Positions 1 to 39,059 of a stretch of DNA of 39,059 nucleotides are shown piece by piece. The stretch is from an uncultured Clostridia bacterium (GTDB taxonomy: Bacteria > Bacillota > Clostridia > Lachnospirales > CALKRZ01): assembly GCA_937989765.1 (NCBI GenBank), contig CALKRZ010000001.1, positions 1 to 39,059 on the forward strand, in the 5' to 3' direction. Numbering within the stretch: the first letter of the stretch is position 1; every line of letters begins with the position of its first letter. The notes beneath the pieces were generated by a model. It made no database searches and was not told the origin of the DNA. It saw only the letters and a program-made list of their open reading frames with translations. The translations under genes were made by a program, and so were the position numbers.

Positions 1-10
1 GGAGGGTATT

Positions 11-1519
11 ATGGGACAAAACCAAAAAAATAACAAAAAAAAATCTCGTCAAGTACACATAGAGAAGTCACCTATAGAAATGTATTCCACAGAAAAGCAT
101 AGGGGAGCAAAACATACGGTAGATCATCCAGTCGTAGACAAGAATAAGACCAGAAAACACCCTATGAAAAAGAACTTGATAAATAGTAACATAAAAGAAT
201 TTGCAGGGCTTATCGCTGCAGTTATTTTGATAGTGGCAGTAGTGGCAGTGGGGATTCATCTAGCGACCCGGAAAAATGCCTATGCACTACAGCTTGGCGA
301 TCAACCACTGGGGATTATCAAAGAAGCCGCCGTGGCAGATGAGCTTTTTCGTACAGCAGTTACCCAGATCGAGCAGGAGATCGGCAATAAGATTCAGGTA
401 AAAAAAGAACTGTCTGGGAACCCTGTTCATGCATCCAAAAATAAACTTGTTACCAAGGAATATATGATCACGCAGATTCGTCAAAATATTACATATACAG
501 TAGAAGCCTATGCCCTACTGGTAGATGGAGTAGAGAAAGCAATTCTCCCTTCTATGGCGGAAGCCAATGCAGTATTAGATGAGGTACAACGGCAGTATAT
601 ACCAGAAGGAACCGTAGTAGAAGAAAAGAATTTTGTAGAAAAGGTAGATATTAAGCCTAAATTTGTTGAACAAGGCGTGATGATCTCTCAAAAAGAAGCC
701 ATCAAGATACTCACAGTAGGCACGGAGCAGCAGAAGCAGTACAAAGTACAGGCAGGAGATAGCTTGTGGGGTATTTCTTCGAATGCAGATATGACACTAG
801 ATGAACTCCTAAAGGCAAATCCAGCGCTGACAGAAAAGAGCATTTTAAAGATTGGACAAGAGATCAATCTGATCGTACCCAAGCCACTACTTTCTGTGCA
901 GACCAAAGAAAAAATCACCTATAAAGAAACAATCGAAAAACCAATAGAATATCGCAAAGATGAAAAACAATATAAAGACTATAAAAAGGTTATACAAAAA
1001 GGTAAACAGGGTGTAAAAGAAATCACGGCATATTTGCTTCGGACGAATGGTTACGAGGAAGGTGCCGAGATCCTATCCGAAAAGGTACTGGAAGAGCCAG
1101 TAACAGAGATCATCGTCGTAGGAACAAAGGCACTGCCAGCCAAACGAGCAACGGGGAGCTTTAGGAGACCTACAGGGGGACTCCTCACCTCGCGATACGG
1201 AAAAAGATGGGGTGCTATGCACTATGGGATTGACCTCGCATCACCTGTAGGGACACCGATCTTTGCGGCAGATGGCGGCAGAGTAGCTTTTGTTGGTTGG
1301 CAAGGAGGCTTTGGTAAGCTTGTGATCATTGATCACGGCAATGGCTTCTCCACGTACTATGGTCATGCCAGTCAGTTTTATGCCAAAGTGGGGCAAAAGG
1401 TGGCAAAAGGAGAAAAGATTGCGGCAGTAGGCAATACAGGACAGAGCACAGGGCCACATGTACACTTTGAGATCCGTAAAAATGGAACCCCTGTAAATCC
1501 ACTACAATATCTAAAGTAA
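11..1519 (+). CDS. Membrane-anchored peptidoglycan hydrolase with LysM, G5 and M23 (LytM-type) metallopeptidase domains
   Basis: GGAGGG RBS upstream of the ATG. One TM segment (LIAAVILIVAVVAVGI). LysM-like YKVQAGDSLWGIS...IGQEINLIVP. G5-like block ending VTEIIVVGTK. M23 motifs HYGIDLA and GPHVHFEIR. Confidence 0.9.
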   Translation: MGQNQKNNKKKSRQVHIEKSPIEMYSTEKHRGAKHTVDHPVVDKNKTRKHPMKKNLINSNIKEFAGLIAAVILIVAVVAVGIHLATRKNAYALQLGDQPLGIIKEAAVADELFRTAVTQIEQEIGNKIQVKKELSGNPVHASKNKLVTKEYMITQIRQNITYTVEAYALLVDGVEKAILPSMAEANAVLDEVQRQYIPEGTVVEEKNFVEKVDIKPKFVEQGVMISQKEAIKILTVGTEQQKQYKVQAGDSLWGISSNADMTLDELLKANPALTEKSILKIGQEINLIVPKPLLSVQTKEKITYKETIEKPIEYRKDEKQYKDYKKVIQKGKQGVKEITAYLLRTNGYEEGAEILSEKVLEEPVTEIIVVGTKALPAKRATGSFRRPTGGLLTSRYGKRWGAMHYGIDLASPVGTPIFAADGGRVAFVGWQGGFGKLVIIDHGNGFSTYYGHASQFYAKVGQKVAKGEKIAAVGNTGQSTGPHVHFEIRKNGTPVNPLQYLK

Positions 1520-1537
1520 TCTATAATAATCTAAAAT

Positions 1538-1701
1538 CTTTATAAAACATGCGGTGGCGAGGCAACTAGATGTATCTGGAAATAACTGCAGCCAAAGAGC
1601 GCGTCCCACAGTGTCAACGAAACTTCCCCTTTGTACAAGCGCGATTTTGAAGGTATTGGAAGATATATCTAGTTGCCTCGCTACATGATTTTTTTATAAA
1701 G
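1538..1701 (+). mobile_element. Family-1 foldback repeat, copy A (divergent, MITE-like)
   Basis: Lies between the M23 stop codon and its terminator. The 78-nt core (1575-1652) aligns with the cores at 14463-14539, 22686-22762 and 26331-26407 (rc). Arms GCGAGGCAACTAGATGTATCT / AGATATATCTAGTTGCCTCGC pair with each other. Outer ends are CTTTATAAAA / TTTTATAAAG. No clear target duplication. Confidence 0.6.
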
Positions 1702-1708
1702 TTGCACT

Positions 1709-1736
1709 CAAAGCCTTGATGATCAGGGCTTTTTTC
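1709..1736 (+). terminator. Rho-independent terminator of the M23 hydrolase gene
   Basis: AAAGCCTTGA..TCAGGGCTTT stem followed by a TTTTT run. Confidence 0.6.
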
Positions 1737-1824
1737 ATTGGAAAGATTCATATGCATCGCTTACGCATAATACAATATATATAGATCTCTAATTATTTGG
1801 GATGGATGAGTAGGAGCGGTGCGT

Positions 1825-2676
1825 ATGAAGATTATTATCTTGCAAAAGAAAAAGATATTCTTCTGGAATTTTGTGATCATCTTATTTTATCTGGCAGTGA
1901 ATGTGAACAGTGTCAATGCCTGTAGGAAGGTAGCGTATGATATCGGGCGCACAGTAGTAGAAAATAAGATCGTAAACAGTCTTTATGATTTTAAAGTCAG
2001 TAGGAGTATGCATACGATCGTGTATTATACCGAAGAGGATAATCAGTTTGTAAAAATGATTCAGGATTGTATAGATATATACTACCCTATTTTATGCAAG
2101 GATTTTGATATAGATCTGGCGAGATATGAAAAGATAGGGAAGGTAAATGTAATACTGTATTCTTCAGAGGATTCTTTAAGAGAGTCCTTGGGCATGAAGA
2201 AGGGAGAAGTACCTATGGGGGTATATTACGGCAATACTGTACACATTTTATCACCTCGGATTTGGACTGGCGGTAAAACCTATGAAGAAATCAGAGAAAA
2301 ATTTATGAGAGAGGGGCCTGTGGTTCACGAACTGACGCATTTGGTACTAGATCATAAGACGATGGGTAATTATCCTCTGTGGTTTACAGAGGGGGTCGCT
2401 TTATATTATGAGTATAAGCATACGGGTTTTGAATGGCGTAGGGATATGAAACAGCAGAGCAAAAATATTTGCATTGAAGCACTTCATAAAGAGTTTCATA
2501 GCTTGGATGAGAGGATATCTTATCGGAGAGCATTTGATTTGATCCACAGCCTAGTCAAAGTGCAGGGGGAAAAGAAACTACAGATGCTTATCGAACGACT
2601 GTCCAAAGGAGAGGCATTCCCTAAAGCATTTGAAAAAGAGTACGGGTTTTCTATGAAGAGTTTAGACGATTTCTGA
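1825..2676 (+). CDS. Membrane-anchored zinc metalloprotease, peptidase-MA (gluzincin)-like
   Basis: AGGAG lies 8 nt upstream of the ATG at 1825 (the track ORF starts at a GTG at 1819). N-terminal hydrophobic segment. HELTH (HExxH) followed by WFTEGVALYYE, the downstream Glu expected for MA-clan enzymes. Confidence 0.6.
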   Translation: MKIIILQKKKIFFWNFVIILFYLAVNVNSVNACRKVAYDIGRTVVENKIVNSLYDFKVSRSMHTIVYYTEEDNQFVKMIQDCIDIYYPILCKDFDIDLARYEKIGKVNVILYSSEDSLRESLGMKKGEVPMGVYYGNTVHILSPRIWTGGKTYEEIREKFMREGPVVHELTHLVLDHKTMGNYPLWFTEGVALYYEYKHTGFEWRRDMKQQSKNICIEALHKEFHSLDERISYRRAFDLIHSLVKVQGEKKLQMLIERLSKGEAFPKAFEKEYGFSMKSLDDF

Positions 2677-2727
2677 GGGTTGGATCTTTGTTTTACTACA
2701 TACTTTTTGGGAGATTCTAAGTTTTTA

Positions 2728-2756
2728 TGTACTAAACTAAGTTTTTTTGGTAAAAT
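2728..2756 (+). promoter_or_regulatory. Candidate walR promoter (extended -10)
   Basis: TGgTAAAAT at 2748-2756 with a weak -35 (TGTACT) 17 nt upstream. Two CTAAGTTTTT direct repeats (2717-2726 and 2737-2746) lie across it. Confidence 0.35.
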
Positions 2757-2808
2757 GGAAAAGAAAAGAAATAAAAAGTGAGATCTGTAGATAAAGTTGA
2801 GGTGTACT

Positions 2809-3513
2809 ATGGGAAAAAAAATATTAGTGGTCGATGATGAAAAGGCAATAGTAGATATATTGGTGTTTAACCTGAAAAAAGATGGATATGAAGTACTGGT
2901 AGCCTATGATGGAGAAGAGGCGCTACATATAGTTTTCGAAGAAGATCCAGATCTCGTGCTTTTAGACATTATGATGCCTAAGCTAGACGGGTTTCAAGTA
3001 TGCCGCAAAATACGAGAAAAAATGAATACACCCATTATTATGCTTACAGCCAGAGCGGAGGAAGTAGATAAGGTGCTAGGGTTAGAGCTTGGGGCAGATG
3101 ACTATGTCACAAAGCCCTTTGGAGTGAGGGAATTGATGGCAAGGGTGAAAGCGAACCTTCGGCGTACAGTACCCCAAGAAGAGTATGATATGGGGGATAA
3201 AAAAGAAAAAGAAAATACGCAGCGATTTGGAGAAATGGTGATTGACTCGGATAAATATGAAGTAAGAAAGCGCGGAGCAGTAGTAGAACTGACATTACGG
3301 GAGTTCGAACTCATGAAGTTTTTGGCATCCCAAAAATCTCAAATCTTTTCTAGAGAAGCACTGCTAGGGAAAGTATGGGGATATGAATATTATGGGGATG
3401 TACGGACTGTAGATGTAACGATCCGCCGCCTCCGAGAAAAGATTGAGGATGAACCGGGCAAGCCTTTATATATTTTGACCAAGCGGGGTGTAGGTTACTA
3501 CTTTAATGGATAA
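2809..3513 (+). CDS. walR: OmpR-family response regulator, WalR/YycF-like
   Basis: GAGGTG RBS upstream of the ATG at 2809. Receiver motifs [18 protein letters not shown] and KPF. Winged-helix C-terminus ...TKRGVGYYF. Followed by walK, yycH, yycI and walJ. Confidence 0.85.
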
Positions 3514-3525
3514 AAGAGGGACATC

Positions 3526-5409
3526 ATGAAAAGTATTCAATGGAAGCTTGTGGCTATTTATTTAACGCTGGTTTTTTTAGTTATGTTGGTGAGTGGTACG
3601 ATTATTGTAGTTCGTACAGCCCAAAATGACTATGATCGGGTAAGACGAGAGTTGCAAGTAGTCGTAAACCGTATTCAAAAAGATGGAATCGTGATGGAAA
3701 AAAATAATGAACATAAGAAAGTAAGTTTAGCGGAGGATATGAAAAATATCCCAGGGCTCTCCGGTTATCAAATCTATGTACTTGATCATATGGGGAATGT
3801 ATGGGACTCTACTGTAGCAACAGGCGATCAAGTAAAGTCATTTAGAGACCATATTGTCATACAGGCAGGGATCGGACAGGCGGCCTATGACAGACCCAGG
3901 AGAAAGTGGGATGGGGTAGGCCAGATTCGAAGAATGCTCAGTTATGCCTATCCAGTCATCAATGAAGGAGATCAGGTAGAGTATATCATTTATGTGAGCA
4001 CAGATATTGAGCGGATTCAGACCAATTTGCGGGATACCATAGAAATTATTTTGATGGCGTCGCTATTGGCTTTGATCTTTACCTGTGCCATAGGGTATGG
4101 ATTTGCCACCACGCTCACAGAACCTATTGCTACGCTGACCAGTAAAGCAAAACAAATGGCCCAAGGAAAATTAGAGCAACAAATTGTAGTAAAATCGAAT
4201 GATGAAATCGGACAACTTACAGAAACTTTTAATTATATGGCAGCAGAGCTTCATCAGACATTATCCACGATATCAAGTGAAAAAAACAAACTAGAGACAG
4301 TGCTTGCGCATATGGCAGATGGAATATTGGCGTTTGATGCAGAAGGCAGACTCATTCATGCCAATCCTTCTGCGCATCAAATACTAGGACTTGGTGAATT
4401 GTCTGGTGATTTTCACAGTTTATTCCAGAAGCTTGATATAGAACTAGAATTTTCACGGTTTTTCACAGAAGATGCGATAATCATCAAACAGCATATTCTA
4501 GTTATCGGCAAAAAGTATATCAATGCTCATTTTGCGCTCTATCAAAATGAGCATAAAAAGACAGAAGGTATGATCGTGGTGCTCCAAGATGTGACGGAGC
4601 AGAAAAAGCTAGAGGATATGCGAAAAGAGTTTGTGGCAAATGTATCTCATGAGCTAAGAACTCCTTTGACGACAGTTAAAAGTTATGCAGAAACATTATT
4701 AGAGGGTGCTTTGAATGAGCCAGATCTAGCCCTGCAATTTTTACAGGTGATCAATCATGAGGCAGATCGAATGACAGTACTCGTTCAGGATCTATTGCAG
4801 CTCTCTAGGCTTGACAATCAGCAGATTCAGTTTCATATGCAATCTGTACACCTACATCGGTTTTTGGAGGATATCGTTTCCAAACATCGTATTCACGCAG
4901 ACAAAAAGAGTCAGACGGTGTCCTATGTGCCACCCAGCAGTTTAGTAAAGGTAATGATAGATCCTGATCGGATTACCCAAGTGATGAGCAATGTGCTAAG
5001 CAATGCAGTGAAGTATAGCTTAGAGGCGGCGCATATAGAAGTTCGGGTTGAATTACCACCTGTTGGAGAACTCCCACTTGTGGGAGAACTCCCACAGGTG
5101 GGAGAACAACCTTTGAACGAACGCTATATAAAAGTCGTGGTAGAGGATACAGGAATGGGTATTCCAGAAGAGGATCTGCCTAGGATCTTTGAACGCTTTT
5201 ATCGAGTGGATAAAGCTAGATCCAGAGCTATGGGGGGGACGGGCCTGGGTCTTGCTATAGCCCGCGAGATCATGGAACTCCACGGAGGAAGTATTACAGT
5301 CAAGAGTATCTATGGAAAAGGTACGGTGATTACCCTGTGGTTTCCTGTTTTTACAGGGGAGCAAAAGCAAGATGAAATACTCGATATTTCTATAGAAGCA
5401 GTGGTGTAA
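3526..5409 (+). CDS. walK: Sensor histidine kinase, WalK/YycG-like (2 TM, HAMP, PAS, DHp, HATPase)
   Basis: Two TM segments flank a ~145-aa extracytoplasmic loop. HAMP-like region. H-box SHELRTPL, N-box NVLSNAVKYS, G1 DTGMGI, G2 GGTGLGLAI. Confidence 0.85.
   Translation: MKSIQWKLVAIYLTLVFLVMLVSGTIIVVRTAQNDYDRVRRELQVVVNRIQKDGIVMEKNNEHKKVSLAEDMKNIPGLSGYQIYVLDHMGNVWDSTVATGDQVKSFRDHIVIQAGIGQAAYDRPRRKWDGVGQIRRMLSYAYPVINEGDQVEYIIYVSTDIERIQTNLRDTIEIILMASLLALIFTCAIGYGFATTLTEPIATLTSKAKQMAQGKLEQQIVVKSNDEIGQLTETFNYMAAELHQTLSTISSEKNKLETVLAHMADGILAFDAEGRLIHANPSAHQILGLGELSGDFHSLFQKLDIELEFSRFFTEDAIIIKQHILVIGKKYINAHFALYQNEHKKTEGMIVVLQDVTEQKKLEDMRKEFVANVSHELRTPLTTVKSYAETLLEGALNEPDLALQFLQVINHEADRMTVLVQDLLQLSRLDNQQIQFHMQSVHLHRFLEDIVSKHRIHADKKSQTVSYVPPSSLVKVMIDPDRITQVMSNVLSNAVKYSLEAAHIEVRVELPPVGELPLVGELPQVGEQPLNERYIKVVVEDTGMGIPEEDLPRIFERFYRVDKARSRAMGGTGLGLAIAREIMELHGGSITVKSIYGKGTVITLWFPVFTGEQKQDEILDISIEAVV
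5056..5109 (+). repeat. In-frame 3 x 18-bp tandem repeat inside walK (PPVGEL / PLVGEL / PQVGEQ)
   Basis: The units CCACCTGTTGGAGAACTC, CCACTTGTGGGAGAACTC and CCACAGGTGGGAGAACAA are contiguous and in the walK frame, between the N-box and the G1 box. Confidence 0.9.
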
Positions 5410-5432
5410 ATGTAATTCAAACGTAAGTCGAT

Positions 5433-5449
5433 TGTAACATGATTGTAAT
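5433..5449 (+). promoter_or_regulatory. Perfect WalR-type direct-repeat box TGTAAC-N5-TGTAAT
   Basis: TGTAACatgatTGTAAT matches TGTWAH-N5-TGTWAH. It lies between the walK stop codon and the next gene. A half-degenerate box, TGTAATtcaaaCGTAAG, is at 5411-5427. Confidence 0.55.
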
Positions 5450-5456
5450 ATTTTTC

Positions 5457-5486
5457 TTGTATAATAGAGATACTAAAGTATATAAT
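5457..5486 (+). promoter_or_regulatory. Candidate internal promoter for the KE-rich gene
   Basis: TTGTAT (5457-5462), an 18-nt spacer, then TATAAT (5481-5486). An alternative TATAAT is at 5460-5465. Confidence 0.4.
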
Positions 5487-5532
5487 GAGTAAAACAAAAG
5501 TGAGTGACGTTTTTGAGAAAGGAGGAATTACT

Positions 5533-6222
5533 ATGAAGAAATGCTTTTATATAGGAATTATATTTTTTGTGGTTGCAGTATGCCCATCTATTGTATATGC
5601 TAATTCCACCTTGCCGGTAGAGATGGGCAGCCGAAATACTCTGATGGGTGCGACTCAAAACAAAGAAGAAAGAGAGATAAAGTCTCTTGGACCTAAAGCG
5701 GAAAAAGATAAAAAGGAATTAGAGAAAAAAGAGGTTGAAAGAGAAAGAATTGAAAAAGAAAAAGTTGAAAAAGAAAGAATTGAAAAAGAAAAAAACGAAA
5801 AATCTAAACAAGAAAGAATAGAAGAAACGGTCATCATAAACTTCTTAAATATCGTAAGCGGTTTGACTAAAGAGATAGATTCTACATTTGATACAGGAAG
5901 AACTATTTCAGGGATGACTACTTCAGGTACTGAAGTAACGATATATGTATATAAATCACAAGACAATAAAGAAAATTCTACTTCTTTAGTGGTAGGTGGT
6001 TCAGGGATCTTTCAACAAAACATTGAATTAGGTACAGGAGAAAATGTGATTCGTATTGTGGCAAAAAAAGAAAATAGTCAAACGATTGAGCGATCTTTTA
6101 CTGTTCGTCGTAAAGAAATTAAAATCAAGTTAGAATTAGAATCGGGAATTGTTCTGCCAGGGGAGGGAGTTATGAATCCCTCCGTACCTACTGGTATGAT
6201 CAAGACTCTCCCATTAAAATAA
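5533..6222 (+). CDS. Secreted protein with a Lys/Glu-rich repeat region and a C-terminal beta-rich (Ig-like?) domain
   Basis: AGGAGG RBS upstream of the ATG at 5533 (the track ORF starts earlier, at 5485). Signal peptide MKKCFYIGIIFFVVAVCPSIVYA. KE repeat KEVERERIEKEKVEKERIEKEK. No family recognised. Confidence 0.6.
   Translation: MKKCFYIGIIFFVVAVCPSIVYANSTLPVEMGSRNTLMGATQNKEEREIKSLGPKAEKDKKELEKKEVERERIEKEKVEKERIEKEKNEKSKQERIEETVIINFLNIVSGLTKEIDSTFDTGRTISGMTTSGTEVTIYVYKSQDNKENSTSLVVGGSGIFQQNIELGTGENVIRIVAKKENSQTIERSFTVRRKEIKIKLELESGIVLPGEGVMNPSVPTGMIKTLPLK
5734..5793 (+). repeat. 2 x 30-bp tandem repeat encoding VERERIEKEK / VEKERIEKEK
   Basis: GTTGAAAGAGAAAGAATTGAAAAAGAAAAA is followed directly by GTTGAAAAAGAAAGAATTGAAAAAGAAAAA (1 mismatch). 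Confidence 0.85.
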
Positions 6223-6226
6223 GTCA

Positions 6227-7648
6227 ATGGTGAGAAATATGAATACATCAAGAGTTAAAACATATTTGATTGTAGTATTAATGTGCTGTAGTATGTATCA
6301 AACAGGACAGTTATGGTTTGATGAAGTATCAGACCATAACTTTTTTTATACTGTTTTCGTAGATTCTTTTTTTTCTAAACCAGTATATAGTGAAACTGAA
6401 GATATGTATGTGTCAAAGCCTAAGCGAGTAATGACGATCAAAAACTTTGGAAATAAACAATATGTGGACTTGGGCTCTTTTTGGCAGGGAGAAGAACTGC
6501 GCGCAAAAGCAGAACAAGGTATAAAACAGGTTCTTCATAAAGGACAATATATGGAAACTGTGCATTTAGACTGGCGTGTGATACTCAGTCAAAAAGCCAT
6601 CGTATACCAGTATGGAATGGCAGTTGATATGAAAGCCTTTGCCAAGGAGTTTGAAGAAAATCCTAGAAAAATAGAAGATAAGATCAAAGAATTTGACCAA
6701 ATTGTTTTGATTCCTTCCCAGAATGTGACCAAAGAGCTACAGTGTTATTTTATAGATGAAAAGAATAATCAAGCGCATCGGGTTATGATCAAAAATGCCC
6801 GTATTACTAAAGAATTATACGAAAAAATGGATGCAATACAAAAGAATAAGGGTATAGAAGATATTATTTTATACAGTTCTACTAAACAGAATAATCTAGA
6901 TATATTTCATAAAAATATATTTTTACCAGATTTACATACAAGACCCTATATATATAAAGCAGTTGGGATTAAAGATCCCTTTATCAAAGATGGAGAACTG
7001 GATAAACAGTCTTTAGAGGATTTCGTAGATCCGTTTTTTGACAACCCTAGAGCCAAATGGTCAGGGAAAGATGCGGAAGGCAATTCTGTTTTTGCAGATG
7101 AATATACCATCATCAAGTATTATGCTACGGGCGTGGTGGAATACGATAATTATAGTATGAAGCAGGAACGGGCATATGGATCTCAGGATGAAGCCTATGG
7201 GGTTGTCCAAAGGTTTCTCAAAAACGATGTATTTGTAGGGGATCAATTTTATCTTGCGCAAGCCAAGCAAGAAAATGATGGATGGCAGTTTTACTTTAAT
7301 TTTTATATGGGAGAGTTTCCTTATATGATATCCGATGTATTGGCAAAAGAGGTAGGAATGGATCATGGACATGTGCTAGAGGTTTTTGTGCAGGGGAACC
7401 AAGTAAAACATTTTAAGCATTTTGTACGAACTACAGAAATGCTCTATACTGTACCAAAGACTGCAGAGGTAGATTTCTTTTCGGCGTTAGATGCAGTGAT
7501 TGCCAGAGAATTTCCTCAAGGTGTTGCTGAAATAAAGGTACAAGATACGTATCTTGCATATTACCAAGACCATTTATTGAAGTCTCCACAGCTCATGTGG
7601 ATGATTAGGATGGAGGATGGTTGGTATGGAGAATCAGCTGTTCGGTAA
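6227..7648 (+). CDS. yycH: YycH-like two-component regulatory protein (WalH)
   Basis: 473 aa with a single N-terminal TM (YLIVVLMCCSMYQTGQLWF). It occupies the position between walK and yycI, as in Bacillus-type wal operons. The assignment is mainly positional and architectural. Confidence 0.65.
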   Translation: MVRNMNTSRVKTYLIVVLMCCSMYQTGQLWFDEVSDHNFFYTVFVDSFFSKPVYSETEDMYVSKPKRVMTIKNFGNKQYVDLGSFWQGEELRAKAEQGIKQVLHKGQYMETVHLDWRVILSQKAIVYQYGMAVDMKAFAKEFEENPRKIEDKIKEFDQIVLIPSQNVTKELQCYFIDEKNNQAHRVMIKNARITKELYEKMDAIQKNKGIEDIILYSSTKQNNLDIFHKNIFLPDLHTRPYIYKAVGIKDPFIKDGELDKQSLEDFVDPFFDNPRAKWSGKDAEGNSVFADEYTIIKYYATGVVEYDNYSMKQERAYGSQDEAYGVVQRFLKNDVFVGDQFYLAQAKQENDGWQFYFNFYMGEFPYMISDVLAKEVGMDHGHVLEVFVQGNQVKHFKHFVRTTEMLYTVPKTAEVDFFSALDAVIAREFPQGVAEIKVQDTYLAYYQDHLLKSPQLMWMIRMEDGWYGESAVR

Positions 7649-7666
7649 AAGGAATGAGGCTTTGCT

Positions 7667-8527
7667 ATGAATTGGTCAAAGGCAAAAAATATAGCGATAT
7701 TTATATTTATACTGATAAATATCATATTGGCTTTAATGAACCATCTAAAGATGCAACGGGTGTATAGTGTATCTGCTGTACAGGAGAGTGCCATCATGAA
7801 AGTTCTCGCAGAGCATAATATCATGCTGTATGATATTATGCCCCAAAGTTTTGTCCCTATGAGTAAACTTATCGTACTTCCAGCTGGAGAAATCAATGTA
7901 GAAGAACTGGCTCATAGGGTATTTGGTTCAGGCACAGGGCTTCAAAAATTATCCCAAAAGGAAATCATTACGCTGCAGAAAGACCATGAAACACTTCGAA
8001 TAAATCATCAAACGGGAAAAATTATTTATATCAATGAAAAGGGTTTATATCCTTTGGATGGGTGGAGTAAAGAAGAGGCTCAAAAATCAGCGGATCATTT
8101 TGTCCGACAGATCGGATATAATTTCCCGAAAATGAAGCTGGATGCCATACGGGAAGACAAAGGACATTTTTTACTAGAGTATCATGAAGTATATAAGGGT
8201 GAGGTGCTGTTTAATAGTTATATCAAACTAAAGCTTACCCCCAAAGGGATTATAGAAGCAAGGGTGTATAGAAGTAAGCCCCAATATTTTACAGACCATC
8301 CTCGGGAAATCTGTTCTGGAGATGAAGCTTTATTTACGTTTGTTCATGCTATGAAAGCCAAGGGTGTACGGGAATCCATAAAAATCGAATCTATGGATTT
8401 GGGATATGATCTAGAAGAAGCAGAGCAGCTTTATGTAGGAGGCAAAGCAGTTCCACATTATCGTATTATTGTAGCTGGAGAGGAAAAACCCTATTTGATC
8501 AATGCATATACCAATGAGATAAAATAG
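7667..8527 (+). CDS. yycI: YycI-like two-component regulatory protein (WalI)
   Basis: 286 aa. The N-terminus MNWSKAKNIAIFIFILINIILAL is typical of YycI. It follows yycH. Confidence 0.65.
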   Translation: MNWSKAKNIAIFIFILINIILALMNHLKMQRVYSVSAVQESAIMKVLAEHNIMLYDIMPQSFVPMSKLIVLPAGEINVEELAHRVFGSGTGLQKLSQKEIITLQKDHETLRINHQTGKIIYINEKGLYPLDGWSKEEAQKSADHFVRQIGYNFPKMKLDAIREDKGHFLLEYHEVYKGEVLFNSYIKLKLTPKGIIEARVYRSKPQYFTDHPREICSGDEALFTFVHAMKAKGVRESIKIESMDLGYDLEEAEQLYVGGKAVPHYRIIVAGEEKPYLINAYTNEIK

Positions 8528-8555
8528 GCATATCGACCCGATATGTCTATTTTCT
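8528..8555 (+). terminator. Rho-independent terminator after yycI
   Basis: CATATCG-acc-CGATATG stem followed by TCTATTTTCT. Confidence 0.55.
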
Positions 8556-8586
8556 ATAGAAACTACTTTAATATTATAGGTATAGA

Positions 8587-8595
8587 TGCTATAAT
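8587..8595 (+). promoter_or_regulatory. Extended -10 element (TGcTATAAT) upstream of murA
   Basis: TGCTATAAT lies about 60 nt upstream of the murA ATG and directly after the yycI terminator. Confidence 0.45.
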
Positions 8596-8656
8596 AAAAT
8601 AAACTATGCCTAAGGCTAGGTTAAAAATAATTATACGGTGACGAAGAGGTGCAAGG

Positions 8657-9910
8657 ATGGATAAATTAGTAATACAGGGAGGACGTAGACTTTGCGGCGA
8701 AGTGAGTATTAGTGGAGCCAAGAATGCTGCTGTAGCGATAATCCCAGCTGCTATTTTAGCAGACGACGTATGTATAATAGAAAATTTGCCATATATAGAA
8801 GATGTCATCAGTTTAGTAGACACCCTCAATCAGATGGGTGTAAAAAGTGAGTTTGTGGATAAAAACACGCTTAGAATTGATAGCAGAAATATTCAAAACT
8901 TTTGTGCGACGTATGAGGCGACTCGTAACATTCGTGCATCTTATTATCTTTTGGGGGCACTTTTGGGTCGTTTTGGACAAGCAGAAGTATCTATGCCAGG
9001 AGGGTGTAATTTTGGCACTCGTCCTATTGACCAACATATTAAAGGTTTTGAAGCATTAGGAGCAGAAGTGACTGTAGAGCACGGCATGGTTCGGGCCACA
9101 GGGCATTTGACAGGAACACAGATCTATTTAGATGTGGTTAGTGTAGGGGCTACCATCAATATCATGCTGGCAGCAGTACTGGCAGAGGGAGTTACCGTGA
9201 TCGAAAATGCGGCAAAAGAGCCTCATATTGTAGATACAGCCAACTTCTTAAACAGTATGGGTGCGAAAGTAAAAGGAGCAGGCACGGATGTAATTCGTGT
9301 CGTGGGGGTACCAAAGCTTCATGGTTCTAGTTATATGATCATTCCAGATCAGATTGAGGCAGGCACATATATGGTTGCGGCTGCGATTACTGGAGGGGAT
9401 GTCGTAGTTCGCAATATTATCCCGAAGCATATGGAGTCTATGACAGCCAAGCTCATCGAAATGCATGTAGATATTACAGAAGAAGATGATGCGATCCGAG
9501 TGTGTGCTAGTAGACCTCTCCAAGCGGTGAACCTAAAGACGCAAGTATACCCAGGATTTCCTACAGATCTGCAGCCTCAGATGACAGTCCTACTAAGCAC
9601 TGCCAAAGGCACTAGCATTTTGACAGAAAATGTATGGGAAAACCGATTTCAATATATTGATGAATTGAAGCGTCTGGGTGCGAACATACAAGTGGAGGGA
9701 CGAATTGCAATCATTGAAGGAGCAGAACGTCTTACGGGTGCAGAAGTCAGTTCCACCGATCTTCGGGCAGGGGCGGCATTGATCTTGGGAGGTCTAGTCG
9801 CACAAGGACAAACAGTCATTAACAATGTGCGGTTTATAGACCGAGGCTATGAAGATATAGAATATAAATTATCAGCATTGGGTGCTGATATTTGTCGTAT
9901 CAAAGCCTAA
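8657..9910 (+). CDS. murA: UDP-N-acetylglucosamine 1-carboxyvinyltransferase
   Basis: 417 aa. N-terminus MDKLVIQGGRRLCGEVSISGAKNAAVAIIPAAIL. Active-site loop PGGCNFGTRPIDQH with the Cys retained. Confidence 0.95.
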   Translation: MDKLVIQGGRRLCGEVSISGAKNAAVAIIPAAILADDVCIIENLPYIEDVISLVDTLNQMGVKSEFVDKNTLRIDSRNIQNFCATYEATRNIRASYYLLGALLGRFGQAEVSMPGGCNFGTRPIDQHIKGFEALGAEVTVEHGMVRATGHLTGTQIYLDVVSVGATINIMLAAVLAEGVTVIENAAKEPHIVDTANFLNSMGAKVKGAGTDVIRVVGVPKLHGSSYMIIPDQIEAGTYMVAAAITGGDVVVRNIIPKHMESMTAKLIEMHVDITEEDDAIRVCASRPLQAVNLKTQVYPGFPTDLQPQMTVLLSTAKGTSILTENVWENRFQYIDELKRLGANIQVEGRIAIIEGAERLTGAEVSSTDLRAGAALILGGLVAQGQTVINNVRFIDRGYEDIEYKLSALGADICRIKA

Positions 9911-9958
9911 GGCATCTTCAAAAAACTTTGCATCCCTAATAGAGAGGAGTCGTTCCCC

Positions 9959-10756
9959 ATGGCATTACGATTTTGTACCATCGCCAGTGGTAGTAGTGGT
10001 AATAGTATATATATTGGCACGGCACATGCTCATATACTGGTAGATGCAGGGTTGAGCGGCAAACGTATTCAACAAGGACTCCAAAGTGTGCAATTGACAG
10101 GACAGCAGCTAGACGGGATTTTTATTACGCATGAGCATAGCGATCATATCAGAGGGGCAGGCATCCTGTCTAGACGATTTGATATTCCGATCTATGCTAC
10201 CCCAGGGACATGGTTGGGTATGAAGGACAAACTCGGAGAGATCGCTCCTCACAATCAAAATCATGTAGAAAAAGAACAGGATTGTATCATAAAGGATCTG
10301 TGTATCCATCCATATGAAATTCCGCATGATGCCAATGAGCCGGTAGGATATACTATTTGTACAGACCAACACAAAATATCTATTGCCACAGATTTGGGGC
10401 ATATTACCGAGATAGTAAAGCGTACTATTAAGGATTCAGATATACTGCTGCTAGAGTCCAATCATGATGTGGATATGGTCAAAGTGGGGAGGTACCCATA
10501 TTATCTGAAACAGCGCATCTTGGGATCTATGGGACATCTTTCCAATGAAAGTGCGGGAGAACTTCTGGTAGAACTTATATCGGGTCGTCTTAAGCATGTA
10601 TTCTTGGGTCATCTTAGTGAGGAAAACAACTTTCCAGAATTAGCGTACCAAACTGTCATCAATATCCTAGAGCAAAACCATATTAAAGTAGGTACCCATC
10701 TACAGATGGGCATGGCTCTCCGCCATGAACCTAGTCCAGTAGTAGCACTAGCATAA
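9959..10756 (+). CDS. walJ: MBL-fold metallo-hydrolase, WalJ/YycJ-like
   Basis: 265 aa. SGSSGNSIYI...ILVDAGLS and the HEHSDH metal motif. Located at the end of the wal locus. Confidence 0.85.
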   Translation: MALRFCTIASGSSGNSIYIGTAHAHILVDAGLSGKRIQQGLQSVQLTGQQLDGIFITHEHSDHIRGAGILSRRFDIPIYATPGTWLGMKDKLGEIAPHNQNHVEKEQDCIIKDLCIHPYEIPHDANEPVGYTICTDQHKISIATDLGHITEIVKRTIKDSDILLLESNHDVDMVKVGRYPYYLKQRILGSMGHLSNESAGELLVELISGRLKHVFLGHLSEENNFPELAYQTVINILEQNHIKVGTHLQMGMALRHEPSPVVALA

Positions 10757-10777
10757 TTATGACTTGTCGTTCTTTGT

Positions 10778-10839
10778 GAAAGAGAAACATACAAGATCCT
10801 CTATATTTTCATATAGGGGATCTTGTATGTTTCTCTTTC
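10778..10839. terminator. Very long near-perfect hairpin between convergent walJ and the GDPD gene (bidirectional terminator candidate)
   Basis: GAAAGAGAAACATACAAGATCC pairs perfectly with GGATCTTGTATGTTTCTCTTTC (22 bp). The inner pairing CTATAT/ATATAG extends the stem. The apical loop is TTTC. Confidence 0.6.
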
Positions 10840-10852
10840 CTTCATTTTATAC

Positions 10853-11650
10853 CTATTGACTAACCCAATGAGTAGGCTGAAAGTGATCTGTATATATGCC
10901 ATATACACCATATTCTTGTAGTGTTTCATAGGTAGTAAGGCTGTTCACTGTATGAACAAATGTAGGTGTATTGACTTCTAACAAGCGCTTTGGCAAGGGA
11001 GATTGCCCACGATCTATGGGCATAGTAATGGCAAAGAGGGGAGAGGTACGGGCAAAATCTACCACTTCTTGATCTGACACATTCAATCGGTATAAGGTGA
11101 GGATCATATGTTCATACCCTAAGTCAGAGGCTTCCTGATGCTCAGCAAAAGAATAAATCTGGGGGATCAATTGAGGTACCATAGAAGGATGATGTTCTTT
11201 GATCCATTGGAGCATTTTGATATTTTCATTTTTGATATCTGTTACGATGAATGCATCCTTATGGGCAGAAAGCCATTTTTGTAGATCCTGAGTATCTAGT
11301 AGGGTTAGATTTTGAAAAGTCTTTTGCGTCTTAAACTGTGTATGAGTATAGACTGTAGGATGATCCATAAAGAGTCTCTTGACCATAGGGCTCCAATCAT
11401 GAATGAGTACAGGTACTTCGTCCTTTGTCCATTCAAAGTCCAACTCTATAAGGCGAAACCCATTTTGATAGGCTTGGTTCAGGGCTTCTAGAGAATTGGT
11501 ATAAGCAAATCCATAGATAGCCCCCCCGGCATGGGCTACGAGAGGTTGTAGAACTGGTTTTGCGGTAGGGGTACTCGTAGGATAGACGATCATAAACCCA
11601 ATAAAGCATATAATCAATAGCATACAGAGCTGTAGTATTTTCTTTTTCAT
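10853..11650 (-). CDS. Membrane-anchored glycerophosphodiester phosphodiesterase-like (GDPD/PI-PLC fold) protein
   Basis: N-terminal TM. VAHAGG...NSLEAL...FRLIELDFEWTKDEVPVLIHDW resembles the GDPD catalytic His/Glu/Asp/His pattern. Confidence 0.65.
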   Translation of the reverse strand: MKKKILQLCMLLIICFIGFMIVYPTSTPTAKPVLQPLVAHAGGAIYGFAYTNSLEALNQAYQNGFRLIELDFEWTKDEVPVLIHDWSPMVKRLFMDHPTVYTHTQFKTQKTFQNLTLLDTQDLQKWLSAHKDAFIVTDIKNENIKMLQWIKEHHPSMVPQLIPQIYSFAEHQEASDLGYEHMILTLYRLNVSDQEVVDFARTSPLFAITMPIDRGQSPLPKRLLEVNTPTFVHTVNSLTTYETLQEYGVYGIYTDHFQPTHWVSQ

Positions 11651-11748
11651 TATAATTCTCCTCTATGAGTAGATATGAGTCAGTAAAAGTTATATCTATA
11701 TAGTATAGAGGTATTACGAGCGGGATTCAATAGTTTTTATACAAGGAT

Positions 11749-12024
11749 CATAAGCGTAAACTTAAGCCATTACTTGGAAGTTTTCGCTCAAGGAGATATT
11801 TCATTTTCATAGCGTTCTAGTCGCTTGGGTTATAGATGCCCTGAGTGAACACGAATTATCTTTATTGCGAGTAAGCTGATGGATAGCACCATATCGTCCA
11901 CAACGGCTACCGAAGTTCGCTTCGTTCTAGTACATAGCAAGAAGCTCCACGAACTCTATTCAAATTGAAATATCTCCTTTCGCTTAGGCTATCTGCCATA
12001 TTATGGCTTAAGTTTACGCTTATG
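11749..12024. mobile_element. 276-bp foldback element with 22-bp perfect TIR and 10-bp flanking direct repeat (MITE-like; family 2)
   Basis: CATAAGCGTAAACTTAAGCCAT (11749-11770) is the exact reverse complement of 12003-12024. ATACAAGGAT occurs at 11739-11748 and 12025-12034. A subterminal inverted repeat, AAGGAGATATTTCA, is at 11790-11803 / 11966-11979. No credible ORF. Confidence 0.75.
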
Positions 12025-12049
12025 ATACAAGGATGTAAATCTGCAGATA

Positions 12050-12078
12050 TTGATATATGAGATCAGATCGGTTACAAT
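12050..12078 (+). promoter_or_regulatory. Sigma-A-type promoter of the LtaS-SLH gene
   Basis: TTGATA, a 17-nt spacer, then TACAAT, about 50 nt upstream of the ATG at 12128. Confidence 0.5.
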
Positions 12079-12127
12079 GATGTGGAAAAAAGATTCTAAA
12101 AAGAAAGGGTACAACAGGTGACACATC

Positions 12128-14407
12128 ATGAAGCGAGATCATTTTCACACGATATATAGTTGGATTGGGATTTTTAGCATTATAACGATTGTAAAACAAT
12201 ATATAGTTCAAGCACTGCTTGGGATGCCATTTATGGATATTCCGTATTGGTTGATCAATGTAGTGATTGTGATAGGGATATTTACGCTAGCCAGTAGTGT
12301 TCTATCTCTGAAACAGTATCGACAAGGCTTGTTTTGTGTATATATATTTTTGACGATTTTGATGTACGGCGATCTGATTCATTATCGCCATTTTCGGACG
12401 CCCATACCTATCCATTCTATGGGTTCAGCAGGTCAAGTAGCGGCAGTAGGCGGAAGTGTGTGGGTACTTTTATCGTATATTGATATAGTATTGTTTGTGG
12501 ACTTGATCATTTTGGGTATTTACTTATATAGATCCAAGCGTAAGAGCGAAGAGATTTATTACAAAAGAAGGTTGTTTTATGGGATTGCAGGCATAGGCAT
12601 TTTTTGCTTAGTACTCTTGATCAATACAGGGATGATGAAAGAAGGCGTGTATACCGCAGAGCGGCTCGGGATGATCTATTATCATTTTGTAGATATACAG
12701 ATGTGGGTGACAGGCGGAGAAAGTCAAGTAGAGGATTGGGAACCTAAAGATCAAAAAACAAGGCTGCCTGTGGGACAGAGAGCGTATTTTGGAGCTGCCA
12801 AGGGACGAAATTTGATCGTGATCCAAGTGGAATCGATGCAGAATTTTGTGCTGAATCGGGAAATAGAAGGGCAGTCCATTACCCCAGTGATGAATGAGTT
12901 GATCAGTCAAGATACCTTGTACTTTGATAGATATTATCAACAACTCGGCAGAGGCAATACTTCTGATGCAGAATTTGTTACGCACAACAGTCTATACCCT
13001 TCTATGGGTACGTATACGTATAAACAATATGAAGAACATGATTTTTATCCCCTGCCAAGGATGCTACAGGAGCAGGGGTACAGTACGATCGCATTTCATG
13101 GAAATGATCCTGATTTTTGGAATCGAAGAGCTATGTATAAAAAACAGGGATTCGACACGTTTATTAGTGATCAACAAATGGTGAACGATGAAGTGATCGG
13201 GATCGGGATCAGCGATGGATCTGTATTTCGTCAGTCTATACCTTATTTACAAGGATTGTCTCAGCCTTTTTATAGTTTTTATGTCACCTTGACCAGTCAT
13301 ACGCCTTTTATCATGCCCAAAGAACTGCAAGGGCTTTCGTGTAAAGGAGAACTCAAGGGCACTTTTCTAGAAAACTATCTACAATCTATTCATTATTATG
13401 ATCAAGTCCTAGGAGAGTTTTTAGAAAGTCTCAAAAAACAAGGACTGTATGAAAACTCCATCATTGTGATCTATGGGGATCATTTTGGCGTGGATATTCG
13501 CAAGAAAGAAATCAGACAAATGATGAGTGAGTTTTTAGAAAAGCCCTACGACTTTGATGAATTTATGAATGTCGGTCTTTTGATTCATATACCTGGTTTG
13601 GGCAAAGCAGAAACACGTTCAATAGCGGGAGGGCAGATAGATTTTTATCCTACGATGCTGAATCTTTTAGGTGTAGAACAGACGAAGGGTTATCTTTTTG
13701 GGCAAGATTTACTCAATGCATCAAAAGGGTTCGCAGCCAGTCAGACCTATATGATCAAAGGTTCCTTTATCGATGATGAAAAGGTATTCGAGATGTCTAG
13801 GGACGGGAAATATGAAAATAGTCGAGCGTACTATATACACAACGGAGAACAGGTGCCACTAGAAAAATGTCGAGAAGGGTATGAGAGGGCACTGCAGGAC
13901 ATTAATCGATCCAACTATATACTTCATAATAATCTGATGCTCGCAGCACAAGAAAAAAGTCCTACAAACTCCAGCCATTTTAGTGATATACGAAATCAGT
14001 GGGCCGAAGAGATGATCAACACCCTACATGAAGACGGTATCCTCGTACCGACTATGGATGGGCTCTGTAAGCCCGAAGAACCCATCTCTCGTGCAGAGTG
14101 GATCACCATGATGGGTAGGATGTATGATTGGGTCCAACAAGAAGGACAAGAATATCGAGATCTAAATAAAGAATATGCAAAACCCTATATCCGAGTGGCA
14201 CTAGAAAGAGGCATAGTACCCCAAGACATTGATCTTGAAGAACCGATCGTCTATGACGAAGCCTTGCAGTGGCTTATGCAGGTAGAAGCAGTGCGTATAA
14301 ACCGCAAAGACATTCCCACAGATAGAGTTTTATTACGAGGAGAAGCAGTAGAAATCCTCTATATTCAAAAATATAACGATCCCATAGATAGAGGGATGGA
14401 TAGATAG
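12128..14407 (+). CDS. LtaS-family (sulfatase-fold) polyglycerolphosphate transferase with a C-terminal SLH-like region
   Basis: About 5 N-terminal TM segments. Sulfatase-fold core with IQVESMQNF and GRGNTSDAEF (the Thr nucleophile context of LtaS). The C-terminus FSDIRNQWAEEMINTLHEDGILV...ISRAEW matches the SLH pattern, including the (T/S)RAE motif. Confidence 0.8.
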   Translation: MKRDHFHTIYSWIGIFSIITIVKQYIVQALLGMPFMDIPYWLINVVIVIGIFTLASSVLSLKQYRQGLFCVYIFLTILMYGDLIHYRHFRTPIPIHSMGSAGQVAAVGGSVWVLLSYIDIVLFVDLIILGIYLYRSKRKSEEIYYKRRLFYGIAGIGIFCLVLLINTGMMKEGVYTAERLGMIYYHFVDIQMWVTGGESQVEDWEPKDQKTRLPVGQRAYFGAAKGRNLIVIQVESMQNFVLNREIEGQSITPVMNELISQDTLYFDRYYQQLGRGNTSDAEFVTHNSLYPSMGTYTYKQYEEHDFYPLPRMLQEQGYSTIAFHGNDPDFWNRRAMYKKQGFDTFISDQQMVNDEVIGIGISDGSVFRQSIPYLQGLSQPFYSFYVTLTSHTPFIMPKELQGLSCKGELKGTFLENYLQSIHYYDQVLGEFLESLKKQGLYENSIIVIYGDHFGVDIRKKEIRQMMSEFLEKPYDFDEFMNVGLLIHIPGLGKAETRSIAGGQIDFYPTMLNLLGVEQTKGYLFGQDLLNASKGFAASQTYMIKGSFIDDEKVFEMSRDGKYENSRAYYIHNGEQVPLEKCREGYERALQDINRSNYILHNNLMLAAQEKSPTNSSHFSDIRNQWAEEMINTLHEDGILVPTMDGLCKPEEPISRAEWITMMGRMYDWVQQEGQEYRDLNKEYAKPYIRVALERGIVPQDIDLEEPIVYDEALQWLMQVEAVRINRKDIPTDRVLLRGEAVEILYIQKYNDPIDRGMDR

Positions 14408-14441
14408 GTAATGCATCAGTAGGATTCTAAAACAGTAACTA

Positions 14442-14732
14442 GTGGTAAGGCAAATATATTAATCTGGAAATAACTGCAACAAAGGAGCGCGTCCTAGATT
14501 ACAACAAAAATTCCCCCTTGTACAAGCGCGATTTTGCAGTTAGGCAACTGAAAATAAATAACTGGTCAAAGATGCTGAGGATATTTTGTGTCAGACAAGG
14601 AAGCAGGTTCCGTTGCTAGTGGGGCTATCATCGGGTTCTGCTGACGCAGTATGACGCAAAATAGACCAGCAGATTGACTAGTTATTTATTTTCAGTTGCC
14701 TTATTGGAAGATTAATATATTTGCCTTACCAC
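14442..14732 (+). mobile_element. Family-1 foldback repeat, copy B (interrupted by a nested element)
   Basis: Arms GTGGTAAGGCAAATATATTAATCT / AGATTAATATATTTGCCTTACCAC. The core at 14463-14539 is about 85-90 percent identical to copies C and D. Degenerate outer ends may reach ~14422 and ~14750. It lies between the convergent LtaS-SLH and HD-GYP genes. Confidence 0.75.
14543..14700. mobile_element. 158-bp foldback element nested inside copy B (family 3)
   Basis: 25-nt TIR GGCAACTGAAAATAAATAACTGGTC / GACTAGTTATTTATTTTCAGTTGCC (1 mismatch). Flanked by TTA on both sides (14540-14542 and 14701-14703). The interior halves are also mutually complementary. Copies A, C and D lack this insertion at the same point. 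Confidence 0.7.
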
Positions 14733-14752
14733 AGCTCTTTCCTTTGGATAAT

Positions 14753-14791
14753 ACAAAAGCACATGGGTGCAAGACTTCACCCCCATGTGCT
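14753..14791 (-). terminator. Rho-independent terminator of the HD-GYP gene
   Basis: On the minus strand, AGCACATGGGGGTG..CACCCATGTGCT is followed by TTTTGT. The stem overlaps the stop codon. Confidence 0.6.
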
Positions 14792-16330
14792 GTAAATTTC
14801 ATCAAACTGTCGATGATATGCCTTAAATATTTCATAGACACTTGGATCAAAATGAGACGGAATCACACGACCATCGCCATTGACGATAATATCATATGTT
14901 TTTGCATGGTCAAAAGCAGGTTTATAACAGCGTGCGGTGCGAAGGGCATCGTAGATATCAGCCATAGTAACAATTCGAGCAGAGAGGGGAATTTCCTCTC
15001 CTCTTTTTCTGTGAGGATATCCTGTGCCGTCAAACCGTTCATGGTGATAGAGGGCTATATCTGTCGCCATCTCCAGATGCGGCGATCCCCCGATGATCAA
15101 AGCACCATAGGTAGTATGCTGCTGCATAAAGGTAAATTCTTCATCGGTTAACTTTCCAGGTTTGCATAATATATCTTTGGGGATATGTACTTTTCCTACA
15201 TCGTGCATTTGTGCAGAAATATAAATCGTATCAATATACTTTTTGTCCATCCCGAGGTGCTCGCTGATCAGTTTAGAAAACTCATTGACCCGTTTGATAT
15301 GATGACCTGTATTATCATCATTGGCTTCTGCGGCTCTCGCCAAGGCATCCATGGTATAGATGAAGGAATCCTGTACTTGGGTGATTTGATGGTAGATGTT
15401 TTCCATCAGGTTATAACTAATACATAAACCTTTGATAATATCTGCATCAAAGCTGGTTACATGTCTTTCATAGTTGATAGCGATAATAGCTGTATCTGTG
15501 GTAGTATAGCCTGTAAAATTACGGATGAACCCCAACTCTGTGGTTACTTCTTTGGTAAAAAAAGCATGATAATCCCCTATATCAGAGATTTCTTGTTCTC
15601 CACAGTTCCTATAAAACTCGCTTTGCGCAGTAGTTTGTAGAGGGAGGCTATCCCCGCGACTTAATAAAATAGGAGCACACTTTTTTCGAACGGCATCTCC
15701 CCCAAAAGAATAAATCTGTCCAAACGTATCCATCCCTTGTTTATAGACAATCAGTATAGAAGACGGTTTGTTGGATAAGAATCGATTAGATGCAAATACA
15801 TATTCTAGTAACTCAAGCAAGGAATCTTTATAGTTAGAAAATTCACTTCCAATATACTTTCTGAGGATTTGATCGGTTTGGCTGTTGATGGAATCAATGG
15901 CACTGTAACATTCCACCACATGATCATATTTTGCTTTGAAATCTAGAGATTTTTTGGTAATGCTTAATAAACTATAAGAAAGCATACCTTTGTGGAGTAA
16001 GATTTCTCCATGCAAAAGAGTGGCTGTGTGAGCATCATAGGGTTTGGAAAATATATAAAGTATAGGCAGATAATCACTGACCTGTATAGAGTCTAATACA
16101 TCGAGTACAGAAGATTGATAATCATCTAGATCGATAATGAGCAATTTTGCATTCAGTTTATATATAGTAAGCATGAGCTTATTAGAAGTAGCTTGCTGTA
16201 TCACACAGCGTAATGGACTAAGACAAGTTGTAATGTCTGCTAGTGCTTCTGTGCTTTTAGAAAGCAGTAGAATAGTTTGGTGTTCCACATTGTGCCTCCT
16301 TTGCATCTTTTTTATAGGATACTGTGACAA
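14777..16330 (-). CDS. HD-GYP domain protein (putative c-di-GMP phosphodiesterase) with a degenerate receiver-like N-terminus
   Basis: HD-GYP signature: ...AQMHDVGKVHIP... and HHERFDGTGYP. The N-terminal ~120 aa have a REC-like layout (LLIIDLDD, IFS, HKG), but SK replaces the acidic DD pair. Confidence 0.8.
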   Translation of the reverse strand: MSQYPIKKMQRRHNVEHQTILLLSKSTEALADITTCLSPLRCVIQQATSNKLMLTIYKLNAKLLIIDLDDYQSSVLDVLDSIQVSDYLPILYIFSKPYDAHTATLLHGEILLHKGMLSYSLLSITKKSLDFKAKYDHVVECYSAIDSINSQTDQILRKYIGSEFSNYKDSLLELLEYVFASNRFLSNKPSSILIVYKQGMDTFGQIYSFGGDAVRKKCAPILLSRGDSLPLQTTAQSEFYRNCGEQEISDIGDYHAFFTKEVTTELGFIRNFTGYTTTDTAIIAINYERHVTSFDADIIKGLCISYNLMENIYHQITQVQDSFIYTMDALARAAEANDDNTGHHIKRVNEFSKLISEHLGMDKKYIDTIYISAQMHDVGKVHIPKDILCKPGKLTDEEFTFMQQHTTYGALIIGGSPHLEMATDIALYHHERFDGTGYPHRKRGEEIPLSARIVTMADIYDALRTARCYKPAFDHAKTYDIIVNGDGRVIPSHFDPSVYEIFKAYHRQFDEIYSTWG

Positions 16331-16364
16331 GTATATGTATTCAAAGTAGGATAGTATATTGGTT

Positions 16365-16373
16365 ATTATAGCA
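16365..16373 (-). promoter_or_regulatory. Extended -10 (TGcTATAAT on the minus strand) upstream of the HD-GYP gene
   Basis: The reverse complement of ATTATAGCA reads TGCTATAAT, about 35 nt upstream of the start codon. Confidence 0.4.
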
Positions 16374-16449
16374 TAAAATCATAAGATAAACTATAGCTCT
16401 ACATACTTTTTAGATGTATATATCTAAGATATACAGAGGGCTGTATATG

Positions 16450-16481
16450 AAAAAAGTGTACTCGTGGAGAGTACACTTTTT
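16450..16481. terminator. Bidirectional-type terminator downstream of cotJC
   Basis: AAAAAAGTGTACTC-gtgga-GAGTACACTTTTT: a GC-containing stem with A and T runs on either side. Confidence 0.65.
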
Positions 16482-16484
16482 GGT

Positions 16485-17057
16485 CTAATAAAATTTCTTT
16501 CGGTCTACATAATCATATATATCTACCAAGGCTTCCCCGAACCGTTGGAAGTGTACGACTTCACGTTCGCGCAGGAAACGAAGAGAATCTTTGACGCCTG
16601 GGTCATCAGATAGATTAATTAGATGTTCATAGGTAGTGCGGGCTTTTTGTTCAGCCGCCATATCTTCATGAAGATCTGTGATCGGGTCTCCCATGCCTTG
16701 AATATAAGCAGCAGTCCATGGAACACCGTTAGAGTCAGTATAAAAAAGAGCTCGATCGTGTTGTGCATAATGGCCGCCTAGACCAGCTTCTTTTAATTCA
16801 TCGAGGGTTGCATCTTTAAGCAGTTGATATACCATTGTAGCGATGATTTCTAGATGTGCCAATTCCTCAGTACCGATATCCGTAAGTAGGGCCTTGGCTT
16901 TGCCTGTGGGCATCGTGTACCGCTGATTAAGATAGCGAAGAGCAGCACTTAATTCTCCGTCAGGACCTCCGTATTGTGTGATCAAAAACTTTGCCATCTG
17001 GACATTTTTATTGCATACTTTAACAGGATATTGTAATTTCTTTTCATACACCCACAT
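16485..17057 (-). CDS. cotJC: Manganese catalase-family spore coat protein CotJC
   Basis: AGGAGG RBS before the internal ATG (MWVYEKKLQYPVKV...). QYGGPDGELSAALRYLNQRY and EELAHLE di-metal ligand motifs. The track ORF's 34-aa N-terminal extension overlaps cotJB and was discarded. Confidence 0.9.
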   Translation of the reverse strand: MWVYEKKLQYPVKVCNKNVQMAKFLITQYGGPDGELSAALRYLNQRYTMPTGKAKALLTDIGTEELAHLEIIATMVYQLLKDATLDELKEAGLGGHYAQHDRALFYTDSNGVPWTAAYIQGMGDPITDLHEDMAAEQKARTTYEHLINLSDDPGVKDSLRFLREREVVHFQRFGEALVDIYDYVDRKKFY

Positions 17058-17076
17058 GTAAATACCTCCTATTGAT

Positions 17077-17334
17077 CTATATTTCCCATGGCCAGGGTCC
17101 GCATACCCACTGCCAAGGATATTGACTGGGTGCATATCCAAAATGGGTAAGTGGACCAAATTTTACTTCATATGCTCTCCGCAGTTGGATGAGTTGTTGT
17201 GTATACATATTATAGTCAGCTAATGCTTTTTGATGGCGTGGATAATTATCCAAAAACAATCCGAGATCTACAGCTGCAAACTGCAGTTCTTGAATCGCCT
17301 TCATTAAACTTTCGCGGGTCATTAATTCATGCAT
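17077..17334 (-). CDS. cotJB: Spore coat protein CotJB
   Basis: 85 aa. LMKAIQELQFAAVDLGLFLDNYPRHQKAL is typical of CotJB. It lies between cotJA and cotJC. Confidence 0.8.
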   Translation of the reverse strand: MHELMTRESLMKAIQELQFAAVDLGLFLDNYPRHQKALADYNMYTQQLIQLRRAYEVKFGPLTHFGYAPSQYPWQWVCGPWPWEI

Positions 17335-17543
17335 ATAACATCCTCCTCGCTAGCCGCTCTACTGCTTTCCATATAAGGATAGTAAAGATTTGGGAAAATA
17401 GTTCCTTTGCGTAATCCCTCTGGCAGTGGGTATAGTGCTGTATAAGGTTGGGCAGGTATATAGGCTCTAGCAAGTCGCATACAAGTCATAGTGGTGGAAA
17501 CAGGAACCGTTTCAGGCATTTCCATAGGATAACCGTAGTTCAC
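17322..17543 (-). CDS. cotJA: Spore coat-associated protein CotJA
   Basis: LARAYIPAQPYTALYPLPEGLRKGTIFPNLYYPY matches the CotJA signature. The start is placed at the second GTG, 9 nt after AAGGAG; the track start at 17552 abuts the RBS. Confidence 0.75.
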   Translation of the reverse strand: MNYGYPMEMPETVPVSTTMTCMRLARAYIPAQPYTALYPLPEGLRKGTIFPNLYYPYMESSRAASEEDVICMN

Positions 17544-17625
17544 AACGTTCACTCCTTTTTGGTTACTTCCATATCATCATATACAGGGACAAAAAGTTTG
17601 GTGAAGGAAGAAAAATGCAAAGATG

Positions 17626-17654
17626 TTCAAGTAGATGATCTTTTTTGGTATAAT
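17626..17654 (+). promoter_or_regulatory. Promoter of the Dabb gene
   Basis: TTCAAG, a 17-nt spacer, then TGgTATAAT (extended -10). Confidence 0.5.
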
Positions 17655-17676
17655 AGATAAAAAGGAGTGGATATCT

Positions 17677-17976
17677 ATGGTTAAACATATTGTAATGTGG
17701 AGATTGAAAGAAGAGCGGCAAGCAGAAAAGCAAGAGATTGCGCTACAGGCGCAGAAGGTTTTGGTGGAGCTACAAGATAAAATTTCGGTGTTGAACAGGA
17801 TAGAAGTAGGAATTAATTATAATCCATCAGAGTCGGCTTATGACATTGTACTATATTCAGAATTTGACTCTAAAGAGGATTTGGAGATCTATCAAAAGCA
17901 CCCCGCACATGTAGAGGTAGCTGTATTTATTGGACAAATCACGCAAAGTCGTGCAGTGGTAGACTATGAGCTGTAG
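17677..17976 (+). CDS. Dabb-family (stress-responsive alpha/beta barrel) protein
   Basis: AAAGGAG RBS. MVKHIVMWRLKE...YDIVLYSEFDSKEDLEIYQKHPAHV is typical of Dabb/DUF1330-like barrels. The upstream part of the track ORF was discarded. Confidence 0.75.
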   Translation: MVKHIVMWRLKEERQAEKQEIALQAQKVLVELQDKISVLNRIEVGINYNPSESAYDIVLYSEFDSKEDLEIYQKHPAHVEVAVFIGQITQSRAVVDYEL

Positions 17977-18027
17977 AAGAGCAATGCCATCAGGCTGTAG
18001 ATAGAAGGCTGCATAATAACCAGGACG

Positions 18028-18044
18028 TAACGAAAACGATTTCG
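18028..18044. promoter_or_regulatory. LacI-family-type operator candidate (TAACGAAAACGATTTCG), copy 1
   Basis: 14-bp CG-centred near-palindrome CGAAAACGATTTCG. The identical 17-mer recurs at 33038-33054, upstream of the sugar ABC operon. Confidence 0.5.
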
Positions 18045-18143
18045 ATTAATAGGTATAAGAAAGATAAGTATAGGTTATTTTTATATCATGAAAGAGGAAG
18101 GAAGAATCGTAAAAGAGGAGTAAAGAAACTTTGTTTATACTAT

Positions 18144-18198
18144 AAGAATAGACTGTAGGGGTGAAGCCATCCTATACAGTCTATTCTTTATATTTTTT
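18144..18198 (+). terminator. Rho-independent terminator 170 nt downstream of the Dabb gene
   Basis: AAGAATAGACTGTA pairs with TACAGTCTATTCTT (14 bp), followed by TATATTTTTT. Confidence 0.65.
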
Positions 18199-18248
18199 GT
18201 CATATAAAGTTATTGTGTAATGGTAGATAAATATAAGGTTTCGGAAGT

Positions 18249-18258
18249 TTTCGCGAAA
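18249..18258. promoter_or_regulatory. Perfect 10-bp palindrome TTTCGCGAAA abutting the pgmB promoter
   Basis: Self-complementary. It lies 5 nt upstream of the -35 hexamer and shares TTTCG/CGAAA half-sites with the 17-mer operator. Confidence 0.35.
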
Positions 18259-18263
18259 TACAA

Positions 18264-18292
18264 TTGAAAAATAATCGATGATGGTATATAAT
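18264..18292 (+). promoter_or_regulatory. Sigma-A-type promoter of the pgmB-GH65 operon
   Basis: TTGAAA, a 17-nt spacer, then TATAAT. Confidence 0.6.
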
Positions 18293-18324
18293 AAAAGTAT
18301 ATTATACCAAGGAGGTCATTGGCC

Positions 18325-18990
18325 GTGAAATTAAAAGCTGCATTATTCGACATGGACGGTGTATTAACTGATACTGTGCCTCTGCACTATAAAGCATGGC
18401 ATAGAATGTTTACTGGGCAGGGATATGAATTTGATTTTGATATTTACAAAGCTAAAGTAGATGGGAAACCTCGTATGACGGGGATTCGAAGTGTAGCTGT
18501 AGATGTTTCGGATGAACAACTGGATCGTATGGCAGATGAAAAACAACAATATTTTCTTGACTTTGTGGAGAATGAACCTCCAGAGAAATTTTCGGATGCA
18601 GTGCAGCTTATTCAAGAAATGAAACAAAGAGGGCTAAAAATAGCAGTAGCTTCTTCTAGTAAAAACACTGTCCAGATTTTAAATAAGCTTGGCATATACG
18701 ATATGTTTGACGCTGTAGTAACAGGAAATGACATTAAGAAGGGCAAGCCTGATCCAGAGATTTTTCTCACAGCAGCAGAAAGAATGGGTATAGAGCCTAT
18801 ACACTGCGTTGTGTTTGAAGATGCGATTGAAGGAGTAAAAGCAGGTGTGGCAGCAGGCATGTTGACCATTGGGGTGTGTCGTCATGGAAACAGGGATGAA
18901 TTATCCCATGCAGATATTCGAGTAGAAAAATTAGATGAACTTACAGTAGATCATTTGAATGAAAAACTAGAGGCATATCATAAAGCATGA
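18325..18990 (+). CDS. pgmB: Beta-phosphoglucomutase (HAD superfamily)
   Basis: AAGGAGG lies 9 nt before the GTG at 18325 (the track's TTG at 18319 is too close). HAD motif I FDMDGVLTDT. Motifs ...SSSKN... and ...FEDAIEGVKAG.... Immediately precedes a GH65 phosphorylase. Confidence 0.85.
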   Translation: MKLKAALFDMDGVLTDTVPLHYKAWHRMFTGQGYEFDFDIYKAKVDGKPRMTGIRSVAVDVSDEQLDRMADEKQQYFLDFVENEPPEKFSDAVQLIQEMKQRGLKIAVASSSKNTVQILNKLGIYDMFDAVVTGNDIKKGKPDPEIFLTAAERMGIEPIHCVVFEDAIEGVKAGVAAGMLTIGVCRHGNRDELSHADIRVEKLDELTVDHLNEKLEAYHKA

Positions 18991-19014
18991 AAGCAAACGG
19001 AGGAGGAACTTTTA

Positions 19015-21285
19015 ATGAAATTATCAGCACAGCAGTGGCTTATTACCCAAGAAGAGTTTTTGATATCTAGTGCCCAAGAAACAAATTTTACCATGGCAAA
19101 TGGATATATTGGCATTCGAGGAACCCATGAAGAAATGCTCCCAGGAGAAGTATTAGGGACTTTTGTAGCAGGACTATACGATCAGTCAGAAGCACAGGTC
19201 TCTGAGTTTGTTAATATTCCGTATTTTTGGGGGCTTCGCATATATATCAATAGACAATATCTAGACCCTACTGTATGCAAAGTACTAGAGTATAAAAGAG
19301 TACTGGATATGAAACAGGGGCTTTTATATAAATTCATCAGAGTAAAAGACAAGCAAGGTCGTATTACTAAAATCGAAGGGTATCGCTTTGTGAGTATTGC
19401 AGATCGCAATCTATGCCCTATGACATATACAGTCACACCAGAAAATTATGATGCTATTTTAAATATAGAAAGCATTATGAATGGTGTAGTATGTAATACA
19501 GAAGCAGATCCTAAAGAAAGAGTAAAGCACTTTGTCATAAGCAAAATGACAGATGATAAAGATGGGATCTATATAGAAGCAGCTACACGAGAAAAAGACT
19601 ATAAAATAGGTATTGCTTCTAGCCTTCAAGTACTTCATGAAGGTAAAAATGCAGGCTTTAATCGATATGCAAGAATCTTGGGAGAAGTAATGACAGAAAA
19701 CATCGAAGTACAGGTGACGCAAGGAAGTACCTATACGATAAATAAATATACTGCTTTGGTATCTTCTAGAGAAACAGCAAAAGATAATGTGAGACCTAAG
19801 GCAAAGGCGTTATTAGATGGATCTATTGAGCTAGGGATAGAAGTACTGCTTAACAAGCATGTACAAGCTTTAGATCAGCTTTGGAACGTGACAGATATCA
19901 AGATTGTGGGGGATGAACAGGCTGATGTGAGTCTGCGGTTTAATTTATTCCACTTGATGAGCTGTGCCAATGAAGACGATGAAAGAGTGAGTATTGGAGC
20001 CAAAGGGATTCATGGAGAAGGGTATAAAGGTCATGTATTTTGGGATACAGAAATTTTCATGCTGCCTTTTTTCATCTACAGTAATCCTAAAGCGGCTAAA
20101 ACGCTACTCATGTATCGATATCATCTCTTGGATGCAGCACGTGACAATGCCAAAAAAAATGGATATAAAGGAGCACAGTATCCATGGGAATCAGCAGATA
20201 CAGGGGTAGAAGAAACGCCAAGATGGGGCGTAGATTATGTAGGTAATCCTGTACGAATCTGGACAGGAGATATCGAATATCATATTACAGCAGATATTGC
20301 ATTTGCGATCAGAGAATATATCAGAGCAACAGATGATATGGAGTTTTTTCTTCGCTATGGGGCTGAAATGTTTTTAGAAACAGCACGTTTTTGGGTCTAC
20401 AGGGGAGAATACAATAAAGAGATGGATCGCTATGAAATTAATGATGTGATTGGCCCAGATGAATTCCATGAGCATTGTAACAATAATTGCTATACCAATT
20501 ATTTAGCAAAATGGAATATAGAAAGAGCGTTTGAATATATTTCGATGATGCAAGAGCAGTATCCACATGAATACAGCCGACTGGTAACGAAGATCGGATT
20601 GGCACAAGAAGAATTGGATTTCTGGAGAGAAGTGTCTCAGAAGATTTATATTCCATTTAATCCTGAAGATGGATTGATGGAACAATTTGAAGGATACTTT
20701 AAGCTAGAAGATAAACTTATTACAGAGTATGATGAAAATAATATGCCTGTATGGCCAGAAGGAATCAATCTAGCCCGACTCGATGAGTATCAACTACTTA
20801 AACAAGCCGATGTGATTATGCTTATGCATCTTCTAGGCGAAGAATTTGATATGGAAACAAAGAGGATCAATTTTGCATATTATGAAAAGCGGACAATGCA
20901 TAAATCTTCTTTAAGCCCAAGCTTATATTCATTGATGGGGGTTGTAGTAGGAGATCACTCTAAGGCATATGAATACTTTATGAGAACTGCCTTGGTAGAT
21001 CTAGTAGACAACCAAGGAAATGCATGGTTGGGGCTTCACTCAGCCAGTACAGGGGGCACATGGCAGACGGCTGTATTTGGTTTTGGAGGCATGAGCATTG
21101 ATAAAGAAGGCGTGCTCGCATTTAATCCATGGCTGCCAGATCAGTGGCAATCTATGGAGTTTACGATAGCTTGGAAAAAACGTGTATTAGGTGTAAAAAT
21201 TACTAGGGATTCTGTAGATGTGAAACTGAAAGAGGGAGAAAGCGGACTACCCGTTCGTCTTTGCGACCAAATTATAATGTTATAG
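19015..21285 (+). CDS. Glycoside hydrolase family 65 disaccharide phosphorylase (maltose/kojibiose/nigerose/trehalose type; specificity unresolved)
   Basis: 756 aa. HGEGYKGHVFWDTEIFMLPFF and the following (alpha/alpha)6 region are typical of GH65. Paired with pgmB. Confidence 0.9.
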   Translation: MKLSAQQWLITQEEFLISSAQETNFTMANGYIGIRGTHEEMLPGEVLGTFVAGLYDQSEAQVSEFVNIPYFWGLRIYINRQYLDPTVCKVLEYKRVLDMKQGLLYKFIRVKDKQGRITKIEGYRFVSIADRNLCPMTYTVTPENYDAILNIESIMNGVVCNTEADPKERVKHFVISKMTDDKDGIYIEAATREKDYKIGIASSLQVLHEGKNAGFNRYARILGEVMTENIEVQVTQGSTYTINKYTALVSSRETAKDNVRPKAKALLDGSIELGIEVLLNKHVQALDQLWNVTDIKIVGDEQADVSLRFNLFHLMSCANEDDERVSIGAKGIHGEGYKGHVFWDTEIFMLPFFIYSNPKAAKTLLMYRYHLLDAARDNAKKNGYKGAQYPWESADTGVEETPRWGVDYVGNPVRIWTGDIEYHITADIAFAIREYIRATDDMEFFLRYGAEMFLETARFWVYRGEYNKEMDRYEINDVIGPDEFHEHCNNNCYTNYLAKWNIERAFEYISMMQEQYPHEYSRLVTKIGLAQEELDFWREVSQKIYIPFNPEDGLMEQFEGYFKLEDKLITEYDENNMPVWPEGINLARLDEYQLLKQADVIMLMHLLGEEFDMETKRINFAYYEKRTMHKSSLSPSLYSLMGVVVGDHSKAYEYFMRTALVDLVDNQGNAWLGLHSASTGGTWQTAVFGFGGMSIDKEGVLAFNPWLPDQWQSMEFTIAWKKRVLGVKITRDSVDVKLKEGESGLPVRLCDQIIML

Positions 21286-21297
21286 ATATAGCTTTTA

Positions 21298-21326
21298 CAG
21301 CATGGCAGATGATCTGCCATGCTGTA
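21298..21326. other. Perfect 14-bp-stem hairpin after the GH65 gene (no U-tract)
   Basis: ACAGCATGGCAGAT-g-ATCTGCCATGCTGT. No T-run on either strand. Confidence 0.5.
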
Positions 21327-21604
21327 TCTATATATAGATGCTAGGGTCAACGAAAAGTATGGGATTGGCTGAAAGATAGGAATCAGCTACTTTGTAACCT
21401 ATAGGAGTGAATATTGAACCATCTGTAGAATAAGAAAATATATTTTCTATAGACGTGAGATGATTTTTGTGTAAAAATATTGAAAGATAGAGTTCATTTG
21501 GTGTATTCTATATATGTTTTTTTATCCTAAAGTTGCCTAAGGTACAATTGTAGAGTAACAAGGAATTTTCTTTTTTTATACAGGGAAGAATGGGGGTATA
21601 ATAG

Positions 21605-22642
21605 ATGAGACAAAAAGCGATAACAATCAAGGATATAGGTAGAGAGTTAGGCATTTCACCGAGTACTGTATCTAGAGCGCTTAATAATTATGCGGATATC
21701 AATAAAGAAACCCGAGATAAAGTGATGCAAGTGGCTAAAAAGTTAAATTATACCCCGAATGTGATCGCCAGAAGTTTGGTGACTAATTCTACCAATCGCA
21801 TTGGCGTTTTAGTAGAAGACTTTGATATAGAAGGGGTATATAATGCATTTTATTATGAAATCCTTACAGGATTTAAACGGAGCGCTATGGAAAATGGATA
21901 CGAAGTAGTTCTGCTCTCTACTACTTCAGAAGAGCAAAAACAGGTTCCTTTTGAAAGACTTATTATAGAAAAGCAACTTGCAGGTGTTTTTGTCATGGGA
22001 CTTAGGACGGATGATGAATACTTCAAAAAACTCCAAGAGATAGAGTCTCCAGTCGTATTATTTGATATACCCATCAAAAAGCCTAACATGGGGTATATAT
22101 CAGTCAATAATATAGAGGCGGCTAAAATGGCGATGGAGCATTTGATAGGTCTTGGACATAGGAAGATTGCCTATGTCAATGGACATAAATGGGCGTATGT
22201 GAGTGAAGAGCGGCTCAATGGGTATTTGTTATCTCTTATGAAAAATAATATTGCGTATGACCCTAGCTTATGCTTTGAAGGAGACTATACTGAAGAAAGT
22301 GGTGTAAGAGCAGCAGAATATTTAATGGATAAGGGCATGACAGCCATATTTTTTGCCAGTGATATGATGGCAATCGGAGCCATGAAAAGATTGCAGCAAT
22401 TGGGATATGAGATTCCGACAGATCTATCCATCGTAGGATTTGACAATATTAATCTGTCTAGCTACATTACGCCCACATTGACCACGGTCAACCAAGATAA
22501 GTATGAGTTAGGGAGAACAGCGTATGTGATTTTAAGCAATCTAATTGCAAAGCAACCCATCAATCAAGTGATGTTGGATGCAGAATTGATTATCAGGCAT
22601 TCTACTGCAGCACCCTTAACGCCAAAGCAGGGCAAAAAATAA
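21605..22642 (+). CDS. LacI-family transcriptional regulator
   Basis: N-terminal HTH ITIKDIGRELGISPSTVSRALNN followed by a periplasmic-binding-protein-like sugar-binding core. Confidence 0.9.
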   Translation: MRQKAITIKDIGRELGISPSTVSRALNNYADINKETRDKVMQVAKKLNYTPNVIARSLVTNSTNRIGVLVEDFDIEGVYNAFYYEILTGFKRSAMENGYEVVLLSTTSEEQKQVPFERLIIEKQLAGVFVMGLRTDDEYFKKLQEIESPVVLFDIPIKKPNMGYISVNNIEAAKMAMEHLIGLGHRKIAYVNGHKWAYVSEERLNGYLLSLMKNNIAYDPSLCFEGDYTEESGVRAAEYLMDKGMTAIFFASDMMAIGAMKRLQQLGYEIPTDLSIVGFDNINLSSYITPTLTTVNQDKYELGRTAYVILSNLIAKQPINQVMLDAELIIRHSTAAPLTPKQGKK

Positions 22643-22643
22643 T

Positions 22644-22812
22644 GGATCTCAGAAAAAGTATGTGGTGGTAAGGTAAATATATAAATCTGGAAACAACTGC
22701 AACAAAGGAGCACGTCCCAGATTTCAACTAAACTTACCCTTTGCACAAGTGCGATTTTGCAGCTGCTTCTAGATTTATATATTTGCCTTACCACATACTT
22801 TTTCTGAGATCC
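22644..22812 (+). mobile_element. Family-1 foldback repeat, copy C (169 bp, intact)
   Basis: Terminal inverted repeat GGATCTCAGAAAAAGTATGTGG / CCACATACTTTTTCTGAGATCC. Flanked by AAAATAAT at 22636-22643 and 22813-22820. Starts 2 nt after the lacI-family stop codon. Confidence 0.85.
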
Positions 22813-22858
22813 AAAATAATAGAACCTCGAGAGGTTCTATTATTTTTTGCCCTGCTTT
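22813..22858. terminator. Bidirectional terminator hairpin (remnant of a 28-bp palindrome split by copy C)
   Basis: AAAATAATAGAACCTC..GAGGTTCTATTATTTT followed by TTGCCCTGCTTT. The right arm (22839-22858) is the reverse complement of 22624-22643. Confidence 0.65.
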
Positions 22859-23226
22859 AATCCAACGATGAAGATACCTGCCAAATCTACTTTGACTAAC
22901 TTTTTGGTAGGGAGCTTTTCAAATACTTTGTCATCGCAGAGTAGCGTCATGATTTGAGGACCGACTTTTGCTTTGACTAAGGGCATTTTGCGGAATCGGT
23001 ACATTTTGGGGATCTGATCCATGACGGATTTTGGCAAGTTTGCCTTTGTAACCCTTTGCTTTTTCTTGTCAATGACAAGGATGGATGTAGTTACTTTATG
23101 TTGCTGGATTAGGCTTTGTTGATCTGACAATTTTTTTATTAATTTTTTTCGGAGAAAGTAAAATCCGACTCCTAAAAGAGCCAGTACAATTACGATAATA
23201 CTAATGGTTATAAAGATCTGCGGCAC
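22840..23226 (-). CDS. Small N-terminally anchored membrane protein, function unknown
   Basis: GTG start with GGAGG 7 nt upstream. One TM (IFITISIIVIVLALLGVGFYF). Lys-rich soluble part. No motif recognised. Confidence 0.5.
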   Translation of the reverse strand: MPQIFITISIIVIVLALLGVGFYFLRKKLIKKLSDQQSLIQQHKVTTSILVIDKKKQRVTKANLPKSVMDQIPKMYRFRKMPLVKAKVGPQIMTLLCDDKVFEKLPTKKLVKVDLAGIFIVGLKQGKK

Positions 23227-23386
23227 ATGTAATCCTCCTTTGTATAGTATACACCTATTGTATCACTGAAATAGAAAATAGAAAATAGGAAATGAATTAT
23301 TTTTCGATTTAAGGGTAACAAAACAACAAAATTTGGTATAATATAGAGAGTGCTTTTTTAAAAGTATATATAATAGGGGGACCCGT

Positions 23387-24841
23387 ATGGATATCACCCA
23401 AGGCTTTGTTTGGTTTATTGAACATATATTTTTAATTAATATTCTGCTGGCGATATTACTCGTGTTTTTTGAGAGAAAAAACCCCACCTCTACGTGGGCT
23501 TGGCTTATGATATTGTTTTTCATACCCGTTTTTGGGTTTATCGTGTATTTGATGTTTGGGCAAGATTCGCGCAAAAAGAAAGTATTTGACTTAAAACAGG
23601 AAGAAGAACAACAGCTTACGGAGATGATCCGAAAACAAAAAGAGGTGTTGGACAAAAACAATCTTGTGCTCAATGATCCCCATATGGAATCCCATCAAGA
23701 TCTAATTACTTTCCATCTGAAAAGTAGTGGTGCTTTATATAGTCAGGATAATGCTGTAGACCTCTTTTATGAGGGAAATGCGAAGTTTGATGCGCTTCTT
23801 AAAGATATAGAAGCAGCCAAAACGTATATTCACATAGAATATTATATTATTCGAAATGATGAGTTAGGTCAAAAACTTATGGCAGCTTTAACTGAAAAAG
23901 CAAGAGAAGGAATAGAAGTAAAGCTTTTATATGATGGAATGGGATGTATTCGTGTACCGCCCAAGTTTTTTAGGCCTCTTATACAAGCAGGAGGAAGAGT
24001 AACGAGTTTTTTGCCCCCTTTTCTTCCCTACGTAAATCTGCGCCTAGATTATCGTAATCATAGGAAAATCTGTGTCATCGATGGAAAGAGTGGCTATATC
24101 GGAGGGCTGAATGTCGGGAATGAGTATTTAGGTTTGTCCCGAAAATTTGGATTTTGGAGAGACACCCATCTAAGGATTGCAGGAAGTGCAGTGGATCAAC
24201 TAGAGCTTCGGTTTTCACTAGACTGGAAATTTGCAGCTAAGGAAGAAATTTCTTTTGATGAAAAATATTTTCCAACCAGGATTAGTAAAAGAGGTACGGG
24301 TATGCAGATTGTATCTAGCGGTCCTGATTCAAAATGGAGTGCGATCAAAAAAGGGTATTTTAAAATGATTACAGAAGCCAATGACCGAGTATATATACAA
24401 ACGCCGTATTTTATACCTGATGATAGTATTTTTGAAGCGCTGCGGGTGGCAGCCTTATCAGGGATTGATGTTCGAGTGATCATACCCAATCAACCAGATC
24501 ATCTCTTTGTATATTGGGCATCTCTATCCTATGTAGGAGAATTATTAAAGGCTGGGGTAAAGTGTTATACGTATCAAAAAGGCTTTATACACAGCAAAAT
24601 GATTTTGGTAGATGGGGTGCTCAGTACGGTAGGATCAGCCAATCTGGATATTCGAAGCTTTAAACTTAATTTTGAAGTCAATGCCTTTATTTATGATCAG
24701 CAGATCACCCAGAAGTTAGAAGAGCAGTATCTGAAAGATTTGGATGTGTGCAAGGAAATTACCCTAGAAGAATATCATAAGTACTCTAAGTGGATTAAAA
24801 TGAAAGAGTCTGTATCGAGGCTCCTTTCTCCGATACTATGA
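23387..24841 (+). CDS. cls: Cardiolipin synthase
   Basis: Two N-terminal TM segments. Two HKD motifs, HRKICVIDG and HSKMILVDG...GSANLD. Confidence 0.9.
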   Translation: MDITQGFVWFIEHIFLINILLAILLVFFERKNPTSTWAWLMILFFIPVFGFIVYLMFGQDSRKKKVFDLKQEEEQQLTEMIRKQKEVLDKNNLVLNDPHMESHQDLITFHLKSSGALYSQDNAVDLFYEGNAKFDALLKDIEAAKTYIHIEYYIIRNDELGQKLMAALTEKAREGIEVKLLYDGMGCIRVPPKFFRPLIQAGGRVTSFLPPFLPYVNLRLDYRNHRKICVIDGKSGYIGGLNVGNEYLGLSRKFGFWRDTHLRIAGSAVDQLELRFSLDWKFAAKEEISFDEKYFPTRISKRGTGMQIVSSGPDSKWSAIKKGYFKMITEANDRVYIQTPYFIPDDSIFEALRVAALSGIDVRVIIPNQPDHLFVYWASLSYVGELLKAGVKCYTYQKGFIHSKMILVDGVLSTVGSANLDIRSFKLNFEVNAFIYDQQITQKLEEQYLKDLDVCKEITLEEYHKYSKWIKMKESVSRLLSPIL

Positions 24842-24908
24842 TCATCAGAGAAATCGTGTGAATGAATTCTAAAAGGGAGATCCTAAGAAAGAAGGATGGA
24901 GGAAGCAT

Positions 24909-25487
24909 ATGGCATTACAACAGGAAAATAAAAAATATACGTATGCGGATTACTTGACATGGCCAGAAAATGAAAGATGGGAGATTATTGATGGAACGCC
25001 TTATATGCAAGCGGCGCCCACATGGCAACATCAGGCAATATCAGTAGAACTAACTTCTCAGTTCAATGCCTTCTTGAAAGGGAACCGCTGTCGTGTGTTT
25101 GCGTCGCCTTTTGATCTAAGGCTTCCTCAAGGGCATCAAAAAGATGAAGATACAACCTTTGTAGTCCAACCCGATCTTGTAGTTGTATGTGAGAAAGAGG
25201 GTTTGAAAGGTACAGGGTATTATGGAACACCTACCCTGATCATTGAGATCACTTCTCCATCTACGGCAAAAAACGATAAGATATGGAAATTCAATAAATA
25301 TGAGAAAGTTGGAGTGCAAGAATACTGGATCGTAGAACCAACAGAAAAAATTATTTCCGTATTTACGCTACAAGAGAATCAGCGATATGGAAGACCAGAA
25401 TCGTATACAGAAACAGATCAAATAAAGGTGACAGGAGTACCAGGGCTCATCATTGATTTAGCACCCGTATTTGCTTCAATAGAGTAA
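24909..25487 (+). CDS. Uma2-family (DUF820) PD-(D/E)xK-like endonuclease
   Basis: YTYADYLTWPENERWEIIDG... and ...PDLVVV...PTLIIEITSPST...K...Y...GVQEYWIV match the Uma2 layout. Confidence 0.75.
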   Translation: MALQQENKKYTYADYLTWPENERWEIIDGTPYMQAAPTWQHQAISVELTSQFNAFLKGNRCRVFASPFDLRLPQGHQKDEDTTFVVQPDLVVVCEKEGLKGTGYYGTPTLIIEITSPSTAKNDKIWKFNKYEKVGVQEYWIVEPTEKIISVFTLQENQRYGRPESYTETDQIKVTGVPGLIIDLAPVFASIE

Positions 25488-25496
25488 CCTTAGCAT

Positions 25497-25533
25497 ACAA
25501 AAAAAGCCTAGATTTGATCTAGGCTTTTTTTGT
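25497..25533. terminator. Bidirectional terminator between Uma2 and plsC
   Basis: ACAAAAAAAGCCTAGAT-ttg-ATCTAGGCTTTTTTTGT. The right arm contains the last plsC codons and the stop codon. Confidence 0.7.
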
Positions 25534-26247
25534 ATCATGTAGTAATTGTTCGATCTGAGCTTGTACATAAGCGACGCTTTCTTTTTGTTCTTCTTTGGAT
25601 AGTTCGGAAAGAAGGATGGGTGTACCTATCGTGATATGGACGATAGATGGATGGATTTTACCTTTTGCCTCTAAGAGTTTGTAAGAACCACTGATCCCTA
25701 CAGGCACGATTGGAACGCCAGATTTAGTCGCCAGTCGGAGGCTGCCTTTTTTAAATTCACCCATATCCATTTTTTGGCTTCTAGTTCCTTCGGGAAAAAT
25801 TACCATAGAATGTCCATTTTTTAATGTTTCGATCCCTTGGCTGATCACTTGCAGGGATTGACGGAGGTCATTCCGATCCATAAATACACAGCCAATGATC
25901 TTCATCCATGTACTGAGTAATGGAATCTTTGCAAGTTCAATCTTTGCCACAAACCCCTTGGGTTTATCAATGGTAGCGATCAAAAGGGGAATATCAAAAT
26001 TACCCTGATGATTGCTCACAAATAAAACAGCTTGATCAGGAGGAATGTTGTCAAGCCCAGATACTTTGACCTTGGCTCCAGCAACAGAGAGCATAGACCA
26101 TGCCCAACGGCGAGAAATCTTATGAGCATAGGCAGCAGCTTTCTGGAGAGATCCAAATTTATGGATACACATATATTTGGCCAAAATCACGATAGAAAAT
26201 AACTGGTACAAGAAAAAATATGAAAACCAAACGATGGTACGAATCAT
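25519..26247 (-). CDS. plsC: 1-acyl-sn-glycerol-3-phosphate acyltransferase
   Basis: N-terminal TM. Acyltransferase motifs NHQGNFD (HX4D) and FPEGTR. Confidence 0.85.
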   Translation of the reverse strand: MIRTIVWFSYFFLYQLFSIVILAKYMCIHKFGSLQKAAAYAHKISRRWAWSMLSVAGAKVKVSGLDNIPPDQAVLFVSNHQGNFDIPLLIATIDKPKGFVAKIELAKIPLLSTWMKIIGCVFMDRNDLRQSLQVISQGIETLKNGHSMVIFPEGTRSQKMDMGEFKKGSLRLATKSGVPIVPVGISGSYKLLEAKGKIHPSIVHITIGTPILLSELSKEEQKESVAYVQAQIEQLLHDTKKA

Positions 26248-26280
26248 ACGCTCACCTACTTTTAGTCATCAATTATTTTC

Positions 26281-26449
26281 GGATCTCAGAAAAAGTATGT
26301 GGTAAGGAAAATATATAAATCTTCCAACAACTGCAAAATCGCGCTTGTGCAAAGGATAAATGTAGTTGTAATTTGGGACGCGCTCCTTTGTTGCAGTTGT
26401 TTCCAGATTTATATATTTGCCTTACCACCGCATACTTTTTCTGAGATCC
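26281..26449 (-). mobile_element. Family-1 foldback repeat, copy D (169 bp, intact, inverted relative to copy C)
   Basis: 154/169 identical to the reverse complement of copy C by ungapped hand alignment. Flanked by TTATTTTC at 26273-26280 and 26450-26457. The right duplication contains the malQ stop codon. Confidence 0.85.
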
Positions 26450-28039
26450 TTATTTTCGGCCGTATACTGTGGATAGAGCCGCAAGACGCGTAGCATACTC
26501 TGGGCAAAGCTGATCTTTGGTGTATCTCCACTGCCAATTACCACTAGCGACTCCAGGCGTATTCATTCTTGATTCAGAGTCTAGACCCATCACATCTTGC
26601 ATAGGAACAATCGCTATATCAGATACAGAGGCAAATGCCAAGCGGATAAAATCCCACCATATTTCTTCTCCAGAAGTATTCATATACTGCTTGCAATATG
26701 CTTGATCTGCTTCAGAAGCTTTCTCATACCAACCTACAGTCGTGTCATTATCATGGGTACCTGTGTATACGACGGTGTTGGGGATGAAATTATGGGGAAT
26801 ATAGTTATTTTCTTCAGAAGAGTCAAATGCAAATTGAAGTATTTTCATGCCAGGGAAGTCAAATGCATCACGGAGTTCGATGACGCCTTCTGTAATGAGG
26901 CCTAGATCTTCTGCGATGATCGGTAATTTGCCTAAAGCTGTTTCGATGGCAATGAATAAGTCTTTGTCAGGTCCTTTTTCCCATACCCCTTGGATGGCAG
27001 TTTCTTCTCCAAAAGGAATAGACCAGTATGCTTCAAAGCCTCTAAAGTGGTCGATTCGAACGATATCTACTAATTCTAAAATACCTTTGATTCGTTCTAC
27101 CCACCAAGCATAGTTCGTATTTTTGTGGATTTCCCAATTATAGAGAGGATTTCCCCAAAGTTGTCCTGTAGCACTAAAATAATCAGGTGGAACACCAGCC
27201 ACTACGGTAGGATATCCTTTCTCATCTAGATAAAAAAGACCTGGATTTCCCCATACATCTGCACTATCATAGGCTACAAAGATAGGAATATCTCCAATCA
27301 CCTGAATGTTTTTGTCATTAGCATAGGTTTTAAGTGCACGCCATTCGGTATAAAACTCAAATTGAAGGAATTTATAGTATTCGATATCATCCGCAAGACG
27401 AGCAGTCCATTCTTTAATCGCTTCAGGGCGTCTTAAGGCAATGCCTTCTTCCCAAGTACTCCAAACAGCACCGAAATAATAATCCTTTACAGATTTCTCA
27501 TTTAAATACTTTTGATTGGCGGCGGCAAAATCTTCAAAGGCTTCATCCATGCCAGAAGCAGTTCTGACCCGAATATAATAATCTTTTAAGGAGACAAATA
27601 GAGTGTAATCATTTAACCAAATTTTATTTACTTCACAAAATTCTTCAAATTTTGCTTTTTGGGCAGCCGTGCCTGTCTTCTTGAAATTTTGGTATGCTTT
27701 TCTAAAAAGTTGGGATTTATAATTAATCACGGGGCCGTAATCTAACTTTGTATCATCAAAAGCGGGAACTTCAGCCACGTCACTTTCATCTAATAACCCA
27801 TCCACAATCAGCTTATCAGGGCTTATTAATAAAGGATTTCCTGCAAAAGCAGAAAAGCACTGATAAGGTGAATCACCAAAACTAGTAGGACCAAGTGGTA
27901 AGACTTGCCAAAGTTTTTGTTTACCTTTGCTTAAAAAATCAATAAACTCAAAAGCATCTTTTCCTAAATCTCCAATACCAAAGCGACTGGGAAATGAAGT
28001 AGGATGTACCAAAATACCGCTGGATCTTTCAAAAGCCAT
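26450..28039 (-). CDS. malQ: 4-alpha-glucanotransferase (amylomaltase, GH77)
   Basis: 529 aa. SGILVHPTSFPS..GIGDLG, SPYQCFSAFAGNPLLIS, VRIDHFRGF and THDNDT are GH77 signatures. Confidence 0.9.
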   Translation of the reverse strand: MAFERSSGILVHPTSFPSRFGIGDLGKDAFEFIDFLSKGKQKLWQVLPLGPTSFGDSPYQCFSAFAGNPLLISPDKLIVDGLLDESDVAEVPAFDDTKLDYGPVINYKSQLFRKAYQNFKKTGTAAQKAKFEEFCEVNKIWLNDYTLFVSLKDYYIRVRTASGMDEAFEDFAAANQKYLNEKSVKDYYFGAVWSTWEEGIALRRPEAIKEWTARLADDIEYYKFLQFEFYTEWRALKTYANDKNIQVIGDIPIFVAYDSADVWGNPGLFYLDEKGYPTVVAGVPPDYFSATGQLWGNPLYNWEIHKNTNYAWWVERIKGILELVDIVRIDHFRGFEAYWSIPFGEETAIQGVWEKGPDKDLFIAIETALGKLPIIAEDLGLITEGVIELRDAFDFPGMKILQFAFDSSEENNYIPHNFIPNTVVYTGTHDNDTTVGWYEKASEADQAYCKQYMNTSGEEIWWDFIRLAFASVSDIAIVPMQDVMGLDSESRMNTPGVASGNWQWRYTKDQLCPEYATRLAALSTVYGRK

Positions 28040-28130
28040 AAAAATCCTCCTTTTTTTATATAGGAATAATCAGTCGGTCTTTCTTATTCCTTTATGTTTA
28101 ATCATACGATCAAGTATATAAGGCACTTTA

Positions 28131-28146
28131 CGTAAAACGTTTAAAG
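28131..28146. promoter_or_regulatory. LacI-type operator candidate downstream of the malQ -10
   Basis: CGTAAAACGTTTAAAG is a 16-bp CG-centred palindrome with 2 mismatched pairs. It shares the AAAACGnTTT core with the 17-mer at 18028 and 33038. Confidence 0.4.
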
Positions 28147-28160
28147 TCCTTTATTGGAAT

Positions 28161-28189
28161 ATTATACAACACAATAAAAGATTTGACTA
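28161..28189 (-). promoter_or_regulatory. Candidate malQ promoter
   Basis: The minus strand reads TAGTCA, a 17-nt spacer, then TATAAT. Confidence 0.4.
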
Positions 28190-28352
28190 GAGTACTAGAC
28201 GAGGGTTTCTTCATTAATTACGGTTTTTGTAGTATGAGGGAATGAATTGGAAAATTTACATGAAGTTTGTCATTTTACCAATGGAATAACAGTATGCTTG
28301 TATAGACATAGACACACAATAAGTAGGCAACAGGATATAAAAAAATTTATCT

Positions 28353-28376
28353 CATGTTTCAATCCCATGTTTCAAT
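28353..28376 (+). repeat. Direct repeat CATGTTTCAAT x2 (13-bp period) upstream of the lipoprotein gene
   Basis: Exact 11-mers at 28353-28363 and 28366-28376, about 40 nt before the ATG. Confidence 0.8.
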
Positions 28377-28416
28377 GGGTCCTTTATATTATAACCTATA
28401 AGGAGGCTTACAAAGC

Positions 28417-29010
28417 ATGAAGACATTTGGAAAAATTATAATTGCAGGAAGTATAATGGCCACGCTTTTATTACCTGGTTGTGCTGCCTATGACAATCAA
28501 GCAGGAAATCGTGGTGCAGGTATGGAAAACCGCGTAGGAATGGGTGCAGGTGGTGCAGGTGGAATAGGTGGCGCAGGAACTGGAATGGGCGCAGGTGGAA
28601 TAGGTGGAATAGGCGGTGCAGGTGGAACTGGAATGGGCGCAGCTGGAAGAGGTGGCGCAGGAGTAGAGAATAGAATGGCTACGAATGTAAGAGATCCTTT
28701 TATTACAGATAACAGACTGAACAATGCACCACTTGGAGGTCGTACTGGTCAAGTAGGTGAAGCGGATACAGCAAGAAGAATTACCACTCAAGGAGTAATT
28801 CCAGGAACAGGCGTAGGAATGGCTCCAGCAACAACTCGAGGAACTACAATGGATCGTACAGCGATGACAGGCACACCGAATTATATGATCAATGATTATG
28901 CGCTTGGAAATCGAATTGGTGTAACAGGTCAAGATGCAATGCGTAATGGAACAGTAGCGAGAACACCCATGCCTGAAACAACAAGAAAAACAGCAGCAGG
29001 AACAAGATAA
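28417..29010 (+). CDS. Low-complexity Gly/Met/Ala/Thr/Arg-rich lipoprotein, function unknown
   Basis: AAGGAGG RBS. Signal peptide with lipobox LLPGC. GAGG(I/T)GG and GMG repeats. No globular region evident. Terminator follows. Confidence 0.6.
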   Translation: MKTFGKIIIAGSIMATLLLPGCAAYDNQAGNRGAGMENRVGMGAGGAGGIGGAGTGMGAGGIGGIGGAGGTGMGAAGRGGAGVENRMATNVRDPFITDNRLNNAPLGGRTGQVGEADTARRITTQGVIPGTGVGMAPATTRGTTMDRTAMTGTPNYMINDYALGNRIGVTGQDAMRNGTVARTPMPETTRKTAAGTR

Positions 29011-29018
29011 ATAAGCTC

Positions 29019-29054
29019 AAAAAAAGGGTATAGACCAGTCTATACTCTTTTTTT
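29019..29054 (+). terminator. Rho-independent terminator of the lipoprotein gene
   Basis: AGGGTATAGAC..GTCTATACTCT followed by TTTTTTT. An A-run on the 5' side could make it bidirectional. Confidence 0.6.
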
Positions 29055-29232
29055 GCCTTGTATTTTCTTTCGGATACCTAAAGATCAAAAAATTAATATA
29101 TCTACCTATATTCCTTACAAAAAATCAATTATACTATAATCATCTGACATAGGATGCATGTGACAGATAGGGGATAAATATTTAGGGTAAGTTTATTTTA
29201 TTTAGATAAGCGGATGAAGGAGGGAAAAATAT

Positions 29233-30789
29233 ATGGGAAAAAATAATAAAAAGAGTACAGATGTAATCGCTGTGATTGATATAGGCTCTGATGCACTCCG
29301 ACTTAAAATAGCAGAAGATCGGCATCAGATGATTCATGTATTAGAGTACTTGGAGTATCCTTTGCGGCTTGGCAGTGATACCTATACCAAAGGAAAGATT
29401 AGTTTTGAAAAAGTAGATAAAATATGTGAAATCATCAAAAAGTTTTTATTTGTAGCAGCATCCTATGATATAAAAGTAATTCGGGCAGTAGCAACTACAG
29501 CAGTAAGAGAAGCATCAAACAAAGACTATATTATAGATCAGGTTAAGATTAAAACAGGTGTCTCTGTGGACATCATGGATGATAGTGAGGAAAAATTATA
29601 TATATATAAAGAAATATGTAAAAAACTTCTGCTTCACTGGAGACTACAAAATGAACCGGCATTGTTGGTCTATATTGGTTCGGGAAGTCTAGGGATCTCT
29701 ATCTATAAGGGAGGCAATATTATTTTTACACAAAATATACAAATGGGTTCTTTGCGGTTATCGGAGTTATTAGGAACTGTACAGGAACAATCCGAGAAGT
29801 TTTATATCGTGGTAGAACAATATGTAAAAAGTTTTACGAATATAGCAAAAACAATCTTTCCTATGGAGGACATTTCTCATTTTATTGCAACGGGAAGAGA
29901 GGTTGAAATCATTTCTGATTTTTGTAAATCAGAACGGCAGGGAGAGTTTGCATCCATACCGAAGGATAGATTTGTAGGATTATATGAAACGATAAAACAT
30001 AAAACACCTACCCAATTGATAGATCTGTACAAAATATCGGAAGAAAAAGCGGAAGTGCTTCTACCTTCTATGAGTATTTATGAAACGCTACTCTCTTTCA
30101 CTAGTGCGCAAGAGATCATGGCACCGCAGGTATTTTTAAGTGATGCACTGCTTTCGGATATGTTATATGAACAAGAAGCGGTGGAGTGGAATAAAGTATT
30201 TGCCAAAAATACAATCCTCTCTGCTAAAAATATAGCCACACGATATGAATATGATGCAAAGCATGCGCAGATGGTGGAAAACCATGCCTTGAAGATTTTT
30301 GATAAAATGAAAAAGATTCATGGTTTAGGTAGTAGAGAAAAGCTCCTGTTACAAACCGCTGCAGTTCTTCATGATATCGGAAAATACATCAATAGCAAAA
30401 ATCATTATCGACATTCTTATGAAATCATTCGAGCATCTGATCTTTTGGGTTTATCTGAAGAGGAGATCGAAATCGTTGCCAATATTGCCAAGTACCATAG
30501 TGGCATCCTGCCTAAGCTAGAACACGCAAGTTATCGTCATCTAAGTCCAAAAGAGCGAGTATTGGTATCCAAACTGTCTGCTATTCTTCGGATTGCCGAT
30601 GCGCTAGATCGCAGTCATCTACAAAAATTCGAGGAAATAGAAGTAAAGCTCAAAGAAGATAAGCTGCAGATTACGATAGAGACATATAAAGATACGATGC
30701 TTGAGGAATGGTCTTTTGGGTATAAATCAGAGTTTTTTGAAGAAGTGTTTGGGTTGAAAGCCTATATGAAAAAGAAGAAGGTGATGTAG
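29233..30789 (+). CDS. ppx: Ppx/GppA-family exopolyphosphatase with a C-terminal HD domain
   Basis: N-terminal ASKHA-fold motif AVIDIGSDALRLKI. HD region LHDIGKYI...HH. The stop codon abuts the ppk start (TAGATG). Confidence 0.85.
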   Translation: MGKNNKKSTDVIAVIDIGSDALRLKIAEDRHQMIHVLEYLEYPLRLGSDTYTKGKISFEKVDKICEIIKKFLFVAASYDIKVIRAVATTAVREASNKDYIIDQVKIKTGVSVDIMDDSEEKLYIYKEICKKLLLHWRLQNEPALLVYIGSGSLGISIYKGGNIIFTQNIQMGSLRLSELLGTVQEQSEKFYIVVEQYVKSFTNIAKTIFPMEDISHFIATGREVEIISDFCKSERQGEFASIPKDRFVGLYETIKHKTPTQLIDLYKISEEKAEVLLPSMSIYETLLSFTSAQEIMAPQVFLSDALLSDMLYEQEAVEWNKVFAKNTILSAKNIATRYEYDAKHAQMVENHALKIFDKMKKIHGLGSREKLLLQTAAVLHDIGKYINSKNHYRHSYEIIRASDLLGLSEEEIEIVANIAKYHSGILPKLEHASYRHLSPKERVLVSKLSAILRIADALDRSHLQKFEEIEVKLKEDKLQITIETYKDTMLEEWSFGYKSEFFEEVFGLKAYMKKKKVM

Positions 30790-32898
30790 ATGAAGTACAC
30801 AGATCCAGAGTATTATATCAATCGCGAATTAAGCTGGCTTGATTTTAATCAAAGAGTACTAGAAGAAGCACTAGATAAATCGAATCCTTTATTAGAACGA
30901 GTCAAATTTTTGGCCATCACAGCATCTAATTTGGATGAATTTTTTATGGTTAGAGTGGCAGGTTTAACAGATCAAGTAGAAGCAGGATATACCAAAAAAG
31001 ACTTTGCAGGGTTGATGCCAAAAGAACAGCTTGAGGCAATTTCAAAAAAAGCCCATGATATGGTGGGTAGACAATATAACTGCCTTATGCGTATTATCCT
31101 ACCTAATTTAAGAAAGGAAAATATATTCTTTCATTCCTTTGAAGAATTGGATGAAGAAGAAAAGAAGTACGTAGAAGAGTATTTTATGGATATCATTAAT
31201 CCTGTACTCACGCCTATGGCGATTGACAGAAGCAGACCTTTTCCTTTGGTAAGCAATAAATCGCTCAATCTAGGTGTTCGTTTGGCCTTTGAAGAAGAAG
31301 AATTTTTTGCCGTAGTGCAGGTGCCTTCTGTACTTCCGAGAATTATTGAAATACCCCATCCTTCCAAAAGACTCTTTATTTTTATAGAAGAAGTGATGAA
31401 ACAATTTATAGGAGAATTGTTTCATGGACACTTTATTTTGGCGGTGCATAGTTTTAGAATTACCAGAAATTCAGATTTGAGTATTGATGAAGAGGAAGCG
31501 GAAGATCTTTTGATGGAGATTGAACGTTCTATCAGACAAAGAAAATGGGGTATGCCGGTTCGGGTTGAAATGGAAAAAGAAATAGATGAGCAATTACAGA
31601 ATTTTTTAGTGACGATATTAGAATTAGATGAAGAAGACATTTATAAAGTTTCAGGGCCTATTGATCTTACGATTTGGATGAATTTTAGTCAGAAAAAAGG
31701 GTTTGAATATCTACGAAATCCTATTTTGCATCCTCAAACCCCAAAAGCACTTATGAACGTAGCCAATATGTTCAAGGCGATACGAGAAGGAGATATTTTA
31801 GTTCATCATCCATATGAATCTTTTGATTGGGTCATAGAATTTGTAAAACAAGCAGCCATGGACCCCAAAGTATTAGCCATCAAGCAGACATTATACAGAG
31901 TTAGTGGCAACTCGCCCATCGTCAGTGCGCTCATCCAAGCAGCAGAAAATGGAAAGCAAGTCACTGTACTCGTAGAATTAAAGGCTCGGTTTGATGAAGA
32001 GAATAATATCCTATGGGCTAGAAAGTTAGAAAAATCAGGATGTCATGTGATTTATGGATTGGTAGGGTTAAAAACGCATTGTAAAACCTTACTTGTGGTA
32101 CGCAAGGAACAAGATGGAATCCGTCGCTATGTGCATGTGGGTACAGGAAATTATAATGATTCTACAGCAAAGGTATATACAGATTTGGGATTGTTTACAT
32201 GTAGAGAGACTTTTGGATCAGATGTATCTGCACTATTTAACCTACTCACAGGATTTTCTAAACCACCTCAATGGAAGAAGTTAGCGGTTGCGCCTGTTAC
32301 CCTGCGCAATACATTTGTGCAGTGGATTGAAAATGAGATACTTCACGTAAAAGAAGGAAGAGAGGGCAGGATCATTGCAAAGATGAATGCCCTCGTGGAC
32401 CCTGTGATCATACAAGCGCTCTATAAAGCGTCGGCAAAAGGAGTTCAAATCGATTTGATCGTACGGGGTATATGCTGCCTCAAAACAGGTATACATGGGG
32501 TGAGTGAGAATATTCGAGTGATGAGTATTGTAGATCGGTTCTTGGAACATAGTAGAGTCTTTTGTTTTGGCAATGGGGGAGAACCTAAGGTTTTTCTTTC
32601 TAGTGCCGATTGGATGCCTCGCAATCTGGATCGCAGGGTAGAAATTTTGTTTCCGATAGAGCAAGAAGAGATCAAAAATCGCATCGTAGACATACTGAAA
32701 CTGACCATGCGGGATACGGTCAAAGCAAGAATACAACAACCAGACGGTTCGTATGCCAGAATTGATAAGCGAGGCAAGGAAATCCTGCGTTCGCAACTTG
32801 CATTTTACGAAATGGCTGAGATCGATGCCAAAGAGTCTGATGAGCAGGATGAGATGGGATTATTTAAGCCAATTTATCAGCAAGATAAACAAAAATAG
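30790..32898 (+). CDS. ppk: Polyphosphate kinase 1
   Basis: 702 aa. N-terminus YINRELSWLDFNQRVLEEA. ...YRVSGNSPIVSALIQAAENGKQVTVLVELKARFDEE... is typical of PPK1. Confidence 0.95.
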   Translation: MKYTDPEYYINRELSWLDFNQRVLEEALDKSNPLLERVKFLAITASNLDEFFMVRVAGLTDQVEAGYTKKDFAGLMPKEQLEAISKKAHDMVGRQYNCLMRIILPNLRKENIFFHSFEELDEEEKKYVEEYFMDIINPVLTPMAIDRSRPFPLVSNKSLNLGVRLAFEEEEFFAVVQVPSVLPRIIEIPHPSKRLFIFIEEVMKQFIGELFHGHFILAVHSFRITRNSDLSIDEEEAEDLLMEIERSIRQRKWGMPVRVEMEKEIDEQLQNFLVTILELDEEDIYKVSGPIDLTIWMNFSQKKGFEYLRNPILHPQTPKALMNVANMFKAIREGDILVHHPYESFDWVIEFVKQAAMDPKVLAIKQTLYRVSGNSPIVSALIQAAENGKQVTVLVELKARFDEENNILWARKLEKSGCHVIYGLVGLKTHCKTLLVVRKEQDGIRRYVHVGTGNYNDSTAKVYTDLGLFTCRETFGSDVSALFNLLTGFSKPPQWKKLAVAPVTLRNTFVQWIENEILHVKEGREGRIIAKMNALVDPVIIQALYKASAKGVQIDLIVRGICCLKTGIHGVSENIRVMSIVDRFLEHSRVFCFGNGGEPKVFLSSADWMPRNLDRRVEILFPIEQEEIKNRIVDILKLTMRDTVKARIQQPDGSYARIDKRGKEILRSQLAFYEMAEIDAKESDEQDEMGLFKPIYQQDKQK

Positions 32899-32912
32899 GA
32901 AAAGGAAAATAT

Positions 32913-32944
32913 GACGAATCTATGATTCGTCGTATTTTTTTTTT
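32913..32944 (+). terminator. Rho-independent terminator of ppx-ppk
   Basis: GACGAATC-tat-GATTCGTC followed by GTATTTTTTTTTT. Confidence 0.7.
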
Positions 32945-33037
32945 GGAAATGTGCTAGTACAGTGGGCGTGTCAATGGAAAGATAGCAAAGCTCTACGGGA
33001 AGAGTTCACCGAACACAAACGGATACATAACTGGTAT

Positions 33038-33054
33038 TAACGAAAACGATTTCG
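33038..33054. promoter_or_regulatory. LacI-family-type operator candidate (TAACGAAAACGATTTCG), copy 2
   Basis: Identical 17-mer to 18028-18044. It lies about 85 nt upstream of the ABC-operon promoter. Confidence 0.5.
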
Positions 33055-33137
33055 GAAATAATACCCCGGAGATTGACGGATTGACAGGATTATAGGTACT
33101 GTAACAATAAAAGATATGAAAAATGTTCAAAAACATA

Positions 33138-33166
33138 TAGACAATATAAGCGTTGCATAGTATAAT
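33138..33166 (+). promoter_or_regulatory. Sigma-A-type promoter of the sugar ABC operon
   Basis: TAGACA, a 17-nt spacer, then TATAAT. Leaves a leader of about 130 nt. Confidence 0.5.
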
Positions 33167-33227
33167 TACACATAAGGAACAAAAATGTTTCGAAAATGTG
33201 CAGGGATGGCAATGGAGGTATACGAAA

Positions 33228-33254
33228 AGTTTCAGAAAGTTTCAGAAGTTTCCA
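33228..33254 (+). repeat. 2.7 copies of a 10-bp tandem repeat AAGTTTCAGA in the leader
   Basis: AAGTTTCAGA AAGTTTCAGA AGTTTCC, between the promoter and the RBS of the binding-protein gene. Confidence 0.8.
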
Positions 33255-33301
33255 TGTGCCATAAGCACAAATCTAACAAAAATATTAAGGGGGAATCAAG
33301 T

Positions 33302-34597
33302 ATGACATTGAAAAAAATGCTGAGTTTATCCATGGCAACTGTAATGGCTTCATCTGTACTATTAGCCGGTTGTGGAGCAAAAGAACCTGCACAAGCTACA
33401 CCAGATGCACCAAAGGTAGAAACGCCAAAGGCAAAGGCAGACGAACCAGCAGCACCAGTTGAATCTGTAGAGATCTCTATTGCACATTTTAGTGATCCTT
33501 TCGAAACAGAAACAGTGGCTAAACAAATCGATTTATTTATGCAGCAAAATCCTAACATCAAAGTTGTAGCAGAGCCAATCACAGGAGATTTCTGGGAAGT
33601 TTTAAAAACTCGTATGGCTTCTAACAACGAACCTGATGTATTTTATATGGACGTATTCCAAGCGGGATCTTTCATGGATGCAGATCGACTTCTTGCATTA
33701 GATGAACATTTAACGGATTATGATATGGATGATTTTTATGGCTCATTAGTAGATGCATTTAAAGGTACAGACGGCAAAATATATGGTATTCCTAAAGATT
33801 TCAACACGCTACTACTATACTACAATAAGAAAATGCTCGCAGATGCAGGCGTAGAAGTTCCTAAAACTTGGGATGATCTCACTGCAGCAGCCACAAAGTT
33901 AAGCACGGGAGGCAAAAAAGGTCTTGTACTTCAAAATGAACTTCCACGGTTCCAACCCTTCTTCTTCTCTAATGGTGGATCTATGATGAAGGATGGCAAG
34001 CCAGTAGTTAATAGCCCAGAAAATGCAGAAGCGTTAGCATATTGGGTTTCCTTACTTAAAGATGGCAAGATCGGTGATACGCCTGCAAACTTAGGTGTAG
34101 GCTGGGATGGAGATGCATTCGGTCAAGAAATGGTTGCTATGACTGTCGAAGGTGGCTGGATGGTTCCTTACTTGAGAGAAACAGCGCCAGATTTAGATTT
34201 CGGCGTGGCTCAAATCCCTATGAAGAAAAACCCTGCTTCTATGGTATTTACGGTAGCGTATGCTGTATCTGCGAATACTAAACAAGTAGAAGCTTCTACA
34301 AAATTGGCTAAATTTTTATCTAACAAAGAAATGCAACAAATTGTTGTAGATGCGGGGCGTGCAATGCCATCTAGAAAATCTATGGGAGAAATATTTTCTC
34401 AAAAATATCCTGATAGAGCAGAATTTTTTGTAGCCGTTCCTCATGCTTCTGCATTTAATTATGGTGTAATCAGCCCAGCAGTAGTAAAAGAAGTAAATGA
34501 TGCAGCAGTAGGCTTACTGCAAGGTGGAGCTACAGATGCCCAAAAAGCCTTAGATCAAGCGCAAGCAAATATTGATGCAGCCTTGGCAGCACAATAA
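33302..34597 (+). CDS. Sugar ABC transporter substrate-binding lipoprotein
   Basis: AAGGGGGA RBS before the ATG at 33302. Lipobox LLAGCG. Family-1 SBP features (PDVFYMD, GIPKDFNTLLLYYNK). The upstream in-frame extension from 33185 was discarded. Confidence 0.85.
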   Translation: MTLKKMLSLSMATVMASSVLLAGCGAKEPAQATPDAPKVETPKAKADEPAAPVESVEISIAHFSDPFETETVAKQIDLFMQQNPNIKVVAEPITGDFWEVLKTRMASNNEPDVFYMDVFQAGSFMDADRLLALDEHLTDYDMDDFYGSLVDAFKGTDGKIYGIPKDFNTLLLYYNKKMLADAGVEVPKTWDDLTAAATKLSTGGKKGLVLQNELPRFQPFFFSNGGSMMKDGKPVVNSPENAEALAYWVSLLKDGKIGDTPANLGVGWDGDAFGQEMVAMTVEGGWMVPYLRETAPDLDFGVAQIPMKKNPASMVFTVAYAVSANTKQVEASTKLAKFLSNKEMQQIVVDAGRAMPSRKSMGEIFSQKYPDRAEFFVAVPHASAFNYGVISPAVVKEVNDAAVGLLQGGATDAQKALDQAQANIDAALAAQ

Positions 34598-34641
34598 TAA
34601 GCAACCTATACCTAAAAAAAGTATATATGCATATAGTGTTT

Positions 34642-34680
34642 AGTACAAAGAGAACAGCATTTCGTTGTTCTCTTTGTACT
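34642..34680 (+). other. Intra-operon hairpin after the binding-protein gene (no U-tract)
   Basis: AGTACAAAGAGAACAGC-atttc-GTTGTTCTCTTTGTACT: a 17-bp stem with 1 mismatch. Such structures commonly follow SBP genes. Confidence 0.55.
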
Positions 34681-34706
34681 ACATAAGACTTTGAGGGGGT
34701 TTGTGC

Positions 34707-35603
34707 ATGAACCGATGGAAAAGCCCGAGGCTCAGACAGGATATGATTGCAGCATATATCCTTGTGCTGCCTATGGTATTATTTATTCTAGTATTCACAA
34801 TTGGGCCAGTTATTTATGCTTTTCTTCTAAGTTTCCAAAATTTTAATATGCTGGCACCGCAACGTTCCACATTTATTGGACTTAAAAACTATACAGATTT
34901 GTTTAAAGATCCTGTATTTAAAAAAGCACTGATGAATACTTTCACTTATGCAGGGATTGTAGTGCCAGTACAGACGTGTATTGCTCTAGTTTTGGCTGTA
35001 GTAGCCAATCAAAATATCAGAGGAAAAACTTTTTATCGAGTGGCATACTATTTGCCTGCGGTTACTTCTGCGGTGGCAGTCGCAGCCATGTTTATGTTTT
35101 TGTTTAATACAAGAGGTTTAGTGAATAGATTCTTTTCTATATTTGGTTTCCAGTCGGTATCTTGGTTTGCCAATCCCAAGTATGCCCTGCCATTGGCTAT
35201 GATTATGGCGATCTGGTCTACAGTAGGAACATTGATGCTGATTTTTTTGGCAGGCATGCAGGATATACCTGAGTCGGTATATGAAGCTGCAGATGTAGAT
35301 GGTGCGAATAAGATTGTCCAATTTTTCAGTATTACAGTTCCTTTATTGAGAGAAAAGACAATGTTTGTAGTGCTGATCGGATTTATCGGTACACTACAGA
35401 TGTTTGATCAGGCCTATGTAATATCCCAAGGTACCGGAGGTCCTATCAATGCTACGATGACGGTTGTTCTATTCTTATATCTGAAGGCATTTGGTGAAAA
35501 TCGTATGGGATATGGGTCAGCAGCAGCATTTGTTCTATTTATCATTATATTCGCATTGACTGTAGTACAAAAATTAGTTTTCGAAAGAAAAGCAGAAAGC
35601 TAA
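34707..35603 (+). CDS. Sugar ABC transporter permease (MalF/CUT1 type)
   Basis: GAGGGGG lies 7 nt before the ATG at 34707. Six TM segments. EAA loop EAADVDGANKIVQFFSITVPLL. Confidence 0.85.
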   Translation: MNRWKSPRLRQDMIAAYILVLPMVLFILVFTIGPVIYAFLLSFQNFNMLAPQRSTFIGLKNYTDLFKDPVFKKALMNTFTYAGIVVPVQTCIALVLAVVANQNIRGKTFYRVAYYLPAVTSAVAVAAMFMFLFNTRGLVNRFFSIFGFQSVSWFANPKYALPLAMIMAIWSTVGTLMLIFLAGMQDIPESVYEAADVDGANKIVQFFSITVPLLREKTMFVVLIGFIGTLQMFDQAYVISQGTGGPINATMTVVLFLYLKAFGENRMGYGSAAAFVLFIIIFALTVVQKLVFERKAES

Positions 35604-35615
35604 GGAGGGGTTCAG

Positions 35616-36506
35616 ATGGCGGCAAGTAAAACAAAATTAGAAACTAAATCAAGCATAAAGTTGAAACCTGGCAAAAAAACTCATACAGGGGAAGGGTTTA
35701 AGCCTATAAAGATTTTGTTCTATACATTAACCATCGGATATGCATGTATTGCACTGTTCCCGTTCCTTTGGTCTTTCTATACATCCTTACGGCCTACCGC
35801 TGAGGTTTGGAATATGGATTTTAGCATTACAAAACTGACCCTTGATGCGTATATCAATATGGCTACAAAATTCCCCATCTTTAGATGGTATTTTAATAGT
35901 ATTTTAGTGGCGGTACTGGTTACGATCGGCAATGTACTCATTAATAGTATGGCTGGGTATGCATTAGCTCGGATTGATTTTCCAGGCAGAGATTTTTTAT
36001 TTTATCTGGTTCTTGCGATTATGATGATTCCAGGTCAGATCACCATGATTCCTACCTATATGTTGTTATCTAAATTAGGCTGGGTCAATACGTATGTGGG
36101 TCTTACGATCCCATTTGTATTTAGCTGTTTTAATACATTTATGATGCGGCAGTTTTTTGTGAATCTCCCAGCTGCTATCGAAGAAGCAGCAGAAATAGAT
36201 GGACTTGGAAGACTTCAAATTTTCTTAAAAGTGGCTTTTCCATTAGCCAAAGCGCCCATTAGTACACTGATCATTCTTTCTTTCATGGGAAGTTGGAATA
36301 ACTTCTTATTTCCTAACTTGTTAACTACACAGCGAGGAATGTATACTCTACCTGTAGGATTGGCATCTATGAATAATCAGTATTACTCTTTCCCGAATCA
36401 GAGTATGGCAGGGGCTATGTACTTATCGATTCCTATGATTATTGTATTCCTGATCTTCCAAAATTTCTTTATTACAGGGATTGCTAATTCGGGTGGAAAA
36501 GAATAA
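35616..36506 (+). CDS. Sugar ABC transporter permease (MalG/CUT1 type)
   Basis: AAGGAGGGG RBS. EAA loop EAAEIDGLGRLQIFLKVAFPL. Confidence 0.85.
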   Translation: MAASKTKLETKSSIKLKPGKKTHTGEGFKPIKILFYTLTIGYACIALFPFLWSFYTSLRPTAEVWNMDFSITKLTLDAYINMATKFPIFRWYFNSILVAVLVTIGNVLINSMAGYALARIDFPGRDFLFYLVLAIMMIPGQITMIPTYMLLSKLGWVNTYVGLTIPFVFSCFNTFMMRQFFVNLPAAIEEAAEIDGLGRLQIFLKVAFPLAKAPISTLIILSFMGSWNNFLFPNLLTTQRGMYTLPVGLASMNNQYYSFPNQSMAGAMYLSIPMIIVFLIFQNFFITGIANSGGKE

Positions 36507-36508
36507 TA

Positions 36509-36546
36509 AAAACGCTCTCTGCCTACGGGTAGAAAGCGTTTTTATT
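36509..36546 (+). terminator. Rho-independent terminator of the ABC operon
   Basis: AAACGCTCTCTGCC-tacg-GGTAGAAAGCGTTT followed by TTTAT. Confidence 0.6.
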
Positions 36547-36663
36547 GTGGAGTATAGCTTGCATAATAAAGTATATATTGTGAAAACGTGAGAAATATAA
36601 TATGAGTATAGTCATATACGATAAGACAGGGATAATTTCTTTCAATGAGCAGGGGGGCGAACC

Positions 36664-38955
36664 ATGGGTCTCAAATTAAATTTTATATTCAACGATGCAG
36701 GTAAACGTTTGCTAAAAAAAGGTACACAAAAGAAACCTATACGCAGCTGGAAATTACCAAAGCTTGTGGATAGAAGCATAGAGAAAAAAGGTTTGGCACC
36801 TTCTGCTACAGGAAAGAAAGATCCTATTGCTTTCTTGCAAGGAATAGTAAAACCGAGAATTGGGGTTCGAATATTTGTACTATTTGTGCCTGTAATTTTG
36901 GTTGCAGTAATCCTAGTAGGTGTGCAGTCTTACCAGACAGCTAGAGACTCTATTATCAAACAGTTTGAAGCTTCTTCTCTTCAAGGGTTGCAGCAAACCA
37001 ATCTATACTTTAAGGTGATGAGTGAAAAATATGATGCAGAGAGTGTAAAGGCACTGCGAAGTGGAACATTGATCTACCGAGTACAGAGTGAGCCTAGCAA
37101 AGATGCTTCTTTTATGCAGCTCCTTAATCAGGATAGTAATCAATGGCAGGGTGCAGAAAAGGGACAAAAAAAATCAGCTATTGTAGCGGCGATTAGAGAT
37201 CTGCAAGCAGCGGATGTAGCATTACACTCTGTCTGGATTTTGAGAGAAAAAGAAATATCATTTGGAACGGCTGGGTTTGATTTTAAAAGAGAAAATAATA
37301 TTACATATTCAGAGATTCCTTGGTTTAATAAGCTTCAAAATCAAGATGAGAAAGAACGTGGAAATAAGGCTTTTTGGATCAGTACGCATCTAGAAGAATT
37401 CACGACCAAACCGCAGGATGTAATTTCTCTGGTTCGGTGGATTCGGATGCCAAATCCCAAAAATGGTTCATTAGATGGTGGTTTATATATCTTCAATCTT
37501 AAACCTCAATTTCTGGATGAAGCATTAGATGCTTATGAAGAACACGCACCCGAAGGTGCATTTATGTTCATCTTGGATGGAGAAGGAACAGTTTTGAACC
37601 ATCCTAATAAAGAAGTGGTGAAAGAATCATGGAAAGATCAAGAGTATGTGCAAGATATTTTAAATTCTCGAACTTCATATGGGACAACTACGTATCGTGA
37701 AAATGGGGAAACTTATTTTGTTACCTTTAATACTTCTGAAAGTACTGGGTGGAAGCTAGTAGCCGTCACGCCACAGAGTGTGATGATGAAGGATATAGAA
37801 GTAATTAAGTCAAAGATTGTATTTATGGGGATCTTCTGTATATTTTTGGCAGCGATCATTACCGTGCTCCTCTCTATTAGTATTTCAAGACCCATCAATC
37901 GAATGATGCAGATCATGAAGACGGTAGAAGGTGGAGATTTGACCACTCGAATGAAGGTTTCAAGGATGGATGAAATTGGTCTTTTGAGTTTGAGCTTTAA
38001 TACGATGCTTGAAAAGGTACAGCAGCTTTTTGTGCAGTCTGCCAATTCTTCTGTATCAGTGGTAAATGCTTCTCAGAAAATGAATAAAACTACCCAAGAT
38101 AATCTAAAAATTACAAAAGAAATATCTCGAGCGATAGAAAGTATTTCGCAAGGGTTAGAGCAACAATCAGGTAGTCTTACAAATAGTGTAGGTATGATTA
38201 GTCAGCTATCAGATAAGATGGGGATTGTAATTAACTATTCGGGACTCGTTGCTGGGTCTTCTAGACAAGCAAGTCAAGTAAGCAAGCAAGGAAAACAAAC
38301 AGTGAGCAAGCTTCAGGAAAAATCCATACAGACGCAGAAAATTGTGGAGGAAGTCATTACATCTATTCAAGAACTGGGTAAATATTCTGTGACCATCGGC
38401 AATATACTAAAGACCATCACTTTTATTGCCAATGAAACCAATCTCCTCTCTTTGAATGCATCTATTGAAGCAGCTAGAGCAGGAGAAGCAGGAAGAGGTT
38501 TTGCGGTAGTAGCCAATGAAGTGCGAAAACTAGCACAGCAGTCATCAAACGCAGCAGGAGAAATTTCTAGCATTATCGGAAATATTCAAGAAAAGATTAA
38601 AAATGCAGAGGACATTACCTCTAAAGTATATGTAATCACTACAGAGCAGGATGAATATGTGGGCAATACAGCAGGCGCATTTGATGGAATTAATTATTCT
38701 GTGGATATCATTATGAAAGATATTAATAATTTGGATTTGGCCATCGAAGATATGACAGTCTATAAAGATAAGATTCTTGATTTTATTACAGATATTTCGG
38801 CCATATCAGAAGAATCAGCAGCTGCATCAGAAGAAATCTCTGCCTCTACTATGGAGCAAGGGAGTGCTATGGAATCTCTAGCAGAATATGCAGATCACCT
38901 CAATGAAATAGCAGGACAACTTCAGCAGTCCATTCGTCATTTCAAGATTTCATAA
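36664..38955 (+). CDS. Methyl-accepting chemotaxis protein (Cache-like sensor, HAMP, MA domain)
   Basis: Two TM segments flank a ~290-aa extracytoplasmic domain. HAMP region. Signalling hairpin [30 protein letters not shown]. An unusual ~65-aa Lys-rich segment precedes TM1. Confidence 0.85.
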
Positions 38956-39021
38956 TCTTTTTGTGAAATCTACATAGTAATAAGGTAAATATCTTAATAA
39001 ATACTAATTTTTATAAAAAAA

Positions 39022-39059
39022 GGGGCTGTCGCACAAGCAGTTAATAAACTGCTGTGCAC
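39022..39059. terminator. Partial hairpin at the window edge (possible MCP terminator)
   Basis: GGGGCTGTCGCACAAGCAGTT-aataa-ACTGCTGTGCAC, preceded by an A-run. The right arm is cut off by the window end. Confidence 0.3.

Follow-up and report, generated by a model that had tools for sequence, protein, structure and literature searches.

Pairing is kept while sequence drifts in the arms of a MITE hairpin family from an uncultured Clostridia bacterium: possible arm-to-arm templated correction

Introduction

A stretch of 39,059 nucleotides from an uncultured Clostridia bacterium (hereafter the window) carries, directly behind a peptidase gene, a divergent copy of a repeated hairpin, copy A, whose two arms have changed at many positions and still pair with each other. 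The locus raises the question of why the pairing has been kept when the sequence has not. Covariation of this kind is usually regarded as the best evidence for a functional RNA structure, and the initial annotation of the window had pointed either to selection on a nucleic-acid structure (RNA hairpin or DNA cruciform) or to arm-to-arm templated repair. Mutation by template switching at quasipalindromes, with concerted change of the arms of inverted repeats, is an established process in bacteria, reportedly described by Ripley in 1982 and by the Lovett laboratory. The genome is a 2.30-Mb MAG in 244 contigs (37.7% G+C, 80% complete), of which the window is contig C1, and it holds enough relatives of copy A for the two readings to be weighed against each other and against further alternatives.

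Results

A MITE family of about one hundred copies

An iterated search of the genome gave 116 non-overlapping nhmmer matches on ~100 contigs, 79 of which are full length with flanks. The family comprises ~100 copies of a 169-nt element and 29 minis of 48 nt. The consensus of 169 nt has no ORF, and its layout from the outside inwards is as follows: 19-bp terminal inverted repeats, a 3-nt bulge, a 23-bp middle stem, a GGA/GGA internal loop, an 11-bp inner stem, and a 54-nt asymmetric core which contains a short GCGC/GCGC helix and a variable loop, and by which the orientation of the element is set (1592..1646 in copy A). At its ends the family has GGATCTC[A/T]G[A/C]AAAAGTATG and the complement of this sequence. 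Target-site duplications (TSDs) are 8 bp long and A+T-rich; they are perfect in 29 of the 50 copies with recognisable ends, and a further 8 copies have one in which 7 of 8 positions match. Each of the 48-nt minis (n=29) joins the two 18-19-bp ends to 12 nt from the left arm, and several are flanked by an 8-bp direct repeat. Terminal inverted repeats, a TSD of fixed length, small size, lack of coding capacity and many dispersed copies are the marks of a MITE, and the family is one.

The window contains four copies, A to D:

1535..1703, + strand: copy A, a decayed singleton copy of the 169-nt family, delimited by the nhmmer match and the family alignment
14426..14740, + strand: copy B, of old type, its right inner arm interrupted by a second repeat family, F2 (~14531-14712)
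22644..22812, + strand: copy C, young, 169 nt, with the TSD AAAATAAT at 22636-22643 and 22813-22820
26281..26449, - strand: copy D, young, 169 nt, with the TSD TTATTTTC at 26273-26280 and 26450-26457

Two candidate functions of the element found no place in this picture. An outward promoter amounts to one weak consensus match within copy C, no more than in shuffled sequence; a leader peptide was rejected, as no start codon is suitably spaced from the AAAGGAG of the core, which reads AAAAGAG in old copies.

Copy A between a stop codon and a terminator

The nhmmer match of copy A (1542-1694, model positions 11-162) has 103 bits and is among the lowest-scoring of the full-length copies. Its extent is slightly larger than the 1538-1701 of the initial annotation, with a degenerate left end that can be followed from ~1535 (AAATCTTTATAAAACATG versus GGATCTCAGAAAAAGTATG). 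By eye from the alignments, the ends of copy A match the terminal inverted repeat of the family at only ~12/19 and ~11/19 positions. No TSD can be assigned to copy A because the flanking TTTATAAA, found on either side, is itself a palindrome. The features of the locus are:

2..1519, + strand: LysM-G5-M23 peptidase gene, upstream of copy A
1538..1551, + strand: degenerate left outer arm of copy A (CTTTATAAAACATG), which pairs with 1684-1701
1555..1577, + strand: left arm of the 23-bp middle stem (TGGCGAGGCAACTAGATGTATCT), which pairs with 1661-1683 and carries five both-sided changes
1581..1591, + strand: left arm of the inner 11-bp stem (AATAACTGCAG), which pairs with 1647-1657
1592..1646, + strand: asymmetric core, with the conserved blocks GAGCGCGTCC and ACAAGCGCGATTTTG, the short GCGC/GCGC helix and the variable loop, on the basis of the conservation profile
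1647..1657, + strand: right arm of the inner stem (TTTGAAGGTAT), followed by the GGA internal loop at 1658-1660
1661..1683, + strand: right arm of the middle stem (AGATATATCTAGTTGCCTCGCTA)
1684..1701, + strand: degenerate right outer arm (CATGATTTTTTTATAAAG)
1710..1738, + strand: intrinsic terminator of the peptidase gene, downstream of copy A, with a 10-bp stem and a T run (1710-1732 plus the T run)

From the stop codon of the peptidase gene it is ~16 nt to the degenerate end at 1535 and 19 nt to the hairpin at 1538, and the canonical terminator follows copy A at a spacing of 9 nt. Copy A therefore lies within the 3' UTR of the peptidase gene, and its core is in sense orientation relative to that gene. 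Copy A is an old, no-longer-mobile, lone copy inserted downstream of the stop codon of an M23 peptidase gene and upstream of its terminator. A role of copy A itself in termination, for which the initial annotation had suggested a read-through assay, is unlikely and was rejected, since a separate canonical terminator (1710-1732 with its T run) stands 3' of it. In the distant relative L001 (51% identity), a terminator comes immediately after the stop codon of the same gene, and no element intervenes.

Both-sided changes in the arms of copy A

Copy A was compared with copy C over the 17 nt next to the core on each side, position i being paired with position 18-i. The arms are CGAGGCAACTAGATGTA (1558-1574) and TATATCTAGTTGCCTCG (1664-1680) in copy A, and TAAGGTAAATATATAAA and TTTATATATTTGCCTTA in copy C. 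The initial annotation had read from these strings five double substitutions that keep Watson-Crick pairing (T-A>C-G, A-T>G-C, A-T>C-G, T-A>G-C and A-T>T-A) and two one-sided changes that only exchange a Watson-Crick pair and a G-T wobble (T-G>C-G and A-T>G-T); all seven were recovered, and the strings are where it had placed them. The outer ends of copy A, CTTTATAAAA and TTTTATAAAG, are likewise inverted repeats of each other despite their divergence, and the same derived TTAT stands in both outer arms where the family end has CAGA or CTGA. The conservation of about 80% given for the core is in keeping with the 79-83% identity of copy A to every other copy.

The middle stem of copy A consists of 21 Watson-Crick pairs and two G-T wobbles (family pairs 23-148 and 39-132), and its both-sided changes lie at family positions 25, 26, 33, 36 and 40. 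Besides two mismatches and one wobble, the inner stem has one both-sided change (C-G>T-A, found in five other old copies as well), and is set off from the middle stem by the conserved GGA internal loop (1578-1580 on the 5' side, 1658-1660 on the 3' side). Three of the six both-sided changes are private to copy A (25, 26 and 33), and three are common to other old copies (36-135, 40-131 and 50-121). When copy A is set against the family consensus over the 23-nt middle stem, six positions of the left arm and five of the right arm are changed; all five right-arm changes face a left-arm change, and all five are complementary to it. A hand calculation, C(6,5)/C(23,5) x (1/3)^5, puts the chance probability of this pattern at ~7e-7.

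As + strand RNA, 1538-1701 folds into one long hairpin of -61.5 kcal/mol (z = -7.5), and none of 200 shuffles is as stable. The corresponding values are -53.7 kcal/mol for the - strand RNA, and -33.4 kcal/mol (z = -6.4) for DNA.

Covariation across the family

Both in copy A and across the family, pairing rather than sequence is kept, far beyond chance. The inner helices of the 79 full copies contain 33 distinct both-sided Watson-Crick types, 22 of them private to one copy and 11 found in at least two copies, together with 3 that are both-sided and unpaired; the copy tree is poorly resolved, and such counts of event types may take in recurrent mutations or, in the other direction, may go back to one event that was inherited. 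The 33 both-sided types stand beside 64 one-sided ones in the genome-wide alignment, where fewer than 3 were expected, so that mostly non-compensatory arm change, the outcome that the initial annotation had set against its own reading, is not what the family has undergone. Counted by cells over the 79 copies, the middle stem has 44 both-sided Watson-Crick changes and 3 both-sided unpaired ones, where shuffles average 2.4 of the Watson-Crick kind and never exceed 8 in 1000 trials; the inner stem has 8 against 0.95 in shuffles.

An alignment of 45 copies, which comprises the divergent half of the family and one consensus-like row, gives a similar result. Both-sided change is found in 21 of 38 pairs and in 57 cells, whereas shuffles give 4.8 and 6.3 and none of 500 reaches the observed counts. 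In this alignment 96.5% of cells are paired; when the register is slid, the values fall to 4-11 pairs and 32-47% of cells paired. The GCGC helix of the core covaries as well, with G-C>A-U in three and C-G>U-A in two of the 45 aligned copies, and the register of the bulge is fixed by covariation at positions 24-26. Shared ancestry can be removed from the count by taking only strictly private changes, that is, states present in a single copy. There are 26 of these in the left arm and 26 in the right; nine fall at partner positions and all nine are complementary, where 0.82 would be expected (Poisson 2e-7).

The changes are not confined to single substitutions or to the inner stems. In copies C36 and C188 a single base is deleted from each of the two arms, at positions that match, and copy C110 has the dinucleotide change AA>GC opposite TT>GC. 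In the transposase-binding ends of the minis, 12 both-sided Watson-Crick types were counted versus 7 unpaired ones. Across the family, two end alleles, CAGA/TCTG and CTGC/GCAG, are switched jointly at both ends. Badly mismatched arms occur in three copies (C30:16361, C125 and C226).

Chance, or an artefact of alignment or assembly, is extremely improbable as the source of these patterns. The arms are AT-rich and of low complexity, and the MAG is fragmented, with repeats often at contig ends; however, none of the 500 or 1000 shuffles reaches the counts, pairing collapses in the slid registers, the pattern of copy A alone has the very small probability given above, and copy A lies 1.5 kb inside a 39-kb contig between unique flanks.

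Copy A as a lone lineage

The initial annotation had also named a way in which its reading could fail, namely that copy A belongs to a separate subfamily derived from a different parent IS whose own inverted repeats explain both arms. This objection fails: neither the arms nor the ends of copy A occur anywhere else in the genome, even with 2-4 mismatches allowed, and the distance of copy A to each of the other copies is about the same, none of them being a close partner. In this genome, copy A does not belong to a separate subfamily with its own parent IS. Since both private and shared both-sided changes occur in it, copy A descends from an old state of the family and then diverged alone. Its divergence, as estimated from the alignments, is ~37% for the ends, ~26% for the loop and ~25% for the stems when both-sided changes are counted. 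Such similar values in the three parts fit uniform decay after insertion, accompanied by correction between the arms.

The same data bear on the explanation that the paired changes were inherited rather than made in place. Lineages with good hairpins or matched ends may have transposed more, so that old copies are snapshots of diverging source copies since lost, and copy A would be all that is left of an old sub-lineage, which a variant transposase may have moved. One third of the both-sided types (11 of 33) are indeed common to at least two copies, as are three of the six in copy A; old copies share further states, such as TAGTGG for GTGGTGG, the end alleles CAGA and CTGC are each present in many copies, and the stems are conserved on internal branches. 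However, the 22 remaining both-sided types are private, and the shared types are spread incongruently among copies. Young copies with few other changes (C139 and C58:8278) already have a private both-sided change, and copy A has no relative with which it shares arms or ends. The minis suggest that the terminal 18-19 bp suffice to move; therefore the 23-bp and 11-bp stems are not transposase sites. The both-sided changes in the ends of copy A itself depart from the family end and are hard to square with selection for mobility by the same enzyme, and no matching transposase was found in the genome. Overall, we regard inheritance from diverging sources as an unlikely explanation of the paired arms.

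Searches for RNA families, relatives and a parent transposase

No match at gathering score was obtained with Rfam 15 in the whole window, permissive Rfam scans yielded chance-level matches only, both for copy C and for the nested F2 element, and neither tRNA nor tmRNA was found. Small multi-copy intergenic hairpin repeats, often present in transcripts, include the pneumococcal RUP/BOX/SPRITE, neisserial Correia and enterobacterial ERIC elements; their sequences are unrelated to the MITE and their TSDs are of different lengths, and none of them was matched in the Rfam scans of the window. No copy of the MITE occurs in 40 genomes of the same order, and the exact core pattern had no match in the genome contig collection or the metagenome contig collection. 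No second record of the protein encoded next to copy A was found. The nearest homologue reaches only 51% identity, and thus there is no orthologous insertion to compare; none was present in any collection searched. By the homologues of a neighbouring protein, the organism falls among Clostridia of the Peptostreptococcales type.

Pfam searches of the MAG, 80% complete and in 244 contigs, revealed no transposase of the ISL3, IS6/IS240, IS256 or rve type. The sole DDE_Tnp_1 gene (C195) is ISAs1-like and lacks MITE-like ends, the ORFs adjoining solo ends are ordinary genes, and the Y1_Tnp genes (C142 and C176) are not beside any copy and have no element motifs in their flanks. TnpB was not found in the genome. 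Because the assembly is incomplete, the absence of a partner transposase says little. An 8-bp TSD is typical of DDE transposases. The ends of the MITE resemble the IS6-type GGTTCTGTTGCAAAGT, and a TSD of 8 bp is compatible with both the IS6 and the ISL3 families; derivation from either is a tentative lead.

Discussion

Origin of the paired changes

The initial annotation had left selection on structure and repair between the arms side by side. The data lean to the latter, and selection on structure is the less supported of the two, on account of the mutational spectrum, the matched deletions and the behaviour of the ends. We put the chance that DNA-level arm-to-arm templated correction, in the form of quasipalindrome template switching, explains the paired arms at about even. 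The process would begin with a point mutation or a 1-nt deletion in one arm. During replication, the nascent strand of the second arm would then be templated briefly by the first arm, either through fold-back of the strand onto itself or through pairing across the fork, and the switch would either erase the change or write its complement into the opposite arm. If repeated over time, such events would let the sequence drift while the pairing stays. We infer that the both-sided changes arose after insertion, and replication template switching appears a better candidate for the mechanism than mismatch repair on an extruded hairpin.

The spectrum of the changes is informative in this respect. The both-sided types comprise 15 transitions and 18 transversions, against 38:26 for the one-sided ones (Fisher p = 0.2). 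Among the one-sided transition mismatches, G-T on the top and on the bottom strand are equally frequent (13:13 types), i.e. G-T is no commoner than A-C. Wobbles make up 28% of the tallied one-sided types, about the expectation for random mutation, and the two wobble changes on which the initial annotation had laid stress turn out to be what random transitions produce. For rRNA stems, the share of changes of a type that allows a G-U intermediate is 61% (PMC8794818). Matched deletions, dinucleotide changes and covarying transposase-binding ends are a direct outcome of arm templating, and are hard to reach by stepwise selection. Therefore, with no preference for transitions or for G-T, with deletions matched between the arms and with transposase-binding ends that covary, a templated process at the DNA level is favoured. 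Template switching in bacteria perfects imperfect inverted repeats and has been proposed to keep repeats perfect (PMC5941160), and it can mimic compensatory evolution in hairpins (PMC8794818). The MITE family fits the description of a target for quasipalindrome template switching, in that it is a foldable imperfect inverted repeat whose both-sided, multi-base and indel variants look as if templated by the opposite arm.

The other explanation of weight is selection at the RNA level, in which the element is co-transcribed as a hairpin of 3' UTRs, stabilises or processes the transcript, and has its pairing restored by compensatory evolution. The place of copy A between a stop codon and a terminator speaks for it, as does the gene context of the family as derived by a longest-ORF heuristic: the copies are mostly at gene 3' ends (18 convergent versus 4 divergent). 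Three weak signals point the same way: of the 46 copies in tandem contexts by this heuristic, 30 have the sense orientation relative to the genes beside them (p = 0.054); among the transition mismatches of the middle and inner stems, G-U exceeds A-C on the transcribed strand by 23:11 (p = 0.058); and the folding of sense copies relatively favours the transcribed strand, by 2.5 kcal/mol (p = 0.06). The + strand of copy A folds better than its - strand by 7.8 kcal/mol. The stems and the core flanks change 2-4x more slowly than the loop and the ends, and bcr1 of Bacillus, a transcribed MITE-like repeat, has been read in this way (PMC3184786). However, the excess of G-U is absent from the outer stems (9:8) and from the minis (8:9) and is not significant in the pooled count (40:28), and more than half of the both-sided types are transversions, for which no wobble intermediate is possible. 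The matched deletions count against it, and the transposase-binding ends behave like the stems. Moreover, 35% of the copies are antisense and pair equally well, there is no Rfam match, and selection would have to be effective against single mismatches in 60-bp hairpins at ~130 separate loci. Selection on an RNA hairpin is therefore a tentative alternative, to which we give clearly less than an even chance.

Templated correction by itself does not account for everything. On terminal branches, by parsimony counts, the stems change 2-4x more slowly than the loop and the outer ends; singleton-per-site rates were not used because the fast zones saturate. Since unbiased arm copying predicts a neutral rate, the slower stems point to an extra constraint or to less frequent mutation where the DNA is paired. 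What also counts against pure copying is the 3x3 internal loop (TGGAA in both arms, read on the same strand), which is still unpaired even in old copies. One conceivable reading is that the inner stems and the core blocks GAGCGCGTCC and ACAAGCGCGATTTTG form a selected module which outlasts the ends at ~100 loci, for instance as an RNA hairpin of 3' UTRs or as a host-protein binding site, or else that the element moves through a single-stranded hairpin intermediate with proof-reading of the arms; we consider this reading improbable. If it were true, a MITE would have been domesticated genome-wide as a post-transcriptional element in an unsampled lineage of Clostridia, and a single-stranded hairpin intermediate with arm proof-reading would be new for an element that makes a TSD.

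Relation to known systems

REPINs are not known to generate target-site duplications, and they go together with a RAYT gene. Membership in the REPIN/RAYT group is excluded for the present family by its clear 8-bp TSD and by the lack of a linked RAYT, the two Y1-type genes being away from the copies. As extragenic, hairpin-forming, non-autonomous elements with conserved arms, the REPINs of the RAYT tyrosine transposases resemble the MITE, and compensatory changes have been reported in them (PMC3116915).

Another likeness is offered by bcr1 (Group A bcr) of the Bacillus cereus group, an intergenic MITE-like repeat of ~155 bp in another Firmicute, with a long hairpin, many copies, short flanking direct repeats and reported compensatory base-pair changes (PMC3184786). 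The likeness is one of description, and the direct repeats of bcr1 are of 5 bp, in contrast to the 8-bp TSD of the MITE. Compensation in bcr1 was read as conservation at the RNA level, and transcription was shown (PMC3184786), whereas the mismatch spectrum of the MITE is strand-symmetric.

The systems in which quasipalindrome template switching has been described (PMC5941160; PMC8794818) agree with the MITE in having an imperfect inverted repeat capable of forming a hairpin, in which a change in one arm returns as its complement in the opposite arm, multi-base changes and indels among them; the process does not require a wobble intermediate and acts on any strand. They differ in three respects. 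The case of the MITE is drawn from the standing variation of ~100 paralogous copies and not from a mutation assay or from orthologues; its arms are long (~55 bp with bulge and internal loop); and its stems change more slowly than its unpaired parts, which template switching alone does not explain.

The MITE family is new, while compensatory change of the arms is an already known phenomenon, and copy A is probably a clean example of a known process and not new biology. Its value may lie in the material: one genome holds ~100 paralogous copies of one long hairpin, of varied ages, with 33 independent-looking replacements, matched deletions and a measurable mismatch spectrum, and the family is a natural data set for measuring arm copying outside Proteobacteria. 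Since the spectrum resembles copying between arms at the DNA level, the family is also a cautionary case, in that a mutational mechanism in palindromic mobile DNA can satisfy tests of the R-scape type. In annotation, copy A and its relatives are to be labelled as MITE copies, and not as terminators or RNA genes. Copy B, too, has a both-sided change of its own, A-T>T-A (ATATTAATCT and AGATTAATAT).

A second repeat family and its chimeras with the MITE

The MITE, a 169-nt non-coding family whose arms form a long hairpin, is accompanied by a second repeat family, F2, with a unit length of 164-182 nt and about 35 copies in the genome. In the window, F2 lies within copy B, an old-type MITE copy. 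The following features belong to F2 or join it to the MITE.

Window 14531-14712: F2 repeat nested in copy B
Genome C215:6083-6245 and C132:5591-5753: examples of F2 copies
Genome C152:137-1 and C244:33656-33804: MITE-F2 chimeras

F2 terminates in TAAGGCAAC and GTTGCCTTA, and the motif TAAGGCAA is common to its ends and to the middle stem of the MITE. In the chimeras, the left end of the MITE is fused to the F2 body, with this shared motif as the junction. The internal hairpin of F2 covaries (CCGTTGC/GCGG, CCCTTGA/TCAAGGGG, and CCCATGA/TCATGGGG), and so do its subterminal arms, which are either AACTGGTCA/TGACCAGTT or AACTTTGCAA/TTGCAAAGTT, apart from a few hybrid copies. Some copies carry a tandem insert of 18 or 36 nt. 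No match to F2 was found in Rfam. Overall, F2 looks like a structured mobile element, possibly an RNA-like one.

Variant forms of the MITE

Family positions 45-47 and 124-126 (in the decayed copy A, window 1578-1580 and 1658-1660): 3x3 internal loop of the MITE
Genome C30:16291-16687: tandem MITE array, ~2.5 units repeating every ~160 nt
Window 38966-38998: solo degenerate fragment of the MITE left arm (AAATCTACATAGTAATAAGGTAAATATCTTAAT)
Genome C188:8663-8710, C191:9604-9651, C54:9836-9883, and about 26 more: mini-MITEs
Window 2683-2717: example of a degenerate mini-MITE

The two sides of the internal loop are direct repeats of each other, each arm reading TGGAA along the same strand. The left-arm side is nearly invariant, even in old copies; in one young subfamily the right side has CTGCTTCTAG in place of TTGTTGGAAG, a replacement that closes the loop at the cost of two A-C mismatches. 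In the tandem array, the arms of the last unit are perfectly matched, with five changes in which both partners of a base pair were replaced; the internal unit has badly mismatched arms, and its right arm is six transitions away from that of the last unit. The solo fragment lies just 3' of the stop codon of ORF 36664-38955.

The 48-nt mini-MITEs consist of both 18-19-bp ends plus GTGGTAAGGCAA, and several are flanked by an 8-bp direct repeat, as read by eye. Judging from this composition and these flanking repeats, the ends alone would appear to be sufficient for mobility.

Transposase genes and other repeats

Genome C176:735-1715, minus strand: ORF of 326 aa whose N-terminal part is a Y1 (IS200-like) transposase domain, with no MITE or F2 copy nearby
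Genome C142:11463-11678: second Y1 fragment, containing a stop codon
Window 10778-10839: near-perfect palindrome (29 bp, 4-nt loop)
Window 11734-12039: further inverted-repeat element, intergenic between divergent genes
Window 28537-28670: imperfect tandem GGN-rich repeats (GGAATGGGTGCAGGTGG...) within ORF 28417-29010

The palindrome, which is flanked by convergent ORFs (9959-10756, plus; 10853-11650, minus), is probably a bidirectional terminator. The inverted-repeat element has 47-nt arms with 79% complementarity and a spacing of 212 nt, and the GGN-rich repeats are predicted to encode a Gly-rich low-complexity protein segment.

Follow-up and report, generated by a model that had tools for sequence, protein, structure and literature searches.

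Directly past the stop codon of a LacI-family gene, in the DNA of an uncultured Clostridia bacterium, lies a 169-bp foldback sequence that recurs at the ends of other genes nearby, which raises the question of whether such repeats are mobile elements, transcription terminators or carriers of an RNA signal. We analysed the whole 39,059-nucleotide stretch in which it stands (the window), which is a complete contig of a metagenome-assembled genome, and searched for further copies outside it. These repeats form a real family of small non-coding mobile elements that had not been catalogued before and that lands at gene ends in an uncultured Clostridia genome, and its members are very probably non-autonomous DNA transposons (MITEs) of that lineage.

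All four copies that a preliminary description had placed in the window (A to D) were recovered, with A spanning about 1533-1702 and B about 14421-14752 in our analysis. They are flanked by genes for an M23 peptidase (A), a sulfatase-fold protein with an SLH domain (B), a LacI-family regulator (C) and the 4-alpha-glucanotransferase MalQ (D). The full form is 169 bp long, with perfect terminal inverted repeats of 23-24 bp that start GGATCTCAG; inside these are about 40 bp of imperfect inverted repeat per side, and a non-palindromic centre of about 55 bp. Copies C and D are both 169 bp long and identical at 154/169 positions without gaps, exactly as described before, and the terminal repeat attributed to both is found as GGATCTCAGAAAAAGTATG, which has exactly four occurrences in the window, at all four ends of C and D (0.02 expected). 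The core 19-mer TTGYACAAGYGCGATTTTG occurs once each in A, B, C and D (0 expected in the window), in agreement with the earlier view that A and B share the non-palindromic core of C and D and that the element is polar. Either strand is predicted to fold as a single long hairpin (-80 and -86 kcal/mol, z-scores -13.5 and -14.8). The features of the two intact window copies are as follows.

22644..22812, + strand: copy C, the complete 169-bp element, in which the terminal inverted repeats are perfect over 24 bp and the core is asymmetric
22636..22643, + strand: left duplication of C, AAAATAAT, holding the TAA stop (22640-22642) of the LacI-family gene
22813..22820, + strand: right duplication of C, AAAATAAT, 8-bp target-site duplication
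22624..22858, unstranded: native bidirectional terminator hairpin split by C, between convergent genes 21605-22642(+) and 22840-23226(-)
26281..26449, - strand: copy D, the complete 169-bp element (154/169 positions as in C), bordered by the stop of malQ and the start of the acyltransferase gene
26450..26457, - strand: upstream duplication of D, GAAAATAA as read on the - strand, holding the malQ TAA stop
26273..26280, - strand: downstream duplication of D, GAAAATAA, 8-bp target-site duplication

The site of copy C records the insertion itself. A repeat finder reported a 23-nt inverted repeat straddling the element, and when C and one AAAATAAT are removed in silico the flanks AAAGCAGGGCAAAAAATAATAGAACCTC and GAGGTTCTATTATTTTTTGCCCTGCTTT join into a perfect 27-bp stem (-41.7 kcal/mol), the terminator that the convergent genes 21605-22642 and 22840-23226 have in common. 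Since excision restores a perfect terminator stem, C is a genuine insertion into the left arm of a native terminator, with 8 bp duplicated. For D, the original malQ-acyltransferase spacer was about 26 nt long, and the nearest relative (contig L001) has this spacer without the element, though the spacer is otherwise diverged and the MalQ of this relative is only 70% identical to that of the window. Judged by the names of the best matches, the relatives are Defluviitaleaceae and Epulopiscium-like Clostridia. The 8-bp duplications differ from copy to copy, being AAAATAAT in C, GAAAATAA in D and, in two copies outside the window described below, AAAAAAGG in E and AGACAAGA/AGATAAGA in F; they are perfect in C, D and E, and match at 7/8 positions in F. 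The claim that C and D each carry a perfect 8-bp direct repeat of their own and inserted independently is thus borne out, whereas the proposed AAAATAA target holds only in being A/purine-rich, since the other duplications read AAAAAAGG and AGAYAAGA. A composite transposon, with C and D as inverted ends around 3.5 kb, was also considered and rejected, because each copy is flanked by its own matching duplications and the inner gene order is as in the relative L001.

The remaining window copies are more diverged, and one of them is itself interrupted.

1533..1702, + strand: copy A, divergent subfamily member, between the M23-peptidase stop (1517-1519) and the terminator hairpin of that gene (~1708-1735)
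14421..14752, + strand: copy B, starting 14 nt past the sulfatase/SLH stop codon (14405-14407), with a native terminator hairpin immediately behind it
14543..14700, unstranded: nested, unrelated 158-bp foldback in the right arm of B; its terminal repeats GGCAACTGAAAATAAATAACTGGTCAA measure 27 bp, and TTA is duplicated on either side (14540-14542 / 14701-14703)
2681..2717, + strand: probable degenerate remnant of right-arm type, GGATCT...ACTACATACTTTTTGGGAGATTC, 4 nt past the TGA stop of gene 1819-2676; weak, and absent from the nhmmer results

B owes its extra length to the separate 158-bp foldback that interrupts it, which is present as a single copy among the DNA examined. The weak sub-threshold Rfam match of this nested element to IS009 (16 bits, threshold 117) is noise. 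Compared with C, D and E, copies A and B are 63-93% identical in the inner arms and 78-87% in the core, and 39-53% in the outer 19 bp; in B the inner arms are about 90% identical and the outer ends degenerate. No flanking duplication is visible for A or B. The arms of A depart from the C/D/E sequence in the same way on both sides and are still 78% complementary, for which membership in a different subfamily would be the simplest explanation. These older copies are members of diverged subfamilies, or else their ends have decayed, and they have probably lost their mobility. In the right arm, A, B and D carry TTGGAAG, a direct copy of the left-arm TGGAAA, where C and E have the complementary TTCYAG. 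Such a small inversion, which improves the palindrome, would be a signature of hairpin-templated mutation at the DNA level. Another candidate left arm from the repeat finder, at 38966-38998, was discarded, as the similarity does not extend and nhmmer reports nothing there.

We sought new copies by searching the six-frame translation of the element against gene calls, the only route that yielded any. Two gene calls, P0121 and P0122, have spurious N-terminal extensions of about 50 residues translated from the element, and the contig that carries P0121 holds two copies.

L002 4487-6850: P0121, ABC-transporter gene call with its start inside an element copy
ENA contig L002 4469-4637: copy E, full, 162/169 identical to C, with perfect terminal repeats; its duplication AAAAAAGG overlaps the TAA that ends the ABC-transporter gene upstream
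L002 6857-6924: copy F, 68 bp, arms without the core, ends GATCTCTGAAAAAGTA; its duplication AGACAAGA/AGATAAGA (7/8) overlaps the TAG stop of the following gene

The 68-bp copy F inserted in the same way as the full copies, and the core is therefore not needed for insertion. P0122 is MnmG preceded by an antisense translation of the element, and its copy ends about 23 nt before the mnmG start codon. Seven loci were retrieved from relatives, and in each of them mnmG is preceded by a co-directional mnmE at a distance of 12-18 nt, so that this copy is almost certainly just past the mnmE stop, in antisense. The first three bases beyond the element are fixed by Leu-Asn codons as T-N-A, which could be the mnmE stop codon, fitting the overlap with stops seen in other copies. 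A further over-long MnmG call, P0123, was rejected as a carrier of the element, its extra length coming from internal duplicated segments. This protein (L021 369-2540, GCA_029782595.1) has 723 aa, with two internal segments duplicated verbatim (EIFRFKTGTPARIAG... and SGYEEAAAQGLIAG...), which looks like an assembly artefact rather than biology. Altogether we count seven copies at unrelated loci, five in the window (A to D and the remnant) and two on L002 (E and F), with an eighth deduced from P0122.

Searches by DNA sequence found no further members. Rfam gave no match at the gathering threshold over the whole window, and with E-values up to 10 allowed, C, B and L002 yielded nothing but noise far below threshold. 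The core pattern GAGCRCGTCC..ACAAGYGCGATTTT has no match in GTDB representatives (185,579 species), JGI metagenomes or IMG/VR. The exact terminal-repeat 19-mer occurs in these three collections at 3, 12 and 3 places, respectively, which are single, lie in unrelated coding sequence and do not extend into the element; none of these loci holds an element copy according to nhmmer. With the 169-mer as query, distant-mode BLASTN gave no match in plasmids or phages, there is no copy in about 108 kb from the nearest relatives, and a literature search with 15-mers of the element found no paper carrying its sequence. The preliminary description had recognised no named repeat or RNA family here, and the Rfam and literature results agree with it. 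The search for copies that it had proposed, by BLASTN and nhmmer, has its answer in three additions (E, F and the P0122 copy), with none from pattern scans of public genomes and metagenomes.

Several properties of the family argue for MITEs. The terminal repeats are perfect over 23-24 bp in C, D and E, and identity among these three copies is 100% in the outer 19 bp, 82-97% in the inner arms and 87-94% in the core. A profile with invariant ends (100%) and a core at 87-94% is typical of a recently active MITE. It does not fit the conserved core that had been reported, as the core of the young copies is no better kept than their arms and less so than their terminal repeats. Coding capacity is absent, with stops in most frames and no frame that has both a start codon and a ribosome-binding site. 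A role for the core as a Shine-Dalgarno sequence or part of a small ORF was dismissed: AAAGGAG does occur there, but it has no conserved start codon behind it, and no frame is kept across copies. The element thus combines a small non-coding size, terminal inverted repeats, duplications of fixed length and differing sequence, and an empty site, which together characterise a MITE. As noted earlier, the window holds no transposase, and a Pfam search found no transposase domain in any of its ORFs. A parent autonomous element with matching ends was not found in the window, on L002, or in GTDB representatives, JGI metagenomes, IMG/VR, plasmids and phages. The points that count against a MITE are this missing parent, the lack of visible duplications in A and B, the position of the copies just past stop codons and their largely sense orientation (both below), and the outer ends, which are usually the part read by a transposase and are here the least conserved between subfamilies (39-53% for A and B against C/D/E).

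The position of the copies suggests a refinement of the MITE reading, in which the transposase would actively recognise DNA at or just past stop codons, be it A/purine tracts by terminator stems or ribosome-binding sites, or a transcription-linked state; we put this forward tentatively, as something that falls short of probable. For position statistics we used the copies free of ascertainment bias (A, B, C, D, the remnant at 2681-2717 and F). All six lie 0-22 nt past a stop codon, and the four clear duplications (C, D, E and F) all overlap one. Under a uniform-intergenic model of the window with the elements removed, 13% of non-coding positions are this near a stop and 5% near enough for the duplication to overlap it, which gives naive probabilities of about 1e-5 to 1e-6 for the observed proximity. 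No copy lies in the large divergent promoter regions that make up most of the non-coding DNA of the window. A-rich 8-mers resembling the duplications are plentiful away from stops (675 non-coding windows); since only about 3% of them are at stops, A-richness alone cannot explain the position at gene ends. Active targeting is weakened by the varying register of the stop codon within the duplications, which indicates that the stop itself is not read, and by the small number of known sites, seven. Moreover, selection against promoter disruption would act in the same way, as has been argued for pneumococcal repeats (PMC3049150). Purging of harmful insertions must contribute to the observed position, and the gene-end bias would combine it with a target preference, in shares that seven sites do not separate. 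Regarding orientation, the five full copies with visible DNA (A to E) are sense to the gene whose stop each follows, and the P0122 copy is antisense to mnmG, so that the sense orientation earlier proposed as a rule, which is correct for the four window copies and for E, is a 5:1 tendency and not absolute. For six orientable copies this ratio has a two-sided binomial p of about 0.2, and with such small numbers selection on orientation is compatible with 5/6 in sense.

Two further readings give the inserted element a function in transcripts. The preliminary description saw in each copy a strong bidirectional intrinsic terminator, and a mobile terminator or attenuator resembling the pneumococcal SPRITE would stop transcription both ways by its long hairpin and internal U5, with copies persisting where they are harmless or useful. 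In the predicted fold of each strand, GUAUG...CAUAC closes a very stable hairpin that is followed directly by UUUUUC and preceded by an A-run; A, B and C are at true gene ends, beside or inside native terminators, and SPRITE is distributed likewise. The T-run described at the ends of the outer arms is indeed present on both strands, but its five bases sit inside the outer stem, paired in the full-length fold, and not after the hairpin. Native terminators stand just downstream of A and B, which thus add nothing as terminators. The main difficulty is with D, E and F, which occupy what were spacers of 20-30 nt before insertion, between co-directional and probably co-transcribed genes (malQ and the acyltransferase gene; two ABC-transporter genes; an ABC-transporter and an alanine-racemase gene), and the spacer between mnmE and mnmG very probably holds the P0122 copy. 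Strong termination at these places would silence the downstream gene, and is hard to reconcile with them. An outward promoter in the element was rejected as well: the single 9/12 consensus match, in the right arm, is at background frequency (29 found, 30 expected), and it is absent in A and disrupted in B. A simple terminator scanner does not call the element, owing to the loop and stem limits of the scanner. We therefore regard the mobile terminator as unlikely, as the predicted folds and gene contexts make a strong bidirectional terminator unlikely too, whereas a putative role as partial attenuator or RNase target is possible.

The other functional reading takes the MITE as a mere vehicle for a domesticated 3'-UTR or intercistronic RNA module, in which the asymmetric core, carried by a long stem, would work as a 3'-UTR-derived small RNA, as a platform for proteins or as a site of processing, with the sense orientation selected. 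In its favour, the non-palindromic core recurs in each of the five full copies, the diverged A and B among them, with the blocks GAGCGCGTCC and CCYTTGYACAAGCGCGATTTTG nearly invariant; these copies, all sense to the upstream gene, lie inside transcription units; and a GGAA/UGGA internal loop of the sense strand, which would read UUCC on the opposite one, is kept in A, B and D. The core helix is where covariation had been expected. RNAalifold on the five copies gives the long stem and one 4-bp core helix, GCGC:GCGC, and the difference of C from the other window copies in this helix (GCAC/GTGC for GCGC/GCGC), described before as a compensatory change, is real. Its significance, on the other hand, is not upheld, as the core helix and an alternative CAAAGG:CCUUUG helix together have one compensatory pair in 10 pairs, a result reached by 98/500 shuffles with five sequences, and the covariation check thus went against an RNA role. 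Deamination (C to T) at a GCGC site can have two outcomes, GCAC and GTGC, and C shows one of each; two independent events of this kind would look compensatory half the time. The many compensatory pairs that RNAalifold finds in the arms of the five copies are uninformative on RNA, because they are expected for any inverted-repeat DNA element. Arm mismatches comprise 7 G:T, which wobble in the sense RNA, and 6 A:C, which wobble only in the antisense RNA, a balance that favours the RNA fold of neither strand. The ordinary conservation of the core among the young copies C, D and E, the insertion of the core-less 68-bp derivative, the antisense P0122 copy, the lack of an Rfam match and the absence of copies from about 108 kb of the nearest relatives and, by core pattern, from 185,579 GTDB species speak against the module as well. 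The core as a functional, gene-oriented RNA is not supported by these data, and we consider the RNA module quite improbable. More improbable still is a combination of the last reading with active targeting, namely a mobile gene-end module directed just past stop codons, the sense-strand core of which would serve as an RNA signal (processing site, protein-binding platform or small-RNA source); if true, a transposon would be spreading a post-transcriptional control element across operons. The earlier idea of a MITE retained as a 3'-UTR module accordingly stands in its first half, a MITE-like family, and is weak in its second, a terminator or RNA function.

The lineage-specific MITE family that we prefer would spread as follows. 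A transposase encoded elsewhere, presumably of DDE type, would cut the target with an 8-bp stagger and insert the element, and repair would then produce the 8-bp duplication. Targets are A/purine-rich 8-mers that overlap or closely follow stop codons. Once inserted, the element would be carried passively in the tail of a transcription unit or in an operon spacer, where its RNA would fold into a hairpin of about -80 kcal/mol. The family also has short core-less derivatives. We observed directly how the element is built, that its copies inserted independently, that they carry duplications and that excision restores an empty site; the type of transposase and the co-transcription of the element with its neighbours we infer.

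The window contains other foldbacks. At 11749-12024, a third one of 276 bp has terminal repeats CATAAGCGTAAACTTAAGCCAT and perfect 10-bp direct repeats ATACAAGGAT on both sides, and is located upstream of the sulfatase/SLH gene, where divergent promoters lie. Three different MITE-like families are thus present on this 39-kb contig, and the two further unrelated foldbacks with duplications within the same 39 kb indicate a genome prone to MITEs. The convergent genes 9959-10756(+) and 10853-11650(-) are separated by a 29-bp hairpin at 10778-10839 (97% complementary, 4-nt loop), which is probably a native bidirectional terminator, long-stemmed like the one that C has split. Elsewhere in the window, 28537-28670 consists of degenerate tandem repeats of GGTGCAGGTGGAATAGGT-like units in the ORF 28417-29010 (a glycine-rich protein with no Pfam match), and a Uma2-family gene (putative restriction endonuclease) at 24909-25487 stands between the cardiolipin-synthase and acyltransferase genes, where the syntenic L001 contig has no gene.

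The 169-bp family is worth annotating in this lineage, and masking where needed, as it breaks assemblies and yields false N-terminal extensions (P0121 and P0122, about 50 residues each). It is also a clean natural case of a transposon entering a terminator stem and very short operon spacers. If the position at gene ends were confirmed genome-wide and due to targeting, the family would be a useful case of a transposase finding safe sites in a compact genome; if targeting were not borne out, it would be an ordinary lineage-specific MITE.

The element resembles BOX, RUP, SPRITE, Correia and ERIC in behaviour and is unrelated to them in sequence. REP/BIME sequences, in contrast, were excluded as relatives: these are palindromes of 20-40 nt, often clustered, without target duplications and associated with RAYT, whereas the element has 169 bp with terminal repeats and 8-bp duplications and occurs singly. 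The window has no Y1-transposase domain. MITEs of the IS6/IS26, ISL3, IS256 and IS1595 groups are alike in the 8-bp duplication and in ends that start with GG. Of these, IS6/IS26, which has clostridial members, has the end consensus GGTTCTGTTGCAAA, to which the ends of the element correspond in the GG start and in TCT at positions 4-6. However, the seventh base is G in all but one IS6/IS26 member and C in the element, and positions 8-14 differ too, so that an origin from IS6/IS26 was rejected although GG and the 8-bp duplication fit. Correia and ERIC elements duplicate TA, not 8 bp, and RUP is thought to use IS630-type TA targets.

For the Correia elements of Neisseria and ERIC/IRU of enterobacteria and Yersinia, orientation-dependent effects on mRNA cleavage and stability have been reported (background of PMC3049150). 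They share with the element the form of MITE-like foldbacks of 100-170 bp with terminal inverted repeats and an asymmetric centre, and those two are transcribed within mRNAs; their sequences are unrelated and their hosts belong to a different phylum. Closest in setting are the pneumococcal BOX, RUP and SPRITE, small non-coding hairpin-forming repeats that show enrichment behind coding sequences and where genes converge, and that are co-transcribed with neighbouring genes; SPRITE, which is terminator-like, is found near gene 3' ends, BOX copies often overlap the stop codon, and purging of harmful insertions has been proposed for their gene-end bias (Croucher et al. 2011, PMC3049150). The element is likewise a small hairpin repeat at gene 3' ends in a Firmicute, with an unrelated sequence. 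It differs from RUP in making 8-bp duplications, from SPRITE, which has no matching insertion-sequence ends, in its clean terminal repeats of 23-24 bp, and from the pneumococcal repeats in being present inside operon spacers as well.
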